A DNA stretch of 64,000 nt from assembly GCA_011364985.1 (NCBI GenBank), contig RDOC01000003.1:128001-192000 (forward strand). Reading direction: 5' to 3'. Below the pieces are notes generated by a model. The model did not search any database and was not told where the DNA came from. It saw only the letters and a list, made by a program, of their open reading frames with translations. This document shows, piece by piece, positions 1-64,000 of this stretch (position 1 is the first letter of the stretch; the number at the start of each line of letters is the position of its first letter). Both the position numbers and the translations under genes were made by a program. This stretch comes from Candidatus Thorarchaeota archaeon. Its GTDB lineage: Archaea; Asgardarchaeota; Thorarchaeia; Thorarchaeales; Thorarchaeaceae.

Positions 1-263
1 ACGCGCATTCGCAGATGGTAGTTTCTCCTCCCTGCATACTTTGTCATGTGTCGGTTTGACGCAACACGCGCAGCCTCAAGAGCCTGATGTCTGATTTGAC
101 ATCTTTCAAGACCGTATAGGGATACCTCAACTGGGAAGTCACCACCAGTCTCGCCCATGTCAAAGCTGACTATTCGGCTGGCTGGCTGGCGATGTATGAA
201 CCGCTTACGGACGAATGGCTGCCGATCCGCCTCTCGATAACAGTGACCTGGACGCTTTCCCAT
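1..263 (-). CDS. rpl10e: 50S ribosomal protein L16/L10e (5' part; runs off the window edge)
   Basis: Not in the ORF track. Manual translation from ATG at 263 gives MGKRPGHCYREADRQPFVRKRFIHRQPASRIVSFDMG...QIRHQALEAARVASNRHM..., matching the L10e motifs MG.RP..CYR and ALEAAR. Confidence 0.95.
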   Translation of the reverse strand, partial: MGKRPGHCYREADRQPFVRKRFIHRQPASRIVSFDMGETGGDFPVEVSLYGLERCQIRHQALEAARVASNRHMTKYAGRRNYHLRMR

Positions 264-444
264 TTTCTTCACCTAGACAAGATTTATAGTCTTGAGTAAC
301 TAGACTCATCGCTTCGCCTTGTAGAACCAATAAAAGGATTATGGCATGGGAACGTTCTCTTTGGAGAGGAACCTTGCCGGAAATTGGAGAATACAGCTCA
401 GATTTTCGGTGAGTCCGCATTTGCTCGAGTCTACAATAGTATAG

Positions 445-1542
445 TTACGTATTCCTGTCCCGATATAATCGCATTCGTGTGAGCAGGTCGTTCCATTCAG
501 GTCTGCTATGCAATTGAATGAAGTCCAGGCACACACGAGTTTCAGCAGCATTTGTCCAACCATTATCAACAGCAAGTAGAAGAAGTTCCATGGCTCGGTC
601 AAGTTCTCCCAGTATGGCATTGGACCGAGCGCACATGAAGTAAAACCAAGGATCAACCTCGCCCATTGCGAATGAAGTTTCGAAGGACTTGATTGCTGCG
701 TCATGTGTCCCTTGGAGAAATTGGCGCACACCTCCTTCCGCAACATGCATGGCTGCATTTACCATGCATGCATATTGTTCATACTCACGTTCACGTTCAA
801 ACCCGACACGTTCAGCTGTTCGTTGAGAGCCAAGATTGTAGTCATGGGTATGCCACCCCACGGTACTATAGCCATGCGAGAGAGCATACTCAGCATTGGC
901 TGCAGCAGTGACCGTAGCAAATCCTCTCTTACGGTACTCTGGAAGGGTCTGTATTCCAATCTCGCATTCATCTCCATGGCAACAGTCACAGAGGCTGTAT
1001 GACACAATCCGGTTTCTGTGGATGATGCAGGTACCAAATCCGTGTTTCGAGAAGTTCTCCAGTGACCCCCAGTTTGACGTTATCCAGTGGGGGTATAGAT
1101 GATGTGGACAGGAGATGTTCTTGTTCTCAAGGAGGGCTCTGTCAATCCTGTGGACAGTGTATCCTGTGGGGAGCATTTCCCTCCAGTCAATCTTGACTTC
1201 CGTACAGAGATAATGAATTCTGTTGTCCTGAAGTGGTGGTCGTAAGGGAATTATCTCAGGAAAGTGAAACTTCCACTCCTCAGAGTCTATGTCAAAATAG
1301 AGGCACGCTGTGAGCTCGCCCTTCTCGGACTCCTCGTGGATGTATCTCTCAGACCACTCCTTCAACCAGCTCTTGAACCCATGATTCGATGAGTTTCCTG
1401 CGAGAAAGAAACCCTCAGAGTTGAACATCCAACCACAAGTGGGGTTTCCAATATCATCCACAAATACATACCCAGAATTTGTCACATCCAGCATTGAGTC
1501 AACACTTAGCTGATAATGAAGCGGTCTGAATAGCTCCCTCAC
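445..1542 (-). CDS. GNAT family acetyltransferase with C-terminal TPR-like helices
   Basis: EIGIQTLPEYRKRGFAT acetyl-CoA motif and NLGSQRTAERVGF; C-terminal WFYFMCARSNAILGELDRAMELLLLAVDNGW resembles a TPR end. The frame stays open to an ATA at 1575 preceded by a GGTGA SD-like motif, so the true start may be upstream. Confidence 0.8.
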   Translation of the reverse strand: MRELFRPLHYQLSVDSMLDVTNSGYVFVDDIGNPTCGWMFNSEGFFLAGNSSNHGFKSWLKEWSERYIHEESEKGELTACLYFDIDSEEWKFHFPEIIPLRPPLQDNRIHYLCTEVKIDWREMLPTGYTVHRIDRALLENKNISCPHHLYPHWITSNWGSLENFSKHGFGTCIIHRNRIVSYSLCDCCHGDECEIGIQTLPEYRKRGFATVTAAANAEYALSHGYSTVGWHTHDYNLGSQRTAERVGFEREREYEQYACMVNAAMHVAEGGVRQFLQGTHDAAIKSFETSFAMGEVDPWFYFMCARSNAILGELDRAMELLLLAVDNGWTNAAETRVCLDFIQLHSRPEWNDLLTRMRLYRDRNT

Positions 1543-1807
1543 GTTCTCATACTGTCGTGGATCTAACCTGATTATCTATATCACCTTCGTGAGATGAAGG
1601 GGATTAGGCACCGAGTCTAACGCCCATGCCTCGTATTCAGAGTACAGAAACTTAGTCAGTTCCTTGCTATGTGGGATTGGATACTTGTCAGTCATCTTAA
1701 GACCCTCCAAGTGGAACTTAACATTTGTTAAGCAAAGAGAGAGATAAATCTTCGTTATAATGCGAAGAAGTAACTTGCCTCAAATTCCTATTGAAGCGAG
1801 CTCTTGG

Positions 1808-3478
1808 CTATCGCTCTGGTCGAGCTAGAGCTTTGATGCCAATCCACACCATCAGAAGCCCCACAAAGGCAAGGGGTAAAACAGTCAGTACTATGATACC
1901 ACCGATCAAGCCGAGAGCACTTGCTAGGAACACATCCCCAAGATAGAAGATCCCTGCGAAAAGGGAAGCAAACGTTGTGCCAAAGACGATAATTGCGATT
2001 ATGAAAGCATTTACTGCGAAAGTCCGTGACCGAGTGTTCTCGTAGCTTGGATTGACTGACATCACTCCAACTGAAACCATCACTGTGCAGCAGATGAGAG
2101 AATAGCTATAAAGAAACAATGCAAGGATATAGAGAGGGTCAATTCCGAGAATCAAGACAACTATGATAGAAGGCACAAGCGCCATTGGAAGCCCTGAGAG
2201 GTAATAGCTGACAAGTCGCCCAATTATGAACTTCTTTGACCCAAGGGGAGCGTTTCTTATGACCCAGATGTGGTCCTTGCTCTCAATGAAACCTGTCCCG
2301 CCAAAGGTCATTGCAGCAATGATCATGAGCATATAGGACATCATGAACATTGGCATGAATACCTGAAAGAGTGGATCCGTATCGGGGTAGTCTGAGGTGC
2401 TTATGTTCATGATAGGCGGCATGAGAACAGCCATCATGACACCATAGGCAAGTCTTGAGAGATTCTCTGCCTTCCTAAAGAAGTCCTTTAGACTAGTAAC
2501 AACTAGAATTCCAAAGGGCCCAGGACTGACTCTTCGAATCCCTCTGAAGGCTATGTTCTCCTTGACTACTGTTGTAACAACTTCTGTTCGTGCTCCCAAT
2601 TGAAAGGTGAACACTGTATCTGCAGCTCTGAAAGCGAAAATTACCGTAACCAGTGTGAACAGCAGAAGTAATAGAGTATCGGTCAAAATATCAAAACCGA
2701 GGATTGGAACGAAAAGGTCTATCATCTCAGGGGTCACATTAGGACTAAACAGAATTGCACCCCATGATGTCATATCTGCACCCCATGTGAAGGGGAATAC
2801 GAGAAGGATGTTCATGCCTAATATCTCTGACATAGGACCTGCAAAAAGCATCAATGCATACAGGGGCAGCCCTGCGACAAGTCCGATAATCATTGATAGC
2901 GCTTTTGCTAGATCTGCTCCACGCTGGGACTCACCAATCTTCGCTTGAACTGCCAATGCTATGAGGTTGGACATCCACAGGGTTGACAGCACAACCAAAA
3001 GCACTGAGCCTAACATTATCAATTGCCCAAGAATGGTCACACTGTAAGCCAAGATGAATGGCGATAGAAGGATGGGTGCAAGGAACAGTACCATCAATCC
3101 ATAACTAGGAATCTTACCCACAAAAGTCCCAGTAAGCAATGATTTTGTGGATACATTACAACTGAGGATTATCTCCCATTGGCCAATCCGTATTTCCTGA
3201 AGGGCATAGAGAATGGGATAGATGAAGATTAGCATCCACAAGATCAGCATTACCGTCCGCATAAGTCCTGGAAGACTGACCATTAGCAGGGAGTATATCA
3301 ACGGATTCTGTCCAATAATAAGGCGCCATACCTCAGGAATCAGATAGAAACTCCAAAAGAAACCAAATACTGCAATTACGGAGAATACCAGAACTCTCCT
3401 GCTTCTAGCCTTCGAACTCCAAACAAGGAATTCAGCCTTTGCTATAGCGAACCAATGATGTGCCACGCGTCTATCCAC
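1808..3478 (-). CDS. Multi-pass membrane protein, putative ABC exporter permease
   Basis: 556 aa, about 12-14 hydrophobic segments, two ABC-2-like motifs (EIRIGQWEIILSCNV; ESKDHIWVIRNAPL). Confidence 0.65.
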   Translation of the reverse strand: MDRRVAHHWFAIAKAEFLVWSSKARSRRVLVFSVIAVFGFFWSFYLIPEVWRLIIGQNPLIYSLLMVSLPGLMRTVMLILWMLIFIYPILYALQEIRIGQWEIILSCNVSTKSLLTGTFVGKIPSYGLMVLFLAPILLSPFILAYSVTILGQLIMLGSVLLVVLSTLWMSNLIALAVQAKIGESQRGADLAKALSMIIGLVAGLPLYALMLFAGPMSEILGMNILLVFPFTWGADMTSWGAILFSPNVTPEMIDLFVPILGFDILTDTLLLLLFTLVTVIFAFRAADTVFTFQLGARTEVVTTVVKENIAFRGIRRVSPGPFGILVVTSLKDFFRKAENLSRLAYGVMMAVLMPPIMNISTSDYPDTDPLFQVFMPMFMMSYMLMIIAAMTFGGTGFIESKDHIWVIRNAPLGSKKFIIGRLVSYYLSGLPMALVPSIIVVLILGIDPLYILALFLYSYSLICCTVMVSVGVMSVNPSYENTRSRTFAVNAFIIAIIVFGTTFASLFAGIFYLGDVFLASALGLIGGIIVLTVLPLAFVGLLMVWIGIKALARPER

Positions 3479-3654
3479 TTCTCGCGAGTTATTCTACAAC
3501 TACTCTCTCAATGTCGTTCAATACTTATCTATGCTTCTTCCCGAGGAAACCAAGAACTTAAGAGAAAGCAATTCAATTCTGGCTTCGGTCCTATTATGCC
3601 CGAGAGGGGAATTCCCTTCGATTGACTCTCTAACATCAGGAGGGAAGTAAGCTC

Positions 3655-4050
3655 ATGGAATCGATACATGATGAAATCATTCATAGATCAAGAAAATGGG
3701 GTTCACTGATAGACCTGTGTATCTTCATACTCTTTAGCCAGCCAAAATTTACAATCATGGTTTACCCGCCGCCCCCTCCAGTGTATGTCCCCCCTCAACT
3801 GCTTGTCATCTATATGTCGATTTGCTTGGGCCTTCTGTTCTTTCTTTTGTGGGCCTTCAGTCTTTCGGCATCAACAGAGTCATTCCTCGTGAGAACGGCA
3901 CTGCTGTATATTATTGCAGGACTTCCCATGGCAATTGGATACTTTGTGGACGAACCTGCTCTATCCTCGTTACTAGGAACTGTGTACTTGTTCGCAGGGT
4001 ACCTGATCACCGTGATAGCTAGTCCCGTTCTTATCGTTGACGAGTCCTAG
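3655..4050 (+). CDS. Small membrane protein of unknown function
   Basis: GGAGG upstream; hydrophobic helices and a poly-Pro stretch. Confidence 0.5.
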   Translation: MESIHDEIIHRSRKWGSLIDLCIFILFSQPKFTIMVYPPPPPVYVPPQLLVIYMSICLGLLFFLLWAFSLSASTESFLVRTALLYIIAGLPMAIGYFVDEPALSSLLGTVYLFAGYLITVIASPVLIVDES

Positions 4051-4095
4051 ACCGGACCTTCATTTTCACACCAGACTACCACAAGAATAATGCAA

Positions 4096-4570
4096 CTACG
4101 TTCATTTCATTGACCCAAGATTCCACTCTCTCAGAGTTCAAGCAAGTTCCTTGATGTGATGAGCAGTGTGGTATAACAAGTATAGCAGTTTGTTATGGAC
4201 TGAAGTGAACCAGTAGAATCTATTTTGGGAACGCAGCTCGTCTTCTGTAAGCCCTCCCAATATATCATCAAGATGAGGCTGAATCTTTTACAGAAATGAA
4301 CTCACAAGCATCTTTGTGACTATGGGAAGAATTTCTGTCTTAATATCGATACTATTCATGCCATTCGTACCCAGCATGAGCATCCCATTTCATCTCACCT
4401 AGTTACTACACATGTAGAATTGAGCTGTTTCTATGATATGATAGCTTATGTAGGAGTAATGCCATTTCTTTTCATGTACTAGGTCAATTGCCATTCTCAA
4501 CATGTTCCAACCGGCAGTAAATTGATTTGCAATAGATGCCTTGGCCACATCAAGCAAGTTGACAGTCATG
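4096..4570 (-). pseudogene. Degraded DinB/YfiT-family gene
   Basis: Fragments NQFTAGWNMLRMAIDLVHEKKWHYSYISYHIIETAQFY and KLLYLLYHTAHHIKELA show the DinB His pattern; interrupted by frameshifts and several stops. Confidence 0.65.
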
Positions 4571-4666
4571 AATTCCAATCATCTCCAGACTCTCTTTTCA
4601 ATGCCAACTATACCTACCTCTATGTGAAGTAGTCTGCTTATTGTGTGCCTGTTAGTCTTGGGTCCC

Positions 4667-5587
4667 TCATTCCGTTAAGGCTGCAATGACTAGCAAGGGA
4701 AATAGAATAGTGGCATCGCCAATTACGGTTTCAAAATTCGCATCCGCTTGAACCTTTTGCCATGAAACTCCTTCGACAAGCGGAGCTCCGCCAAGACTCC
4801 CACCTTCAGGACGGTCCAAGGTTATTTGGATTGCTAGGTCTAAGCCACCCCTTAAGATTGTGGATCCCATCGTGAAATGCTTAGTCAAGCCCCCGCCCAA
4901 GATGATTGCTCCCGTTCTCTCTGTTTTGGTGATGATGCTACCAAGGATACGTAGATCTTTCACAAAATCCAGGGAGAACTCCTTTGTAGTGCTATAAGTG
5001 AACATATGAAAACCAAGCATGGAGTCCATCAGACCAGGAGAGAAGATTGGAACTCCAGTTCTGGCTGCTTGGTAGATAATCGAGTGCTTATCGTCAATTG
5101 TGTTGCCAAGCTCTGCGATGAATTCGCTTGGTGAGAGCCCAGACCTCTTCTCCTTCGGCATGGAATCTAAGAACTCGTAGATTCTCTGCTCGAACACCTC
5201 AAAGTCCTTCTCAGACACCACAATATCAGCAATACGGCCCATCCCTGCCTCGCGCAGTTTGTAATCATCATCTTCTGGTGAAACCCTGTAATGACCTCCA
5301 CCATAGGCTTCAACAAGGTCATGCACAATATTGGCACCGCTGGTGACTATCGTATCAATATGGCCGTGCTCTACAAGATGACTAATCACATGACGAAGCC
5401 CTCCGGGGACCATGGGCCCCGACAGAGAGAGAAATTTGAAGCAACCATCATCCTTGAACATTCTCTCCATGATGGATTTCGCCCTTCCAAAACGCCCTGC
5501 TCCAAGGACTCCAACATCATGCATGGATTCGATGATGACCTTAATGTTACCTGACTGTGTGGGGTCGATATGCTGAACGCGCTGCAT
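4667..5587 (-). CDS. dys: Deoxyhypusine synthase
   Basis: Motifs SGPMVPGGLR, TSGANIVHD, ILGGGLTKH, GSLGGAPLVEGVSWQK, GDATILFP. Confidence 0.93.
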   Translation of the reverse strand: MQRVQHIDPTQSGNIKVIIESMHDVGVLGAGRFGRAKSIMERMFKDDGCFKFLSLSGPMVPGGLRHVISHLVEHGHIDTIVTSGANIVHDLVEAYGGGHYRVSPEDDDYKLREAGMGRIADIVVSEKDFEVFEQRIYEFLDSMPKEKRSGLSPSEFIAELGNTIDDKHSIIYQAARTGVPIFSPGLMDSMLGFHMFTYSTTKEFSLDFVKDLRILGSIITKTERTGAIILGGGLTKHFTMGSTILRGGLDLAIQITLDRPEGGSLGGAPLVEGVSWQKVQADANFETVIGDATILFPLLVIAALTE

Positions 5588-5650
5588 AATAAGTCACTGA
5601 GAAAGCTGGTTTGTGAATTGGAGATAAGTCATTCGCAGGAAAAATGGTGA

Positions 5651-5758
5651 CACGGGTCTAGGCTATCCCGGGAGGGCAAGCCGTTCATTGCAAAGCGGAC
5701 AATTCTGGACATGAAACCCTCTGTCCTTCTAGGAACGGCACTGGAACCCAGACCCGTG
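5651..5758 (-). ncRNA. Candidate structured RNA with pseudoknot (unassigned family)
   Basis: Nested stems CACGGGTCTGGGTT/AGCCTAGACCCGTG (G-U pairs work only on the minus strand), GCCGTTC/GAACGGC, GGACA/TGTCC; loop GAGGG is complementary to CCCTC; followed by a T-run. Confidence 0.55.
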
Positions 5759-5923
5759 AATCCAAAAGTGAATCAAGTAATAGAGAAGAGTGATGCGAGT
5801 TCACCTTTTCTAGAACCCGCAGTCTGTTTTCTTGAACAAGGCACTCGTGGAGAGAAGGGTGAAACTAATTAAGGAGTAGCCTTGTTCAATATCTTTAAAC
5901 ACGTAGGGGAGTGAACACAACTT

Positions 5924-6571
5924 ATGCAGGCCATTATTGAAATAGTCAGAGAGATGTTCGTGTACTTGATTCTCCTTGATGCTCTCTTCTTGCAAGGGGT
6001 ATGGATATATCTAGGGCGTAAGGGAGAAGAAGCCTATATTGATGATTTGATTAATTTCCGATCTCCAGACTCATCACTCTCACGTTTCTATGAATGGCGT
6101 GTATCAAACATTGCAAATGCAATCGCGGAGAGCATATTGTTCGTTGTTGTCCTGATTCTGACAATTATCGGACTGGCAGCACTTGCTGGAGATATTATGA
6201 TTCTTGAGCCTCTTGTGCCAGTTCTCATCTTCGTTGTATTCATGTCGTTGATTAGCGTTATACAAATGGTACGACGCATTGCATTCGCAATCGAAAAGGA
6301 GAAAGAAGTGTCAAAGCGTCTCAAAGCTGCGGAATTCAAGATCGAGACCGCTCAGAGCATTGTTGACGACCTTTCAAACCAAGGGCAGTTTGCGGATGGC
6401 AGGCTGTGGTTTGTATTATTCAGAATATCAAGGCGACAGGACCCAGTGGGATATGCTGTAAAAGATGTTCTGATAGAAAAGGGAAAGAGATTGCTCAGAC
6501 GTATTAAGGCAGAGGACGCGCGTAGAATGGCAGGGGCACCACCCTCCTCAGAGGGCCCAGGAATAGAATAG
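5924..6571 (+). CDS. Membrane protein of unknown function
   Basis: 215 aa, three hydrophobic segments plus a soluble C-terminus. Confidence 0.7.
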   Translation: MQAIIEIVREMFVYLILLDALFLQGVWIYLGRKGEEAYIDDLINFRSPDSSLSRFYEWRVSNIANAIAESILFVVVLILTIIGLAALAGDIMILEPLVPVLIFVVFMSLISVIQMVRRIAFAIEKEKEVSKRLKAAEFKIETAQSIVDDLSNQGQFADGRLWFVLFRISRRQDPVGYAVKDVLIEKGKRLLRRIKAEDARRMAGAPPSSEGPGIE

Positions 6572-6684
6572 CATTCATCCGTTCCAGTCAAGTTGCTTTG
6601 CCTTTAAGACCAGATTGGACTCCTTTAGTAAGTCTTATATGAAATCCGAAAGGCGTCAACCAGAACTCTTAGGGAGAATGTCCA

Positions 6685-6969
6685 ATGTCTAAGAACATCA
6701 TCAAGAAGGGTCTCAAAGGCGTAGTGGCCAGTTACCGCAGAGGCAAGCATCTTCAACATCCAAACCAGGTCCTTCTTTTATTCAATGATATCAAGACGAA
6801 AACCGAGGCAGCATCATTGATAGGAAGACAAGTAAGTTGGACTTCTTCCACGGGAAGAGAAGTCCTTGGCAAGGTGCTGAGTGTTCATGGAAACAGTGGA
6901 GTAGTCCGTGCCAAGTTTCGTACTAATCTTCCAGGACAGGCAATAGGTACTCCTGTTGAGATTCTGTAG
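6685..6969 (+). CDS. rpl35ae: 50S ribosomal protein L35Ae
   Basis: SYRRGKHLQHPNQVLL and HGNSGVVRAKFRTNLPGQAIG signature. Confidence 0.96.
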   Translation: MSKNIIKKGLKGVVASYRRGKHLQHPNQVLLLFNDIKTKTEAASLIGRQVSWTSSTGREVLGKVLSVHGNSGVVRAKFRTNLPGQAIGTPVEIL

Positions 6970-7204
6970 TATTTCTCTTTTAGATTATCATTCTCGAATC
7001 TCAAATGCACTGATAAGGCCCATAAAGAGCTTGCAAGAATCTGAATCAGAACAAAATGAAAAAAAAAGAGAAAATACTTCCTACCGGCCCCGTTCTAAAA
7101 TTGGCGAGTGTGAATTCGGAAGGAAGAATTGGAGGCAGAATGATTGATGTATCGTTCATTTCGAAAATGTTGAAGATGAGAATGACATTCATGAAGTCAG
7201 AGTC

Positions 7205-7471
7205 TTGAGCACTTCTTCTGAGACCTCCAAGAGTCAGCCAATCGCCCACGAATGGATTGATAATGAAATTCGAAGATCAGTGATGAGTGGATCCATTGAA
7301 AAAGAGAACATGGAAAGACTAGCGGACGCCGTTGTTGATTACCTTGAAAGAAGGTATGATGATTGGGGAATACTAGAATGGGTATTAGTAGAAATGTATA
7401 AGATTGGACACCTTCTTGTTCAACATGTTCCGATGATGACATATGGCTATCACAGGACATTCGTCCAATGA
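7205..7471 (+). CDS. Small hypothetical protein (possibly a fragment)
   Basis: 88-aa ORF with plausible helical composition; no recognised motif. Confidence 0.3.
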   Translation: MSTSSETSKSQPIAHEWIDNEIRRSVMSGSIEKENMERLADAVVDYLERRYDDWGILEWVLVEMYKIGHLLVQHVPMMTYGYHRTFVQ

Positions 7472-7574
7472 TGTTTCATAGTTAGTCTGAGGAACACTAT
7501 TGCTTTGAGAATCGAGGATAGAAGAGGAAGCCTCTTCCTAGATTCTTCACGTAAGTGCTAGTGGATGTGATAAT

Positions 7575-8120
7575 GTGCTTGAGTGGATGTTTCTCTTTGC
7601 TGCGTACTTATGTGCAGGCTTCACACTCAAGCTTGGCGATGACCTTCTGGATGAATTGAAAGAACCAAATATGGCAACTATGCCTCTTGGGCTCTCAGGG
7701 CTAATTTTCGGTCTGCTCATGTCCAACTCCGAATGGGACTTGGCTCTACTGACGGCCATAGTAATTGGTGTAATTCTCTCAGGAAAAGTGAACAAGCCTC
7801 AGTTCTTGATAGGATTTATTCTCATTGGTATAGTCCTTGTCTTGAACGGTCTGCCGGCTGTGTCTGATATCATAATCTGGTTCGTAGTTCTACTAGTGCT
7901 TCTATTCACTGCGATTCTTGACGAGATACAGAATGATAGAGCAGACAAGAACAGCGATACCATTCGCTCGAAGTTCTTTCTCTATCGATTCACAATGAAA
8001 TTGTCGGTCTTGATATTGGCAATTCTCATGCCTCAATTCCTTCCTACAGCAATCGGTCTTTGGATGTTTGACACGGGCTATGAAACAGCAAGAGTAATTG
8101 TGCGAAGAACTAGACCATAG
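7575..8120 (+). CDS. Archaeal membrane protein of unknown function
   Basis: KLGDDLLDE and GKVN motifs, multiple TM helices. Confidence 0.7.
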   Translation: MLEWMFLFAAYLCAGFTLKLGDDLLDELKEPNMATMPLGLSGLIFGLLMSNSEWDLALLTAIVIGVILSGKVNKPQFLIGFILIGIVLVLNGLPAVSDIIIWFVVLLVLLFTAILDEIQNDRADKNSDTIRSKFFLYRFTMKLSVLILAILMPQFLPTAIGLWMFDTGYETARVIVRRTRP

Positions 8121-9114
8121 TGAATACAAGGCTGCAGCATTCATCGCTAAAGACTGGCTTCAAATTCATCGTCTTTGCGAAGTCCACTCCTTCTTGACTA
8201 ATGTAGGCCACGCCATTGGCTCCAGACATTATCGCATACTTGTCGCTCTCAATCTTATGTTGACCCAGAGGACGTGCGCACCCCAGTACAACCGGAACTT
8301 TGGGCATTCCCAAACGAGCCACTGTGAGGACTCTTCCAACGATTTCAGGGGAGGGGGCTTCTACCTTGGCCATGGGAGTCTGTCTTGCCGGAATTAGAGC
8401 TATGATAACTACGGCAGAGGGGTGATATTGAGAGATGATATTAAGCGCTGCAATCTCGCCAGCAATTTTGCCATAGTTGAGACCAACCAAGACATGAGGA
8501 GCTGTAGGAATTCCAGTTTCATGGAGAATTTCAAGAGATTCCTTCATTCTATCAGGGCCATTCTTCAAACGGTAGACTGTACTTGCTGTTTCTTCATCAC
8601 CAATGATATCCAGCATGGCAGCATCAATATGGGCTTCCTTTAAGATTGATGCCGTTTCTCGATCTACAAGACCAGTGTGAACGACAACGTTCAGCCCTAG
8701 TTCTTCCTTTACTATCCTTATGGCATTTCCAAACTCAAGCAGTGGAACATGACCCTCGATTGTGGCGCCTCCACTAATCAAGACACCTCTTGCGCCCAGT
8801 TCTTTGAGCCTCCTGCATTTCTCTAAGAGCCTCTCGGGAGTCTTGACATCCTGCATCCCCGCCAGCAGGCGACCTTTGCAGTGTTCACAACCCAAGGCGC
8901 ACGAAGTGCCTGTGACACTGAGTGATGTGAAAGCATGAGGGCTTTCCTGCTGATGGGCAGGGATGTTATGAGGATATCCTGTTGGACTATAACATAGGAG
9001 ACTCCTTCCAAAGATCTTTCTGCGTGTATTGAGGGCCATGTTCATCCATTGTTCAAGCTCCGACTTGTCGGCACTCAGCAAGGATAGACCATCACGGGTA
9101 ATATCAAAGTCCAC
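8110..9114 (-). CDS. Radical SAM protein (biotin-synthase-like archaeal family)
   Basis: CALGCEHC (CxxxCxxC), ISGG, LGCARP. Confidence 0.88.
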   Translation of the reverse strand: MDFDITRDGLSLLSADKSELEQWMNMALNTRRKIFGRSLLCYSPTGYPHNIPAHQQESPHAFTSLSVTGTSCALGCEHCKGRLLAGMQDVKTPERLLEKCRRLKELGARGVLISGGATIEGHVPLLEFGNAIRIVKEELGLNVVVHTGLVDRETASILKEAHIDAAMLDIIGDEETASTVYRLKNGPDRMKESLEILHETGIPTAPHVLVGLNYGKIAGEIAALNIISQYHPSAVVIIALIPARQTPMAKVEAPSPEIVGRVLTVARLGMPKVPVVLGCARPLGQHKIESDKYAIMSGANGVAYISQEGVDFAKTMNLKPVFSDECCSLVFTMV

Positions 9115-9238
9115 AGTCGTTCCTCAAAACAGCCTCTCTCGCCTATGCTATTAGATTTGCGATTAGCTGCAATATGACAAGAAACAAGTAGTCAAAGCCT
9201 TCATCAAGGTATTCAGCATTTGATAAGTAAAGGTGCAT

Positions 9239-10684
9239 ATGTTGGTATGTGATGAAATCAAAGGAATTGATGTGTTTTTCAATGCCCGAAATGTTGCGAT
9301 TTATGGTGCTTCTGCAAGTCAGAACAGTGTAGGACAAGCAATAGTTCAGAATTTCATCAAACCACAGTATACGGGGAAAGTTTATGCAGTGAACCCAAAG
9401 TACACCAATGTTCTGGGAGTCCCGTGTTACCCATCATTACAGGAGATTCCAGAGTCTGTAGACTTGGTCGTGGTAGCTATTCCTGCCAGACTTGCCCCCA
9501 GAGTGTTTGAAGACATAGGGAAAAAGGGTGCCAAGGCGGCCATAGTAATATCCGGAGGGTTCTCTGAAACAGGCCCCAAAGGTGCGGAACTGGAAAACGA
9601 AGTAGTTAAATTGGGCAAGAAGTATGGAACTAGAATCATCGGGCCAAATTGCGTTGGGGTCATTGATACGTCTACACATGTAGACACATTCTTCCTTCCG
9701 GAGTACAGATGTGCGAGACCAAAGGCAAGCAATGTTGCCAATATTGCTCTTGTATCTCAATCTGGAGCATTTGCCGCAGCCATCGCAGACTGGACATCAG
9801 AACTTGGCCTGGGAGTAAGTAAAATCATCAGTCTCGGCAATAAATGTGATGTTGATGACGACGATCTCTTATGCTATCTTGGCGATGACTCATCAACTCA
9901 AGTAATCTGCTACTATACGGAAGGCTATGATGGAAACAAAGGCCGTTCCTTTTTCGATACGGCAAGGGAAATCACACCCCATAAACCTGTGCTTGTAGTG
10001 AAGTCAGGAAGAGGAAGTCGTGCCAAGGCTGCTGCAAGCTCACACACGGGTTCCTTGGCAGGATTGGACAGTGTAGCAGATGCTGCGTACAAGCAGTCAG
10101 GCGTGATACGAGCAGACAATTTTGACCAGATGTTCGACATGGCCAAAGCTCTTGCCATGCAGCCTCCTGCTGAAGGCGATAGGGTACTAATGATCACGAA
10201 TGGGGGAGGGCTGGGCGTCATGACCACTGACGCATTGGAAGCGTTAGGCCTTACCATTCCAAATCCATCTTCTGACTTGGAGAGCAAGCTCCGTGAAGAC
10301 TTGCCCGCATATTGTGCCTTTGGCAATCCATTTGATGTGGTGGGTGATGCAGGCGCAGACAGATATGATGCGATATTCAGAGAAGCCATTCCAAGCGGTG
10401 AATACGACATCTTTGTTGTTGGAATGCTTCTTCAGACCCCAAGCTTGGGTATGGAAATAACCAATATTATTGCCAATTATCAGAAGCAGTCTGGAAAGCC
10501 ATTCGTAGTGATATCGATGGGAGGTGGTTTCACCACCAAGGCGGGAGAGATAATGGAGCTGATGGGTGTACCCACTTTTGCAACAGGAGAGAAAGGCGCA
10601 TTGGCAGCAAAAGCTCTGGCAAGATACGGAGAAATCAGACTAGGAGACAAGTTCAATAAGAGTGCAGGAGCAAAGAAATCATAA
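9239..10684 (+). CDS. acdA: Acetate--CoA ligase (ADP-forming) alpha subunit
   Basis: CoA-binding fold, GPNCVG, SQSGA, phospho-His motif SSHTGSLAG; ATG at 9239 chosen over GTG at 9233. Confidence 0.92.
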   Translation: MLVCDEIKGIDVFFNARNVAIYGASASQNSVGQAIVQNFIKPQYTGKVYAVNPKYTNVLGVPCYPSLQEIPESVDLVVVAIPARLAPRVFEDIGKKGAKAAIVISGGFSETGPKGAELENEVVKLGKKYGTRIIGPNCVGVIDTSTHVDTFFLPEYRCARPKASNVANIALVSQSGAFAAAIADWTSELGLGVSKIISLGNKCDVDDDDLLCYLGDDSSTQVICYYTEGYDGNKGRSFFDTAREITPHKPVLVVKSGRGSRAKAAASSHTGSLAGLDSVADAAYKQSGVIRADNFDQMFDMAKALAMQPPAEGDRVLMITNGGGLGVMTTDALEALGLTIPNPSSDLESKLREDLPAYCAFGNPFDVVGDAGADRYDAIFREAIPSGEYDIFVVGMLLQTPSLGMEITNIIANYQKQSGKPFVVISMGGGFTTKAGEIMELMGVPTFATGEKGALAAKALARYGEIRLGDKFNKSAGAKKS

Positions 10685-10728
10685 ATAAGAGGAACCGCCA
10701 AGCAAACCAAGAAGGGGTCCATCAAGTC

Positions 10729-11475
10729 ATGAAGATTGCCAAACAGATTTTCAAGCAAGCTCTTGAAGAGGGAAGAACCTTTGTTCTTGAACATGAAGCG
10801 AAGGATATAATGAAGGCATATGGGTTACCAGTGCCAGCTTATGATACCGCAACAACAGCTGAAGCAGCAGCAGAGAAGGCCAAGAAGATTGGATTCCCAG
10901 TTGTACTGAAAATACTCTCGAAAGATATTCTTCACAAATCAGATGCCGGCGGCGTCAAAATCGACCTGAAGAGCGAGGAGGAGGTCAAGGAGGCCTTCTC
11001 AACCATAATGGATAACGCCAGAAAATATGGGAAGGAAAAGGGGATTGAGGTAGACCTTAGCAGAGGGGCATTCATCTCTGATTTTGCAGAAATGGGTACC
11101 GAAGTCATTGTTGGTGTTACAAAAGATCCTCAATTTGGACATGCATTGATGTTTGGACTTGGAGGGATATTTGTTGAGATCCTGAAGGATGTAACCTTCC
11201 GATTAATACCTCTCACCGAGATAGATGCTCGAGAGATGATTTCCGAAATAAAGGCTGCCAAGGTATTGGAGGGAGTGAGAGGACAACAGCCCCGCGACGT
11301 GGATGCCTTGGTTGAAATCATTATGGCTGTTTCAAAAATGGTATCGGAGAATCCTGAGATAAATGAGATTGACTGCAATCCCACGTTTCTTTACGAGAGA
11401 GGAAAAGGTGCCTTGGTGGTTGATGCCCGAATTCTAATCGAAAATCCGAATGAGAAGGCAGCATCTAGCCACTGA
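10729..11475 (+). CDS. acdB: Acetate--CoA ligase (ADP-forming) beta subunit (ATP-grasp)
   Basis: HKSDAGGV, DPQFGHALMFGLGGIFVE, EIDCNP; follows acdA. Confidence 0.92.
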   Translation: MKIAKQIFKQALEEGRTFVLEHEAKDIMKAYGLPVPAYDTATTAEAAAEKAKKIGFPVVLKILSKDILHKSDAGGVKIDLKSEEEVKEAFSTIMDNARKYGKEKGIEVDLSRGAFISDFAEMGTEVIVGVTKDPQFGHALMFGLGGIFVEILKDVTFRLIPLTEIDAREMISEIKAAKVLEGVRGQQPRDVDALVEIIMAVSKMVSENPEINEIDCNPTFLYERGKGALVVDARILIENPNEKAASSH

Positions 11476-12661
11476 TGAGATCGTGAAAGAGAACCAAGCT
11501 TCTCTTCAGATCCAAGTCTTGTAAACCTCTGTCACTTGATGCCTTTGTGACTCCAGCCAGTAAGAGCAATAATGCGACCATTCTGGGCACAAGCTTCGCA
11601 TTTTGTAGCAAGAACTCACGGTTCCTCGTAGAGTCCACGAGCAGACCCTCCAGCCGTCGCACAAGGAGAGAGAGCTTCTCATCCACACCAGCATCGAGCT
11701 GTATCTTTCGAAAGAGTGCATTTACTGTTGCTTCGTCCCGGAAATTCTCCTGTGATATGCCAATACTGTTCAATAGCCCCATGGACCCTAGAATAATCGA
11801 ATCGTAATCATCTTCCTCAATCCGTGAGAGTCCTTGCTCCAAGGCCTTGAGCTGAGCTAAAAACTTGAGAGAGTTCGTTAGGATATTTCTTGAAGCACTT
11901 GGCACGGAGAAGGCGATTTTCGCCAGACTTGCTTCATTCAGTCGCTCAAGCCGAGCAGCCACCGAAGACTCCAGTTTTCTCTCGAAGCCCGGGGAAAAGG
12001 CAATCTCTGCAAGCTTGGCAATCTTAGGGTCGGTGGAGATTCGACGGATGGCAGTCAGAGCCTTGAAATCATACAATGGAGTGTAGAAGAGAAGAATTCT
12101 AAGAATATCATAGGCTACCTCAAAATCGCTTTCAGTCGTCACACTACGACCTTGGCTCTTACAGGAAAATCCACTGATGAGAACCCAGCAGGACGCAAAC
12201 CGTTCGCATAATGCCTCGCACGATTTCGTATCGGTGAGTCCGTGATCCTCCAGAAATCGGGCCAGCTTCTCTGCAGCCCCAGCAATGCGTCCGGAAGTCT
12301 CACCCCCTATCTGAACTTGTGATAGAGATAGCATAAACTCTCTGGGGTCTCTTGAAGGAAGCCTAAGCCGAAATCCAGGATCCTCCCTGGTAATGGTCCA
12401 CCATTTGGAGGTAGATGTGAAGTGGTCTAGGATATCAACTGCACCTGTAAGATCGGATATACTAGAGGTGGTACGCCCGTCAAGTATGGTAATCGTTTTA
12501 CATATGGTTTCTAAGAAGTGTGAGAGGTGAATTATGAGCTTTTGACCTGCAAAGACTTGGTGCGAATACCGACCTATGACCGAATCGATATGTGATACAA
12601 TTTCAGTTGGAATTGATGCATCGATCAGTCCTCGATAAATCTCGATTGGGGTCCTTGTCAA
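11465..12661 (-). CDS. Hypothetical protein of four ~100-aa helical repeats (AAA+ lid-like)
   Basis: Recurrent ends: DGRTTSSISDLTGAVDIL, QGRSVTTESDFEVAYDIL, QGLSRIEEDDYDSII, SDRGLQDLDLKRSLVLF. Confidence 0.7.
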   Translation of the reverse strand: MTRTPIEIYRGLIDASIPTEIVSHIDSVIGRYSHQVFAGQKLIIHLSHFLETICKTITILDGRTTSSISDLTGAVDILDHFTSTSKWWTITREDPGFRLRLPSRDPREFMLSLSQVQIGGETSGRIAGAAEKLARFLEDHGLTDTKSCEALCERFASCWVLISGFSCKSQGRSVTTESDFEVAYDILRILLFYTPLYDFKALTAIRRISTDPKIAKLAEIAFSPGFERKLESSVAARLERLNEASLAKIAFSVPSASRNILTNSLKFLAQLKALEQGLSRIEEDDYDSIILGSMGLLNSIGISQENFRDEATVNALFRKIQLDAGVDEKLSLLVRRLEGLLVDSTRNREFLLQNAKLVPRMVALLLLLAGVTKASSDRGLQDLDLKRSLVLFHDLISG

Positions 12662-12749
12662 GGCTTTATGGCCTCCTCCGCTTCTTCAAGGGGGAAGGTC
12701 ATGAATATCATATAAAATACTGTGTAACCTATTGAACTCCGCTTGGAAT

Positions 12750-13517
12750 TCATTGTCCGAAACGTCTTGACCGCTGCTGGTATGAACGCAGCGCTCTCCA
12801 AATATCGATTCTCCTCACAGCAGGCCAGTATATCTGTGCGAAATAGAGCTCGGAATAAGCTGATTGCCAAAGAAGAAATCCGGAAAGCCGCTCTTCACCT
12901 GAAGTACGTATTATAAGATCTGGGTCTGGAACTCCATTAGTATATAGATGACTCTCTATTACTTCTTCATTAATCTTATCAGGCTCAAGGTCTCCCGCTT
13001 GAATCTTCTGGCCAATAGCCCGGATTGCATCAACTAACTCAGCCCTACCAGAATAGCCAATGGCGACATTGAGAATGTGGTCCTTGTACCCCGTGGTTTC
13101 GTGCTGGGCCTGTACTATTGCGTCTTGGACTTCCTTAGGCAATAGGTCAACGCGGCCAATAGCTCTGATTCTTACTCTATGCCTATGAACATCTGGATTG
13201 CCAACGACCTCAGAGAATTTCTCCTTGGCTATGGCCATAATCTCCTCGACTTCATTCTTTTTCCGTTGGAAGTTCTCAATTGAGAAAGCATAGAGAGTGC
13301 ACACCTTAACGTTGGCCTCCCAGAGTATCTTCAAGACCTCCATGACTTTCTGGGCACCCTTATGATGACCAAACCAAGGAACATTCATGCCATGTTCTCT
13401 AGCGTAACGGCGGTTCCCATCAAGAATAATCCCAACATGACGCGGTGCGTGGTCCTTATCCAACTGACGGTGCAGAAAGTATTCGTACAGCCTATAGACG
13501 GGGCCAGCCAAGTTCAA
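12750..13517 (-). CDS. uppS: cis-prenyltransferase (polyprenyl diphosphate synthase)
   Basis: HVGIILDGNRRYA, YAFSIENF, DPDLIIRTSGEERLSGFLLWQSAYSEL. Confidence 0.95.
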   Translation of the reverse strand: MNLAGPVYRLYEYFLHRQLDKDHAPRHVGIILDGNRRYAREHGMNVPWFGHHKGAQKVMEVLKILWEANVKVCTLYAFSIENFQRKKNEVEEIMAIAKEKFSEVVGNPDVHRHRVRIRAIGRVDLLPKEVQDAIVQAQHETTGYKDHILNVAIGYSGRAELVDAIRAIGQKIQAGDLEPDKINEEVIESHLYTNGVPDPDLIIRTSGEERLSGFLLWQSAYSELYFAQIYWPAVRRIDIWRALRSYQQRSRRFGQ

Positions 13518-13591
13518 TAAACAGCACTTCCCAGTTCATGATGAATCAGCGGATGTGTCTTAATAGCCTTGATGCTAGGTGAGCATGTGTA

Positions 13592-13963
13592 CTATATCAT
13601 CTGAGACACCTTATCGGCAGCTCTCTTCATCTCAAGAAAGACCATTCCGAGCTTGGCACTTGCAGTTGTTGAAACCGTTAGGCAGGCATTCATTCCAGCT
13701 TGAACAACAAGCAGCCACCCGTCAACGCCCTTGATATTCACTTGCTCAAGATTCCCCTTTCCAAGCTCTATTGCGGCCTTTTCACCAAGCGTAAGCATTG
13801 CTGCAGTCATCGCAGCAACCTTAGCCTCATCAACATCCGTTGGCAAGGCAGATACAATGGGGAGCCCTTCAACACTCACTATTGCGCATGCCTCAATCTC
13901 AGGTATGCTACCCTGCAGCTCATTCAGCACGCTTTCCAATGTATCTCCGCGGCTCTCTGCCAT
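13592..13963 (-). CDS. Roadblock/LC7 (MglB-like) protein
   Basis: IVSVEGLPIVSALP, VAAMTAAMLTLGEK; ATG at 13963 (MAES). Confidence 0.9.
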   Translation of the reverse strand: MAESRGDTLESVLNELQGSIPEIEACAIVSVEGLPIVSALPTDVDEAKVAAMTAAMLTLGEKAAIELGKGNLEQVNIKGVDGWLLVVQAGMNACLTVSTTASAKLGMVFLEMKRAADKVSQMI

Positions 13964-13983
13964 TAATTTCACCTAATTGATTA

Positions 13984-14547
13984 TCATTTGTACATCCTTT
14001 TCAGGATGACCTCTCGCGCTATTGCCTGAAAGGCTCTTTTAACTCCTACACCCTGAACAGCAATAGTCTCGTATATCGGAACATTTCCCCCCAGACCCAG
14101 TAGGTCAAGCATCTCATCCCGGGACATCCTGTTGGGTAGATCACGCTTGTTAAGCATGACGACAATCGGAATCTCACGTCCTAGAGCATCACCCAAAAAG
14201 AGCTTTAGCTCTTCGAAACTCTCAGTGTTCTCATCTCGCTGATCTGGCGAAGAGTCGGCAACAAAGAGAATTCCGTCTGTGCCTTGTAACACCACCTTTC
14301 TCTGGTGCCTGTGTCTCTTCTGTCCAGCTACTGTGAATACATCGAAGAGTACACGACCTCCTGCACTCATGGGAACATAATCAAAGAATAATGTGCGGTT
14401 AGTTTCATCTTCGATTGCAGTGAACTCTCCCTTTTGCAGACCCTCCACTTTTCCATAGAGCCACCTGAGAGCTGTGGTCTTACCGCCAAGGGATGGTCCG
14501 TAGAAGACAAGCTTGAGATGTATGCGACCTTGGACGTCCTTCCGCAC
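13984..14547 (-). CDS. MglA-type small GTPase
   Basis: G1 GPSLGGKTT, RTLFFD, TVAGQ (MglA-type G3), NKRD. Confidence 0.9.
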   Translation of the reverse strand: MRKDVQGRIHLKLVFYGPSLGGKTTALRWLYGKVEGLQKGEFTAIEDETNRTLFFDYVPMSAGGRVLFDVFTVAGQKRHRHQRKVVLQGTDGILFVADSSPDQRDENTESFEELKLFLGDALGREIPIVVMLNKRDLPNRMSRDEMLDLLGLGGNVPIYETIAVQGVGVKRAFQAIAREVILKRMYK

Positions 14548-14875
14548 TATCTAGTCACCTCTATCGAATTTTCGCCCGCGAATGTTGGGTTTCTCTTCGT
14601 CACCGTCCGTTCACCTGATTTCCCCGAAAGAGGATGCTAGCACTGCTTCTAAGATCCGAGTTTGAATTCTAGGAAATTGAAGTCCAATAAAAGCCTTTGT
14701 GGCACGAGGAGGTTTCACGGGAAATCTTCATCATGAGCTTGACCCTTCAACTCAATATGAACTGCACAGTGGTGTTGCCAAGCGCAATACAACTGTGTGT
14801 GTTATGTTCGAAGTAGCATGCGCTCAAGTTTAAGCAAGATTGGCTTTTCGTGCTACAATGAACTCATGACTGTTA

Positions 14876-15757
14876 TTATACACTCTCTTTCTTGATGTTT
14901 CTTCTATGATAGACAAGAATCACGATCACTCCGAGCAGCGATAGTCCAATTTCGACCAAGGGCAATCGCAAACCATAGACTGCAACCCACTCATTTAGAT
15001 AGTAGCATCTGAAGTAACCAGAAAGATCAAACCCGTCACCAGACTCACTTCCGCTTATTTGGAAATGCGCCAGCGATTCGTTTCCCTTGTATAAGAGGAC
15101 TGGGAGGCGTTCTGATAAGAACTGGTAGTGCCATTCTCCTTGAATTGTCAGGTTCAGTGAATTAAGGAATGGTATTGTGAATGATACAATTGTGTGAGTC
15201 ATATTTTGGGTATCAGAATCATTGACTATGGTCATTAGGAATAAGACTCTTAGCGTATTATTGTCATAAGCCAAGAGGTCCACGTCCTTAGATAGAGAAC
15301 GAACCTGAATTGTTGATTCGTTGATTAGCATATTCTGAAGGCCATCCAGAATGTACACTTCCTTTGATAAATCGGAAGACGCGATTATCCACGATGTAAA
15401 GTTGAATCTAAATTCGTAACGGGCACCCGGGATTGTAGTATATTCCCGAAAGCCCTGTTTTGTCCCATCTAATAGATTTCTACCGAATGCAACCTGATGC
15501 AAGATGGTGAAACTTCTCATTTCAGTTATTCCTGAAAATGATTGATTCCCTGGTGATGTAATATTGGAACAAAGTGGGAATCCAAATTCATCTAATGGAG
15601 GATCTTGAAGGCGGCCGCCATTTCTGACCAATGCATCGACGGTACCTAGAGCCATTCTTTCGTGACTATAGTCAAAATCAATAGTATACACGCCAAGCAA
15701 CAAAATACCCAGCAAAATAACTACGGTCATCATGAGGATAATCTTGCTATGTTTCAC
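14876..15757 (-). CDS. Membrane-anchored extracellular protein of unknown function
   Basis: N- and C-terminal TM helices, many N-x-S/T sequons. Confidence 0.7.
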   Translation of the reverse strand: MKHSKIILMMTVVILLGILLLGVYTIDFDYSHERMALGTVDALVRNGGRLQDPPLDEFGFPLCSNITSPGNQSFSGITEMRSFTILHQVAFGRNLLDGTKQGFREYTTIPGARYEFRFNFTSWIIASSDLSKEVYILDGLQNMLINESTIQVRSLSKDVDLLAYDNNTLRVLFLMTIVNDSDTQNMTHTIVSFTIPFLNSLNLTIQGEWHYQFLSERLPVLLYKGNESLAHFQISGSESGDGFDLSGYFRCYYLNEWVAVYGLRLPLVEIGLSLLGVIVILVYHRRNIKKESV

Positions 15758-15821
15758 TTTGTTTCTCCATCAAGAAAAAAGAGAGAAAGGAGATGTAAAT
15801 ACATACCCTACTCAGAGTTTG

Positions 15822-16414
15822 TCATCCATCTAGAGTGAAGTACTTCCCTTCTGAGACTAAGATAAAATCTATGTGTTTAGGATTATATTGGATTGTCTTG
15901 AAATGCAAGAACATGCTTTCTCTAAGAAGCAATTCAGCATAGGAATCGTCTGAGTGTTCTAGTAAGTTCAAAATATCTCCACTTAGACTGTGCTATGCAG
16001 ATGTTAGAACTAGATTCATGACATCAAATTCAGGTGATTTCTTGGTGTCAATGCCTATGTAATCCAGTTTATGATTGGCCGTCCATCTTAGACGAATATT
16101 CACATTATTTGTTCATCTGGAACTAAATCAATGAGATTATCCGGAGTTAGATTTCTACTAGCCCAACTGATTCTTGGAATAATCACACCAACCTCTTGAT
16201 ATCTGGAGTCAGTAAGAAGACCGACATATATCGAGAATTTCGTGCCTGCATCTGCCCTAAAAACCAGTTTAGCACCATCTGTAGGAGTTCGGGTTCTGAA
16301 AGAACAATATAGAACATCGCCAGCAACCCTCTCGAAACATAGACCATCCTCTCTCTGCAGGAGATGGATTACAGAGGCGCCAGATTCCGAAACAGCTGAT
16401 TCTGCAGCCTCTGT
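15822..16414 (-). pseudogene. 5'-truncated remnant of a beta-rich (surface-protein-like) gene
   Basis: Protein-like reading (...RLRWTANHKLDYIGIDT...SA*HSLSGDILNLLEHSDDSYAEL...FILVSEGKYFTLDG*) with a frameshift near 16110, internal TAG at 15993-15995 and no start. Confidence 0.6.
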
Positions 16415-16429
16415 GTATTATGTTTGAAA

Positions 16430-16900
16430 TCACACTCGCTCAAGCTCTGCCAAAGCAGACTTGAGATCCTCTTCGTCAAGTTCCTTATCTTTTCCTCCAG
16501 GGGCAATTGGTTCGACTGCAAGGAACTTGTCGAGTTCATCAGCAAGTTGTACACCCTGCTTCTTCATAACAAGACGAATCAAGCCAATGTTGACTTCTGC
16601 CTCAGATACGACGCAGAGTACGCCTTTGCCACAGGCCGATGCGAAAATTTTGCCCTCGCTGAACTCCGATGTGACAATCTCCAATTCTCCAATTTGGAGG
16701 TTCACACCCTGTTCTTCGCTGGCGCAGAATACAGCACTAGCAATCGCACCAATTGAGTCTACGTCGACAGGGTAGTAAGAGAGCTTACTCACATTGGCAA
16801 TTGTTAGTCCTGTCTTGTCAACCAGAATTACTTTCTTGATCCCCTTGTCCTGCCTGATGATCTCAGTCAGGATCTTATCGAAAGCTTTTGGATCGCTCAT
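16430..16900 (-). CDS. Roadblock/LC7 protein with acidic C-terminal extension
   Basis: LVDKTGLTIA, IGAIASAVF, NIGLIRLVMK. Confidence 0.88.
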   Translation of the reverse strand: MSDPKAFDKILTEIIRQDKGIKKVILVDKTGLTIANVSKLSYYPVDVDSIGAIASAVFCASEEQGVNLQIGELEIVTSEFSEGKIFASACGKGVLCVVSEAEVNIGLIRLVMKKQGVQLADELDKFLAVEPIAPGGKDKELDEEDLKSALAELERV

Positions 16901-16917
16901 TCCACTATATCCCCATA

Positions 16918-17214
16918 CTAATTCTTCTTGAGGACCACTAATATCAGGCCCTCCTTTTCATCAGGTGCGATGTTTATTTGTCCGTGTGTTGTGTCCAACG
17001 TGAGGAAGGACAGCGACCCCTCGCGAAGAAGGCGCACCGCATCCAGTGCTTTTCCCACGAGAGAGGTGATGATTGCAGCGATGTTTTCGGTTGTGTCAGA
17101 GTCAAGATCACTGCTTAGCGGCAGTCCTTCCATGGTAGTAATCACTACTCCTCGGACGCCGTCCTGTGCCTTTAGCTTTGACAGGACTTTCTGTAGTTTT
17201 TCTTGACTTATCAA
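16918..17214 (-). CDS. Roadblock/LC7 (dynein light chain roadblock-like) protein
   Basis: GVRGVVITTMEGLPLSSDL; 98 aa. Confidence 0.88.
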   Translation of the reverse strand: MISQEKLQKVLSKLKAQDGVRGVVITTMEGLPLSSDLDSDTTENIAAIITSLVGKALDAVRLLREGSLSFLTLDTTHGQINIAPDEKEGLILVVLKKN

Positions 17215-17397
17215 CCTACGGTGCTCCGCTGTATCATTTGGGCACTTGCCAAATTCCTACGCCGCAGTTGGGTATTTTAGGATTACCGTGATATTGGTTA
17301 GGCAGCTGAGCCCGTTTGCGCAAAAGATTGCGCAATTTTGCCAACAACGGTGTTACCCTAGTAATATATCAATGATAAGCTAAAAGAAAGAGAGATG

Positions 17398-17419
17398 AGT
17401 GACGCATCTAAGCGTCACT
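17398..17419 (-). terminator. Hairpin followed by pyrimidine/T-rich tract downstream of the vWA gene
   Basis: AGTGACGC-ATCTAA-GCGTCACT inverted repeat, then CTCTCTTTCTTTT on the minus strand. Confidence 0.45.
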
Positions 17420-17430
17420 GCATCATTGGA

Positions 17431-19062
17431 TTACGCTTTGTCCTCGTCTTCAAATATCTTCTTTGAACTTCTCTTCATCTGAGCAAGGTTTTCCACGGCA
17501 GACATGTCAGCTGCTGCAGAGGGGGCTGCTCCACCTGCAGGAGCTTCTCTCATGCGTTCTTCTTGACGCACGAGCTCCTCCTCTTCCGCAGCCAATACGT
17601 TGTCTGCCTTTTCAAGCATCTGCTGAACAGGCGCTGGAGCTGCTCGGGCTCGAGCCTTCATAGCTGATCTAAAGGCAGAGAGACGCTTCTTGCCTTTTTC
17701 TCTGTCACCCCTAACGGCATCTTCACCAGCCTTCTGAGTAACAAAGGTAGCACCCACTGTGGGGTCAAGGGATTTCATAATCTCCTCTTCCTTGTCTGAA
17801 ACCCGAAGCCTTGTTGTGACCGCACGAACCCTTCGCGCACCATCGTTGTCGGTATAGGCAACTTGAACTTGGATGGGAATCTCCTGATCATTGATCTTGG
17901 CAGAGGGCTCTACCTCAAAGTAGAGCTCATGATCCTCTCCAACGACCCCGATTTTGCCCCCACTCTTTTTCTTGAGTTCATCAAGAACCACACGAGAGGC
18001 TCCAGATGCGTCCTTCACCTTAACGCCCGCAGGAGTTACGAGCTTGACTTCTACATCACGACCTAGCATTGCAGACCCCGCTAGTTCTGAAAGACTTCGA
18101 TCGAGCTCATTTGGTGTGACATAGTACATTGTCCCACCCGTTATCTCGGGCATGAGACCAAGGGTCTTCAATTCCATTCCACCACCGGAAGCGATACCAA
18201 CGACATCGACAGCTGTTCCAAGGTCCAAGAACCTCCTTCCAATATTCTCGTAGAATTTGGAACCAGGCGTGACCTGATAACCCTCAAGCGCACCGATGCC
18301 CTCGTTGGCAAGGCCGTCGGTAAGCAGAACCACACGTCCAACATTACGATGTTTCGATATAGTACTGGCCATTGCAACAGCAGGTCCGAGGGCTGTGCCG
18401 CCTTGGTCGCGTAGTGCACGAACATGGTTCTTTAGCTTGTCAGCATTCTTTCCAACGTGAACAAGCCGTATCTTGTCCAATAGATTCTTTGTTGCTTCAT
18501 CAATGTCCTTGAGACTCATGAATGAACTTGTCGGCAATTCAACTGGATGACCGGTTTCTAAATCTCGTGCAACAACTGTGCTCTCGAACTCGATCAGACC
18601 GAACATGGTATCGGGAGCATTTACTGCTAGGCTATCTATCGAAGTTGTAAGGCTTCTCTTAACAGCTGAAAGATTCTCCCCAGCCATCGAGCCGGAAACA
18701 TCGATTAGAGCCAAAAATGATCTACCACCAGCAGAAACTTCACCTATGGCAGTCTTCGTCGCTTCAGGTGGTAGCTCGATGACGAAGTCAGTTTCATCCC
18801 CCGCAGCAACGACTTCGCCTTCAATAACATTCAGAGTTCCACAAAATGGACAAAGAAAATGTCGTCCGACTTTCGGATCATCCCTGATCTGATCCGTGCT
18901 AATTAGAAAGCCATTGCATTTGTGGCAGGCAATAGGCTTCCCGACGATTTTGGTCGTTTCGCGTGCTAGCTCTCCAAACTCAATACGGAGAACATAAGGG
19001 ATGTCACTCATGACGCCTTTAGAGGCTGGAAAAGTCTTTGAGCTGGTTCTTAGTAAAGGCAT
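17431..19062 (-). CDS. Sec23/Sec24-like protein (Zn finger + vWA trunk + beta-sandwich)
   Basis: CHKC...CPFCGTLN Zn finger; MIDAS DVSGS, GGTALGPA, LLTDGLANEG; QVQVAYTDNDGARRVRAVT beta-sandwich motif. Confidence 0.8.
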   Translation of the reverse strand: MPLLRTSSKTFPASKGVMSDIPYVLRIEFGELARETTKIVGKPIACHKCNGFLISTDQIRDDPKVGRHFLCPFCGTLNVIEGEVVAAGDETDFVIELPPEATKTAIGEVSAGGRSFLALIDVSGSMAGENLSAVKRSLTTSIDSLAVNAPDTMFGLIEFESTVVARDLETGHPVELPTSSFMSLKDIDEATKNLLDKIRLVHVGKNADKLKNHVRALRDQGGTALGPAVAMASTISKHRNVGRVVLLTDGLANEGIGALEGYQVTPGSKFYENIGRRFLDLGTAVDVVGIASGGGMELKTLGLMPEITGGTMYYVTPNELDRSLSELAGSAMLGRDVEVKLVTPAGVKVKDASGASRVVLDELKKKSGGKIGVVGEDHELYFEVEPSAKINDQEIPIQVQVAYTDNDGARRVRAVTTRLRVSDKEEEIMKSLDPTVGATFVTQKAGEDAVRGDREKGKKRLSAFRSAMKARARAAPAPVQQMLEKADNVLAAEEEELVRQEERMREAPAGGAAPSAAADMSAVENLAQMKRSSKKIFEDEDKA

Positions 19063-19256
19063 GTAAAATCGACCTCAGAAGTTGTTTCATAATCGACAAT
19101 TGTGGTTTTAAGGGTTCGTCGGAACTATCAGCATGAAATCGAATACAGGAGACTCTATTCTTGGCAGCTAATCAATGACCAACACAGAAAATATAAGCGC
19201 ATCATCTGCCAGAACAGAGTAGATGAAATACTCCCACCCACGGAGGAAATGTTGAG

Positions 19257-19622
19257 ATGGTGGATAAAGGCAAGATTGAACAAGTAGTAGCAGACACGAT
19301 GGCAGCAAACGAGAACCTTGAAGGAATTGTTGTATGTAATGCAAAGGGCGAGGTGCTATTTGGACACACCATAGCCGCAGGCGTTAAACACACTGACGTT
19401 GCATCACTGGCTGTCAAAATTGCTGCGAACTCATCTCAGCTGGCGGGTGGCTTGGATAAAGGAGGACTCAAGGAAGTATCAATCGCAGCGGACAACGGCT
19501 TTATCGTTGTATTGGGCGATGTCAGAATAGTCCTAGCAGGTATAGCAGGAGAAGGAGCGCGTGAGTCTATGGGGCTTATTCGAATGGCTCTGAAGCGCGC
19601 CTTATTGAAGATGCTTGAATGA
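19257..19622 (+). CDS. Roadblock/LC7 (profilin-like fold) protein
   Basis: LEGIVVCNAKGEVL and SMGLIRMALKRA pattern. Confidence 0.75.
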   Translation: MVDKGKIEQVVADTMAANENLEGIVVCNAKGEVLFGHTIAAGVKHTDVASLAVKIAANSSQLAGGLDKGGLKEVSIAADNGFIVVLGDVRIVLAGIAGEGARESMGLIRMALKRALLKMLE

Positions 19623-19815
19623 TGCATAGTGCTTCCAGCAACCGCAGAGCTACCTTTTTTTGGTGATATTTAGCTCAAGTAAATGCATACACTAATACCT
19701 GAATGATGTCTGGGTACTACCTAGGTAGTACCAACCGTATTAGGGATTGTGTATTATTTCCGAAATGGACAGGCCAGAGTATAGTATCGGAAGGAAAGTC
19801 GGAAGGGATTGCATC

Positions 19816-22800
19816 TTGGTCCATATTGACAAGCTCGTATGCAAGGGTTTCAAGTCATTTGGCCGAGAAACTGTTACTATCAATTTCAGTCCAGGATTTA
19901 CTTGCATTGTAGGCCCTAACGGATCAGGAAAGTCCAATGTCATCGATGCGATCCTTTTTGTTCTTGGGCAGCTAAGCGCCAAGACTCTTCGAGCAAATGT
20001 CTTCTCGGACCTTCTCTATTCTCCACCGAAACCAAATATGCCGCCGAAGGCAAGATCTGCACTAGTAGAGCTTCACTTTGATAATAGAGACCGAAAGCTG
20101 CAGATTGAAGCAGACCGAGTTGTAATTGAGAGAGAGCTTGATGATACTGGGAAATCTACCTGCAGAATAAACGGGAAGGTGGTTACGCGATCCTCAGTTC
20201 TTGAAGTACTAGGAGCCATAGGTGTCGATCCCAATGGATATAATCTTGTTCTTCAAGGAGAGATAGCACAGATTGTAAAGGTAAGCCCAATTGATCGTCG
20301 AAAGCTGATTGAAGAGATTGCAGGAATATCTGCCTACGATGAGCAAAAAGAGCGTGCTCTGAAGAAGCTTGCTGAGAGCGAATCAAATCTGGGCAAGGTA
20401 GAGATGCAACTTCAAGAAAGACGAAGGCAACTGGAAAAATTGGAAGAGGAACGTTCTGATGCCTTTCGTCACAAAAGCATCACAGAGAAGATCAAAGCTA
20501 TCTCAGCCGATAGCTATGCTTGGAGGATAGTAAAGTGCCGGAACCGAATCGAAACGATACATGAAACCCTTGCAGAAAGAGCCGAAGAAGCTGAGAAGCT
20601 GGAACGTGAACATGCAGAAGCTGAAAAGAAAGCAAAACAAACTGAAGAGCAAATCGATGCGATTGACACGGAGATTGATGGGATTACTGGTGGAGCATCA
20701 GCAAGAATTTCTGAACAATACGGAGTTGTTTCGGCGGCTGTTGACCATTTAAGAAGGGATTTGGAGAGAACAAGAATCGAGCTAGAGAATCTAACCGAAG
20801 AGAAGAGCTCTGTTCAGGTCGAAATGCAATCCATCAAGGACCAAGTTGAGGGCTCACTGGCGCTAACAGACGAAAAGGAACAAGAGCTTTCAAGGCTCAA
20901 TAATGAAATAGCCGAGTGCTCTAGAAAAGTAACTAGTTTAGAGGAGCATATTGAGAAAGAACAAGAGAGCATACTCGAAGCAACACAACGTTTGCAGGAC
21001 CTCAATAACCAGATGAGGATGCTTGACGAAGGTGTTTCTGAAGTGCGTTCGGCCATCAAAAGCGATAGCAAGGAGCTAGGAATGGCCTACGAGGAGCTTC
21101 AGGACTCCAAGAATCTCCTTGAAAGGACAGAAGATGAACTTGTGGAACTAAGAAGAATCATACCAGTCAAGCGCGAGGAACTGCAAAAATCGGAAGAGGA
21201 TGAGTCTGTTAAAAGAGTGAAAGTAGATGAACTTGAAAAGCGATTAAGGACCATTGATGAGGAGGAGCGAGAAGCAGGAAAGATTGTAAAAGCCACGCGG
21301 GAAGAGCTTATTCGAATTCAAGCAAGGCAAGATGCATTAAAGGATGCAGAAGAGGCATTTCTCAAGAAAAAACATGCCTTGGCACGTGTGCTTGAACTCC
21401 GTGATTCCAACACTATTTCCGGGATATATGGTACTGTTGCTGAACTTGGAGTGATCAATCCGGAATATGCCACCGCTATGGAGGTCGCAGGCGGCAACCG
21501 CCTTTCATATATCGTCGTGGAAAGCGATCATGCAGCCAGTGAATGCATTGATATTCTAAAGAGAGAGAGGGTGGGCCGTGCATCCTTCATTCCACTGAAT
21601 AAAATAAGAACAAAACAGTCAGGCAAGCTTCCTAGCGATAAGGGAGTGATTGGTTTTGCAATTGACTTAGTGAGTTTTGAACCGAAGATGAAGCCTGCTT
21701 TCGATTTCGTCTTTTCGGACACTATTGTCACTGAGAACTTCGAAACTGCGAAAAGGCTTGGTTTCAAAGGTATGAGAGCGGTTTCTCTGGAAGGAGACCT
21801 TGTTGAGAAATCAGGATTGATAACAGGGGGACATTATCATCGTACATCCGTAGGACTCTCTCTGCAGGAGAAGGACATTAGTCCACAGATTGCGGAGCGT
21901 TTGAAGGGTCTGGAAAAGGTACACAATGGGCTATTGGACCAACAAGAAGAACTGAGAAAGCAGAAGAGCATTTTTGATCATGAGATTCAAGATCTGTCAA
22001 AGACCAACTATAGAGCACAGCTGGAACTCGACGGGCTTGACGAACGCTTGAAAGAGAAGGAGAATCGGTCTGCAGTTCTGAAGGAGCGAATAGCAACAGC
22101 TGAAGTCACGATAGAGGCCTTGGAGAAGCAAATTGGTGAGCTAACAGAACGAGATAATGAACTATCGCAGCACCGGGAGATGGTGAGAGAACAAAGAGAT
22201 GATGTCAATGAGCAGCTGGCCAAGTCTGATACTGCCAAGCTTACTCAGTACATGAAAGACTTGAAGGAAGTAATGGAACGGCACAAACAGGAGCGCGAGG
22301 CCTTGATGAGCGAGATTACTTCCCTCAAGGTGGCCCTAGACGAAAGGCTGAAGCCGAAGCTGATGGAACTTGATTTGCGCCATCAATCCTTAGCCAAGGC
22401 AACTCCTGATCTAGAGATCAAAGTAAAGGAACTCAAAGATGAACTTGCCGAGAAAGAGGAAGAGTTCCTCAAGCTTAAGGCGGAACGTGATCAGATTGAT
22501 GAAGCCGTTAAGGACAAACGAGTTCTTCAGCTTGAACTGAAAGAGAAGCTTCGTAATTTCAGGCTGCGCCATGAGGAAATTCGAGAGGAACAGACAGCCA
22601 ATGAGAAAGCTGTATACCGGCTTCAGACTGAACAGTCACGCTTAGAAACGGATATCGTTGGTTTTGTGGCCGAACTCAATGAGATATCCCGCGCTGATGA
22701 GGAGGTTGCAAAGAGAACAACTCTAAGAGAGATTACATACAAGGAAATTGATGATTTTGAGGACAAAATCAAGGAACTGGAGAGGGAGCTGGAGGCATTA

Positions 22801-23406
22801 GGTCCTGTTAACCTAAAAGCCCTTACAGACTATGATCTTGAGAAAGACAAGTACGAAGAGATTGTTGATAAAAAGACCAAACTGGAGGAAGAGCATAAAG
22901 AAATCCTTGCCTTCATGGAAGAAATCGAAGCTGAGAAGACACGTAAGTTTCTGCAGGTCTATAATGAGATTGCAGACAATTTTGCGTCAGTGTTCTCCAA
23001 GCTCTCACCGGATGGAGAAGCCACGCTCATGCTTGAGAATCCAGAACATCCCTTAATGGGAGGGATTACTGTAAAATCAAAGCCTCGAGGAAAGGAACTC
23101 GTCACATTGGACGCAATGAGTGGTGGAGAGAAGACCATCACGGGACTTGCGCTGATTTTCGCCATCCAGATGTACAATCCTGCGAGCTTCTATATCTTTG
23201 ATGAGATAGACGCGGCTCTAGATGATGTAAATGCACATAATGTGGCGCTCTTAATAGCAGAGATGTCAAAGTCTTCCCAATTCGTGATTGTATCATTGAG
23301 AGACACAACTGTCAGCAAGGCTGACTTGTTGATAGGAGTATCAAATCAGGACGGCATCTCAAGAATCGTCAAAGTTGACCTTGAGGAGGTGGGCTCTGCA
23401 GCATGA
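19816..23406 (+). CDS. smc: Chromosome segregation protein SMC
   Basis: GFKSF, Walker A GPNGSGKSN, coiled coils, hinge, MSGGEK, FDEIDAALD; likely TTG start at 19816 (track start 19747). Confidence 0.97.
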   Translation: MVHIDKLVCKGFKSFGRETVTINFSPGFTCIVGPNGSGKSNVIDAILFVLGQLSAKTLRANVFSDLLYSPPKPNMPPKARSALVELHFDNRDRKLQIEADRVVIERELDDTGKSTCRINGKVVTRSSVLEVLGAIGVDPNGYNLVLQGEIAQIVKVSPIDRRKLIEEIAGISAYDEQKERALKKLAESESNLGKVEMQLQERRRQLEKLEEERSDAFRHKSITEKIKAISADSYAWRIVKCRNRIETIHETLAERAEEAEKLEREHAEAEKKAKQTEEQIDAIDTEIDGITGGASARISEQYGVVSAAVDHLRRDLERTRIELENLTEEKSSVQVEMQSIKDQVEGSLALTDEKEQELSRLNNEIAECSRKVTSLEEHIEKEQESILEATQRLQDLNNQMRMLDEGVSEVRSAIKSDSKELGMAYEELQDSKNLLERTEDELVELRRIIPVKREELQKSEEDESVKRVKVDELEKRLRTIDEEEREAGKIVKATREELIRIQARQDALKDAEEAFLKKKHALARVLELRDSNTISGIYGTVAELGVINPEYATAMEVAGGNRLSYIVVESDHAASECIDILKRERVGRASFIPLNKIRTKQSGKLPSDKGVIGFAIDLVSFEPKMKPAFDFVFSDTIVTENFETAKRLGFKGMRAVSLEGDLVEKSGLITGGHYHRTSVGLSLQEKDISPQIAERLKGLEKVHNGLLDQQEELRKQKSIFDHEIQDLSKTNYRAQLELDGLDERLKEKENRSAVLKERIATAEVTIEALEKQIGELTERDNELSQHREMVREQRDDVNEQLAKSDTAKLTQYMKDLKEVMERHKQEREALMSEITSLKVALDERLKPKLMELDLRHQSLAKATPDLEIKVKELKDELAEKEEEFLKLKAERDQIDEAVKDKRVLQLELKEKLRNFRLRHEEIREEQTANEKAVYRLQTEQSRLETDIVGFVAELNEISRADEEVAKRTTLREITYKEIDDFEDKIKELERELEALGPVNLKALTDYDLEKDKYEEIVDKKTKLEEEHKEILAFMEEIEAEKTRKFLQVYNEIADNFASVFSKLSPDGEATLMLENPEHPLMGGITVKSKPRGKELVTLDAMSGGEKTITGLALIFAIQMYNPASFYIFDEIDAALDDVNAHNVALLIAEMSKSSQFVIVSLRDTTVSKADLLIGVSNQDGISRIVKVDLEEVGSAA

Positions 23407-24110
23407 GTAATGATTTGCCATTCTGGGCCGCCCCACCGTATATACTCCTGACCGATGTCCTTCAGCTTGACAAAGTTAAACCATGGAACGTTGACGTGGG
23501 AAAGCTTGTTGCAGGCTTCCTCAGAGAGATGAGGAGAATTGGCGATATAGACTTCCGTGTATCAGGAAGTGCTCTTTATTCCGCGTCTGTGATCTTCATG
23601 AGAAAGACGCGTGAACTTGTGGAACTTGGTTTATTGTCTCCTGATGAGGATGATGAGGAAGAGGACCTTATCATTCCCTTAATACGACCTCCATTTAGGG
23701 TTTCTAATCAACGCGTCACATTAGAAGAGCTTCTTGTTGCTATGGACCGCGTTTTGAGCAAAGGTGTTCGTCAACGCTCAAGTCCTTCAAAGACTAGAAG
23801 ATATAGCACTAGGGCCGACCCCTTGGCCTTCAAAATGGAGAGCACGCGTGCAGATGTGGAGGAGAATATCGCAGAAGTCTATGATGACCTCTGCAAGGTG
23901 ATGAAGATAGGAGACGAATCCAGATTCGTAGATCTTCTTATGAACAACTCAAGAAGAGAGATTGTCAGAATGTTCTTTGCAATTCTACATCTCTTTGCCC
24001 GAACATTCATTGACATTTGGATGGATGACGAGGAAGTCATCTGGGTGAAGCTGTTGGAACCTCCTGTTGAGGAAGAGGAGGAAACAATACAGTCAGCTGT
24101 TGACGGGTAG
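23403..24110 (+). CDS. scpA: Segregation/condensation protein A (kleisin)
   Basis: KPWNVDV, FFAILHL C-terminal winged helix; overlaps the smc stop. Confidence 0.88.
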   Translation: MSNDLPFWAAPPYILLTDVLQLDKVKPWNVDVGKLVAGFLREMRRIGDIDFRVSGSALYSASVIFMRKTRELVELGLLSPDEDDEEEDLIIPLIRPPFRVSNQRVTLEELLVAMDRVLSKGVRQRSSPSKTRRYSTRADPLAFKMESTRADVEENIAEVYDDLCKVMKIGDESRFVDLLMNNSRREIVRMFFAILHLFARTFIDIWMDDEEVIWVKLLEPPVEEEEETIQSAVDG

Positions 24111-24680
24111 ATGGTTGAGGTGAATGAGGATCTGGTCAAACTGGAAGCGGCACTATATGTTGCAGGCCGTCCTGTCACTCTGGAAGAATTGTCGAACATA
24201 ATAGATAAGGCTGAATCCACCACGAGGAAGCTTCTTGAGAATCTTGGATTTGAGTATAGACAGCGAGAAGGCGCCTTGGAAGTGGTAGAACTTCCCAGAG
24301 AGAGATACGTACTACAGCTGAAGCCAGAACTGACACCAGGTGTTGCGAAGCTGATTCCAGGAGGCCTGCTTTCTTTTGCCACGCTCCAGACACTGGTATA
24401 CATTGCCCTAAAACAGCCAATCCTTCAGTCGGAACTCGTTGCTGAACGAGGAACGCATTGTTATGACCATATCAAAGAACTGATTGAGAAGAAGTTTGTT
24501 GATGCCGTTCCTGAGGGGCGAAGCAGGATTTTGACAACAACAGATCTCTTTGCAGACTACTTTGGACTAGACCCAGATAGAGTGCGGCTTAAGGCCCAAC
24601 TCAAATTCAAAATGAAACGTATACTCTCAGAACAACAGGAGCTTGAAGACCAAGCTGCTGCAGAGGAGTTTCTGAGATAA
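24111..24680 (+). CDS. scpB: Segregation/condensation protein B
   Basis: LEAALYVAGRPV, TLVYIALKQPI, TTDLFADYFGL. Confidence 0.93.
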   Translation: MVEVNEDLVKLEAALYVAGRPVTLEELSNIIDKAESTTRKLLENLGFEYRQREGALEVVELPRERYVLQLKPELTPGVAKLIPGGLLSFATLQTLVYIALKQPILQSELVAERGTHCYDHIKELIEKKFVDAVPEGRSRILTTTDLFADYFGLDPDRVRLKAQLKFKMKRILSEQQELEDQAAAEEFLR

Positions 24681-24705
24681 TCAAGGAGACTCTGCGTCTA
24701 CGCTT

Positions 24706-25725
24706 CTAACACACGCGTGGAACCGGTTCGCCATACGGCACCTGTATGATTTTCCTGCCTCCGACCTGAGTTCGCATTACGACTCGCCCTTCTCCTTCTC
24801 TGAAGGAACCAATCACCTTGGCATCCTTTGTAGTCTTGTGACGCCTTAGCGCTGTCAGAACATCCTGTGTCTTGAGCGGGTCCACAGACATCACTGCAGT
24901 ACCCTCGCAGCTCATATTCAAGGGGTTCAGTCCAAGGACTTCGCAAAGAGACTGTACCGCAGTGCGTAGCGGAATTAGCTCTTCTTCAATTTCTAGCTCT
25001 AGGTGCGATTTCAATGCAATTTCGTTCAAGGCAACGGCAGTCCCGCCTCTGGTTGGATCCTTCATTGCGTGAATACCTCCCACATCAAGACACTCTCGGA
25101 TTGGTGCCCACAAAGGCGCTACATCACTGATGAGGTCTGTATCGAATTTCAGGCCTTCACGATGAGCTAGCAGAGATGTCCCGTGGTCACCAATTGGGCC
25201 GGTTACAATGAGATCATCCTCTGCCAACGCCCCGCTGTCAGTTAGGGGAGCGTCGCCGTAGATAACGCCAATTCCAGTGGTAGACATAACGAGCTGGTCC
25301 AGAGTTCCTTTTGGCATCACCTTTGTATCGCCAGCAATCATCGCAACATCAAGTGGTTGAAGGATGTCATTCAGGGACTTCAAAATGGTTTTGAGCTGGT
25401 CAATCTCAAATCCCTCTTCAACTATGACTGTATTTGTCATTGCTACGGGTTGAGCTCCCATCACTGTGATATCATTGATGGTGCCACATGCAGTAAGAGA
25501 CCCTATGTTGCCTCCCGGAAAGAAGAGAGGCTGAACTGTATGGGCATCCGTGCAGACAATAAGACCAGTTCCATCAAGTTGGAGAGTTGCGCCGTCATCC
25601 ATCTCATCAAGACCAATTGGCCCAAGACGGCGTTTTGCAAAGGAGGGAATAATGATTTCTTCCAGCAGCTTTTGCATTATTTTTCCGCCGGCACCATGAG
25701 CGCTTTCAATCCTTGACATTGCCAA
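24706..25725 (-). CDS. hypE: Hydrogenase maturation protein HypE
   Basis: HGAGGK, PLFFPGGNIG, GDTKV, MKDPTRGG, terminal PRVC. Confidence 0.95.
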   Translation of the reverse strand: MAMSRIESAHGAGGKIMQKLLEEIIIPSFAKRRLGPIGLDEMDDGATLQLDGTGLIVCTDAHTVQPLFFPGGNIGSLTACGTINDITVMGAQPVAMTNTVIVEEGFEIDQLKTILKSLNDILQPLDVAMIAGDTKVMPKGTLDQLVMSTTGIGVIYGDAPLTDSGALAEDDLIVTGPIGDHGTSLLAHREGLKFDTDLISDVAPLWAPIRECLDVGGIHAMKDPTRGGTAVALNEIALKSHLELEIEEELIPLRTAVQSLCEVLGLNPLNMSCEGTAVMSVDPLKTQDVLTALRRHKTTKDAKVIGSFREGEGRVVMRTQVGGRKIIQVPYGEPVPRVC

Positions 25726-25867
25726 TCAACCTCTATCAATTCTCCACTCATCAGGCAGTCTATTTGAAGTGGACGATTTGTACACGAATCAGAATGTTTT
25801 GTCAGTAAGCAAGATTTAAAACCACTCCCAGGAGAGCGACAGTGACCTAACTAAGAGGTGGTCAGAA

Positions 25868-26245
25868 ATGGGTGTCTGGCATAGAAAATCTGGTCGTACA
25901 TCAAGTGGAGCCCGTCTGAAGAAATTCAGAAGCAAGAGAAAGCATGAGATGGGGCGCACTCCAACTGAAACATTGATGGGAGAGGCAAAAAGGAAGAAGA
26001 TGGATAGTAGGAGTGCACAGAAGAAGATGCCAGCCCTTCGCTTAGGAATGGTCAATGTTATAGATCCAAAGACTGGGAAAACCATCCGAGCGGAGATTGA
26101 AGATGTCGAGAACAATCCTGCAAACATGGACTATCAACGTCGCAAGGTAATCACACGAGGGACTATCATTAAAACCTCCAAAGGTCGTGCCAGGGTAACA
26201 AGCAGACCCGGACAAAGCGGCATACTTAATGCTGTTCTGATTTAG
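25868..26245 (+). CDS. rps8e: 30S ribosomal protein S8e
   Basis: KRKHEMGR, NPAN, VTSRPGQSGILNAVL. Confidence 0.96.
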   Translation: MGVWHRKSGRTSSGARLKKFRSKRKHEMGRTPTETLMGEAKRKKMDSRSAQKKMPALRLGMVNVIDPKTGKTIRAEIEDVENNPANMDYQRRKVITRGTIIKTSKGRARVTSRPGQSGILNAVLI

Positions 26246-26266
26246 CTGAATTATAGACTAGTAACA

Positions 26267-26653
26267 CTATGAGGCGTTGACCTCGGCCTCAATATTCGCT
26301 ATTATGAAGTCCTTGCCTCCTGTGAGAATTGTGTTACTACTATCACACTTCGGGCACCTCATTGGTGCAAAAACAGCTATTTGTGGCGGAAGATCAAGTG
26401 CTGCTTGACTCTCACCTTCATATCCACAATCATTGCATTTCAGTCGGCCTTTCACGAGGGTGATGTTAAGCTTGGCACCTTCCAAGAGAGTATTCTTACT
26501 GGCAATTTCGAAATTAAACTCAAGCTGTTCAGGAATAAGAAAAGTGAACTCGCCTACCTCAACATTCACAGCAGTGACTCTCTTCACATTATTGGCTTTT
26601 GCCGCGTGAACCGCTGCCTCAACTATTGACAGGGCCGCCGAATACTCGTGCAC
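26267..26653 (-). CDS. hypA: Hydrogenase nickel metallochaperone HypA
   Basis: (M)HEYSAA start (GTG at 26653), CNDC and CPKC Zn motifs. Confidence 0.93.
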   Translation of the reverse strand: MHEYSAALSIVEAAVHAAKANNVKRVTAVNVEVGEFTFLIPEQLEFNFEIASKNTLLEGAKLNITLVKGRLKCNDCGYEGESQAALDLPPQIAVFAPMRCPKCDSSNTILTGGKDFIIANIEAEVNAS

Positions 26654-26790
26654 AAGAATCACTCACATCACAAGGTGCGGCTTCGGTAGTTAAGGCGTTT
26701 CGGTTGTGGTACAAATTCATACGAGGCGTCTTTATATGAGCAGAGGCCCATGGCTTGCATTGGATTTCGGAGTACCAAGGTGGGAAAGAG

Positions 26791-27333
26791 TTGTCCAAAG
26801 CACCTCGAAAATCTAGCAAAGCCAAAGGAACAAAGAAGACATCAGACAAAGGAACTACTAAGAGCACGACAAAGAAAAAGCAGCTCAAGACAAAGGCTGA
26901 AAGAAAAACAACAACGAAGAAACCTCCAGTGAAGAAGAAGACAGAGGCCAAGCCCAAGAAGACACACTCATTGGCAGATGAGCTTGCCAAAGAGATACAC
27001 AGTGAAGACGAGCAGGTTTCTTTGGGTGCAATCGATGCCCTTGGCAAGGTAAAAGATCCCTCTGCAACTCAATATCTTATAGGCTGTTTGAACGACTCTC
27101 GATATTTGGTCAGAATATATGCTGCAATACAGCTAGGTGAACGAAAGGACAAGAAGGCTGTTGATTCACTCATTAAGGCTCTGGACGATGAATCGCTCTT
27201 TGTGCGTCAGACGATCGCTGGAGCTCTTGAAAACATTGGAGGTGAAAAGGCAACAGCAGCAGTGAAAGCGGCCGAGGAGAGAGGCTTGCTTCTAGACGAG
27301 CTACCTGAGGGGAAGAAACTCGGTTTCGAATAG
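26791..27333 (+). CDS. HEAT/PBS-lyase repeat protein with Lys/Thr-rich N-terminal tail
   Basis: Three HEAT repeats (VRIYAAIQLGE, VRQTIAGALEN); about 55-aa Lys-rich N-terminus; probable TTG start at 26791. Confidence 0.8.
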   Translation: MSKAPRKSSKAKGTKKTSDKGTTKSTTKKKQLKTKAERKTTTKKPPVKKKTEAKPKKTHSLADELAKEIHSEDEQVSLGAIDALGKVKDPSATQYLIGCLNDSRYLVRIYAAIQLGERKDKKAVDSLIKALDDESLFVRQTIAGALENIGGEKATAAVKAAEERGLLLDELPEGKKLGFE

Positions 27334-27334
27334 A

Positions 27335-28342
27335 CTATGAGTTCGTGTCTTCTACAATATGGATTATGTTTTCTCTTCCCTCTCGAAATCTACGAACTAG
27401 GCCACGCTCTTCTAAGCCCGCGAGAACTATGCTTATTTTAGACTGGGACGTATCCAAGTCGGTATATAGCTCCTTCTGTGAGCAGGACCCACCCTTAGAC
27501 TTGATTGTTTCAAGGATTTCCTTCTCTTCGTTTGTGACCCCTACAAATCGAACTGAACCTATTTGCCTCACTCGTCGAATAACTCGAGGGGTGACTAGGA
27601 CGATAACCGCGCCAAGAAACCCACCAAGGAGAAGAAAGAGAGAACTACACGGAAGGAAGGCTTGTGTGAGGGTTGCAGCTCCTGGTAGTTGGTACCTAAT
27701 TATGAAAGCTTGCTCCTGTCCAGCCTGAAGACTTCCTAAATTCCACAGGAAAATCAAGGAAGCCCCATCAGTGTAGTTTTCACTAGCCCTCGGGAATAGA
27801 GGCCCAGCGGTTTCCTGTGAAAGGGTAGCTCCCTCAGGAAGAATTACCCTAAAGATGAAGTTGCGAAATGTTGCTAGAGGACGAACATAGAATATGAAGT
27901 CACCTAAAAGATAGACACCGTCAAAGCTAGTGGCAGCGTCAGTCTGAAGATCAGTCATCTCAAGCTCCAGCTTCATTTCAGCAGATGAATTGGACGCCAA
28001 GCCGCCAAGAATTGGCAGTTGGATTAATGTGTAACGATCCTCAATACTTGCGGTGGCATCTGCATCTTGCCCCTCTATTTGCGAGGCTAGAATCTGTGTG
28101 GTTAGTGAGTCGACTCGAAGCATCACATTGGTTATTGCATCCGGTCCCAGATTGTGAATAGCTGCGGTGATCTCCATAGTGGTCGTTCCGCTCTCTGATA
28201 GTATGGCAGTGATATCAACGGAGTCAAACTCAACGATACTTGTCTGAGCTAAGGCAACAGGAATCTGAAAGGAAGCCGCAACCGGAAATAGCAGTAGAAA
28301 CGTCATCAGTATTAATCCAATTCGTTTCAAGTACACGACCAC
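27335..28342 (-). CDS. Membrane-anchored protein with C-terminal winged HTH (MarR-like)
   Basis: Signal peptide, beta-rich ectodomain, TM helix, then EKEILETIKSKGGSCSQKELY...SQSKISIVLAGLEERGLV. Confidence 0.8.
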   Translation of the reverse strand: MVVYLKRIGLILMTFLLLFPVAASFQIPVALAQTSIVEFDSVDITAILSESGTTTMEITAAIHNLGPDAITNVMLRVDSLTTQILASQIEGQDADATASIEDRYTLIQLPILGGLASNSSAEMKLELEMTDLQTDAATSFDGVYLLGDFIFYVRPLATFRNFIFRVILPEGATLSQETAGPLFPRASENYTDGASLIFLWNLGSLQAGQEQAFIIRYQLPGAATLTQAFLPCSSLFLLLGGFLGAVIVLVTPRVIRRVRQIGSVRFVGVTNEEKEILETIKSKGGSCSQKELYTDLDTSQSKISIVLAGLEERGLVRRFREGRENIIHIVEDTNS

Positions 28343-28413
28343 CGTTAGTAGCCCACTTCACGCATTTGTGAATATGAAAGAACCGGATGTTGCATAATTT
28401 AAGAAAGAAAGAG

Positions 28414-28435
28414 GATAGTGGCGGCAGCCACTATC
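28414..28435 (-). terminator. Hairpin plus T-rich tract
   Basis: GATAGTGGC-GGCA-GCCACTATC inverted repeat just past the stop of the 28447-29610 gene. Confidence 0.5.
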
Positions 28436-28446
28436 TGAGGTTTCAA

Positions 28447-29610
28447 CTATCTCCTACGAAGAACAATTGCTGCTAGAGCAACAATGGCAACTGCACCTAT
28501 TCCAAGAACAAGAACTTGTTCCGAGAGGAGGCCAATCAGAGGCGTGCCGTTCTCATCAACACCAATAGATGGATCATGCAGCAAGGTTCCATTATCGAAG
28601 TTGGGGTAAGCGAGGTAAACAGCCAAACCAGTACCATAAGGTACGTAGGATGCGGTTACGTTGACTGCCTCCTGCTCGCCGCCCAGCCAGGTGATAACTG
28701 CTGTATCAACCCAGCGAAAGAAACCTTGAGCAACATCTGTAATTGAATCGACCATATCAATCTGTTGAACATCACTTCCAGTCATAGTCTCAAATCGGGT
28801 TTCGTTACCGTCTTCAGTATTCCAGTTCATATCCGATGTCATGGTCACATTGCGATTTCGCTCTCTGGTTTCAAACCTATGACGAAGCAGATTGCCATCC
28901 TCTCTCGACAGGCCTTCATGTAGATGAGTCTGTATGGCCACCATTGAGGTCTCCGATGAGAATGGAAAGTTCCCAATCTCGATATCCATCTTCAGTTCGG
29001 TGCCACCCTCAACAAGGTAGTATGCACGGGTGCCATTGCTATCCACAACCTCACCAGAGTAGTCCTCAAGATAGACGTGAGCCCATATCTGAAGTGTAAC
29101 ATCCTCAAAGGTTTCGATTGCTCCGGTTCCAAGCATTGGTCGTTCGGGGTCATGGGGAGCCATGACTCGATATGTCTTAATCGCACCCTTGGTGTACTTT
29201 AGCCAGATTTCGGTGGTTAGGCCATTATCTTCAACGGTCCCCACTTGTAGAGTCCATTCGTATGCAGAAAGAGATGCAAACTGAATCACCTCGTCTTGCT
29301 GAAACGCTCCATCAGCGTTCTCGTCCTCAAACTCAATGAGCGTTGTATATCCTGCTTTGAACAAGGCAAAAGACCCGTTTTGATCATTCGTGTACCAGAA
29401 GTGGAACATTGGAAACTCGGCATTAGCCTTTATAGAGATGATATCTGTGAAGATAGTCACAGTACCGTCATTTCCTCTCTGGTAGCGCGGCATTCGTCGC
29501 ATATCAGGCTGATTAGGACCATTTGCCTGAGCGTTTACGGTGACCACCATCGGCTCTAGGACAAAGAGCGCGAGTAGCAGTCCAAGCATTAGTGTGGTTC
29601 GTTTGTTCAT
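28447..29610 (-). CDS. Secreted/cell-surface protein with C-terminal TM anchor
   Basis: Signal peptide, LLHDPSIGV motif, terminal TM helix + RRR. Confidence 0.8.
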   Translation of the reverse strand: MNKRTTLMLGLLLALFVLEPMVVTVNAQANGPNQPDMRRMPRYQRGNDGTVTIFTDIISIKANAEFPMFHFWYTNDQNGSFALFKAGYTTLIEFEDENADGAFQQDEVIQFASLSAYEWTLQVGTVEDNGLTTEIWLKYTKGAIKTYRVMAPHDPERPMLGTGAIETFEDVTLQIWAHVYLEDYSGEVVDSNGTRAYYLVEGGTELKMDIEIGNFPFSSETSMVAIQTHLHEGLSREDGNLLRHRFETRERNRNVTMTSDMNWNTEDGNETRFETMTGSDVQQIDMVDSITDVAQGFFRWVDTAVITWLGGEQEAVNVTASYVPYGTGLAVYLAYPNFDNGTLLHDPSIGVDENGTPLIGLLSEQVLVLGIGAVAIVALAAIVLRRR

Positions 29611-29807
29611 TTGTCACACCTGACTCGCAACCCCTTATCTTGATATATAACGACTTTTTTACAGAATAAGTTGATCTGTCCTGAAAAGAAGGCTATTGTG
29701 CCGTTTACTGACAGTAAAGGCTTTATGAATCCTTCAAATGGTTGGAATAATGAGGCCGATACAAACAAAAGCGTGTTCGTAGTGAGTTGCGTCTTTGGAG
29801 AGATTCG

Positions 29808-31013
29808 ATGACTCGAGACCTCATTATAGTTGGAGGTGGGCCGGCAGGGGCTAGCTGTGCCAGACGTGCCTCAAAGCTTGGGCTTGATGTGCTTGTGTTC
29901 GAGAAGGCAGTTCACCCAAGACGTAAGGCATGTGGCGGGGGCCTGATTCTTCAAGTGAGAGAGTCGCTAGACTTCGATATCTCAAGTGTGATAGAGAGAG
30001 AACAGTGCGGTCTTCGATTGCATAGTCCCTCAGGCATTATAGCTGAAAGTCATAGGCAGGAGATTACTGGTTACACAGTACGAAGAGAAGATTTCGATTA
30101 TCTGCTATTGAAGAAGGCCGAAGAAGCAGGTGCGGAAGTAATCCAAAATACGAAGGTAACTGATGTCGTTGAAGAGGCGAACTGCATTTCAGTAATAACC
30201 AACGAAGAGAGAGAAAAAGCCAAGCTTGTAGTTGGAGCAGATGGGGTCAATAGCACCATAGCAAGAAAAAGCGGGCTTCACGAACGATGGAAGGATAATG
30301 AGATCGCCCTCACTTTCGAGGCTTCTATTCCGATGGATTCTGCTGACATCCTACGAATATCAGGAAGTCCTGAGCATCATGAGTGTGTATTCATAGACAT
30401 ATTCTTTGGAGCCACGCCTCTAGGATACGCTTGGGCGTTCCCAAAAAAGAATGAATATAGCCTTGGAATTGGAGCGATGGTCAGTGTCATGTCGAACTTC
30501 AAGGAATCGTGGGTGAAATTTGTTCATAACTTCATGGAGAGACACAATGTAGAATGCGATCTGTCTCAACAGACTGCAACTCGTATACCCTTAGGTGGCC
30601 TCATTCCGAATCTTTGCTCCAAGAGAATAATGCTGGCGGGGGATTCCGCAGGCTTTGTGTCTCCAGCCACAGGAGAGGGAATTCACTATGCTATTGAATC
30701 CGGCATGATGGCGGCTAAAGTCGCTCAAGGCATTGTTGAAGGTAGATCAGATGTGACCACAGCATCCTACGCAAAAACCTGCAGAGAAACAATTGGTAAT
30801 GACCTTAGGATTGGACGAGTCCTCCAGAAACTACTGTTCAAGTCAACTGAAAACATGGAACGATTCATTCGGATGTGCGAGAAGGACGAAGTCATGAAAG
30901 AGTATTCGTTGGAGCTTGTGATGGGGTATGTGCCCTTCAAAACAAGCAGGTCGCGAATGACCAAGAGGATGCTCAGGAAGCATCTGGGCCAAGCTATACG
31001 TCTACTGATTTAG
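29808..31013 (+). CDS. Geranylgeranyl reductase family flavoprotein
   Basis: GGGPAG, KACGGG, GYAWAFPK, GDSAGFVSPATGEGIHYA. Confidence 0.9.
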   Translation: MTRDLIIVGGGPAGASCARRASKLGLDVLVFEKAVHPRRKACGGGLILQVRESLDFDISSVIEREQCGLRLHSPSGIIAESHRQEITGYTVRREDFDYLLLKKAEEAGAEVIQNTKVTDVVEEANCISVITNEEREKAKLVVGADGVNSTIARKSGLHERWKDNEIALTFEASIPMDSADILRISGSPEHHECVFIDIFFGATPLGYAWAFPKKNEYSLGIGAMVSVMSNFKESWVKFVHNFMERHNVECDLSQQTATRIPLGGLIPNLCSKRIMLAGDSAGFVSPATGEGIHYAIESGMMAAKVAQGIVEGRSDVTTASYAKTCRETIGNDLRIGRVLQKLLFKSTENMERFIRMCEKDEVMKEYSLELVMGYVPFKTSRSRMTKRMLRKHLGQAIRLLI

Positions 31014-31089
31014 ACTCACTGTGAGCAGAGTCTTTCATTGTTTAGCAAGAATATATTGAAAAATAGTTCCCAACTTAGTTCATGTATTC

Positions 31090-31629
31090 ATGGAGAACAA
31101 GTCTGATATGATTGACCCTCAAGAAGTTAAATGTCTCTAAGCTGCCATCAAGAATCTAAACCTTGACTATATGCGAGGGCTGATTTCTGAATCAGATTAT
31201 AATAGGCAATCAGAGCAACTCAAAGAGCGTCTTGATCAGCTTGGGGAAATCCCAACAGGGCTGTCGGAAGCACGGAAATCACTCCAGACTTCTCCACAGG
31301 TGCAAAACAAGCAGGTCTTGACTGATCCCGTGACTGCCGTGAAGAAAGCAGTTCAATCAATGCGAAGAATTCCTATAGAACGCATTGCTCAAGAATCAGG
31401 TGTTGATGCTATTCAAGTGACTCGTATCCTTACAGATTTGCTCGACGGACGTGAACTCTCAGGCCGGATTGACCATGATGCAGGCGATTTCATTCTGGGA
31501 ACTGGGAGTAGGCCGCCGCCAAAGACCATAGCGGTATGTCCTTATTGTCGAAGTGATTTGCAGCGAATCGCGGTTAGAGGAGAAACCATGACTTGTGATG
31601 TATGCCGCGAGTCGTTTATTGTTTCATAG
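31090..31629 (+). CDS. SHOCT-like + PCI domain + Zn-ribbon protein; in-frame TAA at 31138 (possible pseudogene or sequencing error)
   Basis: PCI-like RIPIERIAQESGVD...LSGRIDHDAGDFIL; CPYC...CDVC; upstream ATG at 31090 is in frame but interrupted by TAA. Confidence 0.65.
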
Positions 31630-31699
31630 AAACCTTTGTCCAGAATTGACCTAGTGTTCTTAAGAAGGAGGTGGCATACTTCTGCCCGTTTGACTTGTA

Positions 31700-32986
31700 T
31701 TGGACGAGGCAATGTTGATGACACTGTTTCAAGCATGCCTTAACGGGAATGAATCAGAAGCTGTTTCACAGTCAGCAGAAATGATTTCCATAGGTCAACC
31801 AGCTGCGCTATGGGCCATAATGATGCACGTTGCAAGTTGGCATGAACAGACAGAGTTTGACACGTCCCATTCAACAATCATGACCTATGCGACACACAGA
31901 CTAGTTGAAGACCTTGGCTTCAACGATGAGATACTGGTAGAAGGTTCCGCTACGACCCCTGTCAAGATTCACGATGATCTCAGGATTCCACTTCAGAGAT
32001 CTCTGATTGAGCGTCTTGCTCTATATCTCGCCGCAGTCGAACACTGGACTCGGGAAAGGGGACCGAAGTACAATATTGATACGCAACTCGAATCCTTGGC
32101 CAGCAGCATACACAATTATGAACAAGGTGTGAGAGAGCAGTCGCACATGGGTACCCTGAAGGCAGCTCTGAGACTTGGCGAGAGGAAGGAGCCAGTACAG
32201 CTTAGACGGATGACTGCCTCCCTAGCCGCAGAAGAGCCTGATAACCTTGGACATGCTTTTATCATGCCTTTTTCACTCCTGTCAGAACTCCCAGATTCGG
32301 AATTCAAGCTGCCATTCCAAGCCGCATTATGGCATCTTACAGAATACCTGATTAGAAAAGTCCCGAGGAAGGCTCCTAATGGATTTCGGATTGATCCTCG
32401 GATGGACAAGATGGCAAGCCCAACGGACTTGTCCAAGTACAAAGATCTCTTCGCCAACGCGGTTGTGAACTACGGAGTTCTTGGACATAACGGCATCTTT
32501 GCCCACAGAATTGCTGAAGCTGCCAAACGGGGATATCTTCATAATGAATCTATTACTTGGCTTTTGGATAGACTGAAAAAGAACATAGGTGGGAAGCTGC
32601 TAACTAAGGAACAGCTGGCCGTTGAGGAATTAGTGAGTAAGAAGGAGGGAATAGACTGGGAGCATCTACCAAGTGGTATCGATCTACCAGATTCTGGGAA
32701 GGTCAGACTATGGCTAGTAAAGAATGCCGTGGACTATTGGGATGCGATGACTGACTTGAAGACCAGTGTGTTCGAAAGGAAGATCCCCAGCATTTCAAAG
32801 AAGGATTGGTCGATTATCAGAGCTACCCAGTACGCCGTGCCGACTGTCAACGGTGCCCCTCAGGCATCCCATGTGACAATCTTCACGCAGGCAACTTGGT
32901 CACTGGTAGACCATGGTCTCATTGGCAATAAGCTTGCGGCACTTCAAGTCCATCGAATGCTTAGGCAATACCTCAAGGGAAGATAA
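31700..32986 (+). CDS. Helical His-motif hypothetical protein
   Basis: 428-aa ORF with repeated His motifs (SHSTIM, GHAFIM, GHNGIF, SHVTIF) suggesting metal binding. Confidence 0.7.
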   Translation: MDEAMLMTLFQACLNGNESEAVSQSAEMISIGQPAALWAIMMHVASWHEQTEFDTSHSTIMTYATHRLVEDLGFNDEILVEGSATTPVKIHDDLRIPLQRSLIERLALYLAAVEHWTRERGPKYNIDTQLESLASSIHNYEQGVREQSHMGTLKAALRLGERKEPVQLRRMTASLAAEEPDNLGHAFIMPFSLLSELPDSEFKLPFQAALWHLTEYLIRKVPRKAPNGFRIDPRMDKMASPTDLSKYKDLFANAVVNYGVLGHNGIFAHRIAEAAKRGYLHNESITWLLDRLKKNIGGKLLTKEQLAVEELVSKKEGIDWEHLPSGIDLPDSGKVRLWLVKNAVDYWDAMTDLKTSVFERKIPSISKKDWSIIRATQYAVPTVNGAPQASHVTIFTQATWSLVDHGLIGNKLAALQVHRMLRQYLKGR

Positions 32987-33056
32987 CTTAGAGTCTTCAA
33001 ATGACAGGTATTGCTAAAGAATGAGGTTGGAGAGGGCATGCCTCTTCAACCAGAAA

Positions 33057-34622
33057 CTAGGTCTTTGCATCACCCTTTCGATATGATTCAGCCAGCAAGT
33101 CTGGTATGTATCGGACCTGCATCTCTGTACCCTTCATCATATCGTTGAGTTGGATTGTACAGAAAGGACATTCAGTAGTGACCATTTCTGCACCGGTGGC
33201 CTCGATATACTCCTTCTTGGTTGTGGCGATTTTCTGAGAGAGTTCACGCTGACCTGCACGAACTCCGCCGCCAGCACCACAGCAGCGGTTCTTATACGGG
33301 TCCTCAATATAGTCCACTCCTGGAATCATCTTGAGAAGTTGAATTGGTTCATCAAAGACATGCTGCCCTCTACCAAGATGACATGGTTCATGATAGGTGA
33401 TCTTCAGATCAATCTCGCCCTTAGGAGGTATGATGTTCTCCTTGCCGACCACTTGAATTAGGTATTCAGCCATGTCGTATACTTTGTATCTAGGAGGCTT
33501 ACCACGTTCCTCCTCAATGAATGGGCGATGATCCTCGCGAAGAGTCTTCCCACATCCTGCGCAGGCGACAACCACAGTATCGCAATCGTACTTCTCACAG
33601 GCCTTCTCGAAAATCTCGGTGACTCTTCTTGCAGCGGCATGGGCCGTGTTTAGGTCTCCTGTTCTGAACGCAGGCGAGGCGCAACACCATTGCTCCTTAG
33701 GCACAACAACATCTATGTTGTTCCGGTTCAGAACCTCAATAAGTGCCTTGCCAGTGCTTTGCATTCGGTAATCGATGAGACATCCGGTGAAGAAGGCCAC
33801 TCGTCCACGTGGATTCTCAACAAAGAATTCAGCAGTGTTCAGTTCTTTCAGAAGTGGGAGATCCTTTTCGGGTACAGCTCGCCCGGTTTTAACAATTTGA
33901 TCAACAAAACCTTGTTGGCCCTCTGCCAAGGGATAACCAGCTTCGACAGCTTTTGCACGTAGAAGCTCGACCGCCAGAGACGGAATTTTGATCTTCTTTG
34001 GACAGATATCTTCACACATCTTACAGGTAGTACAACTGTACAGAGACTCGTCCATTGCCATAGCAATACGGTCCTCTACGTCTCGGGGATCTAGCTCCAG
34101 CCGCGCAAGCTGGCGGATAATCATTGGTCCGGGGTAGTCCCATGTTTCGTGAACGATTGGGCAGTTCGATAGGCAGGCACTGCACTCAATGCACTTTCGA
34201 ATCTCTCTTACCTTCTCAATCTCTTCCGCATGAATGATCTCAGGTCTCTGTGGTTTCTTATCACGAGCTACGTAAGGTCGTATCCTTCTTAACCTGAAGG
34301 TGGTTTGAGCCAGATCAACAACAAGGTCTTTTATCACTGGCATCTTCTCAAGAGGTTCAATAAGCAGGTCTTCATCAGGGTCGACTTTGGTTCGACAGGC
34401 AATTCGTGCGATGGTGTTTACCTTCACTGCGCAAGACCCACACTGACCACCTCTGCACTCCCATCGGAAGGCCAAACTTGAATCGTATTTGTCCTGAATA
34501 TCGAGTAAGACATCCAAGACTGTCATACCAGGTTCGTATTCCACATCGAAGTCTTGGAAATAGGGTTCGTTGTCTGAGTCTGGGTTGTATCTGAAAACTT
34601 TCGCCTTGATTGTCTTTGTCAT
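33057..34622 (-). CDS. tfrB: Thiol:fumarate reductase subunit B (2Fe-2S, 4Fe-4S, CCG domains)
   Basis: CRGGQCGSC, CIECSACLSNCP, CTTCKMCEDICP, two CCG-type domains (WCCASP, RCCGAGGG). Confidence 0.9.
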   Translation of the reverse strand: MTKTIKAKVFRYNPDSDNEPYFQDFDVEYEPGMTVLDVLLDIQDKYDSSLAFRWECRGGQCGSCAVKVNTIARIACRTKVDPDEDLLIEPLEKMPVIKDLVVDLAQTTFRLRRIRPYVARDKKPQRPEIIHAEEIEKVREIRKCIECSACLSNCPIVHETWDYPGPMIIRQLARLELDPRDVEDRIAMAMDESLYSCTTCKMCEDICPKKIKIPSLAVELLRAKAVEAGYPLAEGQQGFVDQIVKTGRAVPEKDLPLLKELNTAEFFVENPRGRVAFFTGCLIDYRMQSTGKALIEVLNRNNIDVVVPKEQWCCASPAFRTGDLNTAHAAARRVTEIFEKACEKYDCDTVVVACAGCGKTLREDHRPFIEEERGKPPRYKVYDMAEYLIQVVGKENIIPPKGEIDLKITYHEPCHLGRGQHVFDEPIQLLKMIPGVDYIEDPYKNRCCGAGGGVRAGQRELSQKIATTKKEYIEATGAEMVTTECPFCTIQLNDMMKGTEMQVRYIPDLLAESYRKGDAKT

Positions 34623-34636
34623 TGAATTTACCTCCT

Positions 34637-36325
34637 CTATGGGGGGGTGATCTTGGTGATCACTAGGTCTTCCTTTCGTAACTCCATCTCGCCATCCTTG
34701 CCTTTTCGGATGACTATGTTGTAATAGCCCTTATCATTGGGGTCAGCATCTACACGGTAGTGTGCACCTCTACTTCCCTTTCGCATCACAGCAGCCTCTG
34801 CCACCATACGGGCGGTTGTCACCATATGCTCGAACTCAATGGCCTGATGCCATCCCGGATTGAAACGTTTGACCGGCACATCCACCTTGATATTTGGAAC
34901 AATCTCTTTCTGGATTCGTCGAAGCTCCTTCACGGCGTGCTGCATGTCATCTTCCTTCCGGAATATCTGGACCTTGGACCACATCAGCTCGGTTAGCTCT
35001 TCTCTTGCGTCAGCAGGTGAGACACCCTCCTTACGTTCAAGCATTGCTTCTAGCTTCTCAAATTCGGCGGCTATTGCGTCTCTGTTGATTCCAGTATGGG
35101 CGTTCTTCTTGGCAAATTTCGCCGCGCTTTCGCCAGCCAATGCTCCAAACACCTGTGTGTCAGCCAGTGCATTGCCACCCAATCTATTGCCACCATGAAC
35201 CCCGCCAGTACACTCGCCTGCTGCATAGAGACCGGGGATACTCGTGCCCGCTTCTTCGTCAATCTTAATCCCACCCATGAAGTGGTGGGCGGTCGGAGAC
35301 ACCTGCATTGGCTCCTCCCGAATGTCTACACCCGCATCTTCAAACTGCTCAATCATGCTCTCCAATCTGAACTCCACAATAGACTTTGGAAGGTGTCCAA
35401 TACTGAGGTAAACACCCCCTTCAGGAGAACCACGTCCTTCAAGAACCTCGGTCATGATAGAGCGAGCGACTTGGTCTCTACCTGCAAGCTCCATGACCTC
35501 AGGGTAGTACCTGTGCATGAAGCGTTCACTTTCGTTATTGAGGAGAATTCCACCTTCTCCGCGAACAGCCTCAGTCACAAGCCGTCCCTTGGCAGACTCA
35601 GGTTTCACCATTCCAGTCGGATGGAACTGGACCATCTCCATGTCAATTAGCTCGCACCCGGCCTCGTAAGCCATTCCATAGCCATCGCCAACATCCAATT
35701 GGGCATTACTTGTCACACTGAAGATGCGACCCGCGCCTCCAGTTGCCATCACAACCGATTTGGCACGAAAGATGAGATAGTCGCCGTACTTTAAATCGAT
35801 AGATGCAACCCCTGCGACTCGCCCTTCCTCAACAAGGATTTTGGTAGCAAAGACTTCATCGAAGACTCGTACAGATTCTTTTCTAATTGCCTCTGTAAGG
35901 GTCACCATAATTTCAGATCCAGTTCTGTCCGATGCATATGCGGTTCTTCGCCAAGTCTGCTTTCCAAAAGGACGCTGAGCAATCTTTCCTTCGGGGGTTC
36001 TATCGAAAAGGGCACCGTATTCCTCTAGGTCAAAGATTCTCTCGGAAGCATCGCGAACAAGGATTTCGGCCAGCTTCTGATTGTTAAGGTAGTTGCCGCC
36101 CACAATAGTATCTTTGAAGTGTGTTTCAGGATTATCGTCAGGGTCAACGTTTCCAAGTGACACATTATAGCCGCCCTCGGCCATGGAAGTGTGTGCTTTG
36201 CCGAGTAGCTCTTTGCTAAGCATGATTACATCCAAGTTATGCTTTGATGCTTCGATTGCCGCACGACATCCGGCACCGCCGGCGCCGACAACAAGAACAT
36301 CGCACATTATCGTCTTGTAGTTCAA
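34637..36325 (-). CDS. tfrA: Thiol:fumarate reductase flavoprotein subunit A
   Basis: GAGGAG, AHTSMAEGG, QFHPTG, TEAVRGEGG, HHFMGG, HGGNRLGGNAL; paired with tfrB, no membrane anchor subunit. Confidence 0.9.
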   Translation of the reverse strand: MNYKTIMCDVLVVGAGGAGCRAAIEASKHNLDVIMLSKELLGKAHTSMAEGGYNVSLGNVDPDDNPETHFKDTIVGGNYLNNQKLAEILVRDASERIFDLEEYGALFDRTPEGKIAQRPFGKQTWRRTAYASDRTGSEIMVTLTEAIRKESVRVFDEVFATKILVEEGRVAGVASIDLKYGDYLIFRAKSVVMATGGAGRIFSVTSNAQLDVGDGYGMAYEAGCELIDMEMVQFHPTGMVKPESAKGRLVTEAVRGEGGILLNNESERFMHRYYPEVMELAGRDQVARSIMTEVLEGRGSPEGGVYLSIGHLPKSIVEFRLESMIEQFEDAGVDIREEPMQVSPTAHHFMGGIKIDEEAGTSIPGLYAAGECTGGVHGGNRLGGNALADTQVFGALAGESAAKFAKKNAHTGINRDAIAAEFEKLEAMLERKEGVSPADAREELTELMWSKVQIFRKEDDMQHAVKELRRIQKEIVPNIKVDVPVKRFNPGWHQAIEFEHMVTTARMVAEAAVMRKGSRGAHYRVDADPNDKGYYNIVIRKGKDGEMELRKEDLVITKITPP

Positions 36326-36727
36326 ACTACAGTCCTCCGATGGAGAAGTCTCTCCGAGCTGTAAATCGGTCGGGAAAAGGCCAGCGTTTAAGAGTTACTG
36401 TTGAGGGCTGGAGCGGAAATCCTGTGAAACTACATCCGAAGATGAGCGATTTGGAAACAGACTGCATAGGCTTTGAAAAGGGAGAGAATGGCGCCATTTG
36501 CTTGCCTGAATCGACCCTTTTATTCACCTTGGGTACGTTCAGAATCATAGTAATCATGGGCACGCTGGGGGTGTTAAGTGCATGGACTTTGAAGAAATTC
36601 TGCTAGTACTATTCGTAGTAGTGCTTGTCTTGATGACTGTATATGGGTTAACCATTCCCGTGTCGTAAAGATGCGGAGAAAAGAGTAGATGGCAGGCTAA
36701 TGCCTGCTGTAAATGATATTAAGCATT

Positions 36728-37336
36728 CTACTCACTTACGCCAATCTTGGAATAGACCTCGGATTTCGCATCCTGTACCTTCTTTGATACGACATCATGC
36801 ATACTATTGCCATGAGAGTCCATAGTGACCAGCAATGGACCGAACTTCTCAGCTGTGATAACCCATAGAGCTTCGGGCATTCCTAGGTCTTGCCACTCAT
36901 AGGCCCTGACTTCCTTCAGGCCCTTTGCAGCGAGAGCTCCACAGCCACCAGTAAAACTGCAGTAGACAGCACCTGCTTCTTTCAATGCTGCAAGAGTCCT
37001 AGCTCCCATTCCTCCTTTTCCAATGATTATACGAGCCCTATACTTGCGTAGGAACTCATCTTCGAAGAGATCCATTCTGGCACTTGTGGTGGGTCCTGCG
37101 GACACAATCATCCATTTACCATTGACCTCTTTTGCAACTGGTCCTACGTGATAGATCACACTGCCTTCGAAGTCGACAGGCGGCTTCTCACCCTTTTCGA
37201 ACATTTCTAAGGCACGATGATGAGCTTCATCGCGTGCAGTATAGACATGTTCGCCCGTCACATACACAATGTCACCCACCTTGAGCTTCCTAACATCCTC
37301 CTCTGAGAGGGGGGTTGTAAAGTGATACTCTGCCAA
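36728..37336 (-). CDS. Fe-S hydro-lyase (class I fumarate hydratase) beta subunit
   Basis: YTARDEAH, GPTTSARM, IGKGGM, DLGMPEA. Confidence 0.92.
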   Translation of the reverse strand: MAEYHFTTPLSEEDVRKLKVGDIVYVTGEHVYTARDEAHHRALEMFEKGEKPPVDFEGSVIYHVGPVAKEVNGKWMIVSAGPTTSARMDLFEDEFLRKYRARIIIGKGGMGARTLAALKEAGAVYCSFTGGCGALAAKGLKEVRAYEWQDLGMPEALWVITAEKFGPLLVTMDSHGNSMHDVVSKKVQDAKSEVYSKIGVSE

Positions 37337-37338
37337 TT

Positions 37339-38226
37339 CTATTCTCCCTCCAATGGATGGGTCACATAGGTGATTTTCAGGTCTTTTGTTATTATTGCCT
37401 TACTATGTCTGGCTGCCCAACATTGAACAGCAACTCCAACTGGTAAGGATGCAGGATGACGCATTGCATAGTCAACCTTCACACCTAAGACGGTAGTCTT
37501 TCCTCCCAAGCCCATTGGTCCTATACCTGTGGAGTTGATTGCTTCCATCAATTCCTCTTCAATCTGTGCCACTTCAGGCTCTGGGTGCTTGTCGTTGAGG
37601 GGGCGCAGAAGCTGTTGCTTGGCAATTTTGATAGCTATGTCGGCCCCTCCACCAATGCCAACACCAATAATATTGGGTGCACAGGCCTTGCCCATGTAGT
37701 TCATAGCATTGTCAACAACCAATTTCTTCACACCTGTTAGACCTACGCCGGGCTTGAGCATTCCAACAATACAAACATTCTCGCTTCCGCCACCCTTAGG
37801 AAAGACAATGACTTCAAGCGAATCACCTAGAACTATCTCCCAGTTAATCCATGGAATCTTGACGCCGGTATTATCGCCAGAGTTGCCACCAACGATTGGA
37901 TTGACTGCATTGGGACGAAGGGGTACACTCTCGGTGGCGATTCTTGTTGCCTTTTCTAATGCGGCCTTGATTTCATCCATGAATGGAAACTTTGACCCAA
38001 CCTTGACGTAGAATATGATGATTCCAGTGTCTTGGCACATCGGAACACCGGTTCTTGCAATCTCGATGTTTTCCAATATTGCAGAGAACTGAGTCTTTGC
38101 GGTTGGGTCCGTTTCACGTTCATAAGCAGCTCTTAGCGCCTCCTCAATATCATCGGGCAACTTGGTCGCTGCCATCTTGAGAAGACGAACTGCGGTGTCT
38201 TGAATGACTTGCATTGGATCCTTCAT
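37339..38226 (-). CDS. Fe-S hydro-lyase (class I fumarate hydratase) alpha subunit
   Basis: PMCQDTG, PKGGGSEN, GIGPMGLGG, HPASLPV, QCWAAR. Confidence 0.92.
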   Translation of the reverse strand: MKDPMQVIQDTAVRLLKMAATKLPDDIEEALRAAYERETDPTAKTQFSAILENIEIARTGVPMCQDTGIIIFYVKVGSKFPFMDEIKAALEKATRIATESVPLRPNAVNPIVGGNSGDNTGVKIPWINWEIVLGDSLEVIVFPKGGGSENVCIVGMLKPGVGLTGVKKLVVDNAMNYMGKACAPNIIGVGIGGGADIAIKIAKQQLLRPLNDKHPEPEVAQIEEELMEAINSTGIGPMGLGGKTTVLGVKVDYAMRHPASLPVGVAVQCWAARHSKAIITKDLKITYVTHPLEGE

Positions 38227-38397
38227 TCTATCAGCTTCTAAGTCGTGATTTGCGGTGGATTCAACTCCTTCGCACTAACTTCGGAAATTGATAGCTTCCT
38301 AATCTTTCTTGCTGTGTGTGTATCTCCTTGAGGAGTATGAAAGGACTATATACGAGCGGCCCTCCACTATTGAATAGGCGAGATTGGAAGGATTCCG

Positions 38398-38889
38398 ATG
38401 ACGTTTGAAGCAACATTCGCATCAGCTCTTTCTTTCATAGCGATGTCAATTCTTCTTGTCATATATGGGACTCTTGATGTAAAACACCGAGAAGTATCGA
38501 ACAAATACATGTTTACCGGAATAGTGGCAAGCATGATAATTGTAATCGCGACCGGTCGCCTTTTTGAACAGCCTTTGCTGCACATCACTGCTATTCTTGT
38601 AATGATTCTGCTCTCTTTTGCTTTGTACAGATTGGGGGCCATTGGTGGAGCGGACATCAAATCTCTGCTAATAATAGGAGTCTTAAGCCCAGGCATTGAG
38701 TTTGCGGTCTGGGAGGACACTATCCTTGAGGGTATATTGGTGTCAGGACTGGAGATCATACTCATGCTGACTCTTGGGATCCTGTATTGGCAGCTTCAGG
38801 GCAGCAATAGACCAGAAAAGAACGTCGTGCCCCTCATTCCATTTCTGTTATTGGCGTATCTAGGAGTACAGCTAATTGCATTCCTCTAG
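38398..38889 (+). CDS. A24 family (prepilin/prearchaellin-type) peptidase
   Basis: N-terminal D..HREV and GGADIK aspartates, PLIPFL. Confidence 0.8.
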   Translation: MTFEATFASALSFIAMSILLVIYGTLDVKHREVSNKYMFTGIVASMIIVIATGRLFEQPLLHITAILVMILLSFALYRLGAIGGADIKSLLIIGVLSPGIEFAVWEDTILEGILVSGLEIILMLTLGILYWQLQGSNRPEKNVVPLIPFLLLAYLGVQLIAFL

Positions 38890-38902
38890 TTCTTCATTCT
38901 GT

Positions 38903-39268
38903 CTAAAGCAACATGAGGTTCTCAAGGGCAGAGGGAGGGAGAGTAAAGGCGTAGAACAGCGTCCAGAGAACAACCCAAAGGAGAAGGTAAGTTGGGAGGG
39001 AGTTTGTGATGAGTTTCTGGCGACCGCCAATTTCCTCTGGGTCAATCTCCATAATATAGACGACCACAAACAAGCTCAAAACGTAGGTCAGAAGTCCAAA
39101 GATCAGTCCTCTGCTACCGGCAAAAAGAGGGCCATAGAGCCCGCAGATGACCGCACTTATAATGGCGAAGAGTATCTTGACGTAGGTCTGCTGGTCTATG
39201 GGCTTGTCGTCCCATCGTCCAAAGATCTTCTTGAATAGGCTTCGAATGGGGTTAATTACTGAAGACAT
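38903..39268 (-). CDS. EMC6-like membrane protein
   Basis: Three TM helices ending in SLPTYLLLWVVLWTLFY, like the EMC6/Rab5ip C-terminal motif. Confidence 0.6.
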   Translation of the reverse strand: MSSVINPIRSLFKKIFGRWDDKPIDQQTYVKILFAIISAVICGLYGPLFAGSRGLIFGLLTYVLSLFVVVYIMEIDPEEIGGRQKLITNSLPTYLLLWVVLWTLFYAFTLPPSALENLMLL

Positions 39269-39343
39269 TTCTCGACACCTGCTGGGTCTTGCTCTCGGTC
39301 AATCATACAGGTTATAAAACGCTCGGTCGGAAGTAAAACTATC

Positions 39344-41365
39344 ATGAAGCAAACAATGAGCAATATTGACCTACATCTGGCCACGCCGGAGCTTCAGCAG
39401 GCTGCAGAAGGATCTTTTATCAAGAATGTATACCAATATGGGGACATATTCATCTTGAAGCTCTATCAGCCATCAGGAGGCACAAGTCAGCTACTCATTC
39501 AGCCAGGGCAGCGTATACATTTGACGGAGTACCGTCGGTCTGCTCCAAGGGTGCCACCAAAGTTTTGTACGGTACTCCGAAAATACCTTCGTGATAGAAA
39601 GGTCGTTTCAATACAACAGTATGACTTGGACCGCATTGTAATCATCGAAATAGGTGACGAAGATAGTAGGTATAAGATTGTGGCTGAACTCTTTGGCAAC
39701 GGGAATCTTCTTCTGCTGGACCCTGATGATTCAATCTTTATCGCTATGCGTTATCGTAAGATGAAGGACAGGGACATTGTACCAAAGGCAACCTATGTTT
39801 TTCCACCTCCAAGGGGTGTTGACATATTCAGTCTGGAACCGAACTCGCTTCAGGACATAATAGCGGACTCGATAGCAAGTCTGTTACGCACTCTAGCGAG
39901 CAGGCTAAATCTTGACTCGTTATCGTGTGAGGAGATATGTGCCTTGGCAGGTCTGGAACCCCAAAAAAAAGTGCCAGAGCTTACATCTCAGGAATCGAAG
40001 GACTTGCAGGAAGGACTGGACATTTTCGCTAAGAAACTCAAGAACGGAGTTACAGAGCCCTGCATAGTTCAGGATGAGGATATTGAGGATGAAGAAGAAC
40101 CTCAGCCAGTAGCTTTTCTTCCATTTGAGTTTGAAATGTATAATGGACGCATTCTGCAGACTTTTGATACCTTTAGCAAGGCGATTGATTCGTTTTTCGG
40201 AGTATCTGACGCAGAACTAGCGGATGAAGAAGCAAAAGATGCGTTTGCAAATGAGAGAAAGCGACTTCAGATTATAGTGGACAAACAATCCGAGAGCATT
40301 TCAAGGTTGGAAACTAAGGCAAGAGAACTAAGAACTGCAGGAGAAGCAATCTATTCCCACTTCCAGATTGTGCAAGAAATCCTGAATACGATTTCAGAGG
40401 CCCGTACTGGCGGTCTTTCTTGGGGAGAGATTATGACTAGGATAGAGGATGGAAAGAAGAAGGGGATTTCATCAGCTGTTGCGATCAAGCGAGTTATTCC
40501 ATCCCAAGGTAAGATTGAGGTTGATCTCTCAGGCGCAGAAGTTGTCCTCGATATTCGCAGAAGTCCCCAGGACAACGCAGCAGCTGCCTATGATCAAGCA
40601 AAGAAATCCGAAGCAAAGGCAAAAGGAGCACTAAAGCAAATCGAACGAACTAGATCGAAGTTGGAGGAGCTAGCAGTATCATCAGTCGAGGTTGATAAAA
40701 TAGCTCCGACAGCAGCAAAAATGAGAAAGAAACTCTGGTATGAAAAATACAGATGGTTTCTGTCCTCGGAAGAACATCTTGTCATTGGCGGCCGCGACGC
40801 AAAGACCAATGAGAGGCTGGCAAAGCGCCAGATGGAACCAAATGATGTCTTTCTCCATGCCGCACTACACGGCGCCCCATATGTCATAATCAAAGTTCCG
40901 GACAAAGCTCCTGGAGAACAGACTCTGAGAGAAGCTGCGCAGTTTGCGGTCACATTTTCACGAGCATGGCAAGATGAATTGACCAATGGCGATGCATACT
41001 GGGTTGATCCGGACCAAGTGAGTTTCACTCCACCTTCTGGCGAGTATCTGCCAGCTGGAGCTGTCATGATTTATGGTTCGAAGAACTACATTCGCAATGT
41101 GCCCATATCTCTGGCAGTTGGAGTAATGCTTGAGGAGGAGTATGCCATTCCATTCTCAGGGCCTCACTCTGCGGTATCAGCGCATACGGATTACTATTTG
41201 GAAATAGCTCCTGGAAACACGAAGAAAGGACAGCTTGTAAAAGGCATTGTAAGTCGCTTGCGAAAGATGGTTCCTGAGGGAGAGGCGCATCTAATTGATG
41301 AAATACCACAGGAAGAAGTCATGCGAGTGTTGCCTACTGGTAATGGAAGAATACTCACTGAGTAG
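39344..41365 (+). CDS. rqcH: Ribosome rescue protein RqcH (NFACT/NEMF family)
   Basis: LRKYL, DRIV, ELFGNGN, WYEKYRWF, GGRDAKTNE, FLHAALHGAP. Confidence 0.92.
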   Translation: MKQTMSNIDLHLATPELQQAAEGSFIKNVYQYGDIFILKLYQPSGGTSQLLIQPGQRIHLTEYRRSAPRVPPKFCTVLRKYLRDRKVVSIQQYDLDRIVIIEIGDEDSRYKIVAELFGNGNLLLLDPDDSIFIAMRYRKMKDRDIVPKATYVFPPPRGVDIFSLEPNSLQDIIADSIASLLRTLASRLNLDSLSCEEICALAGLEPQKKVPELTSQESKDLQEGLDIFAKKLKNGVTEPCIVQDEDIEDEEEPQPVAFLPFEFEMYNGRILQTFDTFSKAIDSFFGVSDAELADEEAKDAFANERKRLQIIVDKQSESISRLETKARELRTAGEAIYSHFQIVQEILNTISEARTGGLSWGEIMTRIEDGKKKGISSAVAIKRVIPSQGKIEVDLSGAEVVLDIRRSPQDNAAAAYDQAKKSEAKAKGALKQIERTRSKLEELAVSSVEVDKIAPTAAKMRKKLWYEKYRWFLSSEEHLVIGGRDAKTNERLAKRQMEPNDVFLHAALHGAPYVIIKVPDKAPGEQTLREAAQFAVTFSRAWQDELTNGDAYWVDPDQVSFTPPSGEYLPAGAVMIYGSKNYIRNVPISLAVGVMLEEEYAIPFSGPHSAVSAHTDYYLEIAPGNTKKGQLVKGIVSRLRKMVPEGEAHLIDEIPQEEVMRVLPTGNGRILTE

Positions 41366-41531
41366 GAAAGTGCTCCGTCTAGCCCTAAAAACATGAATCA
41401 AACCTTATAATGGCAAGGATTGATACTGCGACAATGTTTAAATTCCAAAGGTCTGTGATTGGCAAGTCTGCACCTTTAAGGAAACATCCTAAGGAGCAGA
41501 ATCAGCTTTCTAAGAGGCTGAGGTAATATCT

Positions 41532-42104
41532 ATGTCTGAACCCTCGCATTCCATGTCTGTGAGAGAAATAATGGCGGTCAATGTTGTAACCGTACCGCCT
41601 GATGCAACAGTCAGAGAAGTTGCTATCTCAATGGCAAAGATGGACATTGGCTCCTTAATCATAATAGACAAAGATCGTCCTGTGGGAATCATCACAGAAG
41701 CAGATATCGTAACCAGAGTAGTTGCTCATGATAAGGATCCGTCAACAACAAAGGTCGTTGATGTAATGTCTGCACCATTAATACACATCACACCAGATAC
41801 CGCTCTGACAGAAGCGATGCGTGTCATGGCCAAGAGCAACATAAGGCGAGTTGCAGTGCTAAAAAACAACTCTCTTGCCGGGATTATAACTTCGAGAGAT
41901 ATCTTGCGCTGGTCTCCTGAGCTTATTGATGTGTTGGTTGAGTCACTTCGTCTTCGCAATGATCAGGCAGCAAGTGAAGATGAGGAAGAGGATGAAGATG
42001 AGCTAGTGGCCTATGGCGGCATATGTGATAGCTGTGGCGAATACTCTGTGGAGCTGACCTTACAGGATGGCAGGTATCTCTGTGATGAATGCCGGGGAGA
42101 ATAG
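41532..42104 (+). CDS. CBS-pair protein with C-terminal Zn ribbon
   Basis: Two CBS domains, acidic linker, CDSC...CDEC. Confidence 0.88.
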   Translation: MSEPSHSMSVREIMAVNVVTVPPDATVREVAISMAKMDIGSLIIIDKDRPVGIITEADIVTRVVAHDKDPSTTKVVDVMSAPLIHITPDTALTEAMRVMAKSNIRRVAVLKNNSLAGIITSRDILRWSPELIDVLVESLRLRNDQAASEDEEEDEDELVAYGGICDSCGEYSVELTLQDGRYLCDECRGE

Positions 42105-42160
42105 GCTAGAGAATTCATTGCAGCAAGACCAGAATGGTCGTTAGAAGGAGGTACAAAGAA

Positions 42161-42979
42161 ATGGAAGTTAGTCAGATTATGAGTGAACCTGTCACAATCG
42201 ACAAGGATCAAAGGTTATCATATGCACTTGAGCTTCTAGATAAGAAACGTGTAGATAGATTGATTGTGGCTGACGATGGAGCTGTGAGAGGAATTCTAAC
42301 CTACGCAGACATAGCAGACAGACTAGGTGTCAGTAAAGTTGTTGCAGTATCAGTCGTAAGATTGCATATTTCAAGTGCAATGACTGATACGGTGATCACC
42401 GTATCTCCAAAGGATGATGTAACCGAAGTTGCCCAGCTCATGATTGAACGTGGAATGAGTGGTTGCCCAGTTGTGGATGAGAAGGATAAGCTGGTCGGAG
42501 TAATATCAAAGAAGGAACTCTCAGCGCTTGTCGAGAAATTCGAGGATGTGAAAGTCGAGGATCTGATGACAAAAGAGAATCTTCTCGTTGTCAATCCAGT
42601 TGAGCGGCTAGTCAAGGCACGTCTCGAAATGCTTGATAGGGGTTATTCAGGTCTCCCTGTGGTTGATGGTAGCAGAGTTCTAGGTCTTCTAACTGAACGC
42701 GCCGTAGCTGAGGCAATGGCACGTTTTAGCACTGAAGTGCCTGACAAGTATCGTAGAAATCAGGTTAGGCAAATCCGGGTTGTAGATGCCATGATTCAGC
42801 AGCCCCCGATGGTTGGACCCGATGATTCCGTTTCGGAGGCAATCAAAAAAATGGCTGATGCTAATCTGAACACACTTCCAGTCGTTGCAAAGGGTAACAA
42901 GTTAGTTGGGATTATTAGCACCACTGACTTCACAAGATTCGTTGCCAACAAATTCAAGATACCCGAGAAAGGTGAGTAG
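42161..42979 (+). CDS. Four-CBS-domain protein
   Basis: Four CBS repeats; ATG at 42161 follows GGAGG (track start 42134). Confidence 0.88.
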   Translation: MEVSQIMSEPVTIDKDQRLSYALELLDKKRVDRLIVADDGAVRGILTYADIADRLGVSKVVAVSVVRLHISSAMTDTVITVSPKDDVTEVAQLMIERGMSGCPVVDEKDKLVGVISKKELSALVEKFEDVKVEDLMTKENLLVVNPVERLVKARLEMLDRGYSGLPVVDGSRVLGLLTERAVAEAMARFSTEVPDKYRRNQVRQIRVVDAMIQQPPMVGPDDSVSEAIKKMADANLNTLPVVAKGNKLVGIISTTDFTRFVANKFKIPEKGE

Positions 42980-43024
42980 GCATGGGTCGGCAGAATCATA
43001 TCCTACCGAGTCTACTAATTAGAT

Positions 43025-44341
43025 ATGCCCGCGGATCTTCTTCTAAGAAACGGCATATCAGTAGTTGCTGGGAAGGAAGCCATCCGCTCAATAGCAATAG
43101 AAGCAGGAAAAATACAGCAGATATGTTCCCCTGCGGACGAACCAACTGCAAGGGAAGTAATTGATTGCTCGGGAATGTATGTTCTCCCAGGTGCGATTGA
43201 TATTCACGTTCATCTTCGAGACCTAGGTCAGTCTGAAAAGGAAACTTTTGCCACAGGGACGATGGCAGCAGCTGCAGGGGGTATTACTACTGTTGTGGAT
43301 ATGCCCAATTCCATTCCGCCAACTCTGACATCCTTCGATCTCGAGGGGAAAATCGAGTGCGCACTCATAGACAAATTCGTGAATGTTGGATTCTATGCAG
43401 GTATTCCCAAGAATATCGTGGAATTTGATGAGAAAATGATTCCCAATCTATTGGGGCTTAAGGTGTATCCACACGCTCCGCTTGAGAAAGAGACGAAATA
43501 CACAAAGGATCATATTCGTGATTGTATGAAATTAGCTGCCAAACACAAGATTCCCCTTCTATTTCATCCAGACGCTGCTGCATCTGAGAAAAGAGTATCA
43601 GAAAAAGAAGAATTTCTGGAGCTTCATAGTTGCCGGAGCGAAGTAAGATCTTTGAAGAGGTTTCTCTCTGCAAAAGTGGAGGTCGAGGGAAAGCTACACG
43701 TTTGCCACGTGAGTTGCGCAGCGACTGCAGAAATAATTGCTGAGAATAGAGCTGAAGACACCTTGACTGCAGAAGTTACGCCGCATCATCTCTTCCTCAG
43801 CGATAATGATTTCAGTCATGAGAATGGAACAGCCAAGATGTTGCCACCATTGAGAGGAGTAGATGATACAAGAGCACTTCAAAACGCACTAACACAAACA
43901 TGTGCGATTGATTGCATCGTGTCAGATCATGCTCCACACGAGGAACATCGAAAGAAAGCACCATTCCTCAAAGCAGCTTCGGGAATCCCAGGTCTCGAAA
44001 CAACAATTCCTATTATGTTAACGGAGGTCTTCGAGGGAAGAATGAATTGGGTAGACTATCTTAGATTATGTTGTTCAGGACCTGCAAGAATTCTGGGAAT
44101 ACGTGGGAAAGGTATTATTGCTGAAGGTTATGATGCCGACATTACTGCTGTTATCAAGGAAGATTCGGTAATTCGTGGTGCTGACTTTCATTCCAAAGCA
44201 AAGATTACCCCTTTCGAAGGACGAAAAATCTTTGCGAAGCCAGTAATCACAGTTGTTGGTGGCGAAATTGTCTATAGCCATGGAGAGTTTCTTGTAGATC
44301 CGGGAGTCGCTGGGAATGCACCTGTTCGTAAGGGATGGTGA
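43025..44341 (+). CDS. pyrC: Dihydroorotase
   Basis: DIHVHLRD, DMPNS, EVTPHHL, PPLR, SDHAPH. Confidence 0.85.
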   Translation: MPADLLLRNGISVVAGKEAIRSIAIEAGKIQQICSPADEPTAREVIDCSGMYVLPGAIDIHVHLRDLGQSEKETFATGTMAAAAGGITTVVDMPNSIPPTLTSFDLEGKIECALIDKFVNVGFYAGIPKNIVEFDEKMIPNLLGLKVYPHAPLEKETKYTKDHIRDCMKLAAKHKIPLLFHPDAAASEKRVSEKEEFLELHSCRSEVRSLKRFLSAKVEVEGKLHVCHVSCAATAEIIAENRAEDTLTAEVTPHHLFLSDNDFSHENGTAKMLPPLRGVDDTRALQNALTQTCAIDCIVSDHAPHEEHRKKAPFLKAASGIPGLETTIPIMLTEVFEGRMNWVDYLRLCCSGPARILGIRGKGIIAEGYDADITAVIKEDSVIRGADFHSKAKITPFEGRKIFAKPVITVVGGEIVYSHGEFLVDPGVAGNAPVRKGW

Positions 44342-44393
44342 AGACAAAAAGCATAATCGCAATCAATGATTTGAGAAAGAGGGGTGGTTAAGA

Positions 44394-45023
44394 TTGGTAC
44401 ATGCATATTCTGATGATGAAGGTACGCTCCTTGTGAGACTTGCAAGAAAGACTGTTGATAGGTACGTTACAAGAAGAGAGAGACCAGCTATCCCGGAGAA
44501 CATTCCGGCGAAACTCCGGGAGAAGTCTGGTGTCTTTGTGACGCTGAATAAGACTGGGAGAAGCATCTCCAGACTGAGAGGCTGCATAGGCAGACCGTAT
44601 CCTAGCCAACCTCTTGTAGAAGCAACAATAGACTCCGCCGTAGACTCAGCCACAAACGACTCCAGATTTCCACCAGTGACCGTTGGAGAATTAGATGCAA
44701 TAGTCGTGGAGTTGAGTGTTCTTACGCCCCCAATGCCAATCAAGTATGACAACCCCGACGAACTCCTTCGAATGGTTGAGGTTGGAAAAGATGGCCTAAT
44801 TGCAAGCCAAGGAATGTGGCGCGGCCTTCTTTTGCCACAGGTTCCTGTCGAGTATGGGTGGGATGCTAAGACATTCCTTGAGCATACCTGTATGAAGGCC
44901 GGACTGCCTTCCAATCAGTGGAGAGAGCAAGGAATAGAGTTCATGTCCTTTCAGGCAGAGATCTTTGGTGAAACGGCACCTCGTGGGCCCATAGTCAGAA
45001 ACCCAAGAAACGAGCGATGCTGA
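44394..45023 (+). CDS. AMMECR1-domain protein (AmmeMemoRadiSam protein A)
   Basis: GVFVTL, LRGCIG, GLLLPQV, CMKAGL. Confidence 0.92.
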   Translation: MVHAYSDDEGTLLVRLARKTVDRYVTRRERPAIPENIPAKLREKSGVFVTLNKTGRSISRLRGCIGRPYPSQPLVEATIDSAVDSATNDSRFPPVTVGELDAIVVELSVLTPPMPIKYDNPDELLRMVEVGKDGLIASQGMWRGLLLPQVPVEYGWDAKTFLEHTCMKAGLPSNQWREQGIEFMSFQAEIFGETAPRGPIVRNPRNERC

Positions 45024-45038
45024 TGGAGGCAACTAAGA

Positions 45039-45896
45039 ATGGAACGACTTCCCTTTGATGTAATTGAAGACCTGAAGAGATTCCTAAGAGAAGATATTCG
45101 GTCTGGAGACTTGACTTCCAATATCACAATACCTGTCGACGCCAAGGGCAAGGCTACTATATATGCGAAGAGCAAAGCAGTACTTGCTGGTATGGAAGAA
45201 GTGATTGCAATTGCTGAGCTAACAGGGCTTCAACACGACCTACATGTCTTTGAAGGCAACTGGGTAAATCCCGGGGAAGGTGTGCTCACACTTACAGGGC
45301 AAGCAAGGATACTCTTGGCTATTGAACGTGTTTCTTTGAACATTGTTCAGCGGATGAGTGGCATTGCAACCAAGACCTACAACATAGTTCATGAAGCCAA
45401 AAAGATGAATCCAAAGGTGAGAGTGGCTGCAACAAGAAAGACCACCCCAGGATTCAGATATTTTGACAAACGAGCTGTGAAAATAGGCGGAGGCGATACA
45501 CATCGCTATGCCCTTGATGATATGGTGTTGATCAAGAACAACCACATCTCTGTTGTGGGGAGTGTCGGAGAAGCAGTCAGACTTGCTCGAAGAGAGGTGT
45601 CATTCAGCAAGAAGATCTCATGCGAGGTTCGTACTCTTCAGGAGGCATTGGAAGCAATCAAGGCAGGAGCAGATATTGTGTTGTTAGATAATTTCAGCCC
45701 ACAAGATGTTGCAGGTGTTCACAAGATACTTACTGAAAAAGGCTTACGCAATAAGATCATCCTAGAAGCTTCTGGTGGAATTGATCAAGATAATATCAAG
45801 GCTTATGCCGAGAGCGGATGCGATGTGCTTTCCTCAGGTGCTTTAACCCATTCCTATGAATCCTCAGATTTCAATATGCTATTGACCATCGAATAG
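45039..45896 (+). CDS. nadC: Nicotinate-nucleotide diphosphorylase (carboxylating)
   Basis: TRKTTPG, HRYALDD, LLDNF, EASGGI. Confidence 0.95.
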   Translation: MERLPFDVIEDLKRFLREDIRSGDLTSNITIPVDAKGKATIYAKSKAVLAGMEEVIAIAELTGLQHDLHVFEGNWVNPGEGVLTLTGQARILLAIERVSLNIVQRMSGIATKTYNIVHEAKKMNPKVRVAATRKTTPGFRYFDKRAVKIGGGDTHRYALDDMVLIKNNHISVVGSVGEAVRLARREVSFSKKISCEVRTLQEALEAIKAGADIVLLDNFSPQDVAGVHKILTEKGLRNKIILEASGGIDQDNIKAYAESGCDVLSSGALTHSYESSDFNMLLTIE

Positions 45897-45910
45897 AAGA
45901 GCATGGAAAA

Positions 45911-45988
45911 TGGTGCTCCGGCCGGGATTCGAACCCGGGTCTGCGAATCGAAAGTCCGCGATGCTTGGCCGGACTACACTACCGGAGC
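45911..45988 (-). tRNA. tRNA-Glu(TTC), intronless, CCA encoded
   Basis: GCTCCGG...GCGGA-CT-TTC-GA-TTCGC...CCGGGTTCGAATCCCGG-CCGGAGC-A-CCA. Confidence 0.97.
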
Positions 45989-46042
45989 TGTGGGGCATTG
46001 CACGGCCTCATTTCGTTATTAACGTTGTGCAACTACAACTGA

Positions 46043-46477
46043 TTATACACGCCAAGATTCGACCGGCCCAACTTGCTCTGAGGATTTCTGCTTCGGCTCT
46101 GAACGTAATTCTGTTGATAGTCGCTTAATACGGCTTGCAGGACGAATAATGGCCCTTGGACTCCCTTCCTGATGCACTGCAATAGGCTCTGTTATTGATT
46201 GCATAAGAAAAGATATGAGGTCTGCGCTTGTTGGAACACCGCATATCATATTGCCCTTAGATACTAGAGTTGGAACCATCATTATTCCATAGATTTCTGC
46301 AATACTTTGATAGCGGTCAATATTCACTTCATAGATCAGAGTAGACTCACTCAGTTCATGACTTGCATTTTCAAGCATCTCTTTGACAATATCACACCAT
46401 GCACATTGATTAGATGTGAAGAAGAGAATCACTAGAAGCCCGCCAAGACGATTTTCTCGTAGTCCTTTTTGAGTCAT
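46043..46477 (-). CDS. Thioredoxin-family protein
   Basis: CAWC motif, YGIMMVPTL. Confidence 0.75.
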   Translation of the reverse strand: MTQKGLRENRLGGLLVILFFTSNQCAWCDIVKEMLENASHELSESTLIYEVNIDRYQSIAEIYGIMMVPTLVSKGNMICGVPTSADLISFLMQSITEPIAVHQEGSPRAIIRPASRIKRLSTELRSEPKQKSSEQVGPVESWRV

Positions 46478-46559
46478 TTAAACTCGGAGAAACCGCTTTG
46501 AAGAATAAAAGCGACGATGAAGAAAGCTTAATATCGTAAAAGAAAAGGACTGGTCTGCG

Positions 46560-46636
46560 GGGCCCGTAGCTCAGCTTGGTAGAGCAGCAGGCTCATAACC
46601 TGTAGGTCGAGCGTTCGAATCGCCCCGGGCCCACCA
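46560..46636 (+). tRNA. tRNA with CAT anticodon, most likely tRNA-Ile2 (agmatidine type); intronless, CCA encoded
   Basis: GGGCCCG/CGGGCCC acceptor typical of archaeal Ile tRNAs; GCAGG-CT-CAT-AA-CCTGT; one T-stem mismatch. Confidence 0.9.
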
Positions 46637-46794
46637 TCTTTGATTGCTTTTATGGCATCGATTGAGTTTCCCTTTCTAAGCGGATAAGCAACGGATATTC
46701 TATGGTATATTACGAAAATTGGCTTAGAATGCGTGTTCAGAGAATAGTATAGTCCGACTTCTTTAATAAGACTAGAATCAACGTCCTCTATACT

Positions 46795-47571
46795 ATGCAG
46801 CTCTTCTCGGACCCAATTTCAGCAGGAATCATTGCAAGTCTTTTGGCTGGTGCAGCAACAGGAGTAGGTGCCATTCCTGTGCTACTTGGTGGAAACTACA
46901 GTCGAAGAACGCTTGATCTTATGCTTGGATTTGCAGCAGGAGTGATGTTGGCTGCATCTTCTTTCAGTTTACTTGTTCCTTCCCTAGAACTTGTTACAAA
47001 CTGGATCGAGGTAATCACCATTGTGGGATTGAGCTTCTCACTCGGAGGGCTCTTTGTGCACGTGGCCGATAGATACATTCCACATGAACACTTCAAGAAG
47101 GGGGAGGAAGGGCCATCTTCCAGTATGGCAAGGGTTTGGCTGCTGGTCTTAGCAATAACAATACACAATTTCCCTGAAGGAATTGCTGTCGGAGTCGCTT
47201 TTGGAGGGAATGATTTCATAGCAGGAACATCAGTGGCGCTTGCAATAGGGCTACAGAATATGCCGGAGGGGGTGGCTGTTGCCGCACCGCTTGTTCGAGA
47301 GGGCTACTCAAGAAAGTATGCTGCAGGTCTTGCACTAATTACAGGACTTGTGGAGCCTATCGGAGGAATCTTTGGTGTCACAATCGCTCACTTTCTTCTT
47401 CCATTTGGTCTTGCATTCGCCGCTGGAGCAATGATCTTCGTTGTTGGAGAGGAGATGGTTCCTGAGAGCCATTCCGGTGAGAATGCTCGATTGGCGACTT
47501 GGGGATTAATGATAGGATTCGTAATCATGATGATTATGGACAATATCTTTGAGTTCCTTCTACTAGGGTGA
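46795..47571 (+). CDS. ZIP family metal transporter (GufA/ZupT-like)
   Basis: GFAAGVML, IHNFPEG, LQNMPEG. Confidence 0.92.
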   Translation: MQLFSDPISAGIIASLLAGAATGVGAIPVLLGGNYSRRTLDLMLGFAAGVMLAASSFSLLVPSLELVTNWIEVITIVGLSFSLGGLFVHVADRYIPHEHFKKGEEGPSSSMARVWLLVLAITIHNFPEGIAVGVAFGGNDFIAGTSVALAIGLQNMPEGVAVAAPLVREGYSRKYAAGLALITGLVEPIGGIFGVTIAHFLLPFGLAFAAGAMIFVVGEEMVPESHSGENARLATWGLMIGFVIMMIMDNIFEFLLLG

Positions 47572-47729
47572 GAGCCCAATTTCGTCTGGCGAGACTTGTG
47601 CCATCTAGTCGATTGAAATAATATAGTAGCTAATATACTCTGATACCGAACTAAGACTTGAATCGAACTATTCTAGGAGGCAATCGAATGGTCAGGATCA
47701 AGTAGTACGAAACTAGCCCCATCCAGGAA

Positions 47730-48854
47730 TTACCAAAGGTGATGGAAACGAGTGTTTCTTTTCAACGAGTTTTCTCCTTCCAATTTTGAGGAAGAATCAA
47801 CCCTTACCGTAAGGACAAGTCCTACTAGAAGTACAGTTGCTCCTATAATGAAACAAATGGCCGGAAGTGTGATGTCCTCTCTTATTTGCAGAAGTGTACA
47901 ATATTTCCGTACACTTAGGTTTGTTATTGCATCGACGTTCACCCTTTCAAGACTGATTGTTGTTGAATTTGCAGAGTCAAAAGGGATTGTAAACCACCAA
48001 TTGCTGTCTTTGCCAGCCTCCACAAGCATGGTTTCTGACTCATTATCACTTGAGATTCTTAGAATAACTGGATAATTGTCAGAGTACAAAGAGTGAACCT
48101 CATACTGTGTGACAGTTCCCTCTTTTGGATATAGAGATGATAGATCAAGAGAAAACACAGGACTAGTTTCGTTCAGCGTATAACTAAAGTTCTCATCTAA
48201 GGTCACAGATGTAGGCATAGGAACAAAATCGCCCTGAGCTTGTCCCCTTCCTAGTGGATAACAAAGACCTGTGCCAGTGAACAGAAGCAGTATTGCCGTA
48301 AGCAGCAAAACCCTTTCATTTCGAGAATATTCAAACCTCGAAACCGTGAAACGTAGCCCTCCAAGTGCAAGGACAGTCAGAATAACCCCTATTGAGGGAA
48401 CCAGAATGGGGGTAGGAGAAGGAATGAAGGTGTATGGGATAGTAGTATCTCCAAGTTGGTAGCGTATGGTAATTGTGAAGTTCACATCAGAGTCCTGCCG
48501 GACTACTTCGACCAGCAGACTCTGTTCAGCTCTTGCGACTGTTAATGGAAACATTGTTAGAGAGGTGATATTTGTCGCATTAAATTGAGCCTGAGACCCC
48601 CGAATCACCAGCATCACAGGCGTGCCGTTAGTCTGGAGCGAGTCTATTACTACTGCTGAGCAAGAGCTGGGAATCTCCGTGGAATAGATGGACAATTCTT
48701 CGCTTAGTATCCCATCCTTGGTTTCAGTAAACCAAGGATGATAACCAAGGGGGGAATAATGATGGATGCTCATGAAGAAGCTCATAAAGAGAGAAAGCCC
48801 TACAAGGAGAATGGCTGCAGGGATGGTGAGTCTGGGAAAAGACCGTATTCCCAC
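47730..48854 (-). CDS. Membrane protein with two similar extracellular beta domains
   Basis: TM-ecto-TM-TM-ecto-TM layout; repeated SLQTNGTPV / SLYSDNYPV segments. Confidence 0.65.
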   Translation of the reverse strand: MGIRSFPRLTIPAAILLVGLSLFMSFFMSIHHYSPLGYHPWFTETKDGILSEELSIYSTEIPSSCSAVVIDSLQTNGTPVMLVIRGSQAQFNATNITSLTMFPLTVARAEQSLLVEVVRQDSDVNFTITIRYQLGDTTIPYTFIPSPTPILVPSIGVILTVLALGGLRFTVSRFEYSRNERVLLLTAILLLFTGTGLCYPLGRGQAQGDFVPMPTSVTLDENFSYTLNETSPVFSLDLSSLYPKEGTVTQYEVHSLYSDNYPVILRISSDNESETMLVEAGKDSNWWFTIPFDSANSTTISLERVNVDAITNLSVRKYCTLLQIREDITLPAICFIIGATVLLVGLVLTVRVDSSSKLEGENSLKRNTRFHHLW

Positions 48855-48998
48855 TACAATGAATCACCCAATAAATAACAGGCCATCCATGCTCATTAAC
48901 GTTGATATTCACGTACCTTAGCATATCTTGATTCCTAGAGATTTGGTTTCGAGCTAAACAGCAACGTTAATATTCGAACATGCGACCTCAGCGGAACA

Positions 48999-49080
48999 GC
49001 CGCCGTAGCTCAGCCGGTAGAATCCTGTTTCCTTAGGGAACAGCATGTCGAAGATGACAGCCTGTCAAGTTGTTGGTTCC
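48999..49080 (+). pseudogene. Degenerate 5' two-thirds of a tRNA-Asn-like gene with one D-arm intron
   Basis: GCCGCCGTAGCTCAGCCGGTAG, hairpin intron, then G-ACAGC-CT-GTC-AA-GTTGT-TGGT (same anticodon stem as the 59.4-kb tRNA); T arm and 3' acceptor missing. Confidence 0.7.
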
Positions 49081-49217
49081 ATTTTCTCACTACAGAGGAA
49101 ACATGATTCTTCCTTATGCAACATTGATTATATCGAGTTATCACTCAGTAAAGGACGAGAATATTCGTTAGGAGAACAGGGGAATTCAATGCAAAGTGCT
49201 CCATCTGGAACTCCTAT

Positions 49218-49706
49218 TCAGCCTATGATTCTATCGCCACCATTGGAGCAGTCATAGACATACTCCCCAGCAACGCAAATTGTTCTTGTGCTGCCATCTA
49301 TTTCCCTGACTCTGACCATCCATACTGGACGTGTTGGGTGTTTGTCGTAGGAGAGAAAGGCGGCAACAATTTCATCATCTGGTTCTATCCTATCTCTGAT
49401 AAAAGCCATAATGAACTCGGGGTCTAGCCAGTGCTTTGCCAACGGACAGTTCTTAGTGGAAGAAGGATGCCGCTGGAATGTGGAATACCTCATAAGGTTC
49501 AAATCTGTGTCGAATTGAAGATATCCAACAAGAAAGGAATCAATAGTTATACCAACATACCAAGAAACTGTCTTCTCATCTGGTCCAACAATTGGAATTG
49601 GTTGGTTGACCACTCCTTTTCGTGTTACGAAATCATTCTGTGCGATGTTTGACTTCAGCAAGTGTATGGCCTTTGAATGAATTCTCTGATTCATATCTTT
49701 CTGCAT
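49218..49706 (-). CDS. Hypothetical protein, possibly propeptide/inhibitor-like
   Basis: 162 aa, directly downstream of the peptidase gene. Confidence 0.65.
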   Translation of the reverse strand: MQKDMNQRIHSKAIHLLKSNIAQNDFVTRKGVVNQPIPIVGPDEKTVSWYVGITIDSFLVGYLQFDTDLNLMRYSTFQRHPSSTKNCPLAKHWLDPEFIMAFIRDRIEPDDEIVAAFLSYDKHPTRPVWMVRVREIDGSTRTICVAGEYVYDCSNGGDRIIG

Positions 49707-49713
49707 TTTTCTC

Positions 49714-50898
49714 TCATACCAATGTTAAAGCAGCTGTAAACGTATCCCAATAAGTTGTTAGGTCAAAATTCTCCCATCGAGCTATTGACCCTCCGGTAGG
49801 TGGCCAAGGATCATACACAAGAAGTCCACGGAAGGTATACCAAGTTCCTAGACGAGATCTTGTATATCCAGCTACTGTTCTTGAGTGCCCAGGAATCCAA
49901 CTGATTAGTGGCCTATTTGCATTGATTTCCGATACAAACTCATTCCAATTTGCATTGGTATTTCTATTTCCAGTTAAGGCCTGACTTGTGAGATCTTGAA
50001 GAACAGTTACCACATCGTTTGCACGAGAATATGGAAGACCATTTGGATTGGCACGAGTCCCAAGTCCCAACTCTTGTGCAAGACGGTCTTGAGTGTAGTT
50101 GTATCTATAGAAATCGAGAATCATCTGAACACTGGCTGCGACACACCAAACATTTGTCAATTGCCCTCTTAGTTCATAACAAGGATGATGGTCATCATTG
50201 TTGGTACTGTAATGCAATTCACGAGAAATGAAGAGTGACACCACAAGTTCTGCCGGAGTTAGAATTCTTGTGAAATCGGCCAATCTAAGATACTCCGGGT
50301 TAAACATCCTATCACCAACTGGATGCTTCTTGTCCCAGAAATCAATTCGTTCTTTGAAAGATTTCTTATTCTTTACTCTCTTCGCGCTTGGTATTTCTCT
50401 CAAAAGGGACCATCGCTCGAAGTGCCCAGGAGGCACCCCTGGAGTCCTAGGCTTTTCATCCGGAACCTTCTCCCATGTGAACAGCTCCAACATCAGCACT
50501 TCTCTTCCTCTTTGAAGAAATTGGATTGCCAGTTTTGGATAGCTATACGCCACGAATCGAGTTTGGTTGAATTTCACTCGATGTTTTCGTTCAGCAATCT
50601 GTTTTCCTTCCTTCAGCAGTTTTGGGAAACTCCAATCTGGTCCGAGCTGTATTGCCATCAGTGGATGCCCCAATTCTGGATTGGCCGCAATATCTGCTTG
50701 GAATACTTGACGACCCTTCTTTACTGGCACGCGATATAATAGTAGCTCGCCGTTTGTATCATAAACAGGAGTTCCAGACGACTGAACCTTACCATTCTCA
50801 AAGAGTTGCTTCGGCAAGATGCCCGAGTGAAGGAGTGCATTGAGTTCTAGTCCTGCAATGCGTTTTATCATATCACGTTTCAACATTAGTCCTATCAA
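49714..50898 (-). CDS. Papain-fold cysteine peptidase (C39-like) with long N-terminal domain
   Basis: QLTNVWCVAASVQM (Q..C), GHSRTVAGY (H), VYDPW (D). Confidence 0.8.
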   Translation of the reverse strand: MIGLMLKRDMIKRIAGLELNALLHSGILPKQLFENGKVQSSGTPVYDTNGELLLYRVPVKKGRQVFQADIAANPELGHPLMAIQLGPDWSFPKLLKEGKQIAERKHRVKFNQTRFVAYSYPKLAIQFLQRGREVLMLELFTWEKVPDEKPRTPGVPPGHFERWSLLREIPSAKRVKNKKSFKERIDFWDKKHPVGDRMFNPEYLRLADFTRILTPAELVVSLFISRELHYSTNNDDHHPCYELRGQLTNVWCVAASVQMILDFYRYNYTQDRLAQELGLGTRANPNGLPYSRANDVVTVLQDLTSQALTGNRNTNANWNEFVSEINANRPLISWIPGHSRTVAGYTRSRLGTWYTFRGLLVYDPWPPTGGSIARWENFDLTTYWDTFTAALTLV

Positions 50899-51037
50899 AC
50901 CTCCGATTGTTTACATTTCTGTGTCCGAAAGAAACTCAAATTGGAAACCCCATACCTGAATTTCATCTGCCACGATAAGGTAAACAAACACAAATGATAC
51001 CATAGCATGTATTTATACCCTTTGATACTTATTTCAT

Positions 51038-51295
51038 ATTACTGTCATAGTGTTTCGTGACTCGAAAGATGAGAAGAAGATTGCTGAGAGCCTAGGCTTC
51101 CAAATAACGCTTGCACCAACAGCTGTGAAGTACTTCCCAAGAACCGAGAGAGTATCTGTGAATTGGGTTGCCATAACTACAACAAAGGAAGATGCAGAAC
51201 GCTGGGCTGACATCTGACCTCCAAATGATAAGCGAAAACGAGATGCTGTAGAGTTCTGGCTTAGAGAAGGAGCTGAGAAATGGCTTGATTCCTGA
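51038..51295 (+). pseudogene. 3' remnant of a paralog of the 56.7-58.7 kb LAGLIDADG-like gene
   Basis: DEKKIAESLG...KYFPRTERVSVNWVA...DI*PPNDKRKR aligns with DEIRIVRKLG...RYHERSGRVSVAWTA...MIAPSNDVIKR; internal TGA at 51215; missed by the ORF track. Confidence 0.8.
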
Positions 51296-51301
51296 AAGAA
51301 G

Positions 51302-51320
51302 TAGGAAGCGCCACCGGGAG
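51302..51320. repeat. 19-bp direct repeat copy 1 (tRNA-Asn 3' end; putative att)
   Basis: TAGGAAGCGCCACCGGGAG identical to 59298-59316. Confidence 0.85.
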
Positions 51321-51391
51321 AACTTGCTTCGGAACTATTATATGAACAAGAACAGAAATCGACTTGTTGGCGGGTTAGTTTCACACAAAAG

Positions 51392-52786
51392 ATGGGGCCT
51401 AATCATATGTTTGACTATTTTCGTTGGCAAGGAGTTCCCACCTATCCCTTGACTCAATCAGATAAACCTCGAACTGCAGTCTTCTGGGATGCTGAGAATG
51501 TTAGTGAGATCACAGGGGCCGATGTCGTAGAGAATTTCAATACTTGGTTGGAAAATGACTATGATATTAATGCGAAATTTGCATTTGCTGACTGGAGTGG
51601 CCCCTATAGAGAGGTTGCTAATGCGCTAAACAGAATTGGATTTGACTTCATTCACGTTCCTGACGATTTGAAGGATAGTACTGATTATCAAATGGCCGCC
51701 TACATGATTGATTGGCTTCTACGTTCACCAGAAACCTCCTCCTATGTGATTGTTTCTGGTGATGCAGGGTTCGCACTAATTATGAGAGCGCTGCAAAAAC
51801 AGGGAAAGAAGGTAACAGTGGTTAGTAATCCAGTAGTCACCCGACCGGAGTACATGATTTATGCTGATAGATACGAGGACATTGACCGATTCAAGCCAAA
51901 GGCATTGAGAATAGACCCTCTGAAAGACGAAAAGGGAAAGAAGCTGACACCCGACGAGCTGAAAGAGGTGGCTGTACTCAGATTGTTGGAAACCATTGCA
52001 AGACTAGAAGGAGAGAACAGACCGACATATGACAAATATGTCAAAGTAATGTTATCCAGATACAATCCAGATATTTCCTTTGGACGACCTGGCTCTTATA
52101 ATTGGGAGGAAGCAATTACTGAATCCCTTTTTGATGGATTGATTGTGCATGAAGGGCAAGGAGTCACCGCACAGCTTAAGCTGACTAAGAAAGGAGCTGA
52201 AATGAGCGAAGGCCGTTCGGCCTCCGTTGAGAGCGCCCTCGAAAAGCTGGGAGAGATTGTCGAAACAATGTATGAGAAGGGGCAGCACACAGGAATGGAA
52301 TCAGTAGTTCATGAGGTGAGGAAGGCCAAAATTGACTATGTGGATTTTGGCTTTCAGAAATTCGGCGACTTTTCAAGAGCTGCAGAAGGTCGCAATATAA
52401 TCAGAATAGAAACTAAAGAGAGCAGCACTCCTATTATCAAACCAGTTTATTCTGAAGAAAGGGCTCGGATTTGGTATGAAACAAACCTAGAGAACTACTT
52501 CGGAAAAGGAGCAAGAATACCCCAATCAAGATTTGTTCAGAGGACAATACAGTTTCTCTATCAGTATGATGCTGGTTTCTCAAAACTTGAGTCATATCTA
52601 AGCGATGAGAAAACACAGAAAAGCTATGATGCAATTCTTGAAAACAGCGGAGTTTCTTTCATTCCGCCATATGAAAAAGTTCTTCTCACGCTTCTACTGG
52701 GATTGGGCATAGATTGCCAAGAAGCACTTGAAATTGTAAACCGAGAATTGGCTCCGCTCGGTTATGAACTCAAGTGTCCGGAGTAG
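51392..52786 (+). CDS. NYN-domain ribonuclease with LOTUS/OST-HTH domains
   Basis: VFWDAEN, KDSTD, IVSGDAGF; IDYVDFGFQKFGDF LOTUS-like motif. Confidence 0.8.
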   Translation: MGPNHMFDYFRWQGVPTYPLTQSDKPRTAVFWDAENVSEITGADVVENFNTWLENDYDINAKFAFADWSGPYREVANALNRIGFDFIHVPDDLKDSTDYQMAAYMIDWLLRSPETSSYVIVSGDAGFALIMRALQKQGKKVTVVSNPVVTRPEYMIYADRYEDIDRFKPKALRIDPLKDEKGKKLTPDELKEVAVLRLLETIARLEGENRPTYDKYVKVMLSRYNPDISFGRPGSYNWEEAITESLFDGLIVHEGQGVTAQLKLTKKGAEMSEGRSASVESALEKLGEIVETMYEKGQHTGMESVVHEVRKAKIDYVDFGFQKFGDFSRAAEGRNIIRIETKESSTPIIKPVYSEERARIWYETNLENYFGKGARIPQSRFVQRTIQFLYQYDAGFSKLESYLSDEKTQKSYDAILENSGVSFIPPYEKVLLTLLLGLGIDCQEALEIVNRELAPLGYELKCPE

Positions 52787-52798
52787 ATAACTGCTTGG

Positions 52799-53617
52799 CT
52801 AGTCGGTCCGTGCTCTTGATTCTTCTTGCTTGAGAAATTCATCCAGGATTCGTACGGACTCACTCCTGTTGCGGAAATAATACACTATCAAGAAAGGAAT
52901 AATTAATCCTATACTGATTGCCCACACTAGTGGTTGACGTATTACTTGGCTAAGGAACGGCATATAGACAGGTTGGTTATTCAAAGTTGACAAAACAAGT
53001 AGTAGATTCCCAACATAGACCATAAGAGTGACATCAAATCCCTTTGGGACAGCCAAATCAAGCATTTCATTTAGTGTTATTCTTCGACCATCCTCTTCGT
53101 CAGTCAGAGCATATTTCCTTCTACTGCTTTTTTCAAGAGATTCGAACCAACGGTGGTGAAGATGCTTCGTGTACTTCTGAATATAGTAGACCGTTGGAGT
53201 GGATACCAAGAATAGTATAACTAAATCAACCATCCCAGGTTCTTGCACTGCAAAGAATAGAGAAGAAACCAAGAACCAGAAATATAGAGGTATTAGGGCG
53301 ACCAAGGTAGCAACTAATGTTAGGCCATAGATGTAAAGCAGCTGGCAAACCATCAATCTGAATGTGATCGACTTCCACTTTTTTGCCAATTCATACGAGA
53401 AAGAAAGTACTCCACCTATGATGAACACAACCAAACCCAGATTGAAGCTTAGTGCCAGATTATCAATCTGAAAAATCGCAAATGCTAGACTGGCCAGTTC
53501 AATTGCGAGGAAATAGATTCCAAAGTTCTCGTCGAAGTCCTCAACTCTTGAAGGGTCTGTTTGGGAGTTTATGAAGTCCCTTACTATTGCCACTTGCTTT
53601 GCTGTTGGTTTCATCAC
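52799..53617 (-). CDS. Multi-pass membrane protein of unknown function
   Basis: About six TM segments. Confidence 0.7.
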   Translation of the reverse strand: MMKPTAKQVAIVRDFINSQTDPSRVEDFDENFGIYFLAIELASLAFAIFQIDNLALSFNLGLVVFIIGGVLSFSYELAKKWKSITFRLMVCQLLYIYGLTLVATLVALIPLYFWFLVSSLFFAVQEPGMVDLVILFLVSTPTVYYIQKYTKHLHHRWFESLEKSSRRKYALTDEEDGRRITLNEMLDLAVPKGFDVTLMVYVGNLLLVLSTLNNQPVYMPFLSQVIRQPLVWAISIGLIIPFLIVYYFRNRSESVRILDEFLKQEESRARTD

Positions 53618-53934
53618 ATACCCCTTGCTTATCCTTATTTACTACACAGAGTCATATAAACAGGCACTTCAGAGATTATTGAAGCGACTTTGCTATTGAA
53701 CCAGTAAAGCTAGCATCCTATATTAACCAAAAGCTGCTTCGATGTGTGTGTAAAGAGTGCTCATAGGCCTTTATGTTATGTAAGGGATAATAAGATACGC
53801 TCGTTTTTGGGGGCGGGTGTTTAATTTACTTCTTTTGAAATTTTGATGATTATATACTGTGATTGGATTGACACCAAAGGAATTTGGATTCATGTAACAT
53901 AGAATTCTCACAGAGAAGATTGTAGAGGATAGTA

Positions 53935-56652
53935 TTGCAATTGTTTGGGCCATGGAAAGGAGAAGAATTAGTAGGAGCTCTAGAAGTGCTGGAGATTCCT
54001 GAAACATACATGTTGCAATCAGATTCGGGGAGTCAGCACCGTTCGTACGGCAAGTCATTCATAAGTATTTTACGAGGAATGATTCTAGCCAAAACGCCTG
54101 TAGCTCTACGTCTTGAACGAACTCACGGGAAGACTCGAGTACTGCTCTTGACATGGGCAAGAAACCAAGAAGATCTGCAAAGGTTTCTGGACTCACTCTC
54201 CTCGAACTTAGTAGCTCATCTTCCCAAGTTCAAACTGAAGCGGCATGAGTTATTCCAAGGATTTTCATCTCATCCAAACATCCAAGGCATTAATGCCTGT
54301 CTAGTGGGCGAGCCAGAAATCACAGAGGAAAAAGATGATTCGCCAAAACCAATGGATGTTGTTGGAGAGTGCATCCAGAACCTCTCAAATGCAATCCTTC
54401 AGGTCTTTGTCACTCCCACTAAAACCAATCGTGGCAAAGTGAGAGGTTTGGAACGCGCCTATGAACGGGCGATGGAACAGTCACAGCAGGTAGTTTCCGC
54501 TGCCAGCATGTTCTCGCCAGACATTCAACAGTCCACCACACGGGTTAGTGCTAGTGCTTCACGTGATGCTGAACGTCTTTCCAGACAGATCAAACGAATG
54601 AGTAGCCGTTACTTGGGAAAAGTGTCAGTTGTTGCGACCTGCTGGCACCAAGATAAGAGAGTTGCAGAAACAGAGGCCCGACGACTGCTGTCCGTTCTCA
54701 TGAGTAGCGTCACCCCTGCTGACAAGGAAGAAGACCTTCGAGTTGAGATTAAGAAGAAGGCCAAAGACTTTGAGAAGGCTCTGGCTGGAAGACCCATTGG
54801 GAAAGAAACCATTCTTGTCCCTGAGGAGATAGTCAACTACTTCACACTCCCACGTGTAGACATGGGAATCAAGGTGTCACGTCGAGAGGACTTCTCTACG
54901 GCGGGTATTGACCTAACGAAACTTGAGAACAATGAGAATGTGCCTCAGCCCAGTATCAGCCCGGCCCCTATGTCAGACTGGAAACCTAGGACAGCAACAA
55001 GATGGTCACCCGCAGAGGATGATACCATATGGAGATTCCCCCTTGAGAAGCTCCTTCTTCTTGGCTATGCAATTCGGAACAATGCACCTCAGAAACAGGA
55101 GCCCTATGGTCTTGTTCCACGAATTCTGGGCTCCCACGTCGGCATCTATGGGAACACCGGCTACGGCAAGACCACCACCGCCGTCACGCTCATTGCTCAG
55201 GCCTACAGGAACAATGTCATCCCAATCATTCTCACTCCCGGAAACGTTGACGACTGGCGAGTCCTTAGGGACCTCTACGATGAGTTTCGTATCTTTACTG
55301 CCGGAAATCCCGATGTGGCACCCCTGCGATACAACATGTGGAATGTCCCGGACGGTGTCCCCATTGGCAAGTACATCGATAGGATGGTGGACGTCCACAC
55401 CGCTGCTCTCCCAACAGACGGCGTCATCTCCATGCACTTTGACGATGTCTTCAACACTATGTACGAGAACTGTGGCTGGTCACGCATGGGGAACGTCCGA
55501 GGTCGTCCCATCCTGCTCTCGGACCTGTATGAGGCCGTACATGAGGTTGCGGACACTCACCTGAAGTACGGCGATGAGATGCGCAGGGACTTTCATGGTG
55601 CACTCGATGCGCGCCTTCGCAGCATTCTCAGAAACGACATTCTGGTGGACATGTTCAACACGCCCAGTGGGCTCACGATTCCCGAACTCCTCTCTCACCC
55701 GACCATCATTGAGACCCGTGACCTCTCTCCTGAAGACCGGGCGTTGCTTACTGGCGCCCTTACGGTGGGCATCAGCGAGTACCTCATTGCGAATCCGCGG
55801 AAGACGGTCAGTCATCTACTGGTCATTGAGGAGGCCCATCACTTCCTCAAGCGTCCACGAATGGCTGGAGGCTACGCTGAGCCCACCTCCCAGCAGAAGG
55901 CCACGGAGAACATCACTGAGATGCTACGGACTCAACGCGGGACCGGTCTAGGCCTTATGCTCATCGACCAACTTCCCAGCAGTCTTCCTCTGGACATTGT
56001 CAAGCTCCCCAGCAGTGTCATCATTCACACACTGACCGACGTGGAGGAGCGTACTCTGGTTGGCAGGCAAGCCCTGTGTAACGACGCGCAGATCGAGCAC
56101 ATTGGCGGCATGGGTATCGGGGAGATCGTGGCACGAGTGCAGACGCAGACCGTTCCGTCTAACGTGCAGGTGGTGCCGCTGGATTATGTACTCACGCAGC
56201 CTCTGCCCAAGCGCCCTTGGACCGATGCGATGATCAGGAGTGCGATGCGGCCGGTCTTCGAGGGCAATCCTCACCTCGACGAGAGTCATCCGCTCTCTGG
56301 GGAGCTTCGGGGCGCCCTGAAGGGCATCTCGGCGCCGGCACGTATGGAACTTCGCCCCGAGGCACAACTGGTCAGCCTGTCCAGCAGGCAGGAAACCGAC
56401 ATCTCGGAGATCGTCAACACGCCCGCCTTTGTCGATGCTTACTTGGACCGTGTGGGGCTGGCGTCGCAGGGTGACCCCGCTGCTGTGGCTCGGTTGCTGA
56501 CGGTGGTGGCCGGGAAGTTCTGCTCGGATGGGGTGCAGGTGGTTCCCTTCGCTGAGCGCCTTCTTCTGCATGCGGCAGGGATGCTTCAGGAGCCTCGAGA
56601 GACCGCCGTTCTTGGGGGGATTCTTCTGGCAATCAGGGGTACTAGTGTGTGA
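53935..56652 (+). CDS. HerA/FtsK/VirB4-superfamily ATPase (DUF87-like)
   Basis: HVGIYGNTGYGKTT Walker A, LLVIEEAH Walker B, EMLRTQRGTG, IDQLPS. Confidence 0.85.
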   Translation: MQLFGPWKGEELVGALEVLEIPETYMLQSDSGSQHRSYGKSFISILRGMILAKTPVALRLERTHGKTRVLLLTWARNQEDLQRFLDSLSSNLVAHLPKFKLKRHELFQGFSSHPNIQGINACLVGEPEITEEKDDSPKPMDVVGECIQNLSNAILQVFVTPTKTNRGKVRGLERAYERAMEQSQQVVSAASMFSPDIQQSTTRVSASASRDAERLSRQIKRMSSRYLGKVSVVATCWHQDKRVAETEARRLLSVLMSSVTPADKEEDLRVEIKKKAKDFEKALAGRPIGKETILVPEEIVNYFTLPRVDMGIKVSRREDFSTAGIDLTKLENNENVPQPSISPAPMSDWKPRTATRWSPAEDDTIWRFPLEKLLLLGYAIRNNAPQKQEPYGLVPRILGSHVGIYGNTGYGKTTTAVTLIAQAYRNNVIPIILTPGNVDDWRVLRDLYDEFRIFTAGNPDVAPLRYNMWNVPDGVPIGKYIDRMVDVHTAALPTDGVISMHFDDVFNTMYENCGWSRMGNVRGRPILLSDLYEAVHEVADTHLKYGDEMRRDFHGALDARLRSILRNDILVDMFNTPSGLTIPELLSHPTIIETRDLSPEDRALLTGALTVGISEYLIANPRKTVSHLLVIEEAHHFLKRPRMAGGYAEPTSQQKATENITEMLRTQRGTGLGLMLIDQLPSSLPLDIVKLPSSVIIHTLTDVEERTLVGRQALCNDAQIEHIGGMGIGEIVARVQTQTVPSNVQVVPLDYVLTQPLPKRPWTDAMIRSAMRPVFEGNPHLDESHPLSGELRGALKGISAPARMELRPEAQLVSLSSRQETDISEIVNTPAFVDAYLDRVGLASQGDPAAVARLLTVVAGKFCSDGVQVVPFAERLLLHAAGMLQEPRETAVLGGILLAIRGTSV

Positions 56653-56661
56653 GTGGTTCGC

Positions 56662-58713
56662 ATGGCGGGACGTATCGAGAGCAGGGGCCGCGGTGAGAGG
56701 TCTGAGATACGGGATGCTGGCAGTGATGTGCGGGAGCTTCGGGAGGTACGGGACGCGGAGGAGGTTCAGGTTGAAACCGGGGAGGATGAGCATGCCGTTG
56801 AGCGGATTGAGCGGAGCGATGCGCAGGAACCCGTGGAGCGGAGGGTCGTTGATGCGATTCAGGAACTGGATGCTGAGGAAGGGCGTGAGAGCGACACGCG
56901 GAAACGGATTGCTGGTGCCCTCAGGGAGCTGGAGGAGATAGAGGGCGGGTCCGTCAGGGACAGGGTCGAGCGGGCAGTTGCGGAGGTCAAGGAGGAAGTT
57001 GAGAAACCGGACATTCCTCCTGAGAAGGACTTTGAGGATGCAAGAGAGGTAGTAGAGAGAGCCAAGGAGGTTGAAGAGGCAAACGTAGAGGCCAAGGAGG
57101 AAGAGAGTAGGGTATCAGAGTCGTCACCCAGAGAGGCGTTTGAGGATTCATCAGAACAACGGGCGGAGGGGGAGAAGCGCAAGGGGCTTGAGAGGGTTCC
57201 CGATGAACAGGTGCGCGAAACCTTCTCGGAGTTGGAATCGAAGGAGGGTGAACCACGAAGCTGGGCTTCGGAGGAGATTGCAGAAGGGCTGAAGCGGCTC
57301 GCTCCGGAAGACGCAGAGGTTTCTCGGGTCTATTGTGCAGACATTCGAGAGGGATTGGGCCTGACGCCGGAGGAGGTCGAGTCCTTCACGAATGAGTTTC
57401 AGCAGGCGAAGGAGGCACTTGAGGCAGAGGGGGAGGTTCGATGTGGCATGGTGGATGAGAAGGTCTACATTTGGAGGCCAGACTTGGACCCAACCCAGCT
57501 TGAGAATGCTTATGGCAATCTCTACTACTATTTCCGTGATGAAGAAGCATTTGAGAAGTATATCTGGGATATTGCGTGTCCTCTGGGAATTGAGGGGGAT
57601 GATGAGAAGCAGAACATTGAACATCTTCAGAAGCTAGCCTCTCAGATGTTGACTGAGCCTACGAGTGAATACTGCGTGAATCCTAGACTCAATCGTATTC
57701 GTGGAGATCATGTCCATTTTTTTAATAATTTGTCTGGAAAGACACTGTCTGAGTTGGAAGGTGAGATTTCAAAGATCACTAAGAAGGGTGGTCGAGGAGG
57801 AATTAGGAATCCGAGGTTTCCTGAAGGCGAGGAGTTGGAGATTGCATTGGCTCGCCTTACTGCTGTCGCTGTCAGCGATTGCCACCTGAAAGCAAATGGA
57901 ACCCTTGAGTATGCTGAGGGGGAGATAAGTCGGATACGTATAGTTGAGAGAGATCTTCAGGTGTTTGGAGATATTAGAATGAATCCAAAGTTAAAAGAGA
58001 GAGAGAATTTCTATGAAGTCTTCTTGCCTTCTCCATTCGGAATCGTGTTATTACACCTAGGAATACCTTCAGGTGACCGGACGGTCCAGAATCCAGGGCT
58101 TTATCCGGAACTTAGGGAGTTCTCAGTAAAGGCCCAGTGTGGATTTATTGAGAATCTAATCCCTCAAGATGGAACCATTAGCAGAAAGAATGTTCAGTGG
58201 ACTCACTCAAACGCCCTACATGCAGGCGATAAAACAGAAATCTATGGAATCGAGCCCAAAGTGGGGCGCAAAGAAATCAATTTGATAATTGAAGAGGGGA
58301 AGAGAGAGAAACACAGTTGGGTACTTAATTACGGAAAACTGGAAGAGCTTAGACAATCTGATTCAGATAATCTTAGACATATTGCAGACAGTCTATGGAA
58401 CATTGTTTATGAAAATCCCAACCGACTAGTTGAGGATGAGATAAGAATTGTTAGAAAGTTGGGTGTAAATTATAATGCAAAACCATACACAATCCGATAT
58501 CATGAGAGGAGTGGGCGGGTTTCTGTTGCTTGGACAGCAGAACCAGAGAGTGTTCTTGAATCAATCAAGCTAGCGATGATTGCCCCTTCTAATGATGTAA
58601 TTAAAAGACAGATCATGAGGGATTTGATTGCAAATCATCCTAAATACATGAGAAGAGCACTTCGGCAATTCGAAAAGAACGGTATAGAGGTTTATCAGTG
58701 GTGGACATCATGA
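56662..58713 (+). CDS. Protein with Glu-rich N-terminus and LAGLIDADG-like (DOD-type) C-terminal region
   Basis: LARLTAVAVSDCHL and FIENLIPQDGTI resemble the two LAGLIDADG helices, with LLHLGIPSGDRT between; ATG at 56662 (track start GTG 56653). Confidence 0.6.
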   Translation: MAGRIESRGRGERSEIRDAGSDVRELREVRDAEEVQVETGEDEHAVERIERSDAQEPVERRVVDAIQELDAEEGRESDTRKRIAGALRELEEIEGGSVRDRVERAVAEVKEEVEKPDIPPEKDFEDAREVVERAKEVEEANVEAKEEESRVSESSPREAFEDSSEQRAEGEKRKGLERVPDEQVRETFSELESKEGEPRSWASEEIAEGLKRLAPEDAEVSRVYCADIREGLGLTPEEVESFTNEFQQAKEALEAEGEVRCGMVDEKVYIWRPDLDPTQLENAYGNLYYYFRDEEAFEKYIWDIACPLGIEGDDEKQNIEHLQKLASQMLTEPTSEYCVNPRLNRIRGDHVHFFNNLSGKTLSELEGEISKITKKGGRGGIRNPRFPEGEELEIALARLTAVAVSDCHLKANGTLEYAEGEISRIRIVERDLQVFGDIRMNPKLKERENFYEVFLPSPFGIVLLHLGIPSGDRTVQNPGLYPELREFSVKAQCGFIENLIPQDGTISRKNVQWTHSNALHAGDKTEIYGIEPKVGRKEINLIIEEGKREKHSWVLNYGKLEELRQSDSDNLRHIADSLWNIVYENPNRLVEDEIRIVRKLGVNYNAKPYTIRYHERSGRVSVAWTAEPESVLESIKLAMIAPSNDVIKRQIMRDLIANHPKYMRRALRQFEKNGIEVYQWWTS

Positions 58714-59300
58714 ATATGAATGAGATGATACAAAAAGCTGCTGGGATTGTTACAAACATACTTGCAAGGATTGAATCACGGCAATTGCCCCTGAAAGATG
58801 TGAAGATTAGAGTGAGTGAGAAACTGGAGGGGGCAGACGATATTAATGCGACTGTGGATAAAGCAATAGAGTGGGCACTAGATAATTGGATAGTGGATAA
58901 GGTCTTGGACTATGATGAGGATGACGAGGAATTTGCTGGAGAGCTAGTATGGTTCCTACGTGCAACAACAGAAGAAGAAGCCGAGTATCTAGGTCGCTTG
59001 TCGAAAGCAGAGCATGCTCTACTAAATATCCTGAGAAATGCTGAAAACGAAAGCAGACTAGGAGTAATTCGGGCAAATGAAGCTCTTCAGAGATTGCGTA
59101 AACTAGGGTTTGATTTAAAGTCTGCACCATCTATTATTGGAAAGACAAGTAGTTTCTTCAGGCCGGAGAATGGAAAGCTGATTGAGTTCAAATATCTACT
59201 TTCTGAAGAAGAGAAATCTGAGGAGTATGTAACAGCTCTGAAAGAACTTGATGAGAAAGAACGCAGGAAACAAGAACGTTTGGATAGGATGAATGAATAG
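58698..59300 (+). CDS. Hypothetical protein (winged-helix-like), translationally coupled to the upstream gene
   Basis: ATG at 58710 overlaps the upstream TGA; its stop lies within the 19-bp repeat. Confidence 0.7.
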   Translation: MVDIMNMNEMIQKAAGIVTNILARIESRQLPLKDVKIRVSEKLEGADDINATVDKAIEWALDNWIVDKVLDYDEDDEEFAGELVWFLRATTEEEAEYLGRLSKAEHALLNILRNAENESRLGVIRANEALQRLRKLGFDLKSAPSIIGKTSSFFRPENGKLIEFKYLLSEEEKSEEYVTALKELDEKERRKQERLDRMNE

Positions 59301-59316
59301 GAAGCGCCACCGGGAG
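59298..59316. repeat. 19-bp direct repeat copy 2 (overlaps the tRNA-Asn 3' end)
   Basis: Identical to 51302-51320. Confidence 0.85.
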
Positions 59317-59529
59317 GATCATCGATCGCTCCGGAAATCGAAGCGAAGCTCGAACCTCCGACCATTCGTCGCACACCACGGAATGTGATGCACTACAACT
59401 GTCTGGCTCTCAACCAGCCGGCTGAAAGATAACAGGCTTTAGCGGCATGGCGCAGTACGCGTCCACTGCTGTCGCTTTCGATGTAAGGCTCCCTTGGGAA
59501 CCTCACCCTACCGACTGAGCCACGGTGGC
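59305..59529 (-). tRNA. tRNA-Asn(GTT) interrupted by five BHB-type introns
   Basis: Exons 59529-59508, 59476-59471, 59438-59430, 59400-59395, 59364-59349, 59318-59305 join to GCCACCG TG GCTC AGTCGGTA GAGC G ACAGC CT GTT AA GTTGT TGGTC GGAGG TTCGAGT CCTCC CGGTGGC G (73 nt, all stems pair, G73). Confidence 0.88.
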
Positions 59530-59639
59530 TGAGTTGGCTGAGGCTGCGGATTACAATATTAACATTGCTGTTGAGGTTCGCAACCAATGACATATCTGAG
59601 AAGATAACCAGAGAGTAGAGAGGACTCATGAGAGCCAAC

Positions 59640-59828
59640 TTATTTCTCGGTTTCCACTCTCAGTTGTATATGCCCGCAATCTAGACAGGCGTAAGCGGCA
59701 ACTCGTCTGACTGTTTCACCATAGAATACGACCATATTGTTTGGATTACTGACTCCTAGCCAGCCCCAATCTAGTCTTTCACTTCCGCAGGCATGGCAGC
59801 CATCAGGCTTTGCTGTTTTTGAACTCAT
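59640..59828 (-). CDS. Small Zn-ribbon protein
   Basis: CHAC...AYACLDCGHI. Confidence 0.65.
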   Translation of the reverse strand: MSSKTAKPDGCHACGSERLDWGWLGVSNPNNMVVFYGETVRRVAAYACLDCGHIQLRVETEK

Positions 59829-59925
59829 TATGAAGACCCATCTCCTTTTTGGATATTCTCTAAGAATCTTGTTCTTAAGTAGATGATTGCCGTGAACCTA
59901 ATAACGCAAAGAGAGAAACACAATA

Positions 59926-60816
59926 ATGGATGATTCGGGTTTGAGTTTCGAAGAACGTAATGAGGCCCTAGATAAGGGAGTGGAATATCTCCGACACGTA
60001 ACACTGGTGATTTTAGCAGCTTGCGGAGCATTCTGGACAGCCACAAGAGCAGATGAAGCTGCTTTTCCTTGGATAATCATGGTTTACGGCGGCGCCATTT
60101 CTTTTACTCCAGATAGAAGAAGGAGATTCCTTAGTACTGCCAAGAGAAGATTTATTCGCCTTGACGGCTAGTTGCAAGTAGATTGGGTGGAGAGGAGAAG
60201 AATTCCAAAGGAATACTATCGAGATAGTAAGAGTGAAGAAATAGAACGGATGATTAGAAGAGATCCCCACTACAAAGATTGGATTGTGATGCGTTTTCGC
60301 TCCTCGGGCGGATTATCAGATTATGAAGACATGCTTGAGATTCAAAATGCGAAAGGGAAAAGTGTCACAGAATTATCAGAGTCAGAAGTTGACCTCTTGA
60401 TCTCATCTGGAACCTTGTTTTTTGTACTTGAAAATTGTCAGAGAATGGGATTTTTCAGAAGATTCGGTTCTCGTACACCTTATGTCATACTCCTTGTACT
60501 ATTTGCAGGTATGATCTTTGCCTTTGTTGTAGGGACTGTTTTCTTTGAATACATCAGGACGCTACCAGCTGAGCAAGGATTGCTCGGATTCATTCTCTTC
60601 TTCGCGGTACTCTTCTGCTTTGCAGGAATCCTATGTTTTTCACAAAGAAACAATCATAGACGAGAGCAGGAAGCTGATTTTGCTAGAAGTAAGCAGGAGC
60701 CTATCTCAGACGAGTTACTTGATGATATTCTTGATAAAACAGAGAAGCTTGCAGATTTGAAACAAAACGATCCATCAGAATACATCCATAGGTTGAGAGA
60801 ACTGGCTGATGACTAG
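59926..60816 (+). CDS. Membrane protein, apparently split by an in-frame TAG at 60169 (ORFs 59926-60171 and 60172-60816)
   Basis: Two abutting same-frame ORFs; the downstream part has two TM helices. Confidence 0.5.
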
Positions 60817-60902
60817 AATGACTTGAGTTGTAACGTCCAACGGCTCCTAGCGGTACCATAGCTCATTATCCGAAGAAAGATTCATCCTAGTCATGGAAAA
60901 TA

Positions 60903-61304
60903 TCATTCAACTGGACGTTCAGCCGGGCTGCGGAAAGTCGTTCGACCACCGCTATCAACAGCCATCAACTTACGTCTGACCTCCCTCTCAGCCCATTGTT
61001 CAGCAGCAGTTTCCGCCCCAAGCCAATCCAATCGGAAAACGCCCTCTCTTCCTCCACTGGCGATAACAGTCACGATAAACTCTTGCCAGATAGACCGGGC
61101 TTCAATAGTTACGGTGAGTGTTAGGGTCTGCATATTTCTGAGCATTAGTTTGTCTCTCACAAATACACCTATAGTTCCATCTTCGAAGTCCCAAACTCGG
61201 GCATATTTGTTTGAGAATTCTTTCCTAAGAAAATCTAGCAATGGATTCAGGCAATAGCTCTCAGCTTTAATCTCAATTGGAATTCCTGTTTCCCTCATAT
61301 CCAA
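60903..61304 (-). CDS. Hypothetical protein
   Basis: 133-aa ORF, alpha/beta pattern, VIASGGREG...DWLGAE. Confidence 0.65.
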   Translation of the reverse strand: MDMRETGIPIEIKAESYCLNPLLDFLRKEFSNKYARVWDFEDGTIGVFVRDKLMLRNMQTLTLTVTIEARSIWQEFIVTVIASGGREGVFRLDWLGAETAAEQWAEREVRRKLMAVDSGGRTTFRSPAERPVE

Positions 61305-61494
61305 TTCTCGGACGATCTGACTATTCCAAATCGAGTCAGGCCATCCTCACATACTTCCATATTTGAAAACAGAAAAGGATTTGCAAAAGAATCCCACAGC
61401 GTTATTTATTTTTGATCATCCATTTCTCACTTAGCAACCTAAATTAATACGGAAGATGGATTAGGTCAGAGTTGAAACTGGAGCGATAAGGAGA

Positions 61495-61878
61495 TTGACA
61501 AATCGGATTGCGTGTCTGATGATTGTTGAGATGCCGTCAGTGGAGTTGGCAGAGAGAAATGCCCAGAAAATGCGAAACTGCCCTCGTCTAATTCTATCGG
61601 GATTTACATCCAATTTCGCATATAATCTCTTTATCATTTCAGAAAGAGAGCGGTGGTGGGCAGAATATCCTGCTGAACATCCAGAAGTACTAGGAGCCAA
61701 GAGTGTTCATTTGGAGATTGTGGAAAATCTGCTACATCCAGATGAGTCTAGAATGAGTCTACCCGTCGAAAGATTCGAAGTTGCTCCTTGTGGTTCGGAC
61801 TGTGGGTCCTGTCCTTCACGGGAAGAATTCGATTGTCAGGGTTGTCCTGCTACGATTCATTATATAGGGACAGAATGA
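61495..61878 (+). CDS. Hypothetical protein with C-terminal Cys cluster
   Basis: APCGSDCGSCPSREEFDCQGCPAT, probable Fe-S or Zn site. Confidence 0.65.
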   Translation: MTNRIACLMIVEMPSVELAERNAQKMRNCPRLILSGFTSNFAYNLFIISERERWWAEYPAEHPEVLGAKSVHLEIVENLLHPDESRMSLPVERFEVAPCGSDCGSCPSREEFDCQGCPATIHYIGTE

Positions 61879-61969
61879 ACACCCAACAGCGCCACTTTTC
61901 CTTTACTGCATTATTCGCTGGTAATCACTTCTTGTAGTCCTATTCGAATCTCAAGTTGAACTGCTGGTT

Positions 61970-62341
61970 CTATGATGAGGTTGATTCTCGCTTGCGACGT
62001 TCGGATCGACCAACAATAGGACAGCAGGCGCAGACTGATGAATAAGTAAGAAATATGACAACAACAAACTGCGTTACACCAACATAAAACTCGGAAGGGG
62101 TCGACAATAGCTGGAACGAAAGAAAGGCAACTATAACACCCAAGATGAGAATGGAGCAGAGAGCAAAGTACAGATTAATCCGATATTCACCAGCTGCGTA
62201 GCACTTAGCTGAGCAATAGTATGTCCCAAGACCCTGATAGCGTAGCCTGTTTGTCCACATATAGTGTGGTTTTCCGCACCAATCGCAAAAACCTTCGCGA
62301 GTATTGTTTCTCTGTGTCAATAGACCGCCTCTTGCCTTCAA
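61970..62341 (-). CDS. Zn-finger (TRASH-like) plus two-TM protein
   Basis: CDWCGK...YYCSAKC followed by two hydrophobic helices. Confidence 0.6.
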   Translation of the reverse strand: MKARGGLLTQRNNTREGFCDWCGKPHYMWTNRLRYQGLGTYYCSAKCYAAGEYRINLYFALCSILILGVIVAFLSFQLLSTPSEFYVGVTQFVVVIFLTYSSVCACCPIVGRSERRKRESTSS

Positions 62342-62492
62342 GCTTACATGTCTTTATTCATCTCAATAATCTTTGCAAAGCCTTCTTCCAACCGTAGAAT
62401 GAGTACTCAACATAGGAAAAACTAATGCGGACTAGGACAGCGGAAGTTTTACCTAGACCCTTTGTTTCTTCCAGTTGTAGAAAGAACACAAG

Positions 62493-63815
62493 GTGTCCCT
62501 TATGATACTCCAGAAGTATGTGAGTCGCTTGGATGGTGATGGAAAGTTAGCCATAGTAACGAAGAGCGTATCGAGAAATCTCGAGATGGCAGGGGTTCTA
62601 AAAGCATTGGAACCGAAGCCTGTTTTGTTCACTAATATTGCGGGATTCGAAGTGCCGGTTGTAGGGAACCTGTTTTGCACAAAGGAGCAGATTGCGAGCT
62701 ACTTTGGCATTAATTCCGAAGAAGTAATTCGACTGCTGGCAAGAGCAATAGACGGCAGTAGCAGTCCAGAGATAATTGACAACGCCCCCTGTCAGGACGT
62801 GGTCGAGAATACTGTGAATCTAGATAGGCTACCAATTCTTATTCACAACAAAGTGGAACGCGGGCCGTACATAACAGCAGGGGTTGTCGTATCTTCAGAT
62901 CCAGAATATGGACAAAACCTCGACTTCCACAGGGCAATGCAGCTAGACAAGAACCGAATGGTCACAAGAGTTGTACGAGGACATGACTTTCACAAGTTCT
63001 TGGAGAAGAACGGTGAAGTTGATGTTGCTTTCTGCATTGGAAATACACCGGAGATATTGATAGCAGCAGCTACGACCGTGGAGATAGGAAAAAATGAATT
63101 GAATATAGCTAATGCGCTTGGACCAATAAAGGTCACAAGAGCTAAGACTACTGATTTGCTGATTCCTGCTGATTGTGAGTACGTTCTGGAGGGAAGAGTT
63201 GTCTGGGAGGAGAAGTACGACGAGGGGCCATTTGTAGATATCACTGAAACGGCGGATATGATTCGACAGGAGCCACTATTTGAAGTCAAAAGGATCACCC
63301 ATAGATCAAATCCCATTTGGCAAGCCCTTCTGCCAGGGCAAATGGAGCACAAGATGCTCATGGGAATGCCTCGTGAGCCTACGGTGTTCAAAAAGGTCGC
63401 AGAGAGAGGGGTTGAGGTATTGGACGTTCATATCACCCCTGGAGGAACAAGTTGGTTGCACATCGCAGTGAAGATCAGGAAGATGAGAGAAGATGACGGA
63501 ATGAAAGCCATTGAGGGGGCATTTGAGGGCCATCGAAGCGGAAAACATGTCTGGATATATGATGAGGATATTGACATTTACAACGAGCAAAACCGCGAAT
63601 GGGCAATGGCTACGAGGTTTCAGGGAGATACTAATATGTTAGTCAAAGACAGAGAACCAGGCAGCTCTCTTGACCCTAGTGCGGAACCGGGAACGAAGCT
63701 GACAACCAAAATCGGATTCGATACCACAAAGCCGCTAGTAGTGAAAGGCAAGAACTTCGAACGTGTAGATTTCCCCAAAGTCGAGATAGACGATTACCTG
63801 CATGATATTTCTTAG
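62493..63815 (+). CDS. UbiD family (prFMN) decarboxylase, possibly anhydromevalonate-phosphate decarboxylase
   Basis: LDRLPIL, GPYITAG, DEGPFVD, EWAMATRFQGD, GSSLDPS. Confidence 0.88.
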   Translation: MSLMILQKYVSRLDGDGKLAIVTKSVSRNLEMAGVLKALEPKPVLFTNIAGFEVPVVGNLFCTKEQIASYFGINSEEVIRLLARAIDGSSSPEIIDNAPCQDVVENTVNLDRLPILIHNKVERGPYITAGVVVSSDPEYGQNLDFHRAMQLDKNRMVTRVVRGHDFHKFLEKNGEVDVAFCIGNTPEILIAAATTVEIGKNELNIANALGPIKVTRAKTTDLLIPADCEYVLEGRVVWEEKYDEGPFVDITETADMIRQEPLFEVKRITHRSNPIWQALLPGQMEHKMLMGMPREPTVFKKVAERGVEVLDVHITPGGTSWLHIAVKIRKMREDDGMKAIEGAFEGHRSGKHVWIYDEDIDIYNEQNREWAMATRFQGDTNMLVKDREPGSSLDPSAEPGTKLTTKIGFDTTKPLVVKGKNFERVDFPKVEIDDYLHDIS

Positions 63816-64000
63816 TCAAGACAGTGCTTTTACTTCCGTTTCGGTTGTCAGAACCGAACGCATTGACTGGATGCGAATTAAGAGGAAGTTCTATGTCAGA
63901 GGGAGATAATACGCAAATTATCATAGTGAACAGGAAAACAGGATATTTGAAGAAAGCGAGTCGTTCTTGCCATTAAATCGGCAGATTGACTGTTGCTTAC

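What the first reader, a model, noticed from the sequence alone, without database searches (positions are those of the whole stretch)
59298..59364. Intron load coincides with an integration hotspot: possible host-element arms race
The two other tRNAs here are intronless, whereas the tRNA hit by repeated insertions has five introns. The att-like repeat covers only the final exon plus 7 downstream bases and stops just short of the 59/60 intron. This fits the proposed idea that tRNA introns disrupt attachment or recognition sites of mobile elements.
Basis: inference. Interest (0 to 1): 0.7.

Follow-up and report, generated by a model that had tools for sequence, protein, structure and literature searches.

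The report
Five-intron tRNA at an insertion hotspot
An Asgard archaeon's asparagine tRNA gene really has five introns and sits at an insertion hotspot, but intron number does not track insertions; the introns more likely travel with the inserted elements than shield the host from them.

Summary
The host is a Thorarchaeota genome. tRNA-Asn(GTT), minus strand 59529-59305, has five BHB-type introns. A 19-nt repeat (59298-59316 = 51302-51320) covers tRNA positions 62-73 plus 7 nt and bounds an 8-kb unit holding a HerA/VirB4-like ATPase and a LAGLIDADG-fold protein, with no integrase found. Relics show earlier insertions. The defence reading mostly fails. No intron lies in the repeat. The repeat starts at positions 61-65 whether or not a T-arm intron exists. 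Among 58 orthologues, intron number does not differ between occupied and empty genes (3.0 vs 2.5, p=0.12). In this genome 4 of 8 insertion-scarred tRNAs are intronless, and the other four tRNAs with 3-4 introns are unscarred. Two signals remain. Asn and Lys(CTT), both hotspots, are richer in introns than Tyr, Ile2 and Glu. T-arm introns accompany the LAGLIDADG gene in 22 of 23 cases versus 21 of 35 (corrected p about 0.04). That fits element-borne alleles or self-immunity better than host defence. Five introns per gene are already reported in Asgard archaea. The scan found this module earlier in another genome.

The parts
59305..59529 (-). tRNA-Asn(GTT) gene, six exons and five BHB-type introns; unlike the other 43 tRNAs found in this genome it has no encoded CCA
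59477..59507 (-). intron 1, position 22/23, 31 nt; no close match among 22/23 introns of relatives
59439..59470 (-). intron 2, position 28/29, 32 nt; nearest match in a congener (G010)
59401..59429 (-). intron 3, canonical 37/38, 29 nt; full-score match to that of G071, another genus
59365..59394 (-). intron 4, position 43/44, 30 nt; nearest match in a third genus (G099); absent from a variant contig of the same sample
59319..59348 (-). intron 5, position 59/60 (T loop), 30 nt; ends 2 nt before the repeat
59298..59316 (-). 19-nt repeat, proximal copy: tRNA positions 62-73 plus 7 nt; holds the stop codon of the 200-aa gene
51302..51320 (-). 19-nt repeat, distal copy
53935..56652 (+). 905-aa HerA/VirB4-like ATPase; patchy, multi-copy family in Thorarchaeales (42 of 87 genomes)
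56653..58713 (+). 686-aa protein with a two-domain LAGLIDADG fold (about residues 390-670); D409 and D506 invariant in 24 homologues; homologues often converge on tRNA 3' ends
58698..59300 (+). 200-aa coupled gene of unknown function
51392..52786 (+). NYN-domain cargo gene, 464 aa
52799..53617 (-). 272-aa cargo gene, no family found; a homologue precedes the ATPase in G049
51065..51295 (+). decayed C-terminal relic of an earlier LAGLIDADG-like gene, ending 6 nt before the distal repeat
48999..49077 (+). inverted broken tRNA-Asn (positions 1 to about 47, anticodon changed, one 22/23 intron like those of congeners G008, G016, G010), with upstream DNA similar to that of the five-intron gene
60087..60097 (+). 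3' end of a CCA-ending tRNA-Asn in the orientation of the broken copy, just before a 214-aa gene that is a cassette between such repeats in G010 and G016

Best explanation
The five introns are the upper tail of a lineage-wide intron load, and the locus is a high-turnover site. Shown: the introns, the repeat, the relics, and a family of integrase-less ATPase + LAGLIDADG-fold modules that often sit head-on against tRNA 3' ends across Thorarchaeales. Inferred: these modules, and short cassettes at the same site, insert just after the last exon and repeatedly replace or invert the tRNA gene itself, leaving 5' fragments, 3' repeats and a lost CCA tail. Each replacement brings or recombines intron-bearing alleles, so introns pile up as passengers. 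In this genome the congener-like one-intron allele was broken and a mosaic five-intron allele in the opposite orientation now serves. The repeat stops near the last intron because its core is about positions 62-73 anyway, not because the intron pushed it there.
For: 63 orthologues carry 0-5 introns (4,7,18,16,15,3 genes). Count is not linked to occupancy: 3.04 vs 2.49, p=0.12, within-genus p=0.13. Repeat edge 61-65 in genes with a T-arm intron and 62-65 in three without (G016, G068, G082). In this genome scars lie at tRNAs with 0,0,0,0,1,1,2,5 introns, none at Tyr (4), Val GAC, Gly GCC, Met (3 each). Module next to Ala GGC, Phe, Lys, Val, Asp, Gly, Ser, Ile2 genes with 0-4 introns. Recurrent layout Zip, 5' fragment, ATPase, LAGLIDADG, inverted full tRNA in G000, G063, G089 and in part G056, G072, G075, G078, G080. 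Broken copy's intron matches congeners while introns 2-4 of the working gene match three different genera. T-arm intron type follows the LAGLIDADG clade across genera (12/12 with 59/60; 6/11 with 50/51). Loss of CCA in 9/23 occupied vs 3/35 empty genes. Precedent: PMC3293823.
Against: No mobility enzyme is identified and no excision or transfer was seen. Fragment orientation is inverted, unlike the direct repeat of the Caldiarchaeum precedent. Many LAGLIDADG homologues have no tRNA within 1.5 kb. A 2026 preprint found no enrichment of mobile elements near Asgard intron gains, though with low power and integrase-type markers. Shared intron type could reflect host ancestry below genus level. Intron counts come from my own spliced alignments.
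Confidence: 0.58

Rival explanations
1. Self-immunity or collaborative homing. The LAGLIDADG protein cuts the uninterrupted T-arm/acceptor region of the tRNA gene; an intron at 50/51 or 59/60 breaks that site, so an active module persists only beside an intron-bearing allele and copies it into new hosts. The intron protects the element's carrier from the element's own nuclease.
For: LAGLIDADG fold, Z 16.2, rmsd 2.8, 188 aligned; two invariant acidic residues. T-arm intron in 22/23 occupied vs 21/35 empty Asn genes, Fisher 0.002, within-genus 0.02, corrected over six classes 0.037; non-T-arm introns show nothing (p=0.47). The one exception (G094, no intron) has a broken LAGLIDADG gene; so has the intronless Ala gene of G099. 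Two nuclease clades go with two different T-arm positions.
Against: Post hoc; mostly driven by one genus (10/10 vs 4/8; p=0.07 without it). About half of the non-Asn target genes lack a T-arm intron, including all seven Ala GGC genes; an intronless Val gene in G052 lies beside a 395-aa frame with both motifs. Recognition site and activity untested. Explains one intron, not five.
Confidence: 0.22
2. Host defence arms race (first reader; idea of Randau and Soll): the host gains introns to spoil attachment sites and elements retreat to the last exon.
For: Asn is the most intron-rich of 44 tRNAs here and a hotspot; between isotypes the two hotspots have more introns than Tyr, Ile2 and Glu. Repeats at intronless Gly TCC and T-arm-intronless Ala GGC include the T loop, and one Lys repeat starts at its 53/54 intron.
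Against: No intron in the repeat; four of five introns are far from it. Same repeat edge without T-arm intron. Intron-rich alleles are not less occupied. Intronless tRNAs are scarred and intron-rich ones unscarred in this genome.
Confidence: 0.1
3. Coincidence: intron load reflects where exon sequence allows BHB motifs, the module is defence cargo that collects in tRNA-anchored islands moved by other enzymes, and the two are unrelated.
For: No count correlation. PADLOC HerA models hit the ATPase weakly. The preprint ties introns to BHB-permissive sites and finds no element link. An earlier follow-up read the module as defence.
Against: Does not explain the T-arm association, clade-specific intron types, CCA loss or the recurring inverted fragments.
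Confidence: 0.1

Closest known systems
Multi-intron tRNA genes of Asgard archaea (PMC11291895; bioRxiv 10.64898/2026.10.13.758758)
   Same: Short BHB introns at non-canonical positions; up to four listed in the parts of the PMC11291895 table I read and up to five in one gene in the preprint.
   Different: Those papers centre on Atabeyarchaeia and Jordiarchaeia; Thorarchaeota are not named in the preprint text. This genome averages 1.1 introns per gene, so five is an outlier here. The preprint found no mobile-element link.
Element-mediated intron gain at tRNA-Thr of Caldiarchaeum subterraneum (Sugahara 2012, PMC3293823)
   Same: A 5' fragment of an intron-poorer allele lies near a working allele with more introns, with inserted DNA between; authors propose the element brought the intron and may gain protection.
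   Different: There the fragment is a direct repeat, 1.8 kb away, with a putative recombinase. Here it is inverted, 10 kb away, with an ATPase and LAGLIDADG protein and no recombinase found.
tRNA disruption as defence against integration (Randau and Soll, as summarised in PMC4390854)
   Same: Intron-rich tRNA at an insertion site.
   Different: Introns lie outside the repeat and do not lower occupancy.
Free-standing homing endonucleases and collaborative homing (T4 SegB in the tRNA region; PMC2988022)
   Same: Nuclease gene beside a tRNA gene; intron could break its site.
   Different: LAGLIDADG fold fused to a long N-terminal part and paired with a HerA/VirB4-like ATPase; cellular chromosome; activity untested.
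Integrase-driven tRNA 3'-end islands (SSV1 and pNOB8 types)
   Same: Direct repeat of the tRNA 3' end bounding foreign genes.
   Different: No tyrosine recombinase in the unit or found in this 74%-complete genome.

Membership tests
Archaeal BHB multi-intron tRNA gene | Removing the introns gives a full cloverleaf tRNA | tested here: met
   73-nt product called tRNA-Asn(GTT)
Archaeal BHB multi-intron tRNA gene | Strict or relaxed BHB motif at each junction | tested here: met
   Central helix 4,4,3,3,3 of 4; intron hairpins beat shuffles at 0.000-0.015 for four introns, 0.08 for intron 2
Archaeal BHB multi-intron tRNA gene | Relatives lack each intron at the same junction | tested here: met
   variant contig lacking intron 43/44
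Archaeal BHB multi-intron tRNA gene | Splicing endonuclease in the genome | tested here: met
   Two PF01974 genes
Archaeal BHB multi-intron tRNA gene | Spliced RNA observed | not testable with these tools
   No RNA holder listed
Intron as host defence against integration | Intron interrupts the attachment core | tested here: not met
   Repeat lies wholly 3' of intron 59/60
Intron as host defence against integration | Attachment boundary depends on the intron | tested here: not met
   Edge 61-65 with, 62-65 without T-arm intron; only three genomes without
Intron as host defence against integration | Intron number tracks element presence | tested here: inconclusive
   No link within Asn (p=0.12) or within the genome (rho -0.05); positive trend across five isotypes
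Integrase-driven tRNA island | Terminal direct repeat of the tRNA 3' end | tested here: met
   19 nt exact
Integrase-driven tRNA island | Tyrosine or serine recombinase in the element | tested here: not met
   None by Pfam, PHROGs, PADLOC or fold; PF00589 not found in the incomplete genome
Integrase-driven tRNA island | Excised circle or empty site in the population | tested here: inconclusive
   No joint in contigs; contigs drop rare variants
Free-standing LAGLIDADG homing endonuclease | Two-domain LAGLIDADG fold | tested here: met
   Z 16.2, rmsd 2.8, 188 aligned to 7qsu; I-DmoI, PI-PfuI next
Free-standing LAGLIDADG homing endonuclease | Acidic residue after each motif helix | tested here: met
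   D409 and D506 invariant in 24 homologues, each at the end of a predicted helix
Free-standing LAGLIDADG homing endonuclease | Cuts the empty allele and spares its own | not testable with these tools
   Needs a cleavage assay
Collaborative homing with an intron | Intron in the target co-occurs with the active nuclease | tested here: inconclusive
   22/23 vs 21/35 for Asn, corrected p 0.037; not general for other isotypes

The most novel reading that the evidence does not exclude
An undescribed integrase-free ATPase + LAGLIDADG element family of Thorarchaeota homes into tRNA genes, replaces the resident gene with its own allele, and uses a T-arm intron as immunity to its own nuclease. This would be a concrete route by which non-canonical tRNA introns spread in Asgard archaea.
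Probability: 0.22. Interest if true: 0.8.

Novelty: new variant of a known kind. Interest (0 to 1): 0.45.

Why it matters
Why archaeal tRNA genes gain introns is open; a 2026 Asgard census found no route of arrival. This locus gives 58 natural alleles of one tRNA with and without a neighbouring nuclease-fold gene. They argue against intron number as a host shield, and they point to one narrow, testable link: T-arm introns and a LAGLIDADG protein. A single cleavage assay would decide it.

Tried and rejected
ARAGORN and Rfam miss the gene; I wrote a splice-aware finder and template aligner, which mis-parsed some genes, so 12 of the 44 counts in this genome were set by hand and may be off by one. 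Readings as Ser, Tyr, Cys or Leu were rejected by comparison with orthologues. Intron 4 at 44/45 or 45/46 rejected by BHB pairing and intronless relatives. A further exact copy of the 19-nt repeat: none. The search for related loci with the ATPase found nothing. Atlas gave no reliable family for the 200-aa gene. Glu 5' pattern search was too strict; Glu counts come from fetched loci and are biased to intron-poor genes. Weak end-copy hits at Leu TAG and Sec were rejected on inspection. No RNA holder listed; the RNA run laid gave nothing, which says nothing about expression. Two LAGLIDADG rows in the tree (G055, G079) are probably out of frame. No complex prediction was sent. No paper naming this module was found.

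Full report
What is there. The window comes from a Thorarchaeota genome (homologue names; 1.7 Mb, 74% complete). On the minus strand, 59529-59305 is a tRNA-Asn(GTT) gene in six exons of 22, 6, 9, 6, 16 and 14 nt, with introns of 29-32 nt at 22/23, 28/29, 37/38, 43/44 and 59/60. Standard tools miss it. The spliced 73-mer is a clean tRNA-Asn, every junction has a strict or relaxed BHB motif, the genome has two splicing endonuclease genes, and orthologues lacking each intron give the same junctions. A contig from the likely source sample joins exon 4 directly to exon 5, so a four-intron variant seems to coexist (one contig, 13 letters, not independent of the source).

The repeat and the insertions. 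The only long exact repeat is 19 nt, 59298-59316 = 51302-51320. Between the copies lie a NYN gene, a 272-aa gene, a 905-aa HerA/VirB4-like ATPase, a 686-aa protein and a 200-aa gene; no integrase was found there or in the assembly. The 686-aa protein folds as a two-domain LAGLIDADG (Z 16.2, rmsd 2.8, 188 aligned) with both acidic residues invariant. Repeated insertion is supported: a decayed piece of an older LAGLIDADG gene ends 6 nt before the distal repeat, a broken inverted tRNA-Asn lies at 48999-49077, and a CCA-ending 3' piece lies at 60087-60097 in the same orientation as the broken copy. The ATPase occurs in 42 and the LAGLIDADG protein in 49 of 87 genomes of the order, often in several copies. 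About half of the copies examined converge on a tRNA 3' end: Asn most often, also Ala GGC, Phe, Lys CTT, Val, Ser, Gly, Asp and Ile2. Asn loci also carry arrays of short cassettes between 3'-end copies.

Test 1, the boundary. If the repeat had retreated from intron 59/60, it should reach further in genes without that intron. It does not: the 5' edge is 61-65 in genes with a T-arm intron and 62-65 in G016, G068 and G082, which have none. Only three genomes serve as the control. At other isotypes repeats can be longer and include the T loop, so truncation by introns elsewhere is not excluded.

Test 2, this genome. I count 44 tRNA genes with 0-5 introns (16, 15, 8, 3, 1, 1). The window's contrast is partly an accident of which tRNAs it holds: 28 of 44 have introns. 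Eight genes have clear end-copy scars within 15 kb: Arg CCG, Gly TCC, Pro CGG, His (no introns), Asp, Ser CGA (one), Ala GGC (two) and Asn (five). Tyr (four) and Val GAC, Gly GCC and elongator Met (three) have none. Rank correlation is -0.05.

Test 3, orthologues. 63 tRNA-Asn genes carry 0-5 introns; five also occur in G073 (no LAGLIDADG neighbour found) and G087. Among 58 scorable genes, those with the LAGLIDADG neighbour average 3.04 introns and those without 2.49 (p=0.12; within-genus permutation 0.13). Intronless and one-intron genes are hit too (G082, G094, G016).

What survives. Between isotypes, Asn (2.6) and Lys CTT (2.0), both hotspots, are richer than Tyr (1.3, no LAGLIDADG neighbour in 28), Ile2 (0.6, none in 30) and Glu TTC (0.14). 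Five isotypes cannot carry a test, and Ala GGC is a hotspot with 0-2 introns. Within Asn, a T-arm intron (positions 49-60) is present in 22 of 23 occupied genes against 21 of 35 empty ones (Fisher 0.002; within genus 0.02; corrected over six intron classes 0.037). Other introns show nothing (p=0.47). The signal leans on one genus and kin are not independent. Its direction matters: alleles with the intron are more often occupied, not less. Intron type follows the nuclease clade across genera: one clade has 59/60 in 12 of 12, the other has 50/51 in 6 of 11 against 3 of 35 in empty genes. The one occupied intronless gene has a broken nuclease.

Most likely mechanism. Inferred, not shown: insertions at this site replace or invert the tRNA gene. 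Many genomes show Zip gene, 5' tRNA fragment, ATPase, LAGLIDADG, then a full tRNA in the opposite orientation, then 3' copies in the old orientation. Here the broken copy carries the congeners' intron, while the working gene's introns 2-4 are closest to three different genera, one of them a full-score match. Occupied genes often lose the encoded CCA (9/23 vs 3/35), as this one has. So introns most likely ride on exchanged alleles and accumulate where turnover is high. A stronger version, in which the T-arm intron makes the allele immune to the module's own nuclease, is plausible from known LAGLIDADG biology (own knowledge; PMC2988022) but is untested and does not extend to Ala GGC and several other targets.

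Comparison with known work. Heavily interrupted tRNAs are known in Asgard archaea (PMC11291895), with up to five introns per gene and no mobile-element enrichment in a 2026 preprint (10.64898/2026.10.13.758758); that screen relied on hallmark proteins and could miss this module. The defence idea is Randau and Soll's (PMC4390854). Element-borne intron gain with a left-behind 5' fragment was described in Caldiarchaeum (PMC3293823) and is the closest case. I found no paper on the ATPase + LAGLIDADG module; this scan noted it earlier beside tRNA-Ala in another Thorarchaeota genome and read it as defence.

Verdict. Observation confirmed. The arms-race reading as stated (intron load as host shield at the attachment site) is not borne out; a narrower link between T-arm introns and the LAGLIDADG module is weakly supported and directly testable. 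Interest 0.45.

Noticed in passing
window 48999-49077 and 59305-59575; loci L078, L084, L093, L100, L104, L109, L111, L117: Recurring inverted 5' tRNA fragments at the far end of inserted DNA; the segment between may be invertible or the product of gene replacement. Same pattern at Asp, His and Arg CCG of this genome.
   Followed up: partly
L031, L033, L038, L044, L099, L117: Arrays of 0.3-2.4 kb cassettes between 12-20 nt copies of the tRNA-Asn 3' end, with no integrase seen; the window's 214-aa gene (60172-60816) is such a cassette in G010 and G016.
   Followed up: partly
window 59365-59394: A contig in runs X1/X2 lacks intron 43/44 exactly: possible intron presence/absence variation in one sample.
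   Followed up: partly
G000:C15:169402-169595: tRNA-Tyr with four introns, two of them (56/57, 59/60) separated by a 3-nt exon.
   Followed up: partly
G000:C15:40103-41339: Broken paralogue of the LAGLIDADG gene next to what looks by eye like the 5S rRNA gene rather than a tRNA.
   Followed up: no
G000:C16:48803-58700: Intronless tRNA-Gly(TCC) followed by two 3' copies (at about 6.7 and 9.8 kb); a 1149-aa gene ends in the first.
   Followed up: partly
G000:C17:133306-141538: tRNA-His followed by 721-aa and 1774-aa frames and an inverted degenerate 5' copy; possibly another element type.
   Followed up: no
window 59365-59394 versus 50/51 introns of L039, L093: The 43/44 and 50/51 introns look alike by eye, suggesting an intron moved between positions.
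   Followed up: no
window 54000-58000: GC rises to 52-56% over the ATPase and the first part of the LAGLIDADG gene, against 41-44% around it.
   Followed up: no
window 49714-50898: 394-aa peptidase C39-like gene between the broken tRNA and the older relic; probably older cargo.
   Followed up: no

Follow-up and report, generated by a model that had tools for sequence, protein, structure and literature searches.

A tRNA-Asn gene with five BHB introns in a Thorarchaeota genome: a mosaic allele probably imported beside a candidate homing nuclease

How does a single tRNA gene come to be interrupted five times, and does it still yield a working tRNA? The question is raised by a tRNA-Asn(GTT) gene on the minus strand (59529-59305) of the window, a 64,000-nt stretch (positions 128,001 to 192,000) of contig RDOC01000003.1 from a metagenome-assembled genome of Candidatus Thorarchaeota archaeon (GCA_011364985.1). 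The locus is a genuine five-intron BHB tRNA-Asn gene. All of the coordinates, lengths and central helices that a first-pass annotation, made from the letters of the DNA, had given for the five introns (Table 1), as well as the intronic share of 152 of 225 nt, proved exact. Joining of the exons (22, 6, 9, 6, 16 and 14 nt) results in the 73-nt cloverleaf proposed there, which ARAGORN recognizes as tRNA-Asn(gtt) with stems of 7/4/5/5, all four of them intact. The spliced product is identical to an intron-free ortholog (L069) at 69 of 73 positions, with a compensatory 4-69 change. A genome-wide spliced-alignment scan, to which the coordinates were not supplied and which was trained on 15 sequences (one of them the mature sequence of this gene), gave the identical five-intron parse. 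The expectation that standard scanners would miss the gene held as far as ARAGORN and Rfam cmscan are concerned, both being blind to the unspliced gene; the two intron-free tRNA-Asn orthologs score 70-71 bits with cmscan.

Table 1 Features of the five-intron tRNA-Asn gene and its surroundings (coordinates of the window; features in order of position)
Feature	Coordinates	Strand	Remarks
Decayed 5' part of former resident tRNA-Asn	48959..49077	+	promoter, positions 1 to ~47
19-bp repeat of tRNA 3' end, cassette boundary	51302..51320	-	scars in relatives begin at 62/63
HerA/VirB4-like ATPase, 905 aa	53935..56652	+	Pfam DUF87
686-aa free-standing protein, predicted LAGLIDADG fold	56653..58713	+	motif acidic residues D409, D506
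200-aa cassette gene, family not assigned	58698..59300	+	ends 5 nt from tRNA 3' end
Exon 6, 60-73	59305..59318	-	CCA not encoded; CTT follows
Intron 5, T-loop 59/60, 30 nt	59319..59348	-	helix 3/4; site filled in 35/60 orthologs
Exon 5, 44-59	59349..59364	-	
Intron 4, 43/44, 30 nt	59365..59394	-	helix 3/4; 21/60 orthologs; 93% to G033
Exon 4, 38-43, 6 nt	59395..59400	-	one central-helix strand plus two bulge bases
Intron 3, canonical 37/38, 29 nt	59401..59429	-	helix 3/4; 49/60 orthologs; 100% to G084
Exon 3, 29-37	59430..59438	-	bears GTT anticodon
Intron 2, 28/29, 32 nt	59439..59470	-	helix 4/4; 23/60 orthologs; nearest relative G010, 88%
Exon 2, 23-28, 6 nt	59471..59476	-	one strand of the central helix and two bulge bases, nothing else
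Intron 1, 22/23, 31 nt	59477..59507	-	helix 4/4; hairpin z -5.1; 24/60 orthologs
Exon 1, tRNA positions 1-22	59508..59529	-	
Promoter-like element, archaeal BRE/TATA	59555..59570	-	~25 nt upstream of G1
3' end of former resident tRNA-Asn, ~63-76 with CCA	60085..60097	+	11-nt exact match

The junctions of all five introns are fixed because orthologs without each intron exist. The doubt of 1-2 nt that the first-pass annotation had left on introns 4 and 5 is thereby settled at 43/44 and 59/60. The (+1,-1) registers of these two introns, in which the tRNA gains 2 nt, were ruled out against the orthologs, and a 60/61 junction for intron 5, with a helix reduced to 1/4, is equally at odds with them. 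Every junction forms a canonical or relaxed BHB that is cut after the second bulge base; for each junction, a random genomic segment would offer an equally good central helix and intron stem with a probability of 8e-5 to 7e-3. The intron stems covary among tRNA-Asn orthologs, nearly all of which have the same BRE/TATA-like motif at the same spacing. We regard the gene as almost certainly functional. The check for another tRNA-Asn, which had been recommended, detected no second intact copy by ARAGORN or the spliced scan in an assembly that is 74% complete, so that another copy could be unassembled.

The host has a predicted broad-specificity two-subunit EndA and an RNA ligase. The EndA alpha subunit contains a Y126/H134/K165 triad and a specificity loop that was aligned to that of A. 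pernix (PDB code: 3P1Z, E 2e-46); in Aeropyrum pernix EndA this loop permits relaxed motifs (PMC3241643). The beta paralog does not have the histidine and is non-catalytic. The best named matches of EndA are from Ca. Thorarchaeota, and the genome also encodes RtcB and a CCA-adding enzyme. We propose that the gene's own promoter drives the synthesis of a ~225-nt precursor, which would be cut by EndA, an (alpha-beta)2 enzyme whose specificity loop is of the Crenarchaea type, behind the second bulge base of every BHB, canonical or relaxed. The exons would then be joined by RtcB, and CCA would be added afterwards. Splicing of the five-intron transcript itself we regard as very likely; contigs from three metatranscriptomes of the same study did not match the locus. 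Motifs 22 and 28 both need three bases of exon 2, which the former uses on its outer side and the latter in its central helix; exon 4 is shared in the same way by motifs 37 and 43, and at least two rounds of cutting, joining and refolding are therefore needed. Constrained folding yields a mild preference for 28 before 22 and for 43 before 37, with 28 and then 43 coming first. A strictly obligatory order was rejected, all central helices being available in the full precursor and the modelled orders differing only by ~4 kcal/mol. It counts against the proposed route that the predicted BHB conformers cost 2.4-5.2 kcal/mol within the full precursor. For intron 5, the rival (+1,-1) register is predicted to be ~2.9 kcal/mol more stable and would leave a 9-nt T-loop. 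Ordered processing was shown experimentally for the three-intron precursors of C. merolae (PMC3728597), and the present gene is a compact substrate to ask how EndA orders five overlapping cuts.

The origin of the introns can be approached through 60 complete tRNA-Asn alleles of the Thorarchaeaceae with between 0 and 5 introns each (mean 2.7), distributed over six sites (22, 28, 37, 43, 50 and 59) in 20 patterns. Two alleles are intron-free and three have five introns: that of this genome, that of G100 (L164), with the same five positions and different sequences, and that of G086 (L055), with introns at 22, 28, 37, 43 and 50, i.e. 50/51 in place of 59/60. The G100 allele bears on the idea that the gene is a pseudogene, or an assembly chimera of several strain alleles. 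While the metagenomic origin of the genome and the three relaxed motifs would suit this idea, the four stems and the promoter are intact, the gene sits on a 222-kb contig, the internal exons of 6-16 nt would not be long enough for alleles of different strains to become linked during assembly through a graph, and the same five positions recur in G100 with other sequences; we consider it very improbable. All four combinations of presence and absence occur in 13 of the 15 site pairs, and sites 50 and 59 never co-occur in the 60 alleles (P 4e-5). As six sites circulate in the family, an allele with six introns can be imagined.

Introns at the same position share a mean identity of 0.57-0.79 at five sites, values that are inflated by the splicing constraint on intron ends. 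At site 59 the mean identity is 0.49, compared to 0.47 for shuffled sequences; introns there being no more alike than shuffled ones, separate origins are implied. Introns at 43/44 and 50/51 (0.66 compared to 0.47 shuffled) look like one sequence family, which suggests a shift from one site to the other within this tRNA. On an RpoB tree the six sites need 66 changes, with 22, 28 and 50 fitting no better than shuffled labels and with some tree signal at 37 and 43 (p 0.02 and 0.002, respectively); this is a single-gene tree, and many of the ortholog contigs are short, so that misbinning can mimic transfer (G105 was dropped on this ground). Each intron of the five-intron gene has its own distinct nearest relative. 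Intron 3 is identical in 29 of 29 nt to its counterpart in G084, which belongs to another genus (four-fold-site identity 38%, saturated), and the two further introns common to both genes are 61% and 37% identical. Close genome pairs (87-91% four-fold identity) differ in their whole intron architecture; tRNA-Asn of the sister genome G016 has a single intron, and no LAGLIDADG match was found in that genome; in the near-identical genomes G087 and G088 the introns at the same site are only 41% identical. tRNA-Val is also mosaic, so mosaicism is not special to tRNA-Asn.

The flanks of the gene contain the pieces of a different allele. The 5' remnant has a different 22/23 intron, 94%, 87% and 84% like those of the same-genus G008, G016 and G010, and none at 28, 37 or 43; it occupies the site of the intact tRNA-Asn in the complete genome G064. 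The corresponding 3' remnant was expected in the interval that separates the promoter from the next gene, and a search of this interval found it. The intact five-intron gene lies inverted between both remnants, inside an insertion of ~11 kb. Import fits these data better than duplication in place followed by divergence, because the dead copy resembles close relatives. A stepwise gain of the five introns at this locus is improbable. We propose that a mosaic allele, with introns at five of the six family-wide sites, would have entered as a replacement copy and split an older one-intron gene. Such an import appears probable, as does the whole reading, namely a working single-copy tRNA-Asn spliced by EndA and RtcB, whose mosaic allele would have been imported within the insertion. 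The inverted orientation of the inserted gene counts against import, which gives no account of the inversion. A search for a tyrosine integrase gave no PF00589 match in the 74%-complete assembly.

A vertical history would start from an intron-rich ancestor, followed by independent losses (e.g. by conversion from spliced RNA) and the retention of five introns here, the genes beside the tRNA being unconnected arrivals at a frequently used insertion site. The family-wide homology of same-position introns at five sites and the tree signal at 37 and 43 agree with such a history, and the splicing constraint on intron ends, which raises identity, can be cited on its side. It does not account for the second, different allele lying in pieces around the gene, and it is hard to reconcile with an intron 3 that is identical across genera while the neighbouring introns are far more diverged, with the different same-site introns of G087 and G088, or with the shuffled-level identity at site 59. 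We consider a vertical history unlikely.

In relatives (L078 in G035, L149, L156 and L158), several 5' fragments of tRNA-Asn with their promoter, as well as several 3' scars, are stacked within one genome, which indicates repeated insertions at tRNA-Asn. A 214-aa gene of no known family (60172-60816), which in relatives has tRNA-Asn on one side and a 14-bp scar of the tRNA-Asn 3' end on the other, represents a second island type at tRNA-Asn. The ~11-kb insertion also includes a gene pair, the larger member of which has by eye a papain-like (C39-type) Cys...His look, and an NYN-domain gene (49218-50898 and 51392-52786).

The imported allele would have arrived in the company of a cassette that lies tail-to-tail with tRNA-Asn and comprises the 200-aa gene, the 686-aa gene and the ATPase gene. 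Homologs of the 200-aa gene are found at the same place in G035, G076, G088 and G098, and the HerA/VirB4-like ATPase matches homologs beside tRNA-Asn in genus g5 at 59-67%. The structural model of the 686-aa protein (pLDDT 92) has Foldseek matches to I-DmoI, I-Tsp061I and PI-SceI (E 1e-5 to 1e-4) as well as an Atlas match, and in the alignment the acidic residue of each motif (D and D/E) is kept in 26 of 26 homologs. The protein is thus predicted to have a two-domain LAGLIDADG fold and is a candidate homing nuclease; WhiA-type non-nuclease relatives have the same LAGLIDADG fold. The family is present in 51 of the 86 genomes searched and was not found in G016, G008 and G010. Its closest members face the 3' ends of tRNAs for Asn, Lys, Val, Phe, Ala, Met, Gly, Asp and Ser. 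We also considered that the 19-bp scar at the cassette boundary crosses the intron-5 junction and records an intronless state; this was rejected, as the scars of relatives start at 62/63. A broken LAGLIDADG-like homolog with stop codons lies ~3 kb from tRNA-Trp (G000 C15:40100-41123).

The candidate nuclease offers a possible extension of the import explanation, which does not replace it: the enzyme would cut tRNA-Asn alleles near 62/63, its own allele would need an intron for immunity, and both would spread together. The protecting intron would be 59/60 or 50/51, possibly 37/38, and would be needed because the cassette rebuilds the tRNA 3' end; successive nuclease variants would stack introns. 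A T-arm intron is present in all 21 LAGLIDADG-adjacent Asn alleles (from six genera) and in 20 of the 33 others (Fisher p 0.0007; p 0.004 when the intronless G104, with a broken nuclease and outside the 60-allele set, is added), a category that was defined after seeing the data and that counts alleles which are not independent. The 37/38 intron is found in 21/21 nuclease-adjacent and 25/33 other alleles. The mutual exclusion of sites 50 and 59, the scars that begin at 62/63, 3 nt from intron 5, and the conserved acidic residues of the motifs point in the same direction. So does the fact that 20 of 22 other tRNAs beside the nuclease family have introns; next to two of the three intronless neighbours the nuclease-family gene has internal stops, and next to the third its frame is unusually short (400 aa). 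The T-arm association, the 50/59 exclusion and the 62/63 scars together form the pattern predicted by intron immunity, as in collaborative homing. On the other side, the 62/63 scar also flanks nuclease-free islands (G016, G020 and G095) and could be made by an integrase; mean intron numbers are only modestly apart (3.1 in nuclease-adjacent alleles, 2.5 in the others), sites 22, 28 and 43 have no association with the nuclease, and the five-intron G086 has no adjacent nuclease match. We hold this extension, with its putative target site and cleavage, as tentative, and intron-conferred immunity less surely than the import of the allele. In its broadest form, for which our confidence is slightly lower still, tRNA introns of Thorarchaeia would accumulate since 3'-docked LAGLIDADG cassettes cut rivals and import intron-immune replacement tRNAs; the present gene would then be a five-intron end product beside the remains of the allele that it replaced.

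Nuclease-adjacent tRNA-Ala(GGC) genes (L228, L230, L241, L243, L247 and L225) have mostly D-loop introns and the adjacent tRNA-Phe genes (L229, L233, L235 and L220) mostly T-arm introns, as if each nuclease subfamily had its own target region.

Introns may, on the other hand, have been selected on the side of the host, tRNA-Asn being an integration hotspot at which they break the attachment or cleavage sites of incoming elements, an idea of defence against integration that was discussed previously (PMC3293823). The many 5' fragments and 3' scars around tRNA-Asn in relatives are in line with this proposal, and so is the fact that Asn is richer in introns than Val-GAC across the family. However, intron-rich alleles occur with the cassette rather than free of it, and four- and five-intron alleles are still occupied by elements, and we consider defence an improbable explanation; import of a mosaic allele is our preferred reading.

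A rough genome-wide census yielded 44 tRNA genes with at least 48 introns (about 1.1 per gene), a count in which some long "introns" probably hide two. Sixteen genes have no intron, 15 have one, nine have two and two have three, while Tyr has four and Asn, the outlier, has five. The tRNA-Tyr gene (G000 C15:169402-169595), with apparently four introns and a 3-nt exon, was found only by anchor search. The genes for tRNA-Met (C15:147347-147512), Thr(CGT) (C16:75421-75551) and Thr(TGT) (C15:149802-149953) contain inserts of 50-62 nt, each of which may be a pair of introns, nested or in tandem. There was no sign that the introns of tRNA-Asn had been copied from those of other tRNAs in the genome: the best cross-isotype identity was 0.58-0.67, within the shuffled range, and no further genomic copy was found.

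Several known systems resemble this locus in part. The tRNAs of Thermoproteales (up to three introns, PMC8450103) and of Cyanidioschyzon merolae (up to three, PMC3728597) also have non-canonical BHB introns that are removed sequentially; in contrast, the gene described here has five. Its introns are common to orthologs by position and not shared across isotypes within the genome, with 43/44 and 50/51 forming one cross-position family; intron transposition of the Thermoproteales type would leave closely related introns in tRNAs of different type within a genome, and none were found. The tRNA-Thr(GGU) locus of Caldiarchaeum (Sugahara 2012, PMC3293823) likewise has a 5' fragment with fewer introns near an intact allele with more, and intron gain was attributed there to an incoming element with a recombinase gene and a direct repeat. 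In the Thorarchaeota locus both ends of the old gene persist around a new gene that is complete and inverted; the linked protein has a predicted LAGLIDADG fold, and no integrase was found (PF00589, 74%-complete assembly). A comparable arrangement, in which a free-standing gene for a homing endonuclease neighbours a tRNA gene or an intron that has no ORF, is known from collaborative homing in T3-like phages and a cyanophage (PMC10448857) and from HeimM2 of Heimdallarchaeum (PMC8813620). Unlike those, the present case concerns a tRNA gene of the chromosome and BHB introns of 30 nt that depend on proteins for their splicing; cleavage and immunity would be predicted for it.

The closest parallels are the interrupted tRNAs of other Asgard archaea. 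In Atabeyarchaeia and Freyarchaeia, tRNA genes with four introns have been listed (Valentin-Alvarado 2024, PMC11291895 Suppl. Data 4), and "up to five in a single gene" were reported for other Asgard classes in a recent preprint (Goswami, October 2026, bioRxiv 10.64898/2026.10.13.758758). The first-pass view that five would be exceptional against a ceiling of about three does not stand, since five-intron tRNAs are already catalogued in that preprint and two further five-intron alleles exist in the family; the count ties the highest that we found reported and is not a record. These Asgard systems share with ours short non-canonical BHB introns, several per gene, a two-paralog EndA, repeated recent gains and no copying between tRNA types. 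They concern Jordi/Freyr- and Atabeyarchaeia, whereas ours is a Thorarchaeota genome of ~1.1 introns per gene in which Asn is the outlier; "Thorarch" is absent from the main text of the preprint. According to the preprint, genes too disrupted for tRNAscan-SE would be invisible to its census, splicing in Asgard cells has been demonstrated for none of its new sequences, and intron arrival is the central open problem, with no route found; in the parts consulted, it has no test of same-gene allele exchange or of free-standing LAGLIDADG genes. The present gene extends the five-intron count to Thorarchaeia, and the blindness of ARAGORN and Rfam implies that intron censuses may undercount this archaeal class. 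With a candidate nuclease, a panel of 60 alleles and the displaced allele on the same contig, the locus provides a direct test of intron arrival, and import with the cassette, if true, would be the missing route. What it adds to the known systems is its context, a probable allele replacement beside a candidate homing nuclease, which suggests a testable way for tRNA introns to spread.
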